From IMG/VR virus record IMGVR_UViG_2713896787_000012: 4,826 nucleotides of DNA, one strand, 5' to 3'. The translations under genes were made by a program, and so were the position numbers. This document shows, one piece after another, positions 1 to 4,826 of this stretch. Below the pieces are notes generated by a model that was not told the origin of the DNA, did not search any database, and was given only the letters and a program-made list of their open reading frames with translations. Numbering within the stretch: the first letter of the stretch is position 1; every line of letters starts with the position of its first letter. Source of the stretch: a virus (taxonomy: Duplodnaviria; Heunggongvirae; Uroviricota; Caudoviricetes).

Positions 1-15
1 GGTGAAAGTGAACCA

Positions 16-552
16 GTGTCACCGGTACCGAAAGTGACAGCGCAAATGCTGACTGAGGCGATTGAACAACATGGCCCACAAACGGCGGATGAGCTGGCAC
101 TGATGTTCGGGATTACCTCCCGCCGGGCGAATTCATCGCTGGCCATGGCAATCAGCAAAGGGCGTCTGATTCGCGTGAATCAGGGCGGTAAATTTCGTTA
201 CTGCATACCGGGCGCTGATTTACCGGCAGAGCCGGAAGCTGCATCCGTAGCGGAAACCGATGGTAAAGCCTTTCCTCAGCCAGCAGGTGTTGCGTTACCA
301 GTCCAGGAAACGACGACACAGGAAGAAATGAAAACAGAAATCGTGGAAGACATTGTGAAGTTACAGCCATCGGTCACCGAAACGAAAGCAGATGACCTGA
401 TTCTACCATCGCTGCATGTGGCTAACCGCGAGCTGCGCCGGGTAAAAGGTCAGGTTCAGAAGTGGGAGCGAGTCTGCGCCGCGCTGCGGGAGCTGAACAA
501 GTGCCGGGATATTCTCCGGGATATTACCGCCACCAGAGAACAGCAGCGGTGA
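16..552 (+). CDS. Prophage hypothetical protein (178 aa from GTG 16) with an N-terminal winged-helix-like domain, an acidic Thr/Glu/Pro-rich linker and a basic C-terminal helix; possibly 5'-truncated by the window edge
   Basis: Long ORF with coherent protein-like composition; stop TGA at 550-552. The frame is open back to position 1 and no convincing SD precedes GTG 16 or ATG 46, so the true start may be upstream. N-terminal segment [10 protein letters not shown]...ELALMFGI...GRLIRV looks like an HTH/winged-helix fold. Confidence 0.6.
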
Positions 553-584
553 GTGGGTGGAAGACGTGGTGCCGGGCGGAAATC

Positions 585-866
585 ATGATACTCCGGCAGT
601 GTGCGGGAACGATGAAGGTAAAAAGCGTTGGCGCACTTATCGGACGAACTGAAGCGGCAGTGAGAACGAAGGCACGGGAGCTGGGCATCAGCATGATGTT
701 ACGTGGTGATTTTCACCCGTCGGCAAAATATTCTCAGCGTGATATTGAGCTGGCGCGGCAACTGCATCAGAGAGGCATGCAAAGAAGGGAAATTGCCAGA
801 AAATTAGGCATGCCGCTGCGCATAGTGAATAACTACGTTTATTTCGACAGGAGGGTGTCTGCGTGA
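585..866 (+). CDS. Small putative DNA-binding protein (93 aa) with two HTH-like segments
   Basis: ORF-track entry 462-866 trimmed to the first in-frame ATG after the upstream stop (ATG 585; alternative ATG 612). The 462-584 extension overlaps the upstream gene in another frame and is R/G-rich. Motifs SVGALIGRTEAAVRTKARELGI and REIARKLGMPLRIVNNYV resemble HTH recognition helices. Stop TGA at 864-866 overlaps the next start. Confidence 0.5.
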   Translation: MILRQCAGTMKVKSVGALIGRTEAAVRTKARELGISMMLRGDFHPSAKYSQRDIELARQLHQRGMQRREIARKLGMPLRIVNNYVYFDRRVSA

Positions 867-1090
867 AAATCCTGTATCAGGATTACGGCCCGGTGGGGCA
901 GGTGGTTATCAGCAGTACTGTAATGGAGTTTCGGAAGCATAACCGTGTGGTGGATGCTGTGCTGTTAACCTGTCCGGGGATATCGGCGAGTCGTGCAGGT
1001 GTGTTTATTATGAAGACGAAATTATATGGCAGTAAGGCGTGGATAAAGAAGGCGTATCGTGTAGCGTTGCAGGAGGTTAACAGTGAGTAA
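863..1090 (+). CDS. Hypothetical phage protein (75 aa)
   Basis: GTG start at 863 overlaps the upstream stop (GTGA) and is preceded by a strong SD, AGGAGGG at 849-855 with 7 nt spacing. Stop TAA at 1088-1090. Confidence 0.5.
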   Translation: MKILYQDYGPVGQVVISSTVMEFRKHNRVVDAVLLTCPGISASRAGVFIMKTKLYGSKAWIKKAYRVALQEVNSE

Positions 1091-1418
1091 AATTAAAGAA
1101 ATGCCGGTAGTTCGTGACGGATATGGCTACTGGACACATCCTGAATATGAAAAATTCTGTGATGGTCGGGAATATATTTCAACGGAAGAGTTTAACGCCT
1201 GGATGGAGGAAAATAATCTTCAATANNNNNNNNNNNNNNNNNNNNNNNNNNNNNNNNNNNNNNNNNNNNNNNNNNGTGCTGACCTTGATGCGTGTGATGC
1301 TGATATTTCTGCATGGGAACCGGAACGACCAGAGGGCGATGGCTGGTTTATTGGTTCCATTCATGATACGGAAGATGGCCCGGTTTGTGTCTGGTTGCGA
1401 AATAAGGCTGAAGCATAA
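1083..1418 (+). CDS. Hypothetical phage protein (about 111 aa), interrupted by a 50-nt N run
   Basis: GTG 1083 is preceded by AGGAGG at 1071-1076 (6 nt spacing) and overlaps the upstream gene by 8 nt. Protein-like sequence on both sides of the gap (MSKIKEMPVVRDGYGYWTHPEY... / ...WEPERPEGDGWFIGSIHDTEDGPVCVW). Frame continuity across the Ns is assumed, not proven. Confidence 0.55.
   Translation: MSKIKEMPVVRDGYGYWTHPEYEKFCDGREYISTEEFNAWMEENNLQXXXXXXXXXXXXXXXXXXADLDACDADISAWEPERPEGDGWFIGSIHDTEDGPVCVWLRNKAEA
1226..1275. other. Run of 50 N (masked or unsequenced bases) inside CDS 1083-1418
   Basis: Directly visible in the sequence. Confidence 0.99.
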
Positions 1419-1517
1419 AGGCGATAAACCAACTAACAACTAAATACTGAAGATTTAAATCAGAAACGATTTTTATTAAATCCTTAACCGGAGGGATTCC
1501 TGCACCCTCAGAACATC

Positions 1518-1540
1518 AGGAGGCCGCCCGAAAGGGCGGT
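1518..1540 (+). promoter_or_regulatory. Structured ribosome-binding region: SD AGGAGG (1518-1523) followed by a GC stem with GAAA loop (1523-1540), just upstream of ATG 1546
   Basis: Stem ccgccc (1524-1529) pairs with gggcgg (1534-1539) around loop gaaa. The hairpin sits between a strong SD and the start codon, so folding would bring the SD to about 5 nt from the ATG. No U-tract follows, so it is not a terminator. Confidence 0.35.
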
Positions 1541-1545
1541 AAGAA

Positions 1546-1764
1546 ATGAAACATTATTTAGAAAAAAATTACCCACGAAAGAGCAGAACAACAGAGTTTC
1601 TGTTTTTCATTCTGTTTATAGTGTTGATGATACCGATATCCCCGCTATTACTGGTCTGGATAATTGGAAGGACATTTGAACCAGTTATTGAGCTATATAC
1701 CGATGTGACATGGGAATCATTCAGCGCACTGCACAATAAAATTAATCCGTATAAGGAAAACTGA
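1546..1764 (+). CDS. Small membrane protein (72 aa, one predicted transmembrane helix), AT-rich; likely horizontally acquired cargo
   Basis: ATG 1546, stop TGA 1762-1764. Hydrophobic stretch FLFFILFIVLMIPISPLLLVWIIG. Codon usage is AT-rich with rare codons (ata, aga, agg, cta), unlike flanking genes. Stop lies 1 nt before the next ATG. Confidence 0.45.
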   Translation: MKHYLEKNYPRKSRTTEFLFFILFIVLMIPISPLLLVWIIGRTFEPVIELYTDVTWESFSALHNKINPYKEN

Positions 1765-1765
1765 T

Positions 1766-2323
1766 ATGAGCACTATTACCAGAGAACGCGCGGAGATTAA
1801 ATCATACATCACAGGCTTCCTGAGCGACTCGGCGCACGATAACAAGTCTTCAGACAGCCTGCTGGCTAATGTGTTTCGTATCGCGCTGGCATCACTGGAA
1901 GCAGAGCCGATAGCAATGGTAGTGCCTGATGAAATGGATTTGCTTACCTGCCATCTCGACGGTGTAACTAAAACATATGCTGATGGCTGGAACGCCTGCC
2001 GCGTCGCCATGCTTCAGGCCGGAAACTTTCGGGAAAATAAGAATTCGTCAACCAACAATTTTCGGGAAATCTCGGAAACGTCAACCAGATCTCCGATAAC
2101 TCTGGATGGCTGGATAAGCTGTACTGAGCGAATGCCTGAAAAGAGCCAGAACGTGCTTATTTCGATGAATATCGATAGCGAGGCTGGGCCATTAATATAT
2201 TCCGCACGCTATCTCGGAGGCACGTTCCGGCGCGGAGGTATAGCAGTTAGTCCGGGTAATGATCTTAGGCAAGCAACCCACTGGATGTCGCTACCAGAAC
2301 CGCCGCAGGAGGTGAATCAATGA
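1766..2323 (+). CDS. DUF551-like phage protein (185 aa)
   Basis: SD AAGGA at 1753-1757, ATG 1766. C-terminal region (WISCTERMPE ... THWMSLPEPP) matches my recollection of the conserved DUF551 C-terminal signature common in lambdoid nin regions. Confidence 0.7.
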   Translation: MSTITRERAEIKSYITGFLSDSAHDNKSSDSLLANVFRIALASLEAEPIAMVVPDEMDLLTCHLDGVTKTYADGWNACRVAMLQAGNFRENKNSSTNNFREISETSTRSPITLDGWISCTERMPEKSQNVLISMNIDSEAGPLIYSARYLGGTFRRGGIAVSPGNDLRQATHWMSLPEPPQEVNQ

Positions 2324-2403
2324 CCTGGCCTGAAGCATTCACAACGGTAGGAATTGCGATGGCGGTGGCGCTGGTGGAGTATTCGATTTGCCGCTGGGGA
2401 TAA
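2320..2403 (+). CDS. Candidate micro-protein (27 aa, hydrophobic): MTWPEAFTTVGIAMAVALVEYSICRWG
   Basis: ATG 2320 overlaps the upstream stop (ATGA) and is preceded by AGGAGG at 2307-2312 with 7 nt spacing. Too short for the ORF track. Ends TAA 2401-2403, immediately before the hok promoter. Confidence 0.35.
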   Translation: MTWPEAFTTVGIAMAVALVEYSICRWG

Positions 2404-2410
2404 AAACGGT

Positions 2411-2438
2411 TTGCGGGAAAAGGATAGTTAAGTAGAAT
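2411..2438 (+). promoter_or_regulatory. Putative sigma70 promoter of the hok mRNA (-35 TTGCGG 2411-2416, 16-nt spacer, -10 TAGAAT 2433-2438)
   Basis: Hexamers and spacing read directly. The predicted +1 (about 2445) coincides with a GGGTGCTTGAGGC motif resembling the 5' end of plasmid R1 hok mRNA (GGCGCTTGAGGC, from memory). Confidence 0.5.
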
Positions 2439-2492
2439 TGCAGCGGGTGCTTGAGGCTATCTGCCTCGGGCATGAACACCAACGGCAGATAG

Positions 2493-2566
2493 AGAAAAGC
2501 CCCAGTTAACATTACGCGTCCTGCAAGACGCTTAACATTAATCTGAGGCTCAATCCATGCTGAACA
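2493..2566 (-). ncRNA. sok: Sok-like antisense RNA (type I antitoxin), about 70 nt, complementary to the hok leader and mok translation-initiation region
   Basis: Minus-strand promoter lies just to the right; the transcript would start near 2565 and run leftward across the mok ATG (2557). It ends in an imperfect hairpin (gcgtc/gacgc core at 2515-2530 flanked by 9-bp ttaacatta repeats) followed on the minus strand by ttttctc (2498-2492). Ends are approximate. Confidence 0.5.
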
Positions 2567-2799
2567 CATGTAGGTTAGCCTCTTACGTGCCGAAAGGCAA
2601 GGAGAAGCAGGCTATGAAGCAGCAAANNNNNNNNNNNNNNNNNNNNNNNNNNNNNNNNNNNNNNNNNNNNNNNNNNATCGTCATCTGTTTAACCGTCATA
2701 GTGACGGCACTGGTAACGAGGAAAGACCTCTGCGAGGTGCGAATCCGAACCGGTCAGACGGAGGTCGCTGTCTTCGTAGACTACGAATCTGAGAAGTAA
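2557..2799 (+). CDS. mok: Mok-like leader reading frame, in frame with and containing hok (arrangement as in chromosomal mokC/hokC)
   Basis: ATG 2557; N-terminus MLNTCRLASYVPKGKEKQA resembles the MokC N-terminus (MLNTCRVPLTDRKVKEKRA, from memory) and reads straight into the hok start MKQQ. Confidence 0.55.
   Translation: MLNTCRLASYVPKGKEKQAMKQQXXXXXXXXXXXXXXXXXIVICLTVIVTALVTRKDLCEVRIRTGQTEVAVFVDYESEK
2572..2600 (-). promoter_or_regulatory. Putative sok promoter on the minus strand (-35 TTGCCT, 17-nt spacer, -10 TAACCT)
   Basis: Reverse complement of 2595-2600 (aggcaa) gives TTGCCT and of 2572-2577 (aggtta) gives TAACCT, with a 17-nt spacer. Position matches the R1 sok promoter embedded antisense in the mok 5' region. 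Confidence 0.5.
2614..2799 (+). CDS. hok: Hok/Gef-family type I toxin (small membrane toxin); N-terminal/transmembrane part masked by 50 N
   Basis: After the gap: IVICLTVIVTALVTRKDLCEVRIRTGQTEVAVFVDYESEK, nearly identical in pattern to the HokC/Gef core (ALVTRKDLCEVHIRTGQTEVAVFTAYESE, from memory). ATG 2614 (MKQQ) is preceded by AAGGAGAAG. Stop TAA 2797-2799. Apparent length of 61 aa depends on the true gap size. Confidence 0.85.
   Translation: MKQQXXXXXXXXXXXXXXXXXIVICLTVIVTALVTRKDLCEVRIRTGQTEVAVFVDYESEK
2627..2676. other. Run of 50 N inside hok/mok
   Basis: Directly visible in the sequence; covers the hok N-terminal/transmembrane coding part. Confidence 0.99.
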
Positions 2800-2806
2800 G
2801 AGACCA

Positions 2807-2861
2807 GGCGGGGGAGTAATCTCCCGCCACCTCTGATGTGTCAGGCATCCTCAACGCACCC
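2807..2861 (+). promoter_or_regulatory. hok mRNA 3' region: stem-loop (2807-2828) plus fold-back element (2849-2861) complementary to the mRNA 5' end
   Basis: ggcgggggag / taat / ctcccgcc hairpin with no U-tract, then cctcaacgcaccc complementary to 2445-2456. Consistent with the fbi/tac pairing that keeps full-length hok mRNA translationally inert. Confidence 0.5.
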
Positions 2862-2918
2862 GCGCTTTACCATACTGAAAATGCTGTTTGAATGTTCATC
2901 TCTGAAAGAGGACTATGA

Positions 2919-3263
2919 ATGAAAAAGGTATTGATTGCAGCACTTATTTCCGGTGTGTCTTTTGGCGCTTTTGCACAGCAGGGTGGTTTCCAGGGGCCAG
3001 AAGCAGAGCGTTCAACAGTAGCGCAGGCAAAAGAACTGAAGGATGATGCATGGGTTATCCTTGAAGGGAGCATCGTTAAAAAAGTGGGTGATGAACGTTA
3101 TGAGTTTCGTGACAATAGCGGGACAATTGTCACGGATATTGATGACAGCGTATGGGCCGGGCAGAATGTTTCTCCGAAAGACAAAGTAAGAATTGAGGGT
3201 GAAATTGATAAAGACCTGAGCAGTGTTGAAGTTGATGTAAAGGCACTGAAATTATTAAAGTAA
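2919..3263 (+). CDS. YgiW/YdeI (BOF, DUF388) family secreted OB-fold protein (114 aa) with Sec signal peptide
   Basis: SD AAGAGGA at 2906-2912, ATG 2919. Signal peptide MKKVLIAALISGVSFGAFA followed by QQ. Body (WVILEGSIVKKVGDERYEFRDNSGTIVTDIDDSVW...VRIEGEIDKD...VEVDVK) matches the YgiW/YdeI family pattern as I recall it. Own terminator downstream. Confidence 0.85.
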   Translation: MKKVLIAALISGVSFGAFAQQGGFQGPEAERSTVAQAKELKDDAWVILEGSIVKKVGDERYEFRDNSGTIVTDIDDSVWAGQNVSPKDKVRIEGEIDKDLSSVEVDVKALKLLK

Positions 3264-3281
3264 CCGCCCCTGCTTGTTAAG

Positions 3282-3308
3282 CCCGTCTTACTGACGGGTT
3301 TTCTGTTT
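3282..3308 (+). terminator. Rho-independent terminator after the YgiW-like gene
   Basis: Stem cccgtc (3282-3287) / gacggg (3293-3298) with loop ttact, followed by ttttctgttt. Confidence 0.7.
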
Positions 3309-3335
3309 GTACATTCCGGCGTATTGCCTTACAAT
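3307..3335 (+). promoter_or_regulatory. Weak candidate promoter for the downstream genes (-35 TTGTAC 3307-3312, 17-nt spacer, -10 TACAAT 3330-3335)
   Basis: Hexamer match only; it sits between the terminator and the next CDS. Confidence 0.3.
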
Positions 3336-3384
3336 TCGCGCAGTCAGCCTGAACAACTGACACCTGCTGTCACCGGAGAATCCG

Positions 3385-3657
3385 ATGACACAACACATAA
3401 AATCCCACAATTCTGAAGCCGACCCGGAAATTAAGCAGGGGAGGCGTTTTCGTGCGCCTCAGTATGGCTGGTTTCACTATCTGTTCTGTACGATCGATGA
3501 GGCAGATATGCTTCAAGAGGCGTATCTGCGTCGCGGTGTCCGTGTGGAGCGGAGTCTGAACGCTGATCGTCTGACCTGGACCGTTTCTGTATATCTTCCT
3601 GTTCGTGCACATCTGCCACGGACACATGCCTGCTACCGTCAGCGCGTCTGGAGGTAA
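3385..3657 (+). CDS. Hypothetical small protein (90 aa), translationally coupled to the downstream YdfU-like gene; occupies the position of rem in the E. coli Qin prophage
   Basis: Good SD (GGAG, about 6 nt spacing) before ATG 3385. Stop TAA 3655-3657 lies inside the junction TAATGTG, where GTG 3659 starts the next gene. Homology to Rem is not established. Confidence 0.5.
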   Translation: MTQHIKSHNSEADPEIKQGRRFRAPQYGWFHYLFCTIDEADMLQEAYLRRGVRVERSLNADRLTWTVSVYLPVRAHLPRTHACYRQRVWR

Positions 3658-3658
3658 T

Positions 3659-4708
3659 GTGCGGGTATTACTTCGACCTGTTCTGGTTCCGGAACTCGGG
3701 CTGGTGGTCCTTAAGCCCGGTCGTGAATCATTGCCAGTTTTTCATCGCGGCAGGGTGCTGGTGGAGCCGGAACCGAAAAACATGCGGGCGCTGCCATCTG
3801 GAGCGGTTCCTGCTGTTCGCCAGCCGCTGGCGGAAGATAAATCACTGCTGCCATTTTTCAGCGATGAGCGGGTGATTCGTGCAGCTGGCGGCGCTGGTGC
3901 ACTGTCTGACTGGTTATTACGTCACGTGAAATCCTGCCAGTGGCCACACGGCGATTATCATCACAGCGAAACCGTTATTCACAGTTACGGTGCTGGCGCA
4001 ATGGTGTTGTGCTGGCACTGCGACAACCAGCTGCGCGACCAGACCTCCGAATCACTTGAGCAACTTACTCAACAAAATCTGACAGCCTGGATGATTGACG
4101 TCATACGCCATGTAATGAATGGCACGCAGGAGCGGGAATTATCGCTGGCTGAATTATCCTGGTGGGCAGTCTGCAATCAGGTGGTGGACGCATTACCTGA
4201 GGCAGTATCGCGTCGTTCTCTGGGATTACCGGCGGAAAAAATCCGCTCCGTATACCGTGAAAGCGACATCATACCGGGAGAACAGACCGCCACCAGCATA
4301 CTGAAGCAGCGCACAAAAAATATTGCGCTACCGCCTCACACCCACCAGCAACAGAACCCACCACAGGAAAAGACGGTGGTCAGCATTGCCGTTGATCCGG
4401 AGTCTCCGGAATCCTTCATGAAACGACCTAAACGTCGCCGCTGGGTAAATGAGAAATACACACGCTGGGTAAAGACACAGCCGTGTGCGTGTTGTGGTAA
4501 GCCAGCGGACGATCCTCATCATCTGATTGGTCATGGTCAGGGTGGAATGGGAACAAAATCCCACGATATTTTCACGCTACCGCTGTGTCGGGAGCATCAC
4601 AACGAGCTTCATGCGGATCCGCTGGCGTTCGAAGAAAAGCATGGTTCCCAGGTTGATTTAATTTTTCGTTTTCTTGATCACGCCTTTGCAACCGGCGTGC
4701 TCGGGTAA
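3659..4708 (+). CDS. YdfU-like DUF968 protein (349 aa) with a C-terminal Cys/His zinc-finger, HNH-like motif
   Basis: ORF-track entry 3605-4708 trimmed to GTG 3659, which is preceded by GGAGG (3650-3654) and directly follows the upstream stop. The resulting 349 aa matches the length I recall for E. coli YdfU. C-terminus CACCGKPADDPHHLIGHGQGGMGTKSHDIFTLPLCREHHNELH. Start could alternatively be ATG 3626 or GTG 3605. Confidence 0.7.
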   Translation: MRVLLRPVLVPELGLVVLKPGRESLPVFHRGRVLVEPEPKNMRALPSGAVPAVRQPLAEDKSLLPFFSDERVIRAAGGAGALSDWLLRHVKSCQWPHGDYHHSETVIHSYGAGAMVLCWHCDNQLRDQTSESLEQLTQQNLTAWMIDVIRHVMNGTQERELSLAELSWWAVCNQVVDALPEAVSRRSLGLPAEKIRSVYRESDIIPGEQTATSILKQRTKNIALPPHTHQQQNPPQEKTVVSIAVDPESPESFMKRPKRRRWVNEKYTRWVKTQPCACCGKPADDPHHLIGHGQGGMGTKSHDIFTLPLCREHHNELHADPLAFEEKHGSQVDLIFRFLDHAFATGVLG

Positions 4709-4720
4709 AAGAGGTTACTG

Positions 4721-4826
4721 ATGCGTATAGAGTTTGTTTTGCCTTACCCGCCGACGGTGAACACCTACTGGCGACGTCGTGGCAGCACATATTTTGTATC
4801 AAAAGCCGGTGAGCGTTATCGCCGGG
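4721..4826 (+). CDS. rusA: RusA-like Holliday junction resolvase, 5' part only (continues past the window end)
   Basis: SD AAGAGG at 4709-4714, ATG 4721. N-terminus MRIEFVLPYPPTVNTYWRRRGSTYFVSKAGERYRR matches the RusA N-terminal pattern (ITLPWPPSNNRYYR...VSAEGQAYR, from memory). Confidence 0.75.
   Translation, partial: MRIEFVLPYPPTVNTYWRRRGSTYFVSKAGERYRR

Follow-up and report, generated by a model that had tools for sequence, protein, structure and literature searches.

Two genes of the virulent phage T4, 38 and 25, carry a split ribosome-binding site (RBS) established experimentally, in which folding shortens the distance from the Shine-Dalgarno (SD) sequence to the start codon from 22 to 5 nt and from 27 to 11 nt, respectively (PMC3014915, PMC7297116). 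The locus described here resembles both in belonging to a phage gene, in having an SD too distant from its start codon (22 nt here, against 22 and 27 nt in T4) and in placing a stable hairpin wholly between the two. Other described systems bear on different aspects of this locus. Boundary sequences and morons are concepts attached to mosaic lambdoid phages, and small inner-membrane phage proteins acting on the cell envelope include the HK97 entry blocker gp15, T4 Imm, P22 SieA and the D3 O-antigen polymerase inhibitor Iap. In the window, that is, the whole stretch of 4,826 nucleotides that was analysed, we propose the combination of a DUF4014 membrane-protein gene with a portable leader ending in a split RBS of the T4 gene 38 type, a joint reading to which we give a probability of roughly 0.55. 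The coordinates of the features are collected in Table 1.

Table 1. Features of the DUF4014 gene, its leader and the adjoining gene, in window positions.
Feature	Position	Strand	Basis
AT-rich 5' half of the leader	1447..1478	+	About 125 copies become alike from CTGAA..., whatever gene lies upstream
Near-invariant leader core AATCCTTAACCGGAGGGATTCCTGCACCCTCAGAACATCAGGAGGCCGCCCGAAAGGGCGGTA	1479..1541	+	54 distinct versions, 94% mean column identity
Hairpin 1, GAGGG (1491-1495) / CCCUC (1505-1509)	1491..1509	+	Predicted in the MFE structure
Shine-Dalgarno AGGAGG, 22 nt before ATG 1546	1518..1523	+	Sequence; GGAG invariant
Hairpin 2, seven pairs with a GAAA tetraloop, filling the SD-AUG space	1523..1540	+	Folding energy, variant scans
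Unpaired AAGAA between the hairpin foot and AUG	1541..1545	+	Unpaired probability 0.7-0.98
DUF4014 gene, 72 aa	1546..1764	+	Pfam PF13198, PHROG 1832, RefSeq WP_000683609.1, dN/dS, conserved residues
Predicted transmembrane segment, codons 18-40	1597..1665	+	Hydropathy 2.92, charge distribution, AlphaFold2 model
DUF551 (EaA-like) gene	1766..2323	+	Pfam PF04448, 5e-20

On the evidence of its sequence matches, the gene at the 3' end of this arrangement is a real phage gene, catalogued before as a member of the DUF4014 family. All 72 residues of the product align with the 72 positions of the Pfam model at 87.2 bits (E = 1e-24), well above the curated gathering threshold of 23.2 bits, PHROG 1832 is matched as well (1e-44, 151.5 bits), and the ORF is already annotated as a RefSeq CDS. 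With a dN/dS of 0.20-0.36 against 23 diverged alleles, the window gene is, by this comparison, under purifying selection. The first-pass annotation had read a small single-pass membrane protein from the letters alone; the full-length match and the dN/dS values now establish a genuine gene of this kind, of phage origin. The family is tiny, restricted to enterobacterial phages and always met in phage early or nin operons. Residues P30, E45, E49, Y51, F59, LHNK (62-65) and NP (67-68) are invariant, and Y69 is nearly so. In itself the gene adds little, its family being annotated without an assigned function.

Some features of the ORF could suggest a Hok-like type I toxin or a spurious hydrophobic ORF. 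The product is small and hydrophobic, the gene is AT-rich with rare codons, and a genuine hok/sok locus is found 700 nt downstream; the only Rfam sok match (2445-2619) belongs to that separate hok gene. Purifying selection largely refutes this explanation. The C-terminal motif is moreover conserved and polar, the product has no Hok/Gef Pfam match, the gene has no antisense-RNA family, and it is co-oriented with and packed into an operon, so many points against a toxin or a spurious ORF that we regard either as extremely improbable.

The stretch 1440-1764 had been singled out as AT-rich and as using rare codons, and both observations hold. Its GC content is 38.2% against 51.2% in the remaining window, the share of N-free 325-nt windows equally low in GC being 0.8%, and it falls to 35.6% in the ORF alone. 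Rare codons make up 10 of the 72 (13.9%: AGA, AGG, four ATA, two CTA, CGA and GGA), compared to 1-10% in neighbouring ORFs. The idea of separately acquired cargo that had been drawn from this composition survives in part. The 27 distinct DUF4014 alleles collected all lie at 35-40% GC, in E. coli and Salmonella phages alike; AT-richness is thus a trait of the family and provides no evidence of recent acquisition. The gene is nevertheless a swappable cassette, other genes replacing it in prophages that share its upstream flank and leader. An ORF missing from prophages that share the flanks had been expected to speak against a coding gene. Such prophages do exist, and what they reflect is cassette exchange and not a lack of coding.

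DUF4014 adjoins, or is near, DUF551/EaA genes in 933W, in g341c and in the present prophage. A moron, with its own promoter and its own terminator, was rejected because neither was detected (the scan covered 1400-1545 without finding a sigma-70-like site, and detected no terminator past 1764) and because the next gene starts one base past the DUF4014 stop codon.

The leader preceding the gene, of about 100 nt (1447-1545), is a selected and unannotated RNA element. Rfam gave no covariance-model match in 1400-1600 at E<=1, and a literature search for the leader sequence found no description of it. The alignment of its core comprises 54 distinct versions out of 162 copies. Of 5,426 complete E. 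coli genomes, 2,645 contain the core, in as many as six copies each and about 4,300 copies in all, and its place is in the nin regions of lambdoid prophages. In K-12, where Qin was the prophage looked at, Qin has no copy. A contig scan with the pattern AACATCAGGAGNNNNNNNNGAAA proved too loose, all 120 loci listed being chance matches. The 5' half of the leader exists as two diverged alleles, of which the window has the rarer 'type A', and contains an inverted repeat, GATTTAA/TTAAATC.

The leader is not tied to a given gene. The same core heads DUF7167, DUF4014, MxELTKE, MLTLK, MEITKE and MQxIKE genes, at least six unrelated families, while at least six different genes are found upstream of it, in many upstream and downstream combinations. 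MxELTKE-type genes follow it in many prophages, and one of their products shares an internal AMLQAGNFRENK with the DUF551 protein of the window. A second, truncated copy is present 1 kb away within the same prophage. At six loci the SD and the hairpin have remained joined to DUF4014 where the rest of the leader was lost. The leader is a fixed landmark of the nin region in many E. coli lambdoid prophages, with genes exchanged on both of its sides.

The distal end of the leader holds the candidate split RBS. The window contains four perfect AGGAGG motifs, all on the + strand and all before start codons; three of them stand 6-8 nt before the starts at 863, 1083 and 2320, and only the motif at 1518-1523 is 22 nt away. 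The first description of this start, with a perfect AGGAGG at 22 nt and a GC stem with a GAAA loop in between, proved correct. No ordinary SD is present 5-10 nt from AUG 1546, where the spacer reads AAGAA, and the only SD-like string near the AUG, GGCGGU, carries a mismatch at its centre and is taken up by the 3' arm of the stem. This stem, in hairpin 2, pairs G1523-C1529 with G1534-U1540 through six G-C pairs and a closing G.U. Its folding energy is -15.5 kcal/mol (z = -3.9), none of 200 shuffles folds as well, and its predicted pair probabilities remain at 0.89-1.0 between 30 and 42 C. Hairpin 1 has a 9-nt loop with a conserved UYCU and a pair probability of 0.46 at 37 C. RNase III processing of hairpin 2 was considered and rejected, a 7-bp stem being too short for a substrate of this enzyme.

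Several patterns of conservation and variation indicate a real SD-hairpin-AUG arrangement maintained by selection, as judged from the sequences compared. GGAG is the same in all 54 distinct leaders, also in those retrieved with an anchor located elsewhere, and its flanking bases vary. The start codon lies 5-10 nt after the hairpin in 149 of the 152 leader copies scored, the other three copies having no AUG there. In scans of the whole of IMG/VR, variants at the C positions of the 5' arm were found in 60 contigs, 58 of them C->U changes that keep a wobble pair, whereas the mirrored G variants of the 3' arm were found in 1 contig. The copies behind these counts are not independent, one haplotype being shared by 44 of the 52 with C49->U. 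An asymmetry of this kind (58:1) is predicted by selection for pairing in the + strand RNA, and not by a palindrome at the DNA level. Across the alignment, 94.7% of the cells of hairpin 2 are paired, with one G-C to A-U double change. The corresponding value for hairpin 1 is 98.9% with little variation, a conservation that is partly forced by the position of its arms inside the search anchors. A formal covariation test of the leader, in which variation is low, was not significant, shuffled controls scoring the same. No second SD-hairpin-AUG architecture of this kind was found in 1.5 Mb of related prophage DNA. The first-pass annotation was right about a structured RBS, but the structure is a property of the portable leader and not of this gene in particular.

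The proposed split RBS would work as follows. In linear RNA, an AGGAGG 22 nt away would be too far from the AUG to work, the limit being about 15 nt. Once the GAAA hairpin folds, five unpaired bases would separate the foot of the stem from the AUG, and the 30S subunit would contact both SD and start codon. The hairpin being the last element of the leader, whichever gene recombination places 5-10 nt behind it would inherit this initiation site. Translational coupling was considered as well, to an upstream ORF ending at a TAA/TAG that is often present after the hairpin, and was rejected because no start codon occurs in this frame beyond the stop at 1477-1479.

Could the leader instead be mainly a recombination linker, homogenised by homologous exchange between co-resident prophages? 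The SD and hairpin would then represent the initiation region of whichever gene carried them first, and the hairpin would have no special role. The multiplicity of genes on both sides (six or more types upstream, six or more families downstream), the presence of up to six copies in a genome and the truncated second copy nearby all agree with such a linker. So does the junction itself, where a compensated frameshift sets the N-terminus of the window protein apart from the family consensus (MKHYLEK vs MTTLFRK). Homogenisation alone, however, leaves unexplained the asymmetry between wobble-keeping and pair-breaking changes, the invariance of GGAG among variable neighbours and the tight placement of the AUG. 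We consider it improbable that the leader is mainly a linker.

A function in transcription or RNA stability would make the leader a nin terminator or a Rho entry site, through which the genes downstream would come to depend on antitermination, a boxB-like site recognised by an N-type antiterminator, or a 3' hairpin protecting the message upstream of it. The leader forms an untranslated gap of more than 100 nt within an operon that is tightly packed elsewhere, and it sits between the replication genes and Q, where the nin terminators of lambda are also found. With GAAA, the loop falls in the GNRA class, as does the folded loop of lambda boxB. Against a terminator, the hairpin lacks a U-tract on both strands (its tail is UAAGAAAUG), and the terminator scan has no entry for it. 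A Rho site is not suggested by the C/G ratio, which is unremarkable. The GAAA loop would fit a nut site, but inspection by eye against the lambda boxA consensus gave no boxA-like match, and the place of the leader is in the nin region, directly ahead of start codons. None of these functions explains an AUG that nearly always comes within 5-10 nt or an invariant GGAG, and we judge them very unlikely.

The leader could also serve as a translational restraint or switch, in which three motifs, UCCU (1481-1484 and 1498-1501) and CCCUC (1505-1509), would act as look-alikes of the anti-SD that cover the AGGAGG. The hairpin would hold the AUG region in a fixed frame, and translation of the cargo behind it would be released only under a given condition, for example by temperature, by a bound protein like CsrA or by an RNA. 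In the predicted ensemble at 37 C, the AGGA of the SD is free for only 22-37% of the time and paired for the remaining 63-78%, their partners being the conserved UCCU at one or the other of these sites; the leader may hence restrain translation rather than simply promote it. The likeliest pairing weakens from 0.52 to 0.28 between 30 and 42 C, both the MFE and the centroid structures of 1475-1560 include a UCCU:AGGA helix, and almost no variation is seen in the UCCU-bearing stretch AATCCTTAACC or in the loop UYCU, even though neither is part of a hairpin stem. The masking helices are however only 4 bp long, and their support from variation is no better than chance. Part of the invariance is ascertainment, these motifs being inside or next to the search anchors. 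A switch seems rather unlikely to us, and it can coexist with a split RBS. In view of the MEITKE family, whose members have their own GGAG 7 nt before the AUG, and of the three copies without an AUG, the hairpin may have a role besides bridging.

These elements could be brought together in a broader and quite speculative proposal, which we consider improbable: the leader as a dedicated, mobile 'expression slot' of lambdoid prophages, whose hairpin-bridged RBS would be gated by a decoy SD (GGAGGG), by an internal anti-SD (CCCUC) and by the two UCCU masks. If this were true, any accessory gene placed behind the hairpin would gain the same conditional translation, depending on temperature or on a host or phage factor, and the result would be a gene-cassette system built on an RNA leader and not on a recombinase.

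The DUF4014 product itself has the single strong hydrophobic helix that had been noticed at first, the 19-residue Kyte-Doolittle maximum of 2.92 falling in residues 18-40 (FLFFILFIVLMIPISPLLLVWII). The N-terminal flank of this segment carries five K/R and one D/E, and the C-terminal part three K/R and five D/E, a positive-inside distribution. AlphaFold2 models the protein as one continuous helix (residues 14-66, mean pLDDT 84); structural matches are meaningless for such a single long helix. The protein would probably reside in the inner membrane, with its basic N-terminus in the cytoplasm, one transmembrane helix and a conserved helical tail of 30 residues (E45, E49, Y51, F59, LHNKxNPY) presumably in the periplasm. 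Its position in the operon would place DUF4014 among the delayed-early accessory genes of lambdoid and P22-like phages.

The superinfection-exclusion or toxin-like role suggested by the first-pass annotation found no support in sequence comparisons. PADLOC gave no match for the protein at E<=0.01, the Pfam search returned no family besides DUF4014, a literature search for 'DUF4014' found nothing, and a screen of accessory genes (PMC12373910) included no DUF4014 protein. By analogy, the protein is like HK97 gp15, T4 Imm, P22 SieA and D3 Iap in its size class, in having a single or few transmembrane helices and in being encoded by an accessory gene of a temperate phage; no similarity to any of the four was detected in Pfam, PHROGs or PADLOC. 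On this analogy, the tail might bind a host envelope protein and thereby alter the cell surface or block phage entry, a guess that is more probably wrong than right.

Relatives of the protein, 933W L0067 (= NP_049467), epsilon15 gp46, g341c gp23 and ES18 gp39, match it over the full length with 47-76% identity (50% for epsilon15 gp46). They share its length, its single transmembrane helix and the C-terminal LHNKxNPY motif, and are always encoded in phage early regions. In these phages, the gene belongs to the early-left 'ea' region and is directly coupled to the preceding gene, unlike the window gene, which stands in the nin region behind the leader. The homologues of 933W, epsilon15 and g341c are served by ordinary contiguous SD sites, so that the DUF4014 protein does not require the split-RBS device. 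Some relatives have inherited suggestive names. The epsilon15 label 'O-polysaccharide acetyltransferase inhibitor', shortened elsewhere to 'acetyltransferase inhibitor', goes back to a former RefSeq name that the g341c record cites, the current epsilon15 record reading 'hypothetical protein'. Such legacy product names were absent from the searchable literature, a search that the epsilon15 genome paper lay outside. Neither this name nor 'released from the phage upon host infection' has traceable evidence behind it.

The leader has practical consequences for the study of prophages. About half of the complete E. coli genomes carry it, Shiga-toxin-producing lineages among them, and one strain often has it in more than one prophage. 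It marks the exact junction at which cargo genes of the nin region are exchanged, and start codons found 5-10 nt past the hairpin are probably real, which should help annotation. It also helps to understand the expression and the reshuffling of accessory genes of prophages in pathogens. Were the split RBS true, a mechanism known from two genes of virulent T4 would be extended to temperate phages, as a device reused in the form of a portable module.

Among known systems, the boundary or linker sequences and the morons of lambdoid phages likewise associate a short, conserved non-coding stretch at a junction of module exchange with cargo of deviating base composition. To our knowledge, the boundary sequences described for these phages are shorter than the leader of about 100 nt, which, unlike them, carries a selected RNA structure. 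The cassette differs from a moron by having no promoter or terminator of its own and by being translationally packed against the next gene. The nearest counterpart is found in T4. Folding would leave 5 nt in the leader, as in gene 38, and leaves 11 nt in gene 25. The T4 sites were proven by mutagenesis and probing, whereas the split RBS of the leader is inferred and has no sequence relation to them, and UCCU motifs further upstream may also mask its SD, a difference from the T4 sites. Finally, each T4 site serves one gene, while the leader is common to at least six unrelated gene families of temperate phages.

The first-pass annotation described an AT-rich island encoding a small membrane protein behind a structured ribosome-binding site (RBS), and its observations are confirmed, while the interpretation placed on them was right in part. 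The island has 38.2% GC against 51.2% in the remainder of the window, which places it among the lowest 0.8% of 325-nt windows, and the ORF alone has 35.6%. Classical rare codons make up 10 of its 72 codons, the product carries a single hydrophobic helix (residues 18-40, Kyte-Doolittle 2.92), and 22 nt part a perfect AGGAGG from the ATG, with a GC stem and GAAA loop between them. The AT-richness gives no evidence of the separate acquisition read from it: all 27 collected DUF4014 alleles have 35-40% GC, so that low GC is a family trait, helped by Phe, Ile, Leu, Lys and Asn codons, rather than a mark of late entry into this prophage.

Many E. coli chromosomes of the O157:H7, O26, O111, O121 and O145 groups match positions 1420-1790 at 100% identity. 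In strain PV15-279, the region sits in a decayed lambdoid prophage adjoining rspAB, with the plus-strand order DUF1627, small hypothetical genes, the DUF4014 ORF, DUF551, hok/sok, a YgiW-type OB-fold protein, a 90-aa hypothetical protein, DUF968 and RusA. It is nin-like, with the replication genes on one side and the Q antiterminator on the other. Because the two N masks of the window differ from the reference prophage in length, RefSeq coordinates are offset downstream of them. The hok/sok-type type I toxin-antitoxin locus is complete. An ORF of 27 residues, hydrophobic and without annotation (MTWPEAFTTVGIAMAVALVEYSICRWG; RefSeq shows no CDS there), starts at an ATG that shares bases with the stop of DUF551 (ATGA), 7 nt behind a perfect AGGAGG; it has 82 tblastn matches in the retrieved prophage loci, including the diverged MSRPDAFA--GVAIAIAFLVYVICRWG, and probably encodes a genuine small membrane protein.

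Features of the window around the DUF4014 ORF, in window coordinates
Feature	Coordinates	Strand	Details
N mask	1226-1275		stands for 26 real bases; inside upstream hypothetical gene
AT-rich island	1440-1764		
Leader	1447-1545		conservation begins at CTGAA
AT-only inverted repeat	1452-1482		perfect; GATTTAA/TTAAATC; leader 5' half
Leader core	1479-1541		nearly invariant
UCCU motifs	1481-1484, 1498-1501		second in hairpin 1 loop
Hairpin 1	1491-1509		
Shine-Dalgarno (SD)	1518-1523	+	AGGAGG
Hairpin 2	1523-1540		G1523-C1529 / GAAA / G1534-U1540
DUF4014 ORF	1546-1764	+	WP_000683609.1, 'DUF4014 family protein'
Recoded N-terminus	1546-1572	+	MKHYLEK
AGGAGG of 27-aa ORF	2307-2312	+	
27-aa ORF	2320-2403	+	
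hok/sok locus	2445-2799		Hok/Gef CDS ends 2799
sok	2445-2619	+	Rfam, 113 bits
N mask	2628-2676		stands for 20 real bases; inside hok

A homology search identified the product as a known family: it matches Pfam DUF4014 end to end (87 bits) and also PHROG 1832, with homologues in Stx phages (933W L0067), the Salmonella phages epsilon15 (gp46), g341c (gp23) and ES18, and the P1-like phage D6. The family is tiny: in a set of 5.8 billion sequences it forms 179 clusters at the 90% identity level, the named sources being Escherichia, Salmonella and Shigella only, and a profile search run exhaustively over 1.84 billion representatives returned 27 matches, many of them fragments. Comparison of the window copy with 23 diverged alleles gave dN/dS of 0.20-0.36, so the ORF codes for a protein and is under constraint. 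Conservation clusters at YPR (9-11), E17, P30, W38, G41, E45, E49, Y51, F59 and a C-terminal LHNKxNPY. The window allele starts MKHYLEK where the family consensus has MTTLFRK, through a compensated -1/+1 frameshift (a base lost after ATGA, a base gained after the A7 run). Evidently, then, residues 1-7 are not critical, and YPR is retained despite the recoding. Five K/R precede the helix and the tail beyond it is net acidic, which predicts an N-in/C-out topology. AlphaFold2 gives a single unbroken helix at 14-66 (mean pLDDT 84), suggesting a membrane anchor that runs on into a helical tail of ~26 residues. A PADLOC search with the product gave no match. The names 'acetyltransferase inhibitor' and 'released from the phage upon host infection' go back to an old RefSeq label of epsilon15 gp46, gone from the current record, and to a PHROG description; a literature search for support behind either found no paper. 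The ORF is thus a member of an already known family, carried as an exchangeable cassette.

The leader upstream of it is an element in its own right, and portable. A BLAST search of 1400-1560 found matches in 2,645 of 5,426 complete E. coli genomes, in up to six places per genome, and most matching genomes align only at query 76-149 (window 1475-1548). In annotated examples, the same stretch precedes DUF7167 genes and also a disrupted gene starting MAELT, and likeness among these copies stops a few bases past the hairpin. Two anchored IMG/VR scans yielded 162 copies with 54 distinct cores (mean identity 94%). The AT-rich 5' half exists as two diverged alleles; about where the window allele has its AT-only repeat, the other one carries TTAAATT/AATTTAA, also AT-only but of different sequence. 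Such repeats may have arisen by chance where the DNA is AT-rich, or may bind a protein or form a weak RNA stem.

In the 152 copies whose flanks were long enough to score, the gene ends before the leader are of at least six kinds and the families behind it number at least six, combined in many ways. The families downstream are DUF7167-like (74), DUF4014 (24) and those named by their N-terminal residues MxELTKE (34), MEITKE (8), MLTLK (5) and MQxIKE (4). An ATG opening an ORF, in some cases decayed, lies 5-10 nt past the last stem base in 149 of the 152; three have no ATG after the hairpin. The copies L264 and L282, on IMG/VR contigs, with an AAAA loop and no start codon there (GGCCGCCCAAAAGGGCGGCTGTTCCGCTGTTCAATT...), are exceptions to this spacing. 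The leader is found in the nin region in every case, oriented like almost all annotated neighbours, and within 1.5 Mb of retrieved prophage DNA this SD-hairpin-ATG arrangement is unique to it. Nine copies (L005:3001-3255 and similar) bear a G-to-T change breaking hairpin 1 (GGATGG), and the DUF7167 gene behind those examined is interrupted by a stop codon, a sign that the leader may decay along with its cargo once a prophage is dead. No Rfam family covers the leader, none of the listed RefSeq matches has a non-CDS feature across it, and a literature search found no paper containing its sequence.

Hairpin 2 is stable (-15.5 kcal/mol, z = -3.9), none of 200 shuffles being as stable, and its pair probabilities in a 200-nt context are 0.89-1.0 from 30 to 42 C. 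The window holds four perfect AGGAGG, all on the plus strand and before starts, three at 6-8 nt and this one at 22. Counting pairs was uninformative: 94.7% of cells are paired, with one true double change (G-C to A-U, locus L256), and shuffled controls score equally because the leader varies little. The symmetry of the hairpin offers a sharper measure. On the DNA, a 5'-arm C-to-T and a 3'-arm G-to-A change are one type of mutation read from opposite strands, and only the former retains a pair (G.U) in the plus-strand RNA. Across the whole IMG/VR collection, variants at three mirrored pairs occurred on the 5' arm in 52 (C49), 3 (C50) and 5 (C47) contigs, 58 C-to-T and 2 C-to-A, and on the 3' arm in 0 (G58), 0 (G57) and 1 (G60); the copies are not independent, one haplotype being common to 44 of the 52 C49 copies, yet the C-to-T variants appear in at least nine sequence contexts. 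The first stem pair is G.U in some copies and A-U in others, A-U occurring in 11 distinct sequences. GGAG is invariant, even in copies found by an anchor excluding it, and the bases on either side vary (CAUCAGGAGG, CAUCCGGAGG, CAUCGGGAGA, CAUAAGGAGA); the linker from hairpin 1 to the SD varies in sequence and is fixed in length. In six loci without the rest of the leader, GGGAGG, hairpin and UAAGAA are still attached to a DUF4014 gene. At L006:1980-2007 and five other loci, the truncated leader with its DUF4014 gene is followed ~1 kb downstream by a full leader of the same prophage; a pair of hairpins within 1 kb could serve to delete or exchange the cassette.

The structured RBS of the first-pass annotation is the 3' end of the leader. 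The DUF4014 genes of 933W, epsilon15 and g341c have an ordinary SD 5-8 nt from the start and no significant structure; the device therefore belongs to the leader, not to the protein. A role at the transcription level fits poorly with a leader that has no U-tract, no promoter-like site and no marked C-over-G bias. At the level of translation, a GGAG of its own stands behind the hairpin in the MEITKE family. In the predicted ensemble, the SD bases AGGA pair with either conserved UCCU and are unpaired 22-37% at 37 C, the dominant masking helix weakening from 30 to 42 C, so that the leader may also restrain or condition translation.

In E. coli initiation, an SD-AUG distance of 22 nt is outside the functional range in linear RNA. 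With the hairpin closed, the SD would adjoin the stem foot and five unpaired bases (AAGAA) would be left before the AUG. Geometry, stability and the pattern of selection are what the analysis shows; that the hairpin enhances initiation we infer. For the RBS at the end of this widespread leader, of which we found no earlier description, the best and simplest explanation is a T4-type split RBS in a new and portable form. A review of post-transcriptional control in T4 (PMC3014915) gives the same solution for T4 genes 38 and 25, where hairpins shorten the SD-AUG gap from 22 nt to 5 and from 27 to 11; initiation there falls when mutations destabilise the hairpin, and probing bears out the fold. Such sites are termed non-contiguous or split (PMC7297116).

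What the first reader, a model, noticed from the sequence alone, without database searches (positions are those of the whole stretch)
2411..2865. Complete hok/sok-type type I toxin-antitoxin locus inside the prophage nin region
The region has every element of the hok/sok paradigm in the correct order and spacing: a promoter, a structured leader, an in-frame mok leader ORF ending with the toxin, a Hok/Gef-family toxin ORF, an antisense promoter and small RNA overlapping the mok start, and a 3' element complementary to the 5' end. This is a known family, but as a prophage-borne copy it may act in prophage maintenance, post-segregational killing or abortive infection, and it is easy for gene callers to miss.
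Basis: partly seen in the sequence, partly recalled or inferred. Interest (0 to 1): 0.7.

Follow-up and report, generated by a model that had tools for sequence, protein, structure and literature searches.

The report
Known hokW/sokW toxin-antitoxin in prophage

Summary

- **Family matches.** Window 2411-2868 carries a complete hok/sok-type type I toxin-antitoxin cassette. The leader matches Rfam RF01794 at 113.5 bits (threshold 59). The ORF matches Pfam Hok/Gef with E 4e-23.
- **Identity.** The locus is 98.7% identical to the annotated hokW/mokW/sokW of phage 933W. It is 100% identical to hundreds of STEC chromosomes.
- **Experimental precedent.** The allele in prophage Sp5, identical to 933W's across the cloned fragment, was shown to be a working toxin-antitoxin pair that speeds lysis and doubles phage release on induction (Takada 2021). 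The window differs from that tested fragment at 16 of 607 bases. None of these falls in a promoter hexamer, tac, ucb, a Shine-Dalgarno site, a start codon, the visible coding sequence or fbi.
- **RNA structure.** The 5'-3' fold-back appears in the minimum-energy fold (z = -7.4). Compensatory changes across 34 related loci support it.
- **Caveats.** A 50-N mask inside hok hides only 20 real bases. The Rfam "sok" model actually matches the hok-sense leader. mok is in frame with hok, unlike in R1. The terminator that follows fbi in relatives is missing here, so transcripts may run into a linked YgiW-like gene.

Novelty: already known. Interest is low.

The parts
2411..2438 (+). hok promoter: -35 TTGCGG (2411-2416), 16-nt spacer, -10 TAGAAT (2433-2438)
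   Evidence: Read from the sequence. A -10-like hexamer lies 6-7 nt before the conserved GGG 5' end in most relatives with an intact 5' end, although their flanks diverge. Both hexamers are unchanged relative to the tested Sp5 fragment. Not found by the generic scan.
2445..2868 (+). hok (mok-hok) mRNA. Real length would be 394 nt once the 50-N mask is replaced by the 20 true bases. The 3' end is inferred.
   Evidence: The Rfam RF01794 match starts at 2445. The fold of the gap-filled RNA gives -162.6 kcal/mol, z = -7.36. The end is placed just after fbi by analogy and was not measured.
2445..2456 (+). tac element (GGGUGCUUGAGG) at the 5' end
   Evidence: Pairs with fbi in the minimum-energy fold. 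Pairs with ucb when the first 61 nt fold alone. Positions 4, 11 and 12 covary with fbi.
2497..2503 (+). ucb / anti-Shine-Dalgarno box (AAGCCCC)
   Evidence: Pairs with the mok SD region in the full-length fold and with tac in the isolated leader, which is the Rfam consensus structure. The stem shows compensatory changes, AU:24 / GC:10.
2495..2565 (-). Sok antisense RNA, 71 nt: a 14-nt single-stranded 5' tail followed by a long hairpin and a U tract
   Evidence: Corresponds to the sokW feature annotated in 933W. The minus strand folds to -30.0 kcal/mol (z = -5.0), against -19.1 for the plus strand at the same coordinates. A Northern probe equivalent to 2535-2564 detected sokW in an Sp5 lysogen.
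2572..2600 (-). Sok promoter: -35 TTGCCT (2600-2595), 17-nt spacer, -10 TAACCT (2577-2572), start site at 2565
   Evidence: The sequence is identical to Sp5. There, mutating the bases equivalent to 2571, 2572, 2575 and 2577 abolished the antitoxin effect. The promoter position is conserved in all 34 related loci while the transcribed Sok region diverges.
2545..2548 (+). mok Shine-Dalgarno site (GAGG), inside the Sok target
   Evidence: Conserved 8-10 nt upstream of the mok ATG in most relatives. Sequestered by ucb in the full-length fold.
2557..2799 (+). mok ORF, in frame with hok (an N-terminally extended Hok, 70 aa in reality)
   Evidence: ORF list. Corresponds to mokW of 933W. An in-frame start upstream of hok is present in 26 of 34 relatives, and about 20 of them share the MLxxxRLASYxPKGKE-type leader.
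2599..2604 (+). hok Shine-Dalgarno site (AAGGAG)
   Evidence: Read from the sequence. Nearly invariant (GGCAAGGAG) in the 34-locus alignment.
2614..2799 (+). hok toxin ORF. It is 51 aa in reality; the window shows 186 nt because of the mask.
   Evidence: Pfam PF01848 at 81.1 bits, E 4.3e-23 when gap-filled, and 74 bits on the visible part only. PGAP names it 'Hok/Gef family protein' WP_000813258.1 in an E. coli chromosome identical over this segment.
2627..2676 (.). 50-N mask that replaces 20 real bases (hok codons 5-11)
   Evidence: Alignment with relatives whose flanks are 100% and 98.7% identical.
2807..2828 (+). 3' stem-loop (9 bp, GUAA loop), expected to protect the processed mRNA
   Evidence: Fold. 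Conserved with compensatory changes across relatives. The equivalent stem in R1 is required for stability of the truncated mRNA (PMC9841398).
2849..2861 (+). fbi element (CCUCAA-C-GCACCC), complementary to tac
   Evidence: Covariation with tac.
2305..3310 (+). 1-kb mobile module shared with 933W/Sp5: orf27 (2320-2403), hok/sok, a YgiW/BOF-family gene (2919-3263) and a terminator (3279-3301)
   Evidence: blastn of the window against 933W, tblastn, Pfam/NCBIfam and the terminator scan.

Best explanation
The locus is an intact allele of the hokW/mokW/sokW type I toxin-antitoxin system, carried on a roughly 1-kb module in the early-right (nin-equivalent) region of a lambdoid prophage of Shiga-toxigenic E. 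coli.

**Proposed mechanism.** The sequence elements are shown here. The dynamics are inferred from R1 hok/sok and the Sp5 allele.
1. A weak constitutive promoter makes a stable mok-hok mRNA, about 394 nt if it ends just after fbi.
2. The 5' end (tac) pairs with the 3' fbi. The ucb box sequesters the mok Shine-Dalgarno site, so the full-length RNA is neither translated nor bound by Sok.
3. Slow 3' trimming back to the stem-loop at 2807-2828 frees tac to pair with ucb. This exposes the mok ribosome-binding site.
4. The unstable 71-nt Sok RNA comes from its own promoter on the opposite strand. It pairs with that region, blocks mok translation (and therefore the coupled hok translation), and marks the duplex for RNase III.
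5. When Sok synthesis stops, the 51-aa Hok peptide is made, inserts in the inner membrane and kills or lyses the cell.

**Most likely role.** In a prophage, the role with direct experimental support, from the near-identical Sp5 allele, is to accelerate lysis and raise phage release after SOS induction.
For: - **Family models:** Rfam RF01794 at 113.5 bits against a threshold of 59. Pfam Hok/Gef E 4e-23.
- **Identity:** 98.7% to the annotated hokW/mokW/sokW of 933W. 100% identity over the hok/sok segment (2380-2900) to STEC chromosomes where PGAP calls a Hok/Gef protein.
- **Closeness to the tested allele:** only 16 of 607 bases differ from the Sp5 fragment, none in a defined element.
- **Experiments on Sp5:** HokW is toxic. 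sokW neutralises it. Mutating the sokW -10, which is identical in the window, removes protection. Sok disappears and HokW reaches the inner membrane after mitomycin C in a RecA-dependent way. Deleting the locus delays lysis and halves phage release.
- **Folding:** full-length RNA z = -7.36 with tac-fbi and ucb-SD pairing in the minimum-energy structure. The isolated leader forms tac-ucb instead. Sok folds to -30 kcal/mol, z = -5.0.
- **Covariation over 34 loci:** 97.7% of cells are paired. 15 pairs carry double changes, against 8.9 +/- 1.5 in shuffles (0 of 500 reach it) and 2-7 in slid controls. tac position 4 with its fbi partner is UA:20 / CG:11.
- **Paradigm:** the R1 mechanism is as described in PMC9841398.
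Against: - No RNA or protein data exist for this exact copy.
- Twenty bases of hok are masked and only inferred.
- No intrinsic terminator follows fbi here, unlike hokD-type relatives and R1. The real 3' end, and hence whether fbi lies at the end of the transcript, is therefore unknown.
- The Sp5 data come from a copy at a different prophage position and in the opposite orientation to its neighbours.
- The Sp5 deletion carried a kanamycin cassette that could be polar on the linked YgiW-like gene.
- RNase III and Hfq dependence was only partial.
- Other hok copies in the same genome can carry an identical Sok region (locus L009 is 71/71 identical). They could buffer this copy in trans.
Confidence: 0.9

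Rival explanations
1. The copy is an inactive relic, like the hok loci of E. coli K-12 (recalled from the literature, not checked here). On this reading it is conserved only because the prophage is young.
For: Chromosomal hok loci are very numerous: 4716 of 5426 complete genomes have a match, with a median of 2 and up to 10 places per genome. Some relatives fetched here lack a recognisable 5' end, fbi or in-frame mok. The canonical terminator after fbi is missing.
Against: All regulatory elements are intact and identical to the Sp5 allele shown to be toxic and Sok-regulated. The protein is identical in every visible residue. No insertion or rearrangement lies inside the locus.
Confidence: 0.04
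2. The main role is addiction or post-segregational killing. Cells that lose or excise the prophage lose Sok first and are killed by the stored hok mRNA, which stabilises the prophage.
For: This is the founding function of R1 hok/sok on plasmids. The 933W annotation already says 'prophage maintenance'. The stable, structured mRNA and the unstable-antisense architecture are present.
Against: Never tested for hokW. Deleting it did not affect growth of the lysogen. An identical or near-identical Sok region occurs in a hokD-type locus of another strain (L009 71/71, L006 65/71), and genomes carry several hok loci. Such copies could rescue loss of one copy in trans.
Confidence: 0.2
3. The main role is abortive infection or exclusion of other phages. 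Host transcription shut-off by an infecting lytic phage depletes Sok, and Hok kills the cell before the invader matures.
For: R1 hok/sok on a high-copy plasmid reduced T4 plating by 42% and plaque size by about 85%, as cited in Takada 2021. Prophage accessory cassettes are often defence genes.
Against: No test exists for hokW. The R1 effect is modest and depends on high copy number. I did not run the PADLOC library on HokW.
Confidence: 0.15
4. In this module the hok promoter and leader mainly serve as the lysogen-expressed transcription unit for the downstream YgiW/BOF-family periplasmic gene. Read-through would occur because the terminator after fbi was lost.
For: Homology with hokD-type loci breaks at about 2870, exactly where their terminator begins. 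No promoter-like site lies between fbi and the YgiW-like ATG, and the first strong plus-strand terminator is at 3279-3301. hok and the YgiW-like gene travel together between two different prophage positions.
Against: Purely positional. The full hok regulatory apparatus is conserved and functional in Sp5, which this reading does not explain. Transcript ends have not been mapped.
Confidence: 0.1

Closest known systems
hokW/mokW/sokW of Stx-converting phages 933W (AF125520) and Sp5/VT2-Sakai (AP000363)
   Same: 98.7% nucleotide identity across the locus. Hok/Mok residues are identical wherever visible. The Sok promoter, tac, ucb, Shine-Dalgarno sites and fbi are identical. The same linked orf27 and YgiW-like gene are present.
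   Different: Genome position. In 933W, Sp5 and Stx2 phage I the module lies between the tail-fibre gene and att, antiparallel to the adjacent tail gene. Here it lies co-directionally in the early-right region upstream of DUF968/RusA/Q. There are also 4 substitutions between the hok -35 and fbi: 2425, 2442, the Sok loop at 2522, and 2807, which adds a base pair to the 3' stem.
hokD (relF)-type loci of Qin-like and PPompW lambdoid prophages
   Same: 92% identical Hok protein (L006, L009). The position upstream of rem/ydfU(DUF968) is the same. The leader architecture is the same, and in L009 the Sok region is identical 71/71.
   Different: hokD-type loci keep a canonical terminator about 8 nt after fbi and have no YgiW-like gene. 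From my own knowledge, K-12 hokD itself sits behind relBE without its own leader; I did not check this here.
hok/sok of plasmid R1 and flmA/flmB of F
   Same: Same element order and logic: tac, ucb, Sok target with the mok SD, Sok promoter overlapping the hok SD region, 3' stem-loop and fbi. The same Rfam leader model matches at 89-93 bits.
   Different: Hok is only about 44% identical. mok is out of frame with hok in R1/F but in frame here. The Sok hairpin here carries an extra insertion of about 18-20 nt compared with many relatives. R1 has a terminator-like hairpin (GC-rich stem plus T run, read by eye) a few nt after fbi, and the window has none.

Membership tests
hok/sok type I toxin-antitoxin family | Toxin of the Hok/Gef family (Pfam PF01848) | tested here: met
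   81.1 bits, E 4.3e-23 for the gap-filled protein, and 74 bits on the visible residues alone (threshold 22). Residues 5-11 are masked and inferred from relatives.
hok/sok type I toxin-antitoxin family | hok mRNA leader matching the curated covariance model (Rfam RF01794) | tested here: met
   113.5 bits against a gathering score of 59, covering the full model, on the hok-sense strand 2445-2619. The same model and strand match R1-type, F-type and other loci.
hok/sok type I toxin-antitoxin family | Overlapping mok reading frame whose ribosome-binding site lies in the antisense target | tested here: met
   ATG at 2557 with GAGG at 2545-2548, both inside the Sok-complementary region 2495-2565. 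mok is in frame with hok here, as in mokW.
hok/sok type I toxin-antitoxin family | Antisense Sok RNA with its own promoter and a terminator-like hairpin | tested here: met
   TTGCCT-17-TAACCT on the minus strand. The 71-nt RNA folds to -30 kcal/mol, z = -5.0. The -10 is identical to the one validated by mutagenesis in Sp5. Transcription from this copy was not observed.
hok/sok type I toxin-antitoxin family | 5'-3' fold-back (tac/fbi) supported by folding and covariation | tested here: met
   Present in the minimum-energy fold. -21.5 kcal/mol against shuffles at -14.4 +/- 2.3. Compensatory changes occur at tac positions 4, 11 and 12.
hok/sok type I toxin-antitoxin family | Alternative pairings ucb-mok SD (closed) and tac-ucb (open) | tested here: met
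   The closed form appears in the full-length fold. tac-ucb forms in the isolated leader and is the Rfam consensus structure. The ucb-SD stem covaries. The switch itself is inferred.
hok/sok type I toxin-antitoxin family | Slow 3' processing to an active truncated mRNA, and RNase III cleavage of the Sok duplex | not testable with these tools
   The protective 3' stem-loop is present (2807-2828). Smaller hokW RNAs and partial RNase III dependence were reported for Sp5.
hok/sok type I toxin-antitoxin family | Intrinsic terminator shortly after fbi (typical of relatives, not strictly defining) | tested here: not met
   None between 2861 and 3279. hokD-type relatives have a canonical terminator 8 nt after fbi, and R1 has a GC-rich hairpin plus T run read by eye from the sequence.
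hok/sok type I toxin-antitoxin family | Toxicity of Hok and its neutralisation by Sok | not testable with these tools
   Shown for the Sp5 allele, whose coding sequence and Sok promoter are identical to the window's.
hokW/sokW allele of Stx phages | Near-identity of the whole cassette and of the linked YgiW-like gene | tested here: met
   98.7% over 491 nt. The shared module 2305-3310 is 95-98% identical.
hokW/sokW allele of Stx phages | Location between the tail genes and att | tested here: not met
   The window copy lies between DUF551 and DUF968/RusA/Q. The 933W and Stx2 phage I copies lie next to att.

The most novel reading that the evidence does not exclude
In this prophage the hok cassette is wired differently from the textbook case in two ways. 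It has lost the terminator after fbi, so it may be co-transcribed with a YgiW-like periplasmic OB-fold gene. It also sits co-directionally inside the pR early operon. On induction, antiterminated read-through would collide head-on with the Sok promoter and produce 5'-extended hok transcripts. That would give a built-in, transcription-coupled trigger for Hok release and would explain why Sok vanishes on induction.
Probability: 0.1. Interest if true: 0.4.

Novelty: already known. Interest (0 to 1): 0.12.

Why it matters
It matters little as a discovery. The system was annotated in phage 933W in 1999 and shown to work in Sp5 in 2021. Matches to this segment occur in most complete E. coli genomes, and Rfam "sok" hits are reported as frequent near prophage sRNA genes that share this gene neighbourhood.

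It is still useful in three ways:
- as a positive control for the scan;
- as a reminder that mok and Sok are usually left out of RefSeq annotation;
- as a pointer to two small open questions: where hokW transcripts actually end, and whether the position of the cassette in a prophage changes how it is triggered.

Tried and rejected
- **Generic promoter and terminator scans.** They found nothing at the locus. Both promoters have one hexamer below the 4-of-6 threshold. I do not know why the scan missed the Sok hairpin, which has internal mismatches. I did not take this as evidence of absence, because the promoters are positionally conserved and the sok -10 has been validated experimentally.
- **NCBIfam.** The Hok models matched below their curated cut-offs (53.6 bits against 73). 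This explains PGAP's generic name and is not evidence against membership.
- **Pas sRNA preprint.** I checked it for an overlapping known sRNA. It only reports that Rfam Sok hits are common near PasA in the same RusA/DUF1627 context.
- **Mis-registered comparison.** A first comparison with the Sp5 fragment was out of register and is discarded. It was redone correctly.
- **Exact length of the R1 transcript.** I could not establish from the held papers how the R1 full-length mRNA terminates, so the 3' end at about 2868 remains an analogy.
- **Large protein and structure searches.** I did not run them, because the small libraries already gave decisive answers.

Full report
**What is in the window.** The 4826-base window is the early-right part of a lambdoid prophage of E. 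coli.
- The hok/sok segment (2380-2900) is 100% identical to the chromosome of STEC strain E2865 and many others. The rest of the window matches E2865 at 94-99.9%.
- All genes lie on the plus strand: DUF1627, a DNA-binding protein, two small ORFs, DUF4014, DUF551, hok, a YgiW/BOF-family gene, a 90-aa ORF, DUF968 (YdfU-like), then RusA. In E2865 an antiterminator Q follows. Calling this the nin region is reasonable by position.
- Both N runs are exactly 50 N, but they stand for 26 and 20 real bases in the closest relative. They are masks, not true lengths.

**Checking the observation.**
- Rfam RF01794 matches 2445-2619 on the plus strand at 113.5 bits (threshold 59, E 3.6e-26).
- The ORF 2614-2799 spans the second mask. 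Filled with the 20 bases found in relatives with 100% and 98.7% identical flanks, it encodes MKQQKAMLIALIVICLTVIVTALVTRKDLCEVRIRTGQTEVAVFVDYESEK.
- This protein matches Pfam Hok/Gef at 81 bits. The visible 40 residues alone give 74 bits.
- mok starts at 2557, in frame with hok, behind a GAGG site at 2545-2548.
- The hok promoter is TTGCGG (2411-2416), 16-nt spacer, TAGAAT (2433-2438), with +1 near 2445.
- The Sok promoter on the minus strand is TTGCCT (2600-2595), 17-nt spacer, TAACCT (2577-2572), with its start at 2565 and a 3' end near 2495.
- fbi (2849-2861, CCUCAA-C-GCACCC) is complementary to tac (2445-2456).
- The generic consensus scan found neither promoter, because each has a hexamer below its threshold.

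**It is a known locus.**
- The segment is 98.7% identical to phage 933W, where hokW, mokW and sokW are annotated at the equivalent coordinates.
- Takada et al. 2021 (PMC8621323) cloned the Sp5 fragment equivalent to window 2314-2950. They reported five results:
  - HokW is toxic.
  - sokW expressed from its own promoter neutralises it.
  - Changing the -10 box at the bases equivalent to 2571, 2572, 2575 and 2577 removes protection.
  - After mitomycin C, Sok disappears and HokW accumulates in the inner membrane in a RecA-dependent way.
  - Deleting the locus delays lysis by about 40 minutes and halves phage release.
- The Sp5 fragment is identical to 933W's. The window differs from it at 16 of 607 positions:
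  - 12 lie upstream of the hok promoter;
  - one lies in the promoter spacer (2425);
  - one lies between the -10 and +1 (2442);
  - one lies in the apical loop of the Sok hairpin (2522);
  - one (2807) adds a G-C pair to the base of the 3' stem-loop.
- No defined element is touched.

**RNA structure.**
- The gap-filled 394-nt RNA folds to -162.6 kcal/mol. Shuffles average -121.3, giving z = -7.36.
- In that fold, nt 1-12 pair with fbi, and the GCCCC box (ucb, 2497-2503) pairs with the mok Shine-Dalgarno region.
- The first 61 nt on their own form the tac-ucb hairpin, which is also the Rfam consensus structure.
- Sok folds into a 14-nt single-stranded tail plus a long hairpin at -30.0 kcal/mol (z = -5.0). 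The plus strand at the same coordinates reaches only -19.1, so the hairpin is more stable on the Sok strand.

**Covariation.**
- I fetched 47 related loci from Escherichia, Shigella, Kluyvera, Citrobacter, Photorhabdus, Pantoea, Erwinia and others and aligned 34 full mRNAs.
- RNAalifold recovers the end-to-end helix, the ucb-SD stem and the 3' stem-loop.
- On that structure 97.7% of cells are paired. 15 pairs carry changes on both sides, against 8.9 +/- 1.5 in shuffles (0 of 500 reach it) and 2-7 in slid controls. The structure was derived from this same alignment, so the comparison leans in its favour.
- In the tac/fbi helix, position 4 is U-A in 20 loci and C-G in 11. Position 12 is G-C in 22 and A-U in 11. 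Position 11 is G-C, G-U or A-U.
- For the window, the tac-fbi duplex is -21.5 kcal/mol, against -14.4 +/- 2.3 for shuffled 3' UTRs (14 of 2000 reach it).
- The Sok promoter keeps its position in all 34 loci, while the transcribed Sok region diverges to 28-71 of 71 identities.

**Differences from the textbook case.**
- mok is in frame with hok, so Mok is an extended Hok. In R1/F-type loci it is out of frame.
- The Rfam family named "sok" models the hok-sense leader from +1 to the hok ATG. In every locus tested it hits the hok strand. It should not be read as locating Sok.
- hokD-type relatives carry a canonical terminator (AACCCGC-TTCG-GCGGGTTTTTT) 8 nt after fbi, and R1 has a GC-rich hairpin plus T run a few nt after it (seen by eye in the sequence). 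In the window and in 933W the homology breaks at about 2870. The next strong plus-strand terminator is at 3279-3301, after the YgiW-like gene. The real 3' end is therefore unknown, and read-through into that gene is possible.
- The roughly 1-kb module 2305-3310 (orf27, hok/sok, YgiW-like gene, terminator) is shared with 933W/Sp5. There it lies next to att, antiparallel to the adjacent tail gene. Here it occupies the position that hokD-type genes have upstream of rem/ydfU in Qin-like and PPompW prophages.

**Mechanism and role.** The regulatory logic is taken from R1 (summarised in PMC9841398) and fits every element seen here. The physiological role with direct support is help with lysis and release on induction. 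Addiction and abortive infection remain untested rivals that are not mutually exclusive. Genomes usually hold several hok loci (median 2, up to 10 places). A hokD-type locus from another strain (L009) has a Sok region identical to the window's, so similar copies could buffer this one in trans.

**Verdict.** The locus is already known, and interest is low.

Noticed in passing
window 1226-1275 and 2627-2676: Both N runs are exactly 50 N but replace 26 and 20 real bases in the closest relative. The masks do not preserve length, and coordinates downstream of each are inflated (by 24 and 30).
   Followed up: yes
window 2320-2403 (+): A small hydrophobic 27-aa ORF (MTWPEAFTTVGIAMAVALVEYSICRWG) overlaps the DUF551 stop codon (ATGA). 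PGAP does not call it. It is conserved upstream of hok in L006/L011 (96%) and in 933W/Sp5 (77%), and it has no Pfam or NCBIfam match.
   Followed up: partly
window 2305-3310: A module of about 1 kb (orf27, hok/sok, YgiW/BOF-family gene, terminator 3279-3301) is shared with 933W/Sp5. There it sits at a different prophage position and in the opposite orientation to its neighbours, so it behaves like a mobile accessory cassette.
   Followed up: partly
window 2862-2918: No intrinsic terminator or promoter-like site lies between fbi and the YgiW-like gene. hokD-type relatives have a canonical terminator exactly where the homology breaks, at about 2870.
   Followed up: partly
window 2445-2619 (+); also L002, L016, L029, L037, L047, L050, L051: Rfam RF01794, labelled 'sok antitoxin', always matches the hok-sense strand from the mRNA 5' end to the hok ATG. 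Its hits mark the hok leader, not the Sok RNA.
   Followed up: yes
window 3385-3657 (+): A 90-aa ORF with no family match. Relatives at 31-35% identity lie downstream of hokD-type loci (L007-L009), at the position annotated as rem in Qin-like and PPompW prophages.
   Followed up: partly
L029 1356-2706: Photorhabdus temperata carries three hok leaders in tandem about 625 bp apart. Several Photorhabdus genomes hold many hok loci.
   Followed up: no
L022 (Xanthomonas pisi, 431-bp contig) and L014 (Acinetobacter idrijaensis, 275-bp contig): These tiny contigs carry E. coli-type hokW at 91-100% amino-acid identity, and L022 also carries orf27. They look like E. coli or phage contamination of those assemblies.
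   Followed up: no
window 2800-2861 (equivalent region in Sp5): The primers published for the Sp5 hokW-3FLAG strain replace the 3' stem-loop and half of fbi. The deletion strain carries a kanamycin cassette upstream of the YgiW-like gene. The reported phenotypes could therefore include polar or structural side effects.
   Followed up: no
window 1419-1545: A 127-bp AT-rich intergenic stretch ends in a GC hairpin (GGCCGCCCGAAAGGGCGGT) just before the DUF4014 gene. It has no Rfam match. I did not examine it further.
   Followed up: no

What the first reader, a model, noticed from the sequence alone, without database searches (positions are those of the whole stretch)
2445..2861. Long-range 5'/3' complementarity in the predicted hok transcript
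The predicted 5' end gggtgcttgagg (2445-2456) is nearly the exact reverse complement of cctcaacgcaccc (2849-2861), about 400 nt downstream. The leader also carries a 9-bp perfect inverted repeat (2457-2465 / 2484-2492). This is the signature expected for fold-back inhibition and processing-dependent activation of hok mRNA, and it independently fixes the transcript boundaries.
Basis: seen in the sequence. Interest (0 to 1): 0.5.

Follow-up and report, generated by a model that had tools for sequence, protein, structure and literature searches.

The report
Known hok mRNA end-pairing (tac–fbi)
The two complementary stretches are real: they are the well-known helix that pairs the 5' end of a hok toxin mRNA with its 3' region and keeps the mRNA silent, here in the already described hokW/sokW locus of Shiga-toxin phages, so the finding is correct but ordinary.

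Summary
GGGTGCTTGAGG (2445-2456) pairs with CCTCAACGCACCC (2849-2861) as 12 Watson-Crick pairs with one bulged C (2855). CTATCTGCC (2457-2465) and GGCAGATAG (2484-2492) form a perfect 9-bp inverted repeat. One correction is needed. The N run 2627-2676 is a 50-N placeholder for only 20 real bases, so the paired RNA is 387 nt long, not 417.

The locus is 98.5% identical to mokW/hokW/sokW of phage 933W and Sp5, and no difference falls in either arm. In 46 diverged Enterobacterales loci the same 5'/3' helix sits at the same place. It shows compensatory changes, RNAalifold recovers it, and a partner-swap test gave 0 of 20,000 permutations as good. This is the tac–fbi "fold-back" helix described for plasmid R1 hok mRNA in 1995-97.

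Caveats:
- The helix supports the 5' end. At the 3' end it marks only the trimmed, blunt-ended isoform, not the primary end.
- This allele lacks the terminator that follows fbi in most relatives. A BOF (ygiW-like) gene follows directly.
- Energy models alone do not reproduce the opening of the mok ribosome site after truncation.

Verdict: already known, low interest.

The parts
2411..2438 (+). Inferred hok promoter: weak -35 TTGCGG (2411-2416), 16-nt spacer, -10 TAGAAT (2433-2438). G2445 lies 7 nt after the -10.
   Evidence: Read from the sequence. A -10-like hexamer sits 6 nt before the first G in the diverged loci listed. The strict consensus scan did not call it.
2445..2456 (+). tac, the 5' arm of the long-range helix (GGGTGCTTGAGG), and the inferred +1 of the hok mRNA.
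2457..2492 (+). Leader hairpin made by the perfect 9-bp inverted repeat 2457-2465 / 2484-2492. It is present both in the full-length fold and in the tac-ucb fold.
   Evidence: On the 46-locus alignment it is 98.9% paired and 4 of its 8 pairs show changes on both sides.
2463..2473 (+). Partner of tac in the small 5' hairpin (RNA positions 3-13 with 19-29). This corresponds to the metastable hairpin described for nascent R1 hok mRNA. It excludes both tac-fbi and the 9-bp hairpin.
   Evidence: It is the minimum-energy fold of the first 35 nt and of the truncated RNA. It is 93.9% paired across loci, with 6 pairs changed on both sides and 0 of 500 shuffles as good.
2497..2503 (+). ucb (AAGCCCC). 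It pairs with the mok Shine-Dalgarno region in the closed form, or with tac (positions 1-3 and 5-8) in the open form.
   Evidence: Rfam consensus structure. The first 60 nt fold this way. Pairing is 98.7% across loci but almost invariant.
2495..2565 (-). SokW antisense RNA (71 nt): a single-stranded 5' tail, a long hairpin and a U tail. Inferred promoter on the - strand: -35 TTGCCT (2600-2595) and -10 TAACCT (2577-2572).
   Evidence: Mapped from the 933W annotation. Fold -30 kcal/mol, z -5.0. A 71-nt sokW RNA was shown experimentally for the Sp5 allele (PMC8621323). The promoter hexamers are my reading of the sequence.
2545..2799 (+). mok Shine-Dalgarno GAGG (2545-2548) and the mok ORF (ATG 2557 to TAA 2797-2799). 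mok is in frame with hok and encodes 70 aa in the unmasked genome.
   Evidence: The SD is predicted to be paired in the full-length fold.
2614..2799 (+). hok toxin ORF (51 aa in the unmasked genome). Window positions 2627-2676 are a 50-N mask standing for 20 real bases.
   Evidence: PF01848 scores 81.1 bits.
2807..2828 (+). GC-rich 3' stem-loop (GGCGGGGGA / TCTCCCGCC). It is the inferred roadblock that would define the 3' end of the processed RNA of about 355 nt.
   Evidence: It is conserved with covariation, for example alignment columns 385:392 show AU 26 and GC 17. Its role is inferred from R1 (PMC1635323, PMC9841398).
2849..2861 (+). fbi, the 3' arm of the long-range helix (CCTCAACGCACCC, C2855 bulged).
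2862..2918 (+). Spacer between fbi and the next gene. It lacks the intrinsic terminator that follows fbi in most related loci.
2919..3301 (+). BOF (ygiW/ydeI-like) gene 2919-3263, followed by the first terminator-like site on the + strand (3279-3301). This is a possible end of a read-through hok transcript.
   Evidence: tac-fbi is still predicted (p at least 0.97) in an 835-nt read-through RNA.

Best explanation
The window holds an allele of the hokW/mokW/sokW type I toxin-antitoxin locus, in the nin region of a lambdoid (Stx-phage-like) prophage. The two complementary stretches are the tac (5') and fbi (3') elements of the hok mRNA.

Shown here:
- They form a 12-bp helix with one bulge.
- The helix closes the 387-nt RNA.
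- The helix is maintained by compensatory changes across the family.

Inferred from plasmid R1:
- While the helix stands, ucb stays paired with the mok Shine-Dalgarno region. Neither ribosomes nor Sok can then bind, and the blunt end slows 3' exonucleases.
- Slow trimming back to the GC-rich stem-loop (2807-2828) removes about 32 nt, including fbi.
- tac is freed to pair with ucb. mok and hok translation then becomes possible, unless SokW (2495-2565, - strand) binds and RNase III degrades the duplex.

A small 5' hairpin (RNA positions 3-13 with 19-29) can hold tac during transcription. The 9-bp inverted repeat is a stable leader hairpin. It coexists with both tac-fbi and tac-ucb.
For: Identity of the locus.
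- Rfam RF01794 scores 113.5 bits against a gathering score of 59, starting exactly at 2445.
- PF01848 scores 81 bits.
- The locus is 100% identical to STEC chromosomes.
- It is 98.5% identical to the annotated locus of 933W, with 8 differences in 551 nt and none in tac or fbi.

Structure in this sequence.
- The full-length minimum-energy fold (-160.9 kcal/mol, z -8.1) and its centroid are closed by the helix.
- Pair probabilities are 0.97-1.0.
- Forcing tac-ucb costs 11.1 kcal/mol in the full-length RNA but only 1.7 kcal/mol after truncation.

Comparative evidence.
- In 134 loci there are 51 distinct tac/fbi combinations. In 46 of these the best complement of the first 16 nt lies 38-71 nt after the hok stop.
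- RNAalifold on 46 full-length sequences recovers the helix. Alignment columns 4:448 show UA 28, CG 15, UG 2 and CA 1.
- The structure-pair count for this helix and the leader hairpin together gives 99.2% paired. No shuffle of 500 reaches this, and slid controls give 34-55%.
- Duplex-derived pairs show changes on both sides at tac positions 4, 7, 8, 9, 10, 11 and 12, plus about 20 G-U cells.
- Swapping fbi partners among the 11 distinct tac 13-mers gave 0 of 20,000 permutations as good as the real pairing.
- 45 of 46 relatives close their own minimum-energy fold with this helix.
- Coupled covariation: tac positions 4 and 12 covary with fbi and also with the 5'-hairpin partner.

Literature.
- The tac/fbi, ucb and metastable model is set out in PMC9841398.
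- R1 isoforms of 441, 398 and 361 nt, with a blunt-ended structure, are described in PMC1635323.
- hokW/sokW was shown to be a working type I toxin-antitoxin system in PMC8621323.
Against: - No transcript ends are mapped for this allele. PMC8621323 saw shorter hokW RNAs but did not map them.
- The thermodynamic model does not reproduce activation. In the truncated RNA the 5' hairpin dominates (p about 0.92), tac-ucb has p about 0.07, and the mok SD stays paired.
- tac-ucb is almost invariant, so covariation says nothing for or against it.
- There is no intrinsic terminator after fbi in this allele. A blunt 5'/3' end would need trimming of a longer RNA.
- The homologous sequences were cut at the fbi found by a duplex search. 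The result that 45 of 46 folds are closed is therefore partly circular.
Confidence: 0.88

Rival explanations
1. The helix is a real RNA structure, but in this allele it is not an end-pairing. With no terminator after fbi, transcription from the hok promoter (or from phage early promoters upstream) runs on into the BOF gene. The helix is then internal to a longer RNA. The 3' arm does not mark a transcript end, and activation would need an endonucleolytic cut or decay of the downstream cistron.
For: - No terminator-like site lies between 2300 and 3000, or between fbi and 2919.
- Most other loci have a terminator hairpin 5-10 nt after fbi. This allele diverges from them right after GCGCTT.
- No promoter-like site precedes the BOF gene.
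- The helix is still predicted with p at least 0.97 in an 835-nt read-through RNA.
Against: - The Sp5 northern blot on a 6% polyacrylamide gel detected a discrete full-length hokW band plus smaller ones (PMC8621323). This fits a species of a few hundred nt.
- In R1 a longer primary RNA (441 nt) is trimmed to the blunt 398-nt form (PMC1635323). The same trimming could happen here.
- Rho-dependent or weak termination cannot be excluded with these tools.
Confidence: 0.2
2. The two arms are DNA-level terminal inverted repeats that bound a mobile hok/sok cassette. They are not an RNA helix.
For: - The complementarity extends two bases further in this allele (GCGGGTGC / GCACCCGC, 2443-2450 / 2856-2863).
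- The hok/sok module sits in varied flanking contexts.
Against: - Variation tolerates G-U pairs on the + strand, about 20 cells. These would be A-C mismatches in DNA or on the other strand.
- Pairing stops at the inferred +1 across the family, with 29 of 69 paired at position -1.
- The same 5' bases covary with two other partners on the same strand.
- The junctions with flanking DNA lie beyond the terminator in most loci, not at the arms.
Confidence: 0.02
3. The match is a chance complementarity with no function.
For: In a single sequence, 20 of 2000 shuffles of the 170-nt downstream region give a duplex as stable.
Against: - The expected number of such matches in the window is 0.02.
- The helix keeps the same position in 46 of 51 distinct locus types.
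- It shows compensatory changes, and the swap test gave 0 of 20,000.
Confidence: 0.01

Closest known systems
hokW/mokW/sokW of Stx phages 933W and Sp5 (VT2-Sakai)
   Same: It is 98.5% identical over 551 nt, with identical tac, fbi and Hok, the same neighbours (a BOF/ygiW-like gene downstream) and the same 71-nt antisense RNA position. Toxin-antitoxin activity of the Sp5 allele has been shown experimentally (PMC8621323).
   Different: There are eight point differences. Four lie in the upstream ORF. One lies in the promoter spacer (2425) and one between the -10 and +1 (2442). One lies in the leader/Sok hairpin loop (2522) and one at the base of the 3' stem-loop (2807). The passages of PMC8621323 that I read report no mapping or analysis of the fold-back helix.
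hok/sok (parB) of plasmid R1: the tac-fbi fold-back, tac-ucb switch and 3' processing
   Same: The architecture is the same: a 5' G-rich tac, a leader hairpin, ucb, a mok leader ORF, an antisense Sok, a GC-rich 3' stem-loop, and fbi about 20 nt further on that pairs with the very 5' end (PMC9841398, PMC1635323).
   Different: - According to PMC8621323, HokW is only 44% identical to R1 Hok.
- tac is GGGUGC... rather than GGCGC..., with U4:A in place of C:G as a compensated change.
- The helix has one bulged C.
- The blunt form is 387 nt against 398 nt, and the tail to be removed is about 32 nt against 37-39 nt.
- R1-type loci carry a strong terminator right after fbi, giving the 441-nt primary RNA. 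This allele has none.
Rfam RF01794 ('sok antitoxin')
   Same: The match is full length (model positions 1-157) at 2445-2619, scoring 113.5 bits.
   Different: The hit lies on the hok-sense strand. The model's consensus structure is the tac-ucb leader fold of hok mRNA, not the antisense RNA. It stops at the hok start and does not cover fbi.
Other bacterial mRNAs controlled by 5'/3' pairing or metastable folds (aapA3/IsoA3 of Helicobacter pylori; icaR of Staphylococcus aureus)
   Same: They share the principle that long-range pairing or transient hairpins hide a ribosome binding site until processing occurs (cited in PMC9841398; the title of PMC3868564).
   Different: They are unrelated in sequence and were not compared here. 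They are named only as analogues.

Membership tests
[quoted passage not shown] | A small Hok/Gef membrane toxin ORF | tested here: met
   PF01848 scores 81.1 bits against a cut-off of 22, using the unmasked reference sequence. Identical proteins are named Hok family toxin.
[quoted passage not shown] | An overlapping mok leader ORF with its own Shine-Dalgarno upstream of hok | tested here: met
   The ORF 2557-2799 is in frame with hok, and GAGG lies 8 nt before its ATG. It is annotated mokW in 933W.
[quoted passage not shown] | A cis-encoded antisense Sok RNA against the mok translation initiation region | tested here: met
   The 933W sokW annotation maps to 2495-2565 on the - strand. The fold has a 5' tail, a hairpin and a U tail, at -30 kcal/mol and z -5.0. 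Expression was shown only for the Sp5 allele (PMC8621323).
[quoted passage not shown] | The 5' end (tac) pairs with a 3' element (fbi), conserved with covariation | tested here: met
[quoted passage not shown] | An alternative tac-ucb pairing that frees the mok SD after 3' truncation | tested here: inconclusive
   The complementarity is present and 98.7% conserved, but it is almost invariant. The penalty for forcing it falls from 11.1 to 1.7 kcal/mol on truncation. The predicted ensemble still favours the closed form.
[quoted passage not shown] | A metastable 5' hairpin that sequesters tac in the nascent RNA, with coupled covariation | tested here: met
   It is the minimum-energy fold of the first 35 nt. 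It is 93.9% paired across loci, 6 pairs have changes on both sides, and 0 of 500 shuffles reach this.
[quoted passage not shown] | A GC-rich 3' stem-loop upstream of fbi that stops exonucleolytic trimming | tested here: met
   The stem-loop at 2807-2828 is present and conserved with covariation. Its roadblock role is inferred from R1.
[quoted passage not shown] | An intrinsic terminator shortly after fbi (the primary RNA, 441 nt in R1) | tested here: not met
   No terminator lies between 2862 and 2918 in this allele. My lenient scan flagged 98 of 128 related loci, but for this allele type only spurious sites inside the BOF gene. A hairpin directly after fbi is seen in most other prophage copies and in all the R1-type ones. 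This terminator is the usual arrangement in R1-type loci rather than a strict requirement.
[quoted passage not shown] | Slow 3' processing by PNPase/RNase II activates translation; RNase III clears the hok-Sok duplex | not testable with these tools
   This needs northern blots, RACE and nuclease mutants. PMC8621323 reports partial RNase III and Hfq dependence for the Sp5 allele.
Rfam RF01794 | A score above the gathering threshold | tested here: met
   113.5 bits against 59, E = 3.6e-26.

The most novel reading that the evidence does not exclude
In the hokW-type allele, which is found with at least 80% query coverage in about 1,040 of 5,426 complete E. coli genomes, a BOF (ygiW-like) gene takes the place of the terminator that normally follows fbi. 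The hok mRNA may therefore be made as a bicistronic hok-BOF transcript in which tac-fbi is an internal clamp. Removal of fbi, and so Hok activation, would then depend on decay or cleavage of the downstream cistron. Read-through from the phage early promoter on induction would also run antisense to sokW. This could tie toxin release to prophage induction, as reported for Sp5.
Probability: 0.15. Interest if true: 0.35.

Novelty: already known. Interest (0 to 1): 0.1.

Why it matters
It matters little beyond annotation. The result gives precise, testable coordinates for the hokW mRNA isoforms: start at 2445, a blunt-ended inactive form of 387 nt ending at 2861, and a processed form of about 355 nt ending near 2829. 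The published hokW/sokW study left these isoforms unmapped. The result also flags that this common Stx-phage allele lacks the usual terminator after fbi. The mechanism itself has been textbook material for type I toxin-antitoxin systems since the 1990s.

Tried and rejected
- Duplex search between long flanks. Pairing 170 nt upstream with 200 nt downstream gave meaningless long composite duplexes. I replaced it with the first 16 nt against the downstream region.
A 5-sequence alignment worked.
- Mini-alignment. An alignment of tac plus linker plus fbi (A5) came out ungapped. It put R1-type and bulge-less sequences out of register, so I did not use it. The inner half of the helix (positions 7-12) therefore rests on per-sequence duplex pairs and the swap test. 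Only the outer six pairs were counted on the MAFFT alignment.
- Second 3' contact. The predicted helix between the mok start region (2557-2575) and 2829-2848 is only 64% paired on the alignment. That is barely above the slid controls in a poorly aligned region, so the result is inconclusive.
- Truncated fold. The truncated RNA does not show an exposed mok SD in the minimum-energy or ensemble prediction. I did not take this as evidence against the switch, because the two states differ by only 1.7 kcal/mol.
- Rejected explanations. Chance complementarity and DNA-level terminal repeats were considered and rejected (see the rival explanations).
- Promoter scan. The strict sigma-70 scan found no promoter at 2411-2438. 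The promoter is inferred from the conserved -10 spacing only.

Full report
**1. What is in the window.** All long ORFs lie on the + strand, and the region is 100% identical to chromosomes of Shiga-toxin-producing E. coli. In the reference copy I fetched (L001), the annotated genes run in this order:
- a DUF1627 gene, a DNA-binding protein gene and a DUF551 gene;
- a Hok/Gef toxin gene;
- a NirD/YgiW/YdeI (BOF) gene;
- a DUF968 gene, a RusA gene and an antiterminator gene.

This is the nin region of a lambdoid prophage. Against phage records the hok segment is 98.5% identical to phage 933W and to VT2-Sakai (Sp5). There it is annotated mokW, hokW and 'SokW antisense RNA'. Only 8 of 551 positions differ from 933W, and none lies in either complementary arm.

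**2. A coordinate trap.** The window has two runs of exactly 50 N (1226-1275 and 2627-2676). The second lies inside hok and stands for only 20 real bases, AGGCGATGTTAATCGCCCTG. Any distance measured across it is 30 too long. The stretch 2445-2861 is therefore 387 nt in the genome. All folding used the unmasked reference (L001 2566-2952).

**3. The observation.** GGGTGCTTGAGG (2445-2456) and CCTCAACGCACCC (2849-2861) form 12 Watson-Crick pairs with C2855 bulged. CTATCTGCC (2457-2465) and GGCAGATAG (2484-2492) are perfectly complementary.
- The 3' motif, allowing one mismatch, occurs once in the window against 0.02 expected.
- It is the best + strand target for the 5' 13-mer in 5.5 kb.
- On energy alone, about 1% of shuffles of the 170 nt after the stop do as well.

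One sequence is therefore suggestive but not decisive.

The 387-nt RNA has a minimum free energy of -160.9 kcal/mol (z -8.1). Both the minimum-energy and the centroid structures are closed by the 5'/3' helix, with the 9-bp hairpin stacked next to it. Pair probabilities for the twelve pairs are 0.97-1.0.

I then cut the RNA after the GC-rich stem-loop (2807-2828). The 5' end refolds locally into a hairpin of positions 3-13 with 19-29.
- Forcing the alternative pairing of the 5' end with AAGCCCC (2497-2503, 'ucb') costs 11.1 kcal/mol in the full-length RNA. It costs only 1.7 kcal/mol in the truncated one.
- The first 60 nt alone fold into exactly that tac-ucb structure plus the 9-bp hairpin. This is also the consensus structure of the Rfam model.
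- The energy model still leaves the mok Shine-Dalgarno (2545-2548) paired after truncation.

Release of the 5' end is therefore shown in silico. Opening of the ribosome site is not.

**5. Comparative evidence.** I collected 80 phage and prophage loci. I also collected 79 loci from one-genome-per-species bacterial contigs, with Hok identity from 41% to 96%. They include Escherichia, Kluyvera, Photorhabdus, Pantoea, Enterobacter, Citrobacter, Buttiauxella and others.

In 134 loci with a recognisable 5' motif there are 51 distinct combinations of 5' and 3' arms. In 46 of these the best complement of the first 16 nt lies 38-71 nt after the hok stop. This implies RNAs of 353-397 nt. Of the five exceptions, two have a disrupted hok ORF (L135, L156). 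One has a rearranged downstream flank (L148).

A MAFFT alignment of 46 full-length sequences was folded with RNAalifold, which was given no information about the helix. It returned four elements:
- the closing helix, where alignment columns 4:448 show UA 28, CG 15, UG 2 and CA 1;
- the 9-bp leader hairpin, where columns 17:70 show AU 23, UA 13, GC 5 and GU 4;
- a helix between the hok start region and the coding sequence;
- the 3' stem-loop.

Counting pairs for the outer six pairs of the closing helix plus the leader hairpin gives 99.2% paired. No shuffle of 500 reaches that value, and sliding the partner by 1-3 columns gives 34-55%.

The inner six pairs could not be aligned reliably, because the bulge moves or is absent. 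I therefore used per-sequence duplexes. They show changes on both sides at positions 4, 7, 8, 9, 10, 11 and 12. Examples are GGGUGCUCUGGA with UCCAUGAGCACCC in Mixta, G12-to-A with C-to-U in Kluyvera, and U7-to-C with A-to-G in Enterobacillus.

Re-dealing the 3' arms among the 11 distinct 5' 13-mers never matched the real total energy (0 of 20,000). In 45 of 46 relatives the independent minimum-energy fold is closed by this helix. That last result is partly circular, because the sequences were cut at the arm found by the duplex search.

**6. RNA-level or DNA-level.** The variation includes about 20 G-U cells on the + strand. These would be A-C mismatches on the other strand or in DNA. Pairing stops at the first G: position -1 is complementary in only 29 of 69 distinct loci, which is near chance. 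The two extra complementary bases in this allele are therefore lineage-specific. The same 5' bases also covary with a second partner on the same strand, in the 5' hairpin. There, position 4 shows UA 28 and CG 10, and position 12 shows GC 22 and AU 10; overall the hairpin is 93.9% paired and 0 of 500 shuffles reach that. This is the 'coupled covariation' reported for this family. The tac-ucb pairing is 98.7% conserved but nearly invariant, so covariation says nothing about it.

**7. What it is.** The feature is the tac/fbi fold-back stem of hok mRNA. The published model has these steps (PMC9841398, PMC1635323):
- the 5'/3' stem locks the full-length RNA so that ucb hides the mok Shine-Dalgarno;
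- slow 3' trimming back to a stem-loop frees tac, which then pairs with ucb;
- the truncated RNA can be translated or bound by Sok, and Sok binding leads to RNase III cleavage;
- a metastable hairpin holds tac during transcription.

The R1 isoforms are 441 and 398 nt (initial forms) and 361 nt (mature form), and the ends of the folded full-length RNA form a blunt-ended structure (PMC1635323). The Sp5 allele of this very locus has been shown to be a type I toxin-antitoxin system with a 71-nt sokW RNA. Shorter hokW RNAs were seen but not mapped (PMC8621323). hok genes are known to be enriched in prophages (bioRxiv 10.1101/2025.08.07.668861).

Every element of the model has a counterpart here (see the parts list). 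The steps involving nucleases, translation and killing are inferred by homology. They were not tested here.

**8. Transcript boundaries.** The 5' boundary at 2445 has three lines of support:
- the start of the Rfam model;
- the conserved spacing of a -10-like hexamer, 6 nt upstream in the relatives examined;
- the end of conserved pairing at the first G.

The 3' arm corresponds to the trimmed blunt-ended isoform (398 nt in R1), not to the primary 3' end. Most relatives carry an intrinsic terminator 5-10 nt after fbi, for example CCCGCTTCGGCGGGTTTTTT. In those relatives the longer RNA folds with both the closing helix and a separate terminator hairpin.

The allele in this window, like 933W and Sp5, diverges from the others immediately after GCGCTT and has no terminator before the BOF gene at 2919. 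The first terminator-like site on the + strand is 3279-3301, and no promoter-like site precedes the BOF gene. The helix is still predicted, with p at least 0.97, in an 835-nt read-through RNA. How the 3' end near 2861 arises in this allele is therefore open. This is the only mildly unusual aspect of the locus.

**9. Verdict.** The feature is a textbook element in an already named locus. Novelty: already known. Interest: low.

Noticed in passing
window 1226-1275 and 2627-2676: Both N runs are exactly 50 long. The second replaces only 20 real bases inside hok, so the masks do not preserve length and distances measured across them are wrong by 30. The first lies inside the ORF 1083-1418. That ORF is 312 bases in the reference against 336 in the window, which implies about 26 real bases under the mask.
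   Followed up: partly
window 2445-2619 (+): The Rfam family named 'sok antitoxin' (RF01794) matches the hok-sense strand. Its consensus structure is the tac-ucb leader fold of hok mRNA. The real antisense RNA lies on the other strand at 2495-2565.
   Followed up: yes
window 2862-2918: There is no intrinsic terminator between fbi and the next gene in this allele (also the 933W/Sp5 type). Most related loci have a strong terminator 5-10 nt after fbi, and the divergence starts right after GCGCTT.
   Followed up: partly
window 2919-3263 (+), terminator-like site 3279-3301: A BOF (ygiW/ydeI-like, PF04076, 115 bits) gene with a signal-peptide-like N-terminus follows hok directly. No promoter-like site was detected ahead of it, so it may be co-transcribed with hok or with the phage early operon.
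   Followed up: partly
window 2557-2575 with 2829-2848: The minimum-energy fold pairs the mok start-codon region with the stretch just 5' of fbi. This recalls the older R1 idea that the 3' end competes with Sok for the mok initiation region. On the alignment it is only 64% paired, which is inconclusive.
   Followed up: partly
window 2838-2850; loci L017 and L048: A second register exists: GGGTGC(C/T)TGA can pair with TCAGGCATCC just upstream of fbi (-19.2 kcal/mol here). In one prophage variant with U7-to-C (L017), this register is the stronger one (-23.1 kcal/mol).
   Followed up: no
whole window, + strand: hok has the same orientation as the nin-region genes (DUF968 at 3605-4708, RusA from 4721, and the antiterminator further on in L001). 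Early-operon read-through on induction would therefore run antisense to sokW. [quoted passage not shown] It is speculation and was not tested.
   Followed up: no
loci L094, L093, L112, L113, L139 (genome contigs): Several hok copies have no recognisable tac motif upstream and instead share a different upstream sequence (…GATTGTTACAAGATTAAGCTCCGGTCTTCAGGC…). I suspect these are hokD/relF-type copies that have lost the leader, but I did not examine them further.
   Followed up: no

Follow-up and report, generated by a model that had tools for sequence, protein, structure and literature searches.

A SokW-type antisense RNA and its hok/mok cassette in a lambdoid prophage of Shiga-toxin-producing Escherichia coli

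Results

The hok/mok cassette

The window, by which we mean the whole 4,826-nucleotide stretch of viral DNA that was analyzed (IMG/VR record IMGVR_UViG_2713896787_000012), carries a hok toxin gene on the plus strand at 2614..2799. We identified it by alignment with Sakai prophage 5 (Sp5) and by a Pfam search, in which the unmasked C-terminal 40 amino acids matched HOK_GEF (PF01848) with E = 7e-21 and 74 bits against a cut-off of 22. A run of 50 N at 2627-2676 replaces 20 nt of the Sp5 sequence, where AGGCGATGTTAATCGCCCTG is expected, and hides seven N-terminal Hok codons that are intact in near-identical genomes; the real hok product would be 51 amino acids long. The same run interrupts the mok reading frame, which in the list of open reading frames occupies 2557..2799 on the plus strand and is preceded by a Shine-Dalgarno sequence, GAGG, at 2545-2548, 8 nt upstream of the ATG at 2557-2559. 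Here mok is in frame with hok, with 57 nt between the two ATGs, and in GenBank (AP000422.1) mokW and hokW end at one common stop codon. We do not regard an in-frame mok as a novelty, given that by a rough count 35 of the 66 family members with a detectable mok start, about half, share the arrangement.

Upstream of these genes a putative hok promoter can be read from the sequence of the plus strand (TTGCGG, 16 nt, TAGAAT; 2411..2438), from which hok transcription would start near 2445, the first position of the Rfam model discussed below. The -10 region of this promoter, TAAGTAGAATTGC, is conserved in Sp5 and in Rac, and further upstream Rac diverges. The tac element at the 5' end of the hok mRNA (2443..2463, plus strand) was located by two inverted repeats, I5 (8/8) and I2 (13 nt, 77%), and its partner, the 3' fbi element (2842..2863, plus strand), by inverted repeats together with a fold of the 393-nt Sp5 transcript. 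Within these elements GCGGGTGC at 2443-2450 pairs 8/8 with GCACCCGC at 2856-2863, with a further 13-nt extension, and the minimum free energy fold of the Sp5 transcript predicts closure of the 5' end on the 3' end (-158.8 kcal/mol, z -5.8); such a tac/fbi lock of hok mRNA has been described (PMC9841398). Just past the hok stop codon lies a G+C-rich stem-loop (2807..2828, plus strand; inverted repeat I6), which is present in the full-length fold and sits about 35-40 nt before the 3' end. In R1 an exonuclease road-block is found at the same relative position (PMC1635323), and by analogy this stem-loop may likewise act as a road-block and so set where the mRNA ends in its processed, translatable form.

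The 5' leader of the hok mRNA, from the tac element to the hok start codon (2445..2619, plus strand), matches the Rfam model RF01794 over its full length with 113.5 bits (gathering score 59) and E = 3.6e-26, and in 10 homologous loci the model likewise falls on the plus strand. While the model is named 'sok', we rejected its match as the RNA itself, given that it describes the plus strand from tac to the hok AUG, that is, the hok leader. Within the leader, the sequence, the local fold and the structure line of the Rfam model together delimit a Sok target region at 2545..2582 (plus strand), which folds locally with -13.4 kcal/mol into a stem-loop whose loop is CUGAACA (2560-2566).

One further plus-strand frame, a 27-aa ORF at 2320-2403 that might have been taken for a small membrane protein, overlaps the DUF551 stop codon, has a product in Sp5 that diverges after 8 residues and gives a sub-threshold Pfam match only (E = 0.087); it is probably not a gene.

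Given that the Hok N-terminal membrane segment is unreadable where 2627-2676 is masked, and that orphan or truncated loci exist (L006 and L008, and a partial match, H125), it was not unreasonable to consider that the cassette is a decayed remnant in which Sok is perhaps made and hok is non-functional, as in several chromosomal hok loci of E. coli K-12. However, all readable bases of hok, mok, tac, fbi and the promoters are identical or nearly identical to those of the functional Sp5 locus, and a chromosome 99.3% identical to the window has an intact 51-aa Hok/Gef coding sequence. We therefore consider a remnant very unlikely, and treat the locus in what follows as a cassette of the hokW/mokW/sokW type.

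The antisense RNA and its hairpin

On the minus strand, the sokW RNA annotated in AP000422.1 maps to 2495..2565 as a SokW-type antisense RNA of 71 nt, with its 5' G at 2565 and its 3' end at 2495, after the fourth U of GGGGCUUUU. The original prediction had placed a Sok-like RNA here with a start near 2565, crossing the mok start codon and ending at an imperfect hairpin followed by a U-rich tract, and each of these elements was recovered: both the mok ATG and its GAGG lie within the complement of Sok, and when the minus-strand RNA from 2566 to 2490 is folded it forms one imperfect hairpin of 24 pairs (2551..2497), which ends in GGGGCUUUU and is followed by UUUUCUCU. The only defects of the hairpin are one bulged A and one A.G mismatch, its loop is at 2525..2522, and its energy of -31.6 kcal/mol (z = -4.8) was equaled by none of 200 shuffled sequences. 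On the basis of fold and conservation, we assign 2497..2551 (minus strand) as the Sok stem-loop and, with the U run, as an intrinsic terminator.

The hairpin had been described as built from 9-bp direct repeats around a GCGTC/GACGC core, and the two copies of TTAACATTA, at 2506-2514 and 2532-2540, are indeed 100% identical and flank that core; the hairpin is nevertheless larger than described, in that an outer stem, GAGCCUCAG/CUGGGGCUU, encloses the G.U-containing repeat arms. At its apex a GCGUCU/GGACGC stem carries the loop UGCA. The direct repeats can pair with each other because UUAAUGUUAA is nearly self-complementary once G.U pairs are allowed, which holds in the minus-strand transcript only. 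The plus strand of the same stretch reaches only -19.2 kcal/mol, and on it the G.U pairs 2537/2510 and 2536/2511 become C.A and A.C mismatches.

Ahead of the hairpin, Sok has a 5' tail of 14 nt (2552..2565, minus strand) that is unpaired in the centroid fold and shows complementarity to two elements of the hok mRNA, the mok start codon and the loop of the target stem-loop. The first six bases of the tail (GUUCAG) can base-pair with CUGAAC (2560-2565), which lies in the 7-nt loop of the plus-strand hairpin 2545-2582. Among relatives the 5' tail is the most variable part of Sok.

The region is also covered by a 76-aa ORF on the minus strand (2339-2569), which the original prediction had held to be better explained as the RNA. 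That it is instead a real gene served by the promoter described below would be in keeping with its being intact and ATG-initiated in the window and in the near-identical locus L002, and with the frame being open in Sp5 too, where the ATG-initiated ORF is 92 aa long. However, the ORF matches no Pfam family, is annotated neither in RefSeq nor in the VT2-Sakai record AP000422.1, and contains the terminator hairpin and U run; moreover, the frame is broken by stops in 19 of 20 distinct relatives, with open stretches of 6-49 codons, and is open only in the near-identical Sp5. Divergent relatives gave no sign of a conserved frame with synonymous-site bias. We give a gene here next to no credence and rejected the frame as a chance ORF, keeping to the antisense RNA as the product of this strand.

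Promoter of the antisense RNA

A pattern search of the whole window for the predicted promoter, TTGCCT-N17-TAACCT, returned a single exact occurrence, on the minus strand at 2572-2600 as had been proposed. The -35 box TTGCCT (2600..2595, minus strand) stands 17 nt from the -10 box TAACCT (2577..2572, minus strand) and overlaps the hok Shine-Dalgarno sequence AAGGAG (2599-2604) of the opposite strand. A generic promoter and terminator scan of 2300-2950 reported nothing, which we consider uninformative and not negative evidence, because the sok -10 box matches the consensus at 3 of 6 positions and the hairpin is imperfect. For the minimal core TTG-N20-TAnnnT, 4 occurrences were counted in the window where chance predicts 2.25. 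The promoter is thus not established by the motif alone, and its significance comes from homology and from published experiments.

With respect to homology, at the place that corresponds to this promoter all 79 family members have A as the second and T as the sixth base of the -10 box; their most frequent -10 hexamer is TAATCT (20/79), followed by TAACCT (16/79). For the -35 box, TTGCCT is found more often than any other hexamer (39/79), and 67 of the 79 members have a 17-nt spacer.

With respect to experiment, mutagenesis of the -10 box in the Sp5 locus, carried out with the mutagenic primer YO-421, abolished protection by the antitoxin (PMC8621323), in agreement with the promoter activity proposed for this segment. 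Placed on window 2571-2596, where it has more than 3 mismatches, YO-421 shows four changes when read by eye, at 2571, 2572, 2575 and 2577; on the minus strand these convert TAACCTA to GAGCCGG, destroying the -10 box.

Identity with sokW of Sakai prophage 5

Outside the masked run, window positions 2400-2900 align at about 99% identity with hokW-sokW of Sakai prophage 5, or phage VT2-Sakai, and in the GenBank record for that phage (AP000422.1; VT2-Sakai = Sakai prophage 5) the aligned stretch carries the annotations sokW, mokW and hokW. Its misc_RNA sokW, 71 nt long, falls on the minus strand at window 2495-2565, the coordinates of this locus (L001) being those of the window + 171. The RNA itself is identical to that of Sp5 at 70 of 71 positions, the sole difference being T2523 in the window versus G in Sp5, which falls in the hairpin loop; the window variant is common to several other relatives. 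No difference is seen in the -35 box, the spacer, the -10 box or the start site, nor in the 5' tail, the hairpin stems or the U tract of the sokW/hokW/mokW locus (also known from phage 933W as L0137/L0138/L0144; PMC8621323), and mok, the readable part of hok, tac, fbi and the 3' stem-loop each show at most single-base differences.

The two loci differ in their host prophage. In the window the cassette is flanked by DUF4014 and DUF551 and by YgiW-like, DUF968 and RusA genes, an O111-type context. A BLAST search of phage records gave 78 near-full-length matches, the best of which were Stx2-converting phages at 99% identity, and prophage regions in the chromosomes of non-O157 Shiga-toxin-producing E. 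coli, among them strain 2014C-3011 and O111:H- 11128, share 99.2-99.3% identity with the window over its full 4.8 kb. In the 2014C-3011 chromosome, which is 99.3% identical, RefSeq lists at the locus a Hok/Gef family protein only, with an intact 51-aa coding sequence, flanked upstream by DUF4014 and DUF551 and downstream by YgiW-like, DUF968, RusA and antiterminator genes. Leaders 100% identical to that of the window are present in O157:H7 chromosomes as well.

Taken together with the experiments described below, these data leave us with little doubt that the RNA gene on the minus strand at 2495-2565 is sokW, whose product is the cis-encoded antisense antitoxin of a type I toxin-antitoxin cassette, hokW/mokW/sokW. 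This cassette belongs to the early (nin-like) region of a lambdoid prophage carried by Shiga-toxin-producing E. coli. As sokW has already been described and experimentally validated, nothing in this identification is new.

The original prediction, made from the letters, did not recognize the element as a named and published one.

Conservation among relatives

Relatives were collected from phage and plasmid loci and from one pattern scan of species-representative genomes, which gave a set of 79 distinct leaders with a Hok-like ORF from genera including Escherichia, Kluyvera, Klebsiella, Citrobacter, Pantoea, Serratia, Photorhabdus, Yersinia, Erwinia and others. Given that the search pattern fixed AAAGCCCC, GAGGC and GCCKCTTAC, part of the family-wide conservation was forced; the outer GCCUC/GGGGC stem and the U run, being fixed by the pattern, do not count as independent conservation, which leaves the inner stem and the promoter hexamers as the sole independent observations.

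In the close subfamily with the same extended hairpin, the predicted Sok of all 20 distinct sequences folds into this same hairpin, with energies of -28 to -36 kcal/mol, and in all 20 it exceeds its plus-strand counterpart in stability. Standard pairs fill 91.8% of the pair cells in these 20 relatives, a share that falls to 33-47% once the partners are shifted by 1-3 columns. In 4 sequences the apical stem has undergone a double change, from G-C to A-U. Covariation within the close subfamily is modest when taken alone, with 3 pairs showing double changes and a score that was reached by 64 of 500 shuffles.

The stronger signal is the family-wide exchange together with the strand asymmetry. Across the family G-C (36) and A-U (24) replace each other cleanly in the basal pair of the inner stem, and all 69 distinct hairpins are more stable on the minus than on the plus strand, with a mean of -20.4 versus -11.1 kcal/mol. 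Leaders related to that of the window are found in 4310 of 5426 complete E. coli genomes (about 80%); the copy number has a median of 2 and a maximum of 9, and most of these leaders are labeled hokD.

Published experiments mapped to the window

Takada et al. 2021 (PMC8621323) detected the sokW RNA of the Sp5 locus by northern blot, an experiment that, with a strand-specific probe, had been put forward as a check on the original prediction. Their probe, YO-592, is exactly the plus strand of window 2536-2565, and therefore detects the minus-strand RNA. The same study reported that HokW is toxic and that sokW expressed from its own promoter prevents this toxicity, that mutation of the sokW promoter restores it, and that sokW supplied in trans partly restores growth, protection being partly dependent on RNase III and on Hfq (PMC8621323). 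The complementing sokW fragment, obtained with primers YO-541 and YO-406 (PMC8621323), corresponds to window 2463-2617.

On treatment with mitomycin C, the sokW RNA was lost within the time course and the hokW mRNA persisted, and HokW then appeared in the inner membrane about an hour ahead of the endolysin (PMC8621323). The induction that led to loss of Sok and to HokW was RecA-dependent, and deletion of the locus delayed growth arrest and halved phage release; hokW-sokW is reported to advance lysis and to double phage release from Stx2 lysogens (PMC8621323).

These results also bear on whether an antisense RNA need be invoked at all. The hairpin and repeats might be structure of the plus-strand hok leader only, with no functional antisense RNA and with the promoter boxes a by-product of conservation of the hok Shine-Dalgarno sequence; the Rfam covariance model does match the plus strand, with a hairpin over the same bases, and the promoter hexamers do overlap functional sequence of that strand and form a motif that does not exceed chance. 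However, a minus-strand RNA was detected in Sp5 with a probe identical to the window, the -10 mutations removed protection, and the hairpin itself favors the minus strand, both in the C.A and A.C mismatches that it acquires on the plus strand and in its greater stability on the minus strand in 69/69 cases. A structure of the leader alone is accordingly highly improbable, and the antisense RNA SokW remains our reading of the locus.

Discussion

Proposed mechanism

In the Sp5 locus it has been shown that sokW is transcribed from the minus strand by its own sigma-70 promoter (-35 TTGCCT, -10 TAACCT) and that it counteracts the toxicity of HokW. In the prophage studied here, with its O111-type context and upstream genes unlike those of Sp5, the sequence of the locus suggests that sokW would be transcribed as well.

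The steps by which SokW might act can be proposed from the R1 paradigm (PMC9841398, PMC1635323) and from the anatomy of the locus. The full-length hok mRNA would be locked by pairing of tac at its 5' end with fbi at its 3' end, and slow trimming from the 3' end to the stem-loop at 2807-2828 would allow the leader to refold and expose the loop CUGAACA. The 14-nt 5' tail of Sok would then nucleate on this loop, and the duplex would spread over the mok start codon and Shine-Dalgarno sequence, blocking translation of mok and hence of hok; the duplex of Sok and hok mRNA would be cleaved by RNase III. Were sok transcription lost, the toxin would be released, because Sok is expected to be short-lived and the hok mRNA long-lived. 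For hokW, the nucleation between loop and tail, the 3' trimming and the coupling of mok to hok are transferred from R1, and would operate here by analogy with that system.

Relation to R1 and to the hokD-type loci

Like Sok of R1, SokW is a short cis-antisense RNA with a single-stranded 5' tail and one stem-loop, its promoter lies between the mok and hok start codons, and the RNA is complementary to the mok initiation region. The tail-to-loop geometry is shared with R1 (PMC1635323), as is the end-pairing of tac and fbi in the hok mRNA (PMC1635323, PMC9841398), which in the window is predicted, and R1-like plasmid loci (L009, L010) align to the same Rfam model. The systems differ in that Sok of R1 is 64 nt long with an 11-nt tail (PMC1635323), compared with 71 nt and 14 nt for SokW in the window, and in that the SokW hairpin is extended at its apex by an additional GCGUC...GACGC stem of about 16-20 nt, which shows as an insertion against the Rfam consensus. 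They differ as well in the mok frame, which in the window is in frame with hok, and in the toxin, HokW being 44% identical to Hok of R1 (PMC8621323). Finally, the role reported for hokW is faster lysis and phage release on prophage induction (PMC8621323), and not plasmid post-segregational killing.

The chromosomal and prophage loci of E. coli of the hokD (relF) type are closer relatives, in that the leader is 91-97% identical to loci named hokD in RefSeq. They differ in the Sok 5' tail and the mok start region, which vary between copies, and some match the 3' third of the leader only (H125). This last kind of match would fit the truncated hokD of K-12 (Pedersen and Gerdes 1999).

A speculative idea, which we think improbable, is that the Soks of the hokW and hokD type form a distinct structural subclass, marked by the extended apical stem and by arms that pair only via G.U, so that the antisense transcript alone would adopt the stable structure. 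Their highly divergent 5' tails might make up to nine hok/sok copies within one E. coli genome orthogonal, without cross-protection, and the extension might underlie the Hfq dependence of SokW and its rapid loss on SOS induction.

Significance

The value of these results lies mainly in annotation. RefSeq lists the Hok coding sequence only, without sok or mok, and the Rfam 'sok' model reports the opposite strand over a 175-nt span; a pipeline could therefore misplace the antitoxin or call a spurious 76-aa ORF. While this extends known work and is no discovery, the same cassette in other prophages of Shiga-toxin-producing E. coli is relevant to the release of phage and of toxin.

The strand of the sok annotation

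In the window, Rfam RF01794, the model named for the sok antitoxin, matches 175 nt at 2445-2619 on the plus strand, that is, the hok-sense strand, and its match extends from the 5' end of the hok mRNA as far as the hok AUG. The Sok RNA proper, at 2495-2565 on the minus strand, is the 71-nt reverse complement of the middle portion of this match. The same orientation was found in every homologous locus that scored, with RF01794 lying on the hok-sense strand in all 10 of 10, and an annotation taken over from this model would assign sok to the wrong strand.

The mok and hok reading frames

The mok start codon (2557) and the hok start codon (2614) share a reading frame, with 57 nt between them and no intervening stop, and therefore initiation at the mok AUG would yield an N-terminally extended Hok. 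By a rough count, mok is in frame with hok in about half of the family members that have a detectable mok start; in Rac (L003), the spacer of the sok promoter has gained 1 nt, which shifts mok to another frame.

The window contains two runs of N, each of exactly 50 (1226-1275 and 2627-2676). Since the 50 N at 2627-2676 stand in for just 20 nt of the sequence in Sp5, Sakai prophage 5 (AGGCGATGTTAATCGCCCTG), the masks do not preserve length, and the 61 aa for Hok and 80 aa for Mok given by open reading frames that run across masks are therefore artefacts; the true lengths would be 51 aa for Hok and 70 aa for Mok.

Neighbouring features and related loci

A hydrophobic 27-aa open reading frame at 2320-2403 on the plus strand starts within an ATGA that overlaps the stop codon of the DUF551 gene, but it is probably not a gene, given that its Pfam match is only sub-threshold and its frame is not kept in Sp5. 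Two G+C-rich hairpins, each followed by a run of T, lie at 1519-1539 after the open reading frame ending at 1418 (GGCCGCCCGAAAGGGCGGT) and at 3276-3303 after the YgiW-like gene (AAGCCCGTCTTACTGACGGGTTTT), and look like ordinary intrinsic terminators.

Two of the fetched loci, in the P1-like phage vB_EcoM-673R5 (L006, 413-587) and an E. albertii plasmid (L008, 407-580), retain a -10 box and the Sok hairpin together with the hok leader, with the sequence replaced from the sok -35 and hok Shine-Dalgarno region onward. Neither locus carries an annotated Hok CDS, and they may be orphan sok genes, antitoxins without a toxin, on plasmid-prophages. On a Salmonella IncFIB plasmid (L010), a group II intron domain (RF02012, 677-824, 111.6 bits) lies approximately 20 nt downstream of hok.

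A metagenome-assembled genome labelled Collinsella sp. (L082) includes a contig whose leader closely matches that of hokW in E. coli prophages, being nearly identical to it; most likely this contig was binned there through contamination. In a pattern scan of species-representative genomes, the majority of the remaining matches outside Enterobacterales were due to chance and lacked a Hok open reading frame.

Multiple copies and the Sok 5' tail

Complete E. coli genomes carry a median of 2 hok/sok copies and up to 9. Tandem arrays of 2-4 leaders, spaced by about 0.4-1 kb on a single strand, occur in Photorhabdus luminescens (L015), Rouxiella sp. (L016) and three further loci (L048, L020 and L084), their copies diverging chiefly in the region of the mok start and Sok tail.

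In an alignment of close relatives (A2), the Sok hairpin is nearly unchanged across sequences, and the most variable part is the single-stranded 5' tail of Sok (columns 1-15; window 2552-2565). Because this tail overlies the mok start, the mok start region is likewise the most variable. Variability of the tail could restrict cross-talk among hok/sok copies in one genome.

Follow-up and report, generated by a model that had tools for sequence, protein, structure and literature searches.

The window, by which we mean the whole stretch of 4,826 nucleotides that was analysed, carries a ygiW-like gene enclosed in a hok/sok type I toxin-antitoxin cassette, in which Hok, Sok and the tac and fbi elements of the hok mRNA are all found (Table 1). 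The layout of promoter, tac, sok, mok/hok and fbi is shared with hok/sok of plasmid R1 and with chromosomal and prophage hokD (relF, Qin), and hokD DNA is 90-95% identical to the window up to position 2871. The antisense RNA scores 113.5 bits against the Rfam sok family RF01794 (gathering score 59). A placeholder of 50 N at 2627-2676 hides hok codons 5-11; the near-identical locus of EDL933, which has no mismatch to the window from the hok ATG onward outside this masked stretch, is annotated as Hok/Gef WP_000813258.1. HokW is a functional toxin, and the function of HokW-SokW has been shown (Takada 2021, PMC8621323).

Table 1. Parts of the hok/sok-ygiW cassette and its downstream boundary, in window coordinates
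Feature	Position	Strand	Description
Whole mobile cassette	2305-3310	+	Small membrane ORF, hok/sok, ygiW-like gene, terminator; ~98% shared with phage 933W/Sp5
hok promoter	2411-2445	+	TTGCGG 2411-2416, 16-nt spacer, TAGAAT 2433-2438; mRNA start G2445
tac element	from 2445	+	GGGUGCUUGAGGC; 5' end of hok mRNA
Sok antisense RNA	2495-2565	-	sokW annotation of 933W mapped onto the window
mok frame	start 2557	+	Overlaps hok
hok toxin ORF	2614-2799	+	NCBIfam Hok subfamily match on the unmasked part
Weak start sites	2787, 2801	+	TSS 1901860, 1901874; assigned to ygiW-like gene; 'stat LB' and 'stat acid' only
fbi element of hok mRNA	2856-2863	+	GCACCCGC; complementary to the mRNA 5' end
Segment restricted to ygiW-bearing hok loci	2872-3293	+	47-nt leader with Shine-Dalgarno sequence, ORF, left part of terminator
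Shine-Dalgarno sequence of ygiW-like gene	2906-2912	+	AAGAGGA, read from sequence; ATG 6 nt further
ygiW-like gene	2919-3263	+	114 aa; YgiW/BOF-family OB-fold protein
Predicted signal peptide codons	2919-2975	+	Mature product would begin QQGGFQGP
Intrinsic terminator	3279-3311	+	Hairpin 3279-3301 (9-bp stem, 5-nt loop); T-rich tail TTTTCTGTTTGT; ends cassette
Promoter and TSS of next unit (90-aa ORF, DUF968, RusA)	3308-3342	+	TGTACA, 16-nt spacer, TACAAT; TSS 3342; downstream boundary

The hok mRNA is predicted to close on itself through GGGUGC/GCACCC pairing of tac with fbi. RNAfold pairs nucleotides 1-14 with nucleotides 377-391 both in the 421-nt RNA of a hokD locus that lacks ygiW and in the 834-nt hok-ygiW RNA, and the distance from tac to fbi is 383 nt in six of eight loci (382 or 384 nt in the other two). 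In a more distant locus, L086, the complementary elements are present but the pairing is absent from the minimum-free-energy fold of the 921-nt RNA, a type of fold that is unreliable for long RNAs.

The distinctive part of the locus is the interval that follows fbi. In canonical hok the terminator comes at most about 10 nt after fbi, whereas in the window a complete gene for a predicted exported protein is interposed, and 415 nt, the ygiW-like ORF included, lie between fbi and the terminator stem that begins at 3279. We found no description of a ygiW-like gene in this position in the literature searched. The terminator hairpin is the sole terminator-like site that our scan returned in 2300-3700, a scan that taken alone is not above chance (one site found, 1.1 expected in shuffled sequences); it is corroborated by the alignment with 933W, in which identity begins at 2305 and stops exactly at 3310, directly after the T-run. 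The hairpin is also present in the RNA folds, and the terminator aligns with its counterpart immediately 3' of fbi in loci without ygiW. Beyond it, our scan detected the promoter of the next unit, and published Cappable-seq data for EDL933, which cover eight culture conditions, place the start of that unit at coordinate 1902415 (window 3342) in all eight. The direct repeats CTTTACC ... GTTAAGCC were considered as a target-site duplication of the insert, an idea that was dropped because they are not conserved in variants of 81-82% identity. The segment from an internal start at 3176 to the terminator is unremarkable as a structured small RNA (fold z-score -1.39).

The YgiW-like protein

Profile searches bear out the YgiW/YdeI (BOF) assignment made in the first-pass annotation. 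Pfam BOF PF04076 (E 1.9e-33; 115.1 bits, cutoff 25.8), NCBIfam NF033674 NirD/YgiW/YdeI (136.8 bits, cutoff 35) and, by a narrow margin, TIGR00156 (112.3 bits, cutoff 108.15) all score above their cutoffs, and the YgiW structure 1NNX in the PDB is matched at E 3.5e-29; the YdeI equivalog NF007471 stays below its cutoff (64.8 bits against 179). An AlphaFold (AF2) model has a pLDDT of 91-98 over residues 31-114, with five strands plus short helices. In a Foldseek search it again matches 1NNX best (E 8.7e-12, TM 0.91 on the target), and the matches that come after are other OB folds. The N-terminus runs from MKK through the hydrophobic stretch VLIAALISGVSFG to an AFA-QQ junction, the predicted cleavage site, with a hydrophobic core of 13 residues and a mean Kyte-Doolittle value of 2.21 for residues 4-19 against -0.59 for the remainder of the protein. 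We judge this to be a signal peptide from such sequence features, which are common to all the homologues aligned. The protein contains no cysteine and therefore no lipobox, and a twin-arginine motif is absent from its sequence; export by the Sec route to the periplasm is predicted. The sequence GAAGAGGAC at the Shine-Dalgarno site is kept in the variants of 81-82% identity, and the probability that the site is unpaired in the read-through RNA is predicted to be 0.46. The Shine-Dalgarno sequence, OB-fold body and terminator hairpin that had been read at this locus are confirmed, and the signal peptide is supported by its sequence features; the earlier word 'secreted' fits the predicted export but not the destination, which would be the periplasm.

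Is this gene simply a displaced chromosomal ygiW? It is a mobile paralogue of chromosomal YgiW and not its orthologue. E. coli YgiW (1NNX) and Salmonella VisP belong to the same Pfam and TIGR families, have a signal peptide, share 53% identity with the YgiW-like protein over the OB domain and provide its best structural match. Unlike their genes, the ygiW-like gene does not lie beside qseBC; it is found on mobile elements, embedded in a hok unit, and its neighbours are hok/sok and phage nin-region genes. The GGF-x-GP linker, duplicated in the relatives, is present once, as the first GGF repeat is missing and the protein is 13 residues shorter, and the nearly invariant tryptophan in the DKDW motif of characterised relatives is a leucine in the clade to which it belongs. 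The missing repeat and the replaced tryptophan suggest that the ligand or partner of the protein may differ from those of its relatives. Between the gene and its variants dN/dS is 0.04-0.22, at a synonymous divergence of up to 0.39, and the gene is under purifying selection. A small dip in GC content coincides with the ORF (0.45-0.47 against 0.50-0.59 in the flanks). Among the matches listed in a scan of proteins from representative genomes there are distant chromosomal homologues with 44-51% identity (Rahnella, Ewingella and others), which give no lead to a donor.

Occurrence and linkage to hok

The gene is identical in EDL933 and in hundreds of STEC genomes. Its ORF occurs in 548 of 5426 complete E. 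coli genomes (~10%), often in several copies per genome, and among the matches listed the best genomes are STEC of serogroups O157, O26, O111, O145, O103 and O121. The same gene is L0136 in phage 933W and ECs1244 (H0152) in Sakai Sp5, with 97.5-98% DNA identity, a single residue different, and the same hok/sok neighbour, leader and terminator as in the window. The 933W record already notes the likeness of L0136 to YgiW and YdeI; we found no functional study of L0136 or ECs1244 in the literature.

Linkage to hok holds in every locus with readable upstream sequence. The hok 3' end and the ygiW-like ORF are present as one block in 550 complete E. coli genomes and align as a single block in the 548 that bear the ORF, and in each of the 46 IMG/VR loci whose upstream sequence is available hok lies 117-121 nt ahead of the gene, a spacing also kept in variants of 81-82% identity from three further contexts. 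In L086 a BOF gene of 59% identity stands at this distance behind a different hok, again between fbi and a terminator, AAACCCGCTTAGGCGGGTTTT, which nearly matches the terminator directly 3' of fbi in L004, a locus without ygiW. The hokD loci of 4694 genomes lose homology at window position 2871, directly after fbi. In L004 and L003, which are collinear prophages lacking ygiW, the terminator CCGCTTCGGCGGGTTTT directly follows fbi and the right flank realigns from CGGGTTTT on, the order in L004 being hok, terminator, and then the same 90-aa ORF, DUF968 and RusA. The genomic slot of the cassette differs between prophages: in the window it is the nin region, between DUF551 and DUF968/RusA, whereas the cassette of 933W/Sp5 sits close to attR, adjacent to the giant gene L0134/ECs1242. 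Other sites include an IncY plasmid, between IS elements, and a non-phage chromosomal location.

The absence of the gene from the collinear L004 and L003, together with the presence of the same cassette elsewhere in 933W/Sp5, supports the first-pass view of the gene as prophage cargo, more precisely as accessory cargo of lambdoid STEC prophages. The companion claim, that it forms a self-contained unit situated after the hok locus and before the genes that follow, is not supported: the gene is nested in the hok/sok cassette, with fbi on one side and the cassette terminator on the other, lacks a strong promoter and was never found apart from hok in the data examined. Related BOF genes do exist without hok, one of them in a phage slot that follows tail-fibre genes, and frameshifted or truncated copies of the ygiW-like gene were seen (P0002, P0006, P0007 and P0011). 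Like the phage morons bor and lom of lambda, the cassette is present or absent between conserved genes, active in lysogens and bounded by a terminator; the moron is here the complete hok/sok-ygiW cassette, and the ygiW-like gene, taken by itself, lacks a convincing promoter.

Transcription and proposed function

How is a gene in this position transcribed? In EDL933 the hok start at 1901548 (window 2445) is present in all eight conditions, as are, for the 933W copy, the hok start at 1392267 and the Sok start at 1392147 (window 2565, minus strand); both the sense and the antisense start are where a hok/sok locus should have them. No convincing promoter had been recognised earlier in 2862-2918, and we agree: a consensus scan of this interval returned no sigma-70-like promoter, and Cappable-seq lists no start in the identical EDL933 sequence. 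A YATRCT hexamer after fbi, kept in the variants on hand inspection, was discarded as a promoter as no TSS supports it. The lack of a promoter in this interval is probably explained by the position of the gene within the hok transcription unit, upstream of the terminator of that unit, and our scan detected no terminator-like site between hok and the ygiW-like ORF. The hokW mRNA has been detected before prophage induction (PMC8621323).

We propose, with a confidence slightly better than even, that the ygiW-like gene serves as distal cistron in a hok/sok-ygiW cassette that is mobile, that it is expressed mainly by read-through and that its product is a periplasmic protein for tolerance of envelope stress. 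The constitutive hok promoter would be active in uninduced lysogens and, as no terminator precedes 3279, an RNA of ~0.83-0.86 kb is expected from the hok start. The first ~390 nt of this RNA would fold into the closed, translationally silent hok domain, while the 3' part would leave the Shine-Dalgarno sequence accessible and allow the YgiW-like protein to be translated; the weak stationary-phase starts at 2787 and 2801 would contribute extra transcript. The mature protein of ~95 residues may then bind outer-membrane proteins and/or cationic peptides in the periplasm, as its relatives do, and may thereby raise the tolerance of the lysogen to oxidants, metals and antimicrobial peptides, which would amount to the lysogenic-conversion or fitness role suggested for the gene at the outset. 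We model this putative role on YdeI/OmdA of Salmonella and SipA of Vibrio cholerae, periplasmic BOF proteins implicated in binding OmpD or OmpA and in tolerance of H2O2, cadmium and antimicrobial peptides (PMC6370654). In that family YgiW, YdeI and SipA are the members with a known phenotype of this kind: YgiW and SipA can replace each other in tolerance of H2O2 and cadmium, antimicrobial peptides and OmpA are bound by SipA, and interactions of YgiW with OmpF and of YdeI with OmpD have been reported (PMC6370654). The genes for YdeI/OmdA and SipA are under two-component systems, whereas the ygiW-like gene is proposed to be read from a toxin-antitoxin promoter. Read-through could be subject to interference from an antisense start at 2905 (minus strand; seven of eight conditions, 933W copy), and Rho-dependent termination or processing may occur inside the 119-nt untranslated spacer between hok and ygiW. 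The text of the one published Northern analysis of hokW states no transcript sizes; a full-text literature search for the locus tags ECs1244/ECs1245 and L0136 had no match, and the tags are absent from the supplements of the EHEC RNA-seq and Ribo-seq papers that we checked.

The weak starts at 2787 and 2801, which fall in the last codons and the stop codon of hok, show some independent initiation of the ygiW-like gene. They might be taken to indicate an independent stationary-phase gene, with a weak RpoS-type promoter of its own in the hok 3' end, a hok RNA that ends or is processed earlier, and a linkage due to hitch-hiking. A -10-like TAGACT (2777-2782) lies 4 nt upstream of 2787 without a good -35, and RpoS promoters commonly lack a good -35; the restriction of the starts to stationary LB and stationary acid cultures fits as well. 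Chromosomal members of the BOF family are stress-induced (PMC6370654). We nevertheless regard this reading as unlikely. The starts appear in two of eight conditions and in one copy, with no Cappable-seq row for the equivalent positions of the 933W copy. The two EDL933 copies, told apart by a SNP at window 2808, are ~98% identical, so read assignment between them may be imperfect. No terminator separates hok from the ygiW-like ORF, and hitch-hiking poorly explains a BOF gene between fbi and terminator in two lineages with 59% identity and different Hok proteins.

The invariable linkage, which holds across four genomic contexts and in homologues with as little as 59% protein identity, would also suit a three-part system in which the gene is a functional partner of hok/sok: the ~420-nt insert would retune 3' exonucleolytic maturation of the hok mRNA, or the protein would bind the periplasmic tail of Hok or buffer envelope damage. 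The insert lies precisely in the interval from fbi to the terminator; in canonical hok mRNA, as established for R1 hok/sok, this interval is removed on activation, trimming of ~40 nt from the 3' end being what activates the mRNA. In addition, one member of the BOF family binds small cationic peptides (PMC6370654). However, a hokW-sokW clone that includes no more than the first 30 nt of the ygiW-like ORF (primers YO-432/YO-433) is still a working toxin-antitoxin pair (PMC8621323), most hok loci (those of the 4694 genomes) work without a ygiW-like gene, and BOF genes are found without hok, which makes a partnership improbable. Its strictest form, in which the BOF gene embedded in hok would be an essential part of a three-component system, with its ORF gating 3' maturation and/or its protein binding the Hok tail or countering the damage, is more doubtful still.

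A different benefit, to the prophage and not to host tolerance, would arise if the protein bound a porin or other outer-membrane protein that competing phages or colicins depend on, and thereby blocked their entry. BOF relatives bind OmpF, OmpD or OmpA from the periplasmic side (PMC6370654). BOF genes are recurrent cargo in phage accessory slots, and the slot after tail-fibre genes, where one of them lies, is typical for exclusion genes. Such exclusion or receptor masking seems very unlikely, given that a PADLOC search of defence families with the protein returned no match, that its group, PHROG 1230, has no assigned function and that no BOF family member is reported to exclude phages. The idea of a decaying, functionless passenger that persists solely through its burial in a selfish hok cassette, suggested by the short protein (114 aa against 127-130 in relatives), the lost tryptophan and the broken copies, is already disfavoured and highly implausible in view of the low dN/dS, the conserved signal peptide, Shine-Dalgarno sequence and OB core, and the confident structure model.

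Implications for the cassette and a reported disease association

What does an embedded ygiW-like gene imply? In itself the gene is unremarkable and had been annotated before, and the question of its transcription is probably answered by its place within the hok transcription unit. A national (Irish) case-control GWAS associated 'ygiW_2' and a mok-like gene with haemolytic uraemic syndrome (HUS), without mention that the two adjoin in one prophage cassette. As they are adjacent there, the 'synergy' in that study is most likely a linkage artefact, and the adjacency gives the HUS signal a precise locus. The association is the only phenotype-level lead for the ygiW-like gene and may simply mark prophage content. 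In the published hokW-sokW deletion a resistance cassette replaces the region just upstream of the ygiW-like gene, so polar effects on this gene could contribute to the reported phage-release phenotype. If embedding of the gene alters hok mRNA maturation, the textbook picture of this RNA-regulated toxin system would gain a new variation. Were the gene a true third component, the cassette would couple toxin activation to the state of the envelope, and this coupling, rather than prophage linkage, could explain why ygiW_2 and the mok-like gene were jointly associated with HUS.

The ygiW-like gene and its product

The ygiW-like gene is real and already annotated; it is prophage cargo and adds a new, uncharacterised member to a known family. 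The open reading frame, Shine-Dalgarno sequence and terminator described by the first-pass annotation were confirmed (see table), and its assignment of the product to the BOF/YgiW family is borne out by profile searches. Matches were obtained to Pfam BOF (115 bits, cutoff 25.8), NCBIfam NirD/YgiW/YdeI (136.8, cutoff 35) and, narrowly, TIGR00156 (112.3, cutoff 108.15); the score for the YdeI equivalog model was below cutoff (64.8 versus 179). E. coli YgiW (1NNX) is the only solved relative detected by sequence (E 3.5e-29). An AlphaFold model built with 34 homologues as input is a five-stranded barrel with pLDDT >90 for residues 31-114, whose best PDB match is 1NNX (TM 0.91 on target, 53% identity); the next matches are other OB folds. 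The N-terminus consists of MKK, then VLIAALISGVSFG, then AFA/QQ, and contains neither cysteine nor a twin arginine. This fits the pattern of Sec/signal-peptidase-I substrates, and export is predicted.

Features of the hok/ygiW-like cassette and the adjoining unit (TSS, transcription start site; conditions refer to published Cappable-seq data)
Feature	Window position	Strand	Remarks
hok TSS	2445	+	8/8 conditions, both EDL933 copies; 7 nt past TAGAAT
Sok TSS	2565	-	8/8 conditions
TSSs in hok 3' end	2787, 2801	+	restricted to this copy and to stationary LB and stationary acid
Shine-Dalgarno AAGAGGA	2906-2912	+	ATG of ygiW-like gene 6 nt downstream
ygiW-like ORF	2919-3263	+	114 codons
Terminator hairpin	3279-3301	+	9-bp GC-rich stem and T-rich tail, 15 nt past ygiW-like stop codon
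Downstream promoter	3308-3342	+	TGTACA, 16-nt spacer, TACAAT (predicted)
Next-unit TSS	3342	+	8/8 uninduced conditions; 7 nt past TACAAT

Many O157:H7, O26, O111, O145, O103 and O121 genomes match window 2800-3400 at 100% identity, and in them the gene is annotated as 'NirD/YgiW/YdeI family stress tolerance protein'. In EDL933 (NZ_CP008957.1) a locus at ~1.90 Mb is nearly identical to the window, without a mismatch in segment 2677-4215, and its gene order (DUF1627, small genes, DUF4014, DUF551, hok, ygiW-like, 90-aa ORF, DUF968, RusA) is that of a lambdoid nin region. The N-runs at 1226-1275 and 2627-2676 are fixed 50-nt placeholders that do not preserve length; the second stands for only 20 real bases (hok codons 5-11), an offset of 30, so that the EDL933 coordinate is window+1899103 before it and window+1899073 after it. 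Phage 933W (L0136) and Sakai Sp5 (ECs1244) carry the same gene with one amino-acid difference, and the 933W record already remarks on the resemblance of L0136 to YgiW and YdeI. The protein belongs to PHROG 1230, a family without assigned function; a PADLOC search with the gene gave no matches, and a literature search found no study of this paralogue. Further downstream, the DUF968 protein (3605-4708, +) has a weak HNHc_6 nuclease match (E 1e-4); 3605 is the longest-ORF start, and the start annotated in EDL933 corresponds to 3659 (349 aa).

Cargo status, likely function and disease association

Comparison with related prophages upheld the proposal that the gene is accessory cargo. Prophage L004 has the same hok, 90-aa ORF, DUF968, RusA and Q genes and lacks the ygiW-like gene, and prophage L003 has different genes in its slot. 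The block shared with 933W at ~98% identity runs from 2305 to 3310, ending directly past the terminator T-run with unrelated flanks; in 933W/Sp5 it lies not in the nin region but near attR, adjoining the giant L0134/ECs1242 gene. Variants sharing 81-82% protein identity were located in three settings: an O121 nin region, an IncY plasmid, where IS elements flank them, and a non-phage chromosomal site. At this last site, in assemblies labelled E. coli (L006, 3300-4420, and L007-L009), the hok-ygiW pair (81% protein identity) is flanked by a cytochrome c peroxidase gene on one side and mrp/metG on the other; no match above 87% to the pair was found among complete E. coli genomes. The block common to 933W also contains a 27-codon hydrophobic ORF (MTWPEAFTTVGIAMAVALVEYSICRWG; 2320-2403, +), whose start codon overlaps the stop codon of DUF551 (ATGA); the 81-82% variants have an unrelated 34-aa hydrophobic ORF at this position, upstream of the hok promoter.

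What might the protein do for its host? Characterised members of the BOF family are periplasmic: YgiW and SipA of V. cholerae can replace each other in tolerance of H2O2 and cadmium, SipA has polymyxin B and LL-37 as ligands and OmpA as an interaction partner, and YgiW-OmpF and YdeI-OmpD interactions have been reported (PMC6370654). By homology, the ygiW-like protein should contribute to envelope-stress or antimicrobial-peptide tolerance of the lysogen. Its partner may differ, because, of the two GGF-x-GP repeats seen in relatives, the first is absent from the hok-linked clade (residues 20-30, window 2976-3008), which also has Leu for the nearly invariant Trp of DKDW, giving KDL (residues 97-100, window 3207-3218). 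Rival explanations make it an RpoS-type gene transcribed independently, a functional partner of hok that works through mRNA maturation or through the protein, or a factor that masks receptors or excludes superinfecting phages. A decaying passenger is disfavoured by a dN/dS of 0.04-0.22 at a synonymous divergence of up to 0.39, which shows that the gene is maintained as protein-coding.

An Irish case-control GWAS associated 'ygiW_2' and 'group_5720', a mokC-like gene, with HUS (adjusted OR ~5.5) and took the pair as a possible interaction. Most likely, ygiW_2 is this prophage paralogue. If so, the two genes are adjacent in one cassette carried by 933W/Sp5-type Stx2a phages and other lambdoid prophages, their co-dependence would be expected from linkage, and the signal may mark prophage content, not a causal factor.

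Position within the hok transcription unit

The first-pass annotation had described a self-contained unit. Sequence comparison instead places the gene inside the hok unit, with fbi before it and the terminator after it. In R1 hok/sok, the terminator stands directly 3' of fbi. In L004 and L003, likewise, ...GCACCCGCACTTAACC adjoins the terminator CCGCTTCGGCGGGTTTT directly; the window's copy of GCACCCGC (2856-2863) instead has ~420 bp after it, comprising the leader, the ORF and the terminator left arm, and collinearity is regained at CGGGTTTT...TTACAATTCGC. This nesting sets the insertion boundaries at 2872 and ~3293, within the cassette 2305-3310. GCACCCGC is complementary to the hok mRNA 5' end, and RNAfold pairs nt 1-14 with nt 377-391 both in a 421-nt ygiW-less RNA and in an 834-nt read-through RNA; this pairing is the tac-fbi closure of R1 hok/sok.

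Searched by itself, the ORF matched 548 of 5426 complete E. coli genomes, in 649 places, and a joined query of hok 3' half and ORF is covered to at least 80% in 550; at the ordinary hokD loci of 4694 genomes the match stops at query position 182, window 2871. Among IMG/VR viral loci, 46 extend far enough upstream to be read, and in every one the ygiW-like ATG lies 117-121 nt past the hok stop codon and 61-63 nt past fbi; the 81-82% variants retain the arrangement. In another lambdoid nin region (L086, 2500-3470), a 128-aa BOF homologue (P0008, 59% identity) behind a divergent 50-aa Hok is flanked by GCACCCGC and a terminator, AAACCCGCTTAGGCGGGTTTT, that nearly equals the one directly 3' of fbi in ygiW-less L004 and hokD loci. 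Other near homologues show no hok linkage and lie by transposases, past tail-fibre genes or in a chromosomal stress-gene neighbourhood. BOF genes thus recur as mobile cargo, and the hok-embedded layout marks particular lineages.

Transcription of the cassette

Published EDL933 start sites (Cappable-seq, Table S5, eight uninduced culture conditions; PMC10469882) were mapped base for base; the known starts of hok and Sok were both recovered, which validates the result. The earlier failure to see a convincing promoter in 2862-2918 was reproduced: a consensus scan found no sigma-70-like promoter there, and no Cappable-seq start falls in the spacer. The only starts assigned to the gene, 2787 and 2801, are within the final codons of hok and its stop codon; Table S5 has no row for the gene in the 933W copy. 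Within 2300-3700, a scan returned the hairpin as the single terminator-like site. Since the hok start is constitutive, the spacer has no start and the first terminator lies at 3279, the most economical model is that transcription from hok would read through into the ygiW-like gene, to which the stationary-phase starts would add a small contribution. We infer this step; hokW mRNA has been found in lysogens before induction (Takada et al., PMC8621323), and no published transcript across the hok-ygiW junction was found in the literature. The hokW-sokW::kan deletion of that study (primers YO-351/YO-352, window ~2443-2840) takes out the hok promoter and leaves a resistance cassette immediately 5' of the ygiW-like gene; polarity on this gene was left out of account when the phage-release phenotype was interpreted.

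Several further starts were observed. TSS 2556 (+), one base before the mok ATG, appears in 8/8 conditions and both EDL933 copies; its RNA would be without tac and most of the Sok target, and it may reflect either a genuine promoter or a processed end that the method picked up. Inside the ygiW-like ORF, a promoter-like TTGATG, 17-nt spacer and CAGAAT (3139-3176, +) accompanies TSS 3174/3176 (7/8 conditions), which the paper gives to the downstream gene; its RNA would reach the terminator after ~130 nt and could be a 3'-end-derived small RNA, with an unremarkable fold from 3176 (z -1.39). An antisense TSS at window 2905 (-), record 1391837 in the 933W copy (7/8 conditions), with a promoter-like CATAGT at 2912-2917 (minus-strand reading), starts 1 base from the ygiW Shine-Dalgarno sequence and is directed antisense through the spacer and fbi into the 3' end of hok. 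Its promoter is part of the ygiW-specific segment and is therefore restricted to ygiW-bearing hok loci. Judging by the start at 3342, lysogens appear to transcribe this prophage's 90-aa ORF, DUF968 and RusA genes.

What the analysis adds is anatomy: the ygiW-like gene is nested in the hok transcription unit, which accounts for its missing promoter and poses a testable question about hok mRNA maturation.

Follow-up and report, generated by a model that had tools for sequence, protein, structure and literature searches.

A small prophage gene adjoins the gene of a YdfU-like, putative two-domain His-Me (HNH) finger nuclease in an Escherichia coli lambda-like prophage

The window, i.e., the whole stretch of 4,826 nucleotides that was analysed, is 99.9% identical to EHEC prophages (O145/O157/O26), in which PGAP annotates the same two CDSs as those described here, and among 5426 complete E. 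coli genomes, 4465 carry a match to some part of positions 3300-4826. YdfU homologues occur in Stx, SfV, ST64B and P1 phages. Both ORFs were confirmed as real genes of an E. coli lambda-like prophage. The small gene (3385-3657, + strand) runs from ATG 3385 to TAA 3655-3657 and encodes 90 amino acids (PGAP CDS WP_000191872.1, "hypothetical protein"). A candidate SD-like GGAG was recognized in the sequence at 3374-3377 (+ strand), with a 7-nt spacer to the ATG, and the homologue of the small gene in the Qin prophage of K-12 is preceded by a matching ccGGAGaa..ccgATG arrangement. The YdfU-like gene (3659-4708, + strand; PGAP CDS WP_001265229.1) starts with GTG, stops with TAA 4706-4708 and encodes a two-domain His-Me (HNH) finger protein of 349 amino acids. 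The start of a gene for a RusA Holliday-junction resolvase (4721-4826, + strand; named "RusA family crossover junction endodeoxyribonuclease" by PGAP) lies 12 nt past this stop, and the gene extends beyond the window. Next comes a gene for a DUF1133 protein, which also exceeds the Phage_antitermQ cut-off. The antisense ORFs 3370-3627 and 3431-3625 were without support and were treated as spurious. A sigma-70-like match (TGTACA-16-TACAAT) lies at 3308-3335, after a terminator-like hairpin at 3279-3301; an own promoter at 3308-3335 was rejected, as promoter-like matches numbered 3 against 2.0 +/- 1.4 expected in shuffled sequence.

The two genes meet in the sequence ctGGAGGTAATGTGcgg. The small gene ends with TGG-AGG-TAA, and its W89 and R90 codons (TGG AGG) contain the GGAGG Shine-Dalgarno of the nuclease gene (3650-3654, + strand). 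In the TAATGTG of the junction (3655-3661, + strand), TAA 3655-3657 is separated from GTG 3659-3661 by one spacer base, and the SD-to-GTG spacing is 4 nt, which is below the optimal length. The TAA, GGAGG and GTG from which a preliminary description of this DNA had deduced co-translation are all present. Junctions of the form TGG-GGG-TGA-nn-ATG or TGG-AGG-TAA-n-GTG recur 5' of YbcO, NinG and YdfU genes in other phages; thus, as in a coupled pair, stop and start lie within a few nucleotides, the SD is inside the upstream ORF, and the arrangement is kept in related junctions. At the level of sequence, it is compatible with translational coupling of the small gene and the nuclease gene, and since the nuclease gene has its ribosome-binding site in the last two codons of the small gene, translation of the two is probably coupled. 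The tight junction itself is not special: among 67 YdfU homologues preceded by an ORF of 50 aa or longer, 58 overlap this ORF or sit at most 2 nt away from it.

Comparison of related loci supported GTG 3659 as the true start of the YdfU-like gene. Of 80 loci from other species, 79 have ATG, GTG or TTG where GTG 3659 aligns, and this start codon often closely follows an in-frame stop. DNA similarity to K-12 ydfU starts at 3647, 12 nt 5' of the GTG, and YdfU homologues at 38-52% identity align from residue 1, distant ones aligning 1-348 to 1-347. The start conservation, the upstream stops and the K-12 similarity beginning only at 3647 ruled out the starts 3605 (GTG) and 3626 (ATG), in agreement with the preliminary description. 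Its statement that the start candidates lie in three frames was mistaken: 3605, 3626 and 3659 share one frame and only 3657 differs, which makes two, and the ORF from ATG 3657 (72 aa, other frame) is without support and spurious. It had also expected automated annotation to mis-start the gene; current PGAP already begins it at 3659 in RefSeq, and therefore current automated annotation does not mis-start it. Older records did mis-start it, and YdfU/P76162 is given a length of 362 aa in a note of the P1 record. Some database entries have 352-393 aa instead of 349; the one longer entry that was checked (P0002, 393 aa) owes its length to an internal duplication and not to a 5' extension.

The small protein matched PHROG 1212 (unknown function; E = 1.5e-34), a nin-region protein family of enterobacterial prophages, its residues 26-90 corresponding to profile positions 2-66 of 66. 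Pfam, NCBIfam and PADLOC searches gave no match for it, and with respect to the small nin proteins NinD, NinE and NinF of lambda, its 90-aa and 135-aa forms were without any Pfam match. The family comprises 494 homologous clusters, the majority of members having 66-69 aa and a start near residue 24-26 of the 90-aa form. The N-terminal extension (residues 1-25; 3385-3459, + strand) is present only in YdfU-linked Escherichia forms, is predicted to be disordered (pLDDT 54-62) and carries a motif, K-x-H-N-S-[DE]...G-R-R, that is common to the window and the Qin-type 90-92-aa forms. The conserved core (residues 26-73; 3460-3603, + strand) is built as strand-helix-strand-strand. Residues W29, C35, A40, L43, Y47, L71, P72, R79 and W89 are invariant in the alignment (n = 47). 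The fold gave no informative match and resembles no known immunity protein.

The assignment of the large protein as a YdfU-like DUF968 protein was borne out by the Pfam profile DUF968 (PF06147), which matched residues 160-346 over all of its 171 positions (E = 2.2e-77, 259.4 bits against a gathering cut-off of 27.8). PHROG 96 ("HNH endonuclease") matched residues 1-348 with E = 2.6e-174, and the family has 3083 cluster representatives at E <= 1e-3. The N-terminal domain (residues 1-159; 3659-4135, + strand; pLDDT 82-96) is specific to the YdfU/PdcB family and is kept full-length as far as P1 PdcB (26% identity); phrog_11007 covers residues 2-135. No Pfam match was obtained for residues 1-159 at E <= 10, nor did the N-domain and full-family profiles match PDB sequences at E <= 10, and the N-domain searches gave no hint of a substrate. 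The domain contains a Cys/His cluster (3935-4027, + strand) of C93, H97, H101, H102, C118, W119, H120, C121, D122 and N123, which in the model sits on a beta-hairpin plus helix (strands 105-110 and 113-118, helix 119-125) and follows the family consensus CQ..dG.YCh.....avRLCWHHDN. Among 34 homologues, which span 24-81% identity, C118 is invariant and C93, W119 and D122 are conserved in at least 90%. The cluster is probably a structural zinc site. An origin of this domain as a duplicated HNH was not retained except as a lead, since the hhalign alignment of the N-domain with the C-terminal HNH domain, which is in register, was not significant (P about 0.02-0.04, probability about 1%). The DUF968 match starts with the helical middle region (residues 160-225; 4136-4333, + strand), where profile positions 1-60 correspond to residues 160-220; the model places helices at 163-172, 181-188 and 211-221, and the motif LS..EL.WWA is conserved. 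The following linker (residues 226-242; 4334-4384, + strand) is disordered (pLDDT < 50) and its alignment is gapped and variable.

The C-terminal His-Me (HNH) finger domain comprises residues 243-349 (4385-4705, + strand), with the HNH core at 4484-4612 (+ strand). The Cys/His string of this domain (C276, C278, C279, H287, H288, H292, C310, H313, H314 and H318) is present as previously described and matches the zinc/active-site motif of HNH (His-Me finger) enzymes: C276/C279 form a zinc knuckle with C310/H314, followed by the H287-H288 pair, D303 and H318. The AF2 model of the YdfU-like protein (pLDDT 87.4) has strands 285-288 and 306-309 and helix 311-319 in the core. H288, the last residue of strand 1, would act as general base and H318 on the helix is a putative metal ligand; D303 fills the "N" position. 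The domain therefore displays the beta-beta-alpha-metal core, the catalytic His, the Asn/Asp and the metal-binding helix His by which the His-Me superfamily is recognized. In the same 34 homologues C276 and D303 are invariant and H288 is conserved in at least 90%; the catalytic His and the metal ligands are kept in 31, and the HH and the final H are both missing in three. One subclade loses the second Cys of CxxC together with the LC(R) Cys. Pfam HNHc_6 (PF16784) gave a partial match (residues 271-319) below its gathering cut-off (21.9 against 26.6 bits). Foldseek against PDB yielded nothing significant (best E = 0.9), the top matches being HNH domains, and sequence profiles of the YdfU family reached no solved structure. 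PADLOC defence models and NCBIfam gave nothing meaningful for YdfU, apart from a negligible PglZ match (E = 0.0033).

In the 80 species-level YdfU loci the next gene is Q in 77, in line with the Q antiterminator that the preliminary description had expected nearby, and these Q proteins belong to three Q families from many genera. RusA is the next gene in 3 loci only, so that the place ahead of RusA, which had been taken as conserved, is not; RusA is located within 3 kb of YdfU in 56. NinG and YbcO were found in none of the 80. Conversely, the NinG loci (n = 22) have no RusA or YbcO within 1.5 kb, and 36 of 55 YbcO loci also carry RusA. This pattern of occurrence suggests that YdfU, NinG and YbcO are alternative occupants of one functional slot. 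The small gene stands 5' of YdfU in only 9 loci and is absent from the other 71, and the two-gene module proposed earlier is thus not obligate; nor can the small gene be essential for the nuclease, given the 71 homologues without it. Other genes upstream of YdfU code for Rha/ANT antirepressors (25), RusA (11), ORF6N/ANT proteins (8) and methyltransferases, mostly with a 4-nt overlap. From the side of the small gene, the gene 3' of it in 79 IMG/VR loci is YbcO in 53 and NinG in 15. Its downstream neighbour is DUF968 in Escherichia and Klebsiella loci and NinG or YbcO in Gifsy-2, mEp237, phiES15, GF-2 and Klebsiella phages. As a rule, the gene that immediately follows a PHROG 1212 member encodes a nin-region His-Me nuclease, be it YdfU, YbcO or NinG.

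DUF968 and DUF1364 have been placed in His-Me finger group 7, with YdfU named, RusA and Q noted as neighbours and a role in recombination proposed (Jablonska et al., 2017; PMC5714182). As YdfU itself was thereby assigned to the His-Me/HNH superfamily, recognition of DUF968 as HNH-like predates the present analysis, and PHROG 96 and several phage records already bear the label "HNH endonuclease". DUF968 domains are reported as fusions to Erf, Rad52 and RusA. In the open-access literature searched, no experimental function of the YdfU family was found and there was no report of nuclease activity, substrate or phenotype for the YdfU, PdcB or YbcO proteins. The gene pair is mostly ordinary prophage content that is already catalogued.

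The explanation that we prefer, with a probability of roughly 0.55, is that YdfU is a metal-dependent His-Me/HNH nuclease acting in phage recombination/replication and that the small gene is probably coupled to it. Both genes would belong to the delayed-early genes ("nin region") of an EHEC-type lambdoid prophage and be transcribed rightwards toward RusA and the Q-like antiterminator. YdfU may be a two-domain metal-dependent DNA nuclease of the DUF968/DUF1364 group, in which the C-terminal domain would contribute a Cys3His zinc knuckle and a beta-beta-alpha active site closest to those of P1 Ref and YbcO, and the family-specific N-terminal domain with its second Cys/His cluster is the presumed substrate selector. 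It might cut or nick branched or single-stranded recombination/replication intermediates of phage DNA, ahead of late gene expression, and fill the slot held by NinG/Rap in lambda-like phages, often beside RusA. The small strand-helix-strand-strand protein, whose family in most phages is encoded directly 5' of whichever nin-region His-Me nuclease is present, may be linked to this nuclease physically or functionally. The most constant neighbour of YdfU, Q (77/80), is not accounted for by a recombination role.

It is also possible, although less probable, that the two genes are functionally independent and that inherited gene order and dense operon packing brought them together, with no interaction between the small protein and YdfU. 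This would fit the 9/80 loci with the small gene, the similar overlaps of other upstream genes and the junctions that overlap or lie within 2 nt in 58 of 67 cases. Moreover, the small gene is not beside a His-Me nuclease in PY54, YDC107_1, Erwinia phage 59 and Hafnia Pocitis76. DUF1367 is found within 1.5 kb of it in 79 of 80 IMG/VR loci, immediately upstream where gene calls were seen, and since DUF1367 is adjacent to it, conserved order may explain its adjacency to the nuclease. However, loci of the window, Qin and Klebsiella types have lost DUF1367 from beside the small gene, which is nevertheless joined to the nuclease gene by the same junction. Three non-orthologous nuclease families (YbcO, NinG and DUF968) following the small gene likewise argue against independence, as does, weakly and as a single sequence, the database protein P0039, an in-frame fusion of small protein and nuclease.

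Colicin DNases are paired with Im proteins, and the small protein could by analogy be a stoichiometric inhibitor or chaperone of a toxic, non-specific HNH nuclease. Toxicity and pairing with inhibitors are frequent among HNH nucleases (discussed in general terms in PMC5714182), coupled translation would fix the ratio of the two proteins, and termination by Rho 5' of ydfU in Qin has been reported as one of the strongest cases in K-12 and discussed as a means of silencing toxic prophage genes (PMC9160355). We consider such a toxin/immunity-like pair unlikely, as 71 of 80 YdfU homologues are without the partner and obligate co-occurrence is not observed, the supposed inhibitor is encoded upstream and not downstream, PADLOC had no match for the small protein and only the PglZ match for YdfU, the small-protein fold differs from known immunity proteins, and one small protein would need to inhibit three nuclease families. 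It is very unlikely in our view that YdfU serves homing, as a selfish free-standing endonuclease, or prophage defence/exclusion, in place of a phage recombination function. Many homing and defence nucleases are HNH enzymes, the genes around YdfU are mosaic, and the sigma-70-like match at 3308-3335 could permit expression in the lysogen; against this, promoter-like matches are no commoner than in shuffled sequence, defence models gave nil beyond the negligible PglZ match, YdfU and either NinG or YbcO are mutually exclusive in the loci examined, and the fixed place of YdfU 5' of Q, in 77 of 80 loci and before three Q families, is unlike sporadic homing insertions. The same adjacency to Q, and to lpa in P1, together with the three homologues lacking the HH and the final H, could point to a non-catalytic or regulatory protein whose HNH fold serves only to bind DNA and which acts together with the late-gene switch, i.e., Q or, in P1, Lpa. 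This is highly improbable, given that 31 of 34 homologues keep the catalytic His and the metal ligands and that being the last nin gene before Q suffices to explain the adjacency; the three Q families are mutually unrelated, which argues against a specific protein partnership of YdfU and Q.

A bolder, doubtful extension of the nuclease reading takes PHROG 1212 as a dedicated, translationally coupled partner of NinG/Rap, YbcO/DUF1364 and YdfU/DUF968, three nuclease families not otherwise related that would be interchangeable in one recombination slot, and the YdfU N-domain as a degenerate duplicated HNH. PHROG 1212 might then be a specificity, loading or inhibitory subunit, YbcO or YdfU plus RusA would substitute for Rap, and the finger of the N-domain would serve substrate recognition. 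One small-protein family recurrently paired with three nuclease families is a testable lead. YdfU-like genes are very common in E. coli, and if YdfU were a structure-specific stand-in for Rap/NinG, it would fill a gap in the DNA processing of lambdoid phages, including Shiga-toxin phages, namely the handling of recombination/replication intermediates ahead of late gene expression, and could add a Ref-like nuclease to the toolbox. The results that stand on their own are the firm start codon, the finding that Rem is not the partner and, in E. coli K-12 MG1655, an ORF of 92 codons that lacks annotation.

This ORF emerged from the comparison with the K-12 Qin prophage. YdfU of Qin (b1560) has 349 aa and a matching architecture, with 83% DNA identity from 12 nt before the GTG, and, as in the window, a small ORF with a TAA-n-GTG junction lies upstream. 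The small proteins of Qin and the window share only 36% identity, and Q (ydfT) directly follows YdfU in Qin whereas RusA intervenes in the window. The suggested ydfU-rem pairing did not hold, as Rem (83 aa, b1561) is unrelated in sequence to the 90-aa protein; the Qin homologue of the small gene is the unannotated 92-codon ORF, NC_000913.3 complement(1644306..1644584), which lies within the 346 bp that separate rem from ydfU. DUF968 proteins of Gram-positive origin, e.g., phiETA Orf20, have been reported to be fusions of HNH with an Orf-like domain (PMC4118853). The phiETA Orf20 type shares Pfam DUF968 and the C-terminal HNH motif with YdfU; the Orf-like (RAGNYA) N-terminal domain of this Orf/NinB-HNH fusion type was looked for in YdfU and not found. 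P1 Ref (PDB 3plw) is a RecA-dependent HNH nuclease and, like the proposed YdfU, a phage-encoded HNH enzyme acting on recombination intermediates. The Ref family (PF16786) did not match YdfU in Pfam at E <= 0.01 and the YdfU profile misses the 3plw sequence, and the resemblance appears to be structural only. The N-terminus of Ref is disordered and basic, whereas the N-terminal region of YdfU is folded and has 225 residues, and P1 encodes the YdfU homologue PdcB besides Ref. YbcO of DLP12 (DUF1364, PDB 3g27) belongs, like YdfU, to His-Me group 7 and occupies the same genomic slot, with small protein, nuclease, RusA and Q in order. It never co-occurs with YdfU in the loci examined, and, as a 96-aa single domain, it is devoid of the N-terminal and middle regions of YdfU, which in turn has no Pfam YbcO match. 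NinG/Rap of lambda (Pfam NinG) is a branch-specific endonuclease and, like YdfU, a nin-region His-Me finger nuclease, although the two have no detectable sequence similarity. NinG is mutually exclusive with YdfU and YbcO in the loci examined, and its loci are without RusA, in contrast to YdfU and YbcO loci, which usually have it. In Salmonella, Edwardsiella and Kosakonia prophages, NinG too is preceded by the small-protein family PHROG 1212.

The window belongs to a lambdoid prophage of E. coli, and over bases 3300-4826 it shares 99.9% identity with prophages found in O145:H28, O157:H7, O26, O111 and O121 strains. In NZ_CP007133, the PGAP annotation lists DUF1627, a DNA-binding protein, DUF4014, DUF551, Hok/Gef, a NirD/YgiW/YdeI (BOF) protein, a "hypothetical protein" (window 3385-3657), a "DUF968 domain-containing protein" (window 3659-4708), RusA, DUF1133, tRNAs and lysis genes; both window genes are already annotated and catalogued. 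The DUF1133 protein, encoded after RusA just past the 3' end of the window (8790-9344 in L001, a locus reaching beyond it), scored 33.2 bits with Phage_antitermQ (cut-off 26) and is probably the Q antiterminator of this prophage. A hok/sok locus at 2445-2799 comprises sok RNA (2445-2619; Rfam RF01794, 113.5 bits) and a Hok/Gef ORF (2557-2799) partly hidden by an N-run (2628-2676); another N-run lies at 1226-1275. Downstream of the BOF gene (2919-3263), which looks like a moron inserted just 5' of the small gene, come a hairpin resembling a terminator, with a T-run (3279-3301), and then a sigma-70-like match, TGTACA-16-TACAAT (3308-3335); promoter-like matches were no more frequent in the window than in shuffled sequence. 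The window ORF 1083-1418 shares the C-terminal motif P.GDGWF..SIHDTE.GPVC.WLR with ORF48 of phage PY54 (L089 2741-3268), the gene directly after the small-protein homologue in that phage.

The junction of the small and large genes reads ctGGAGGTAATGTGcgg, with GGAGG at 3650-3654, the TAA stop at 3655-3657 and the GTG start at 3659-3661. Re-reading of the junction, GGAGG, TAA, GTG and Cys/His string confirmed the coordinates and sequence details of the preliminary description. Its division of the start over three frames was an error, since 3605, 3626 and 3659 share one frame and only the ATG at 3657 lies in another. Start codons were compared in 80 loci carrying YdfU relatives (47-92% identity, one genome per species). 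In 79 of them an ATG, GTG or TTG falls on precisely the site homologous to 3659, and in many an in-frame stop 0-12 nt 5' of this start makes a longer form of YdfU impossible there. Cluster representatives at 38-52% identity align through their own residues 1-347 to residues 1-348 of the YdfU-like protein, and the DNA resembles K-12 ydfU from 3647 onward, 12 nt 5' of the GTG. Because of these conserved start codons, upstream stops, residue-1 alignments and the limit of K-12 similarity, the start is GTG 3659, as proposed earlier, and not 3605 or 3626; the resulting protein of 349 aa agrees with current K-12 and PGAP annotations. This comparative proof is new. The anticipated mis-start by automated annotation is not seen in PGAP, which already uses 3659. 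A longer YdfU does appear in older annotation (362 aa, cited in the P1 record note) and some database entries exceed 349 aa; in P0002 (393 aa), the sole long entry read, the extra length is an internal duplication and not an extended N-terminus. The junction pattern is stereotyped (...TGG-GGG-TGA-nn-ATG, or ...TGG-AGG-TAA-n-GTG in the window and Qin types), and therefore the invariant C-terminal Trp codon and the following Gly/Arg codon double as Shine-Dalgarno sequence of the nuclease gene.

The HMM search confirmed DUF968 membership of the large protein (Pfam match at residues 160-346, E = 2.2e-77). As to HNH similarity, PHROG 96 ("HNH endonuclease") covers the entire protein (E = 2.6e-174), whereas the HNHc_6 match was weak and under cut-off. 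NCBIfam models gave no match. Full-length homologues occur in phages SfV, SfII, SfIV, ST64B, cdtI, mEp390 and phiNP as well as in Klebsiella, Yersinia, Morganella and Vibrio phages, the farthest being P1 PdcB (26% identity). An AlphaFold2 model generated with 34 diverse homologues (mean pLDDT 87.4) consists of an N-terminal region (residues 1-225), a disordered linker (226-242) and a C-terminal domain (243-349) with strands 285-288 and 306-309 and helix 311-319. The Cys/His string of this domain comprises C276, C278, C279, H287, H288, H292, C310, H313, H314 and H318. In the 34-sequence alignment, C276, D303, P308 and G329 are invariant, and conservation of H288 is at least 90%; one subclade has lost the second CxxC Cys along with the "PLC" Cys, as expected of a zinc site. 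Three members, missing the HH pair as well as the final His, probably have no activity. The model and the residue conservation together indicate that the C-terminal domain is a bona fide His-Me finger whose active-site signature is intact. The HNH-like nuclease fold of the preliminary description was right but already published: His-Me finger group 7 of Jablonska et al. 2017 (PMC5714182) contains both DUF968 and DUF1364 (YbcO, 3g27), and nuclease function of DUF1364 was predicted by a treble-clef survey (PMC4999995). In the open-access literature searched, no experimental work on YdfU, PdcB or YbcO was found.

The small protein had no Pfam match and matched PHROG 1212 (function unknown, E = 1.5e-34). 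A single-sequence word-seeded search returned only 10 clusters; a profile of diverse members returned 494, usually of 66-69 aa, from prophages of Escherichia, Salmonella, Citrobacter, Cronobacter, Klebsiella, Kluyvera, Kosakonia and Enterobacter. W29, C35, A40, L43, Y47, L71, P72, R79 and W89 are invariant in 47 diverged sequences (34-55% identity), marking a genuine protein that is under selection. In the YdfU-linked Escherichia forms there are 25 extra, conserved N-terminal residues. In the model (pLDDT 79.7, core about 95) a strand-helix-strand-strand arrangement is followed by a short C-terminal helix, and the N-terminal extension is disordered. Rem, named earlier with YdfU as the Qin counterpart of the pair, is unrelated to the 90-aa protein. 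The homologue is a diverged, intact 92-codon ORF in the 346-bp rem-ydfU gap of MG1655 (NC_000913.3 complement(1644306..1644584), minus strand; 4307-4585 in the K-12 locus L002), with a GGAG upstream and a TAA-n-GTG junction to ydfU, both as in the window. The RefSeq feature table of NC_000913.3 does not list it, and an identical protein is labelled "hypothetical" or "Prophage protein" in other genomes; both the correction and the unannotated ORF are reported here for the first time. One study (PMC9160355) counts a Rho-dependent terminator 5' of ydfU with the strongest of those measured in K-12 and discusses it as silencing toxic prophage genes. The region in question holds this unannotated small ORF.

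The supposedly conserved position just upstream of RusA was found in only three of 80 YdfU loci, as in the window. In the other 77 a Q antiterminator follows directly, despite three Q families (PF06530, PF03589, PF06323): Phage_antitermQ in 51 loci, Antiterm in 15 and Phage_antiter_Q in 11. This adjacency across Q families is a new observation. In P1 (L005 2405-3989), pdcB is followed directly by lpa, which encodes the late promoter activator. RusA is present within 3 kb in 56/80 loci, NinG and YbcO in none of the 80. The 5' neighbour encodes Rha/KilAC antirepressors (25 loci), RusA (11), the small-protein family (9), ORF6N/ANT proteins (8), cytosine methyltransferases (4) or, in the remainder, others including Dam-type methyltransferases. 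Upstream junctions overlap or are at most 2 nt apart in 58/67 cases, 44 of these 58 being ATGA or GTGA 4-nt overlaps. Tight coupling of YdfU to whichever gene lies upstream is generic; the two-gene module is a facultative arrangement, and the 90-aa gene is no obligate partner.

The small gene usually stands in the order DUF1367, small protein, YbcO or NinG, optional RusA and YlcG, and Q, as in Gifsy-2, mEp237, phiES15, GF-2, Klebsiella phages and genomic and metagenomic contigs. Directly 3' of it, among 79 IMG/VR loci, are YbcO-like genes (53), NinG (15), a Cys-rich protein of 143-148 aa without Pfam match (9) or RusA (2). The Cys-rich protein (CLFCGKP...CDAPMCAECG...CPLC; about 1700-2150 in L125, L126, L128, L135, L168-L170, L175 and L184) replaces YbcO or NinG. 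The order differs in the N15-like phages PY54 and YDC107_1, whose small gene adjoins exonuclease genes, in Erwinia phage 59, with an inserted methyltransferase, and in Hafnia Pocitis76, with an intervening 59-aa ORF. DUF968, DUF1364 and NinG are all His-Me finger nucleases (PMC5714182), and YdfU, YbcO and NinG were mutually exclusive in the loci examined (L007-L086, L125-L204). Neither RusA nor YbcO occurred near NinG in 22 NinG loci; RusA lay inside the 1.5-kb flank in 36/55 YbcO loci. The presence of RusA with YbcO, usual there, and its absence with NinG fit the alternation of Rap and RusA in nin regions (PMC4118853). It suggests that non-orthologous nucleases occupy a single functional slot. 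The mutual exclusivity is new, and so is the repeated association of a single small-protein family with three families of His-Me nucleases.

Gene structure, synteny, family membership and residue conservation were observed directly, whereas activity, substrate, coupling and partnership are inferred. Most likely (probability about 0.55), the large protein is a metal-dependent nuclease that works on phage recombination or replication intermediates in the delayed-early phase. Its Ref/YbcO-like HNH domain would perform catalysis, its N-terminal region would choose the substrate, and the small protein, a possible partner, would be co-translated via termination-reinitiation at TAATGTG. A serious, though less probable, alternative is that of independent genes tied by gene order alone. 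DUF1367 lies within 1.5 kb of the small gene in 79/80 IMG/VR loci, directly 5' wherever gene calls existed, which favours the reading of the small gene as only a conserved neighbour. In favour of a partner, the window, Qin and Klebsiella types lack DUF1367 and yet keep the small gene joined to the nuclease gene, and a fusion of the two proteins exists, anecdotal as a single database entry. This protein, P0039 (438 aa; one NCBI contig of 420 kb), joins a Qin-type small protein (to ...TFQQR) in frame to full-length YdfU (MRVLL...), through either a natural junction deletion or a sequencing/assembly error.

An inhibitor/immunity system formed by the pair is unlikely, and a homing or defence role of the nuclease slightly more so; with PADLOC models the YdfU-like protein gave only a negligible PglZ match (E = 0.0033). 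Hardly probable is a non-catalytic regulator tied to Q. For the preliminary description as a whole, the observation is confirmed and its interpretation partly supported.

Substrate choice in the nuclease reading is assigned to a region of which residues 1-159 are conserved throughout the YdfU family; Pfam gave nothing for them even at E <= 10, nor did the family profile of this domain match PDB sequences. It carries a second cluster (consensus CQ...G.YCH....RLCWHHDN) with C118 invariant and C93, W119 and D122 each at least 90% conserved, placed by the model on a beta-hairpin (105-110, 113-118) and helix 119-125. Profile-profile comparison of this domain with the C-terminal one put the elements in register but was not significant (P 0.02-0.04), which leaves a degenerate duplicated finger no more than a lead. 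For Gram-positive DUF968 proteins an Orf-like N-terminal domain has been described (PMC4118853); none was detectable in the YdfU-like protein of the window.
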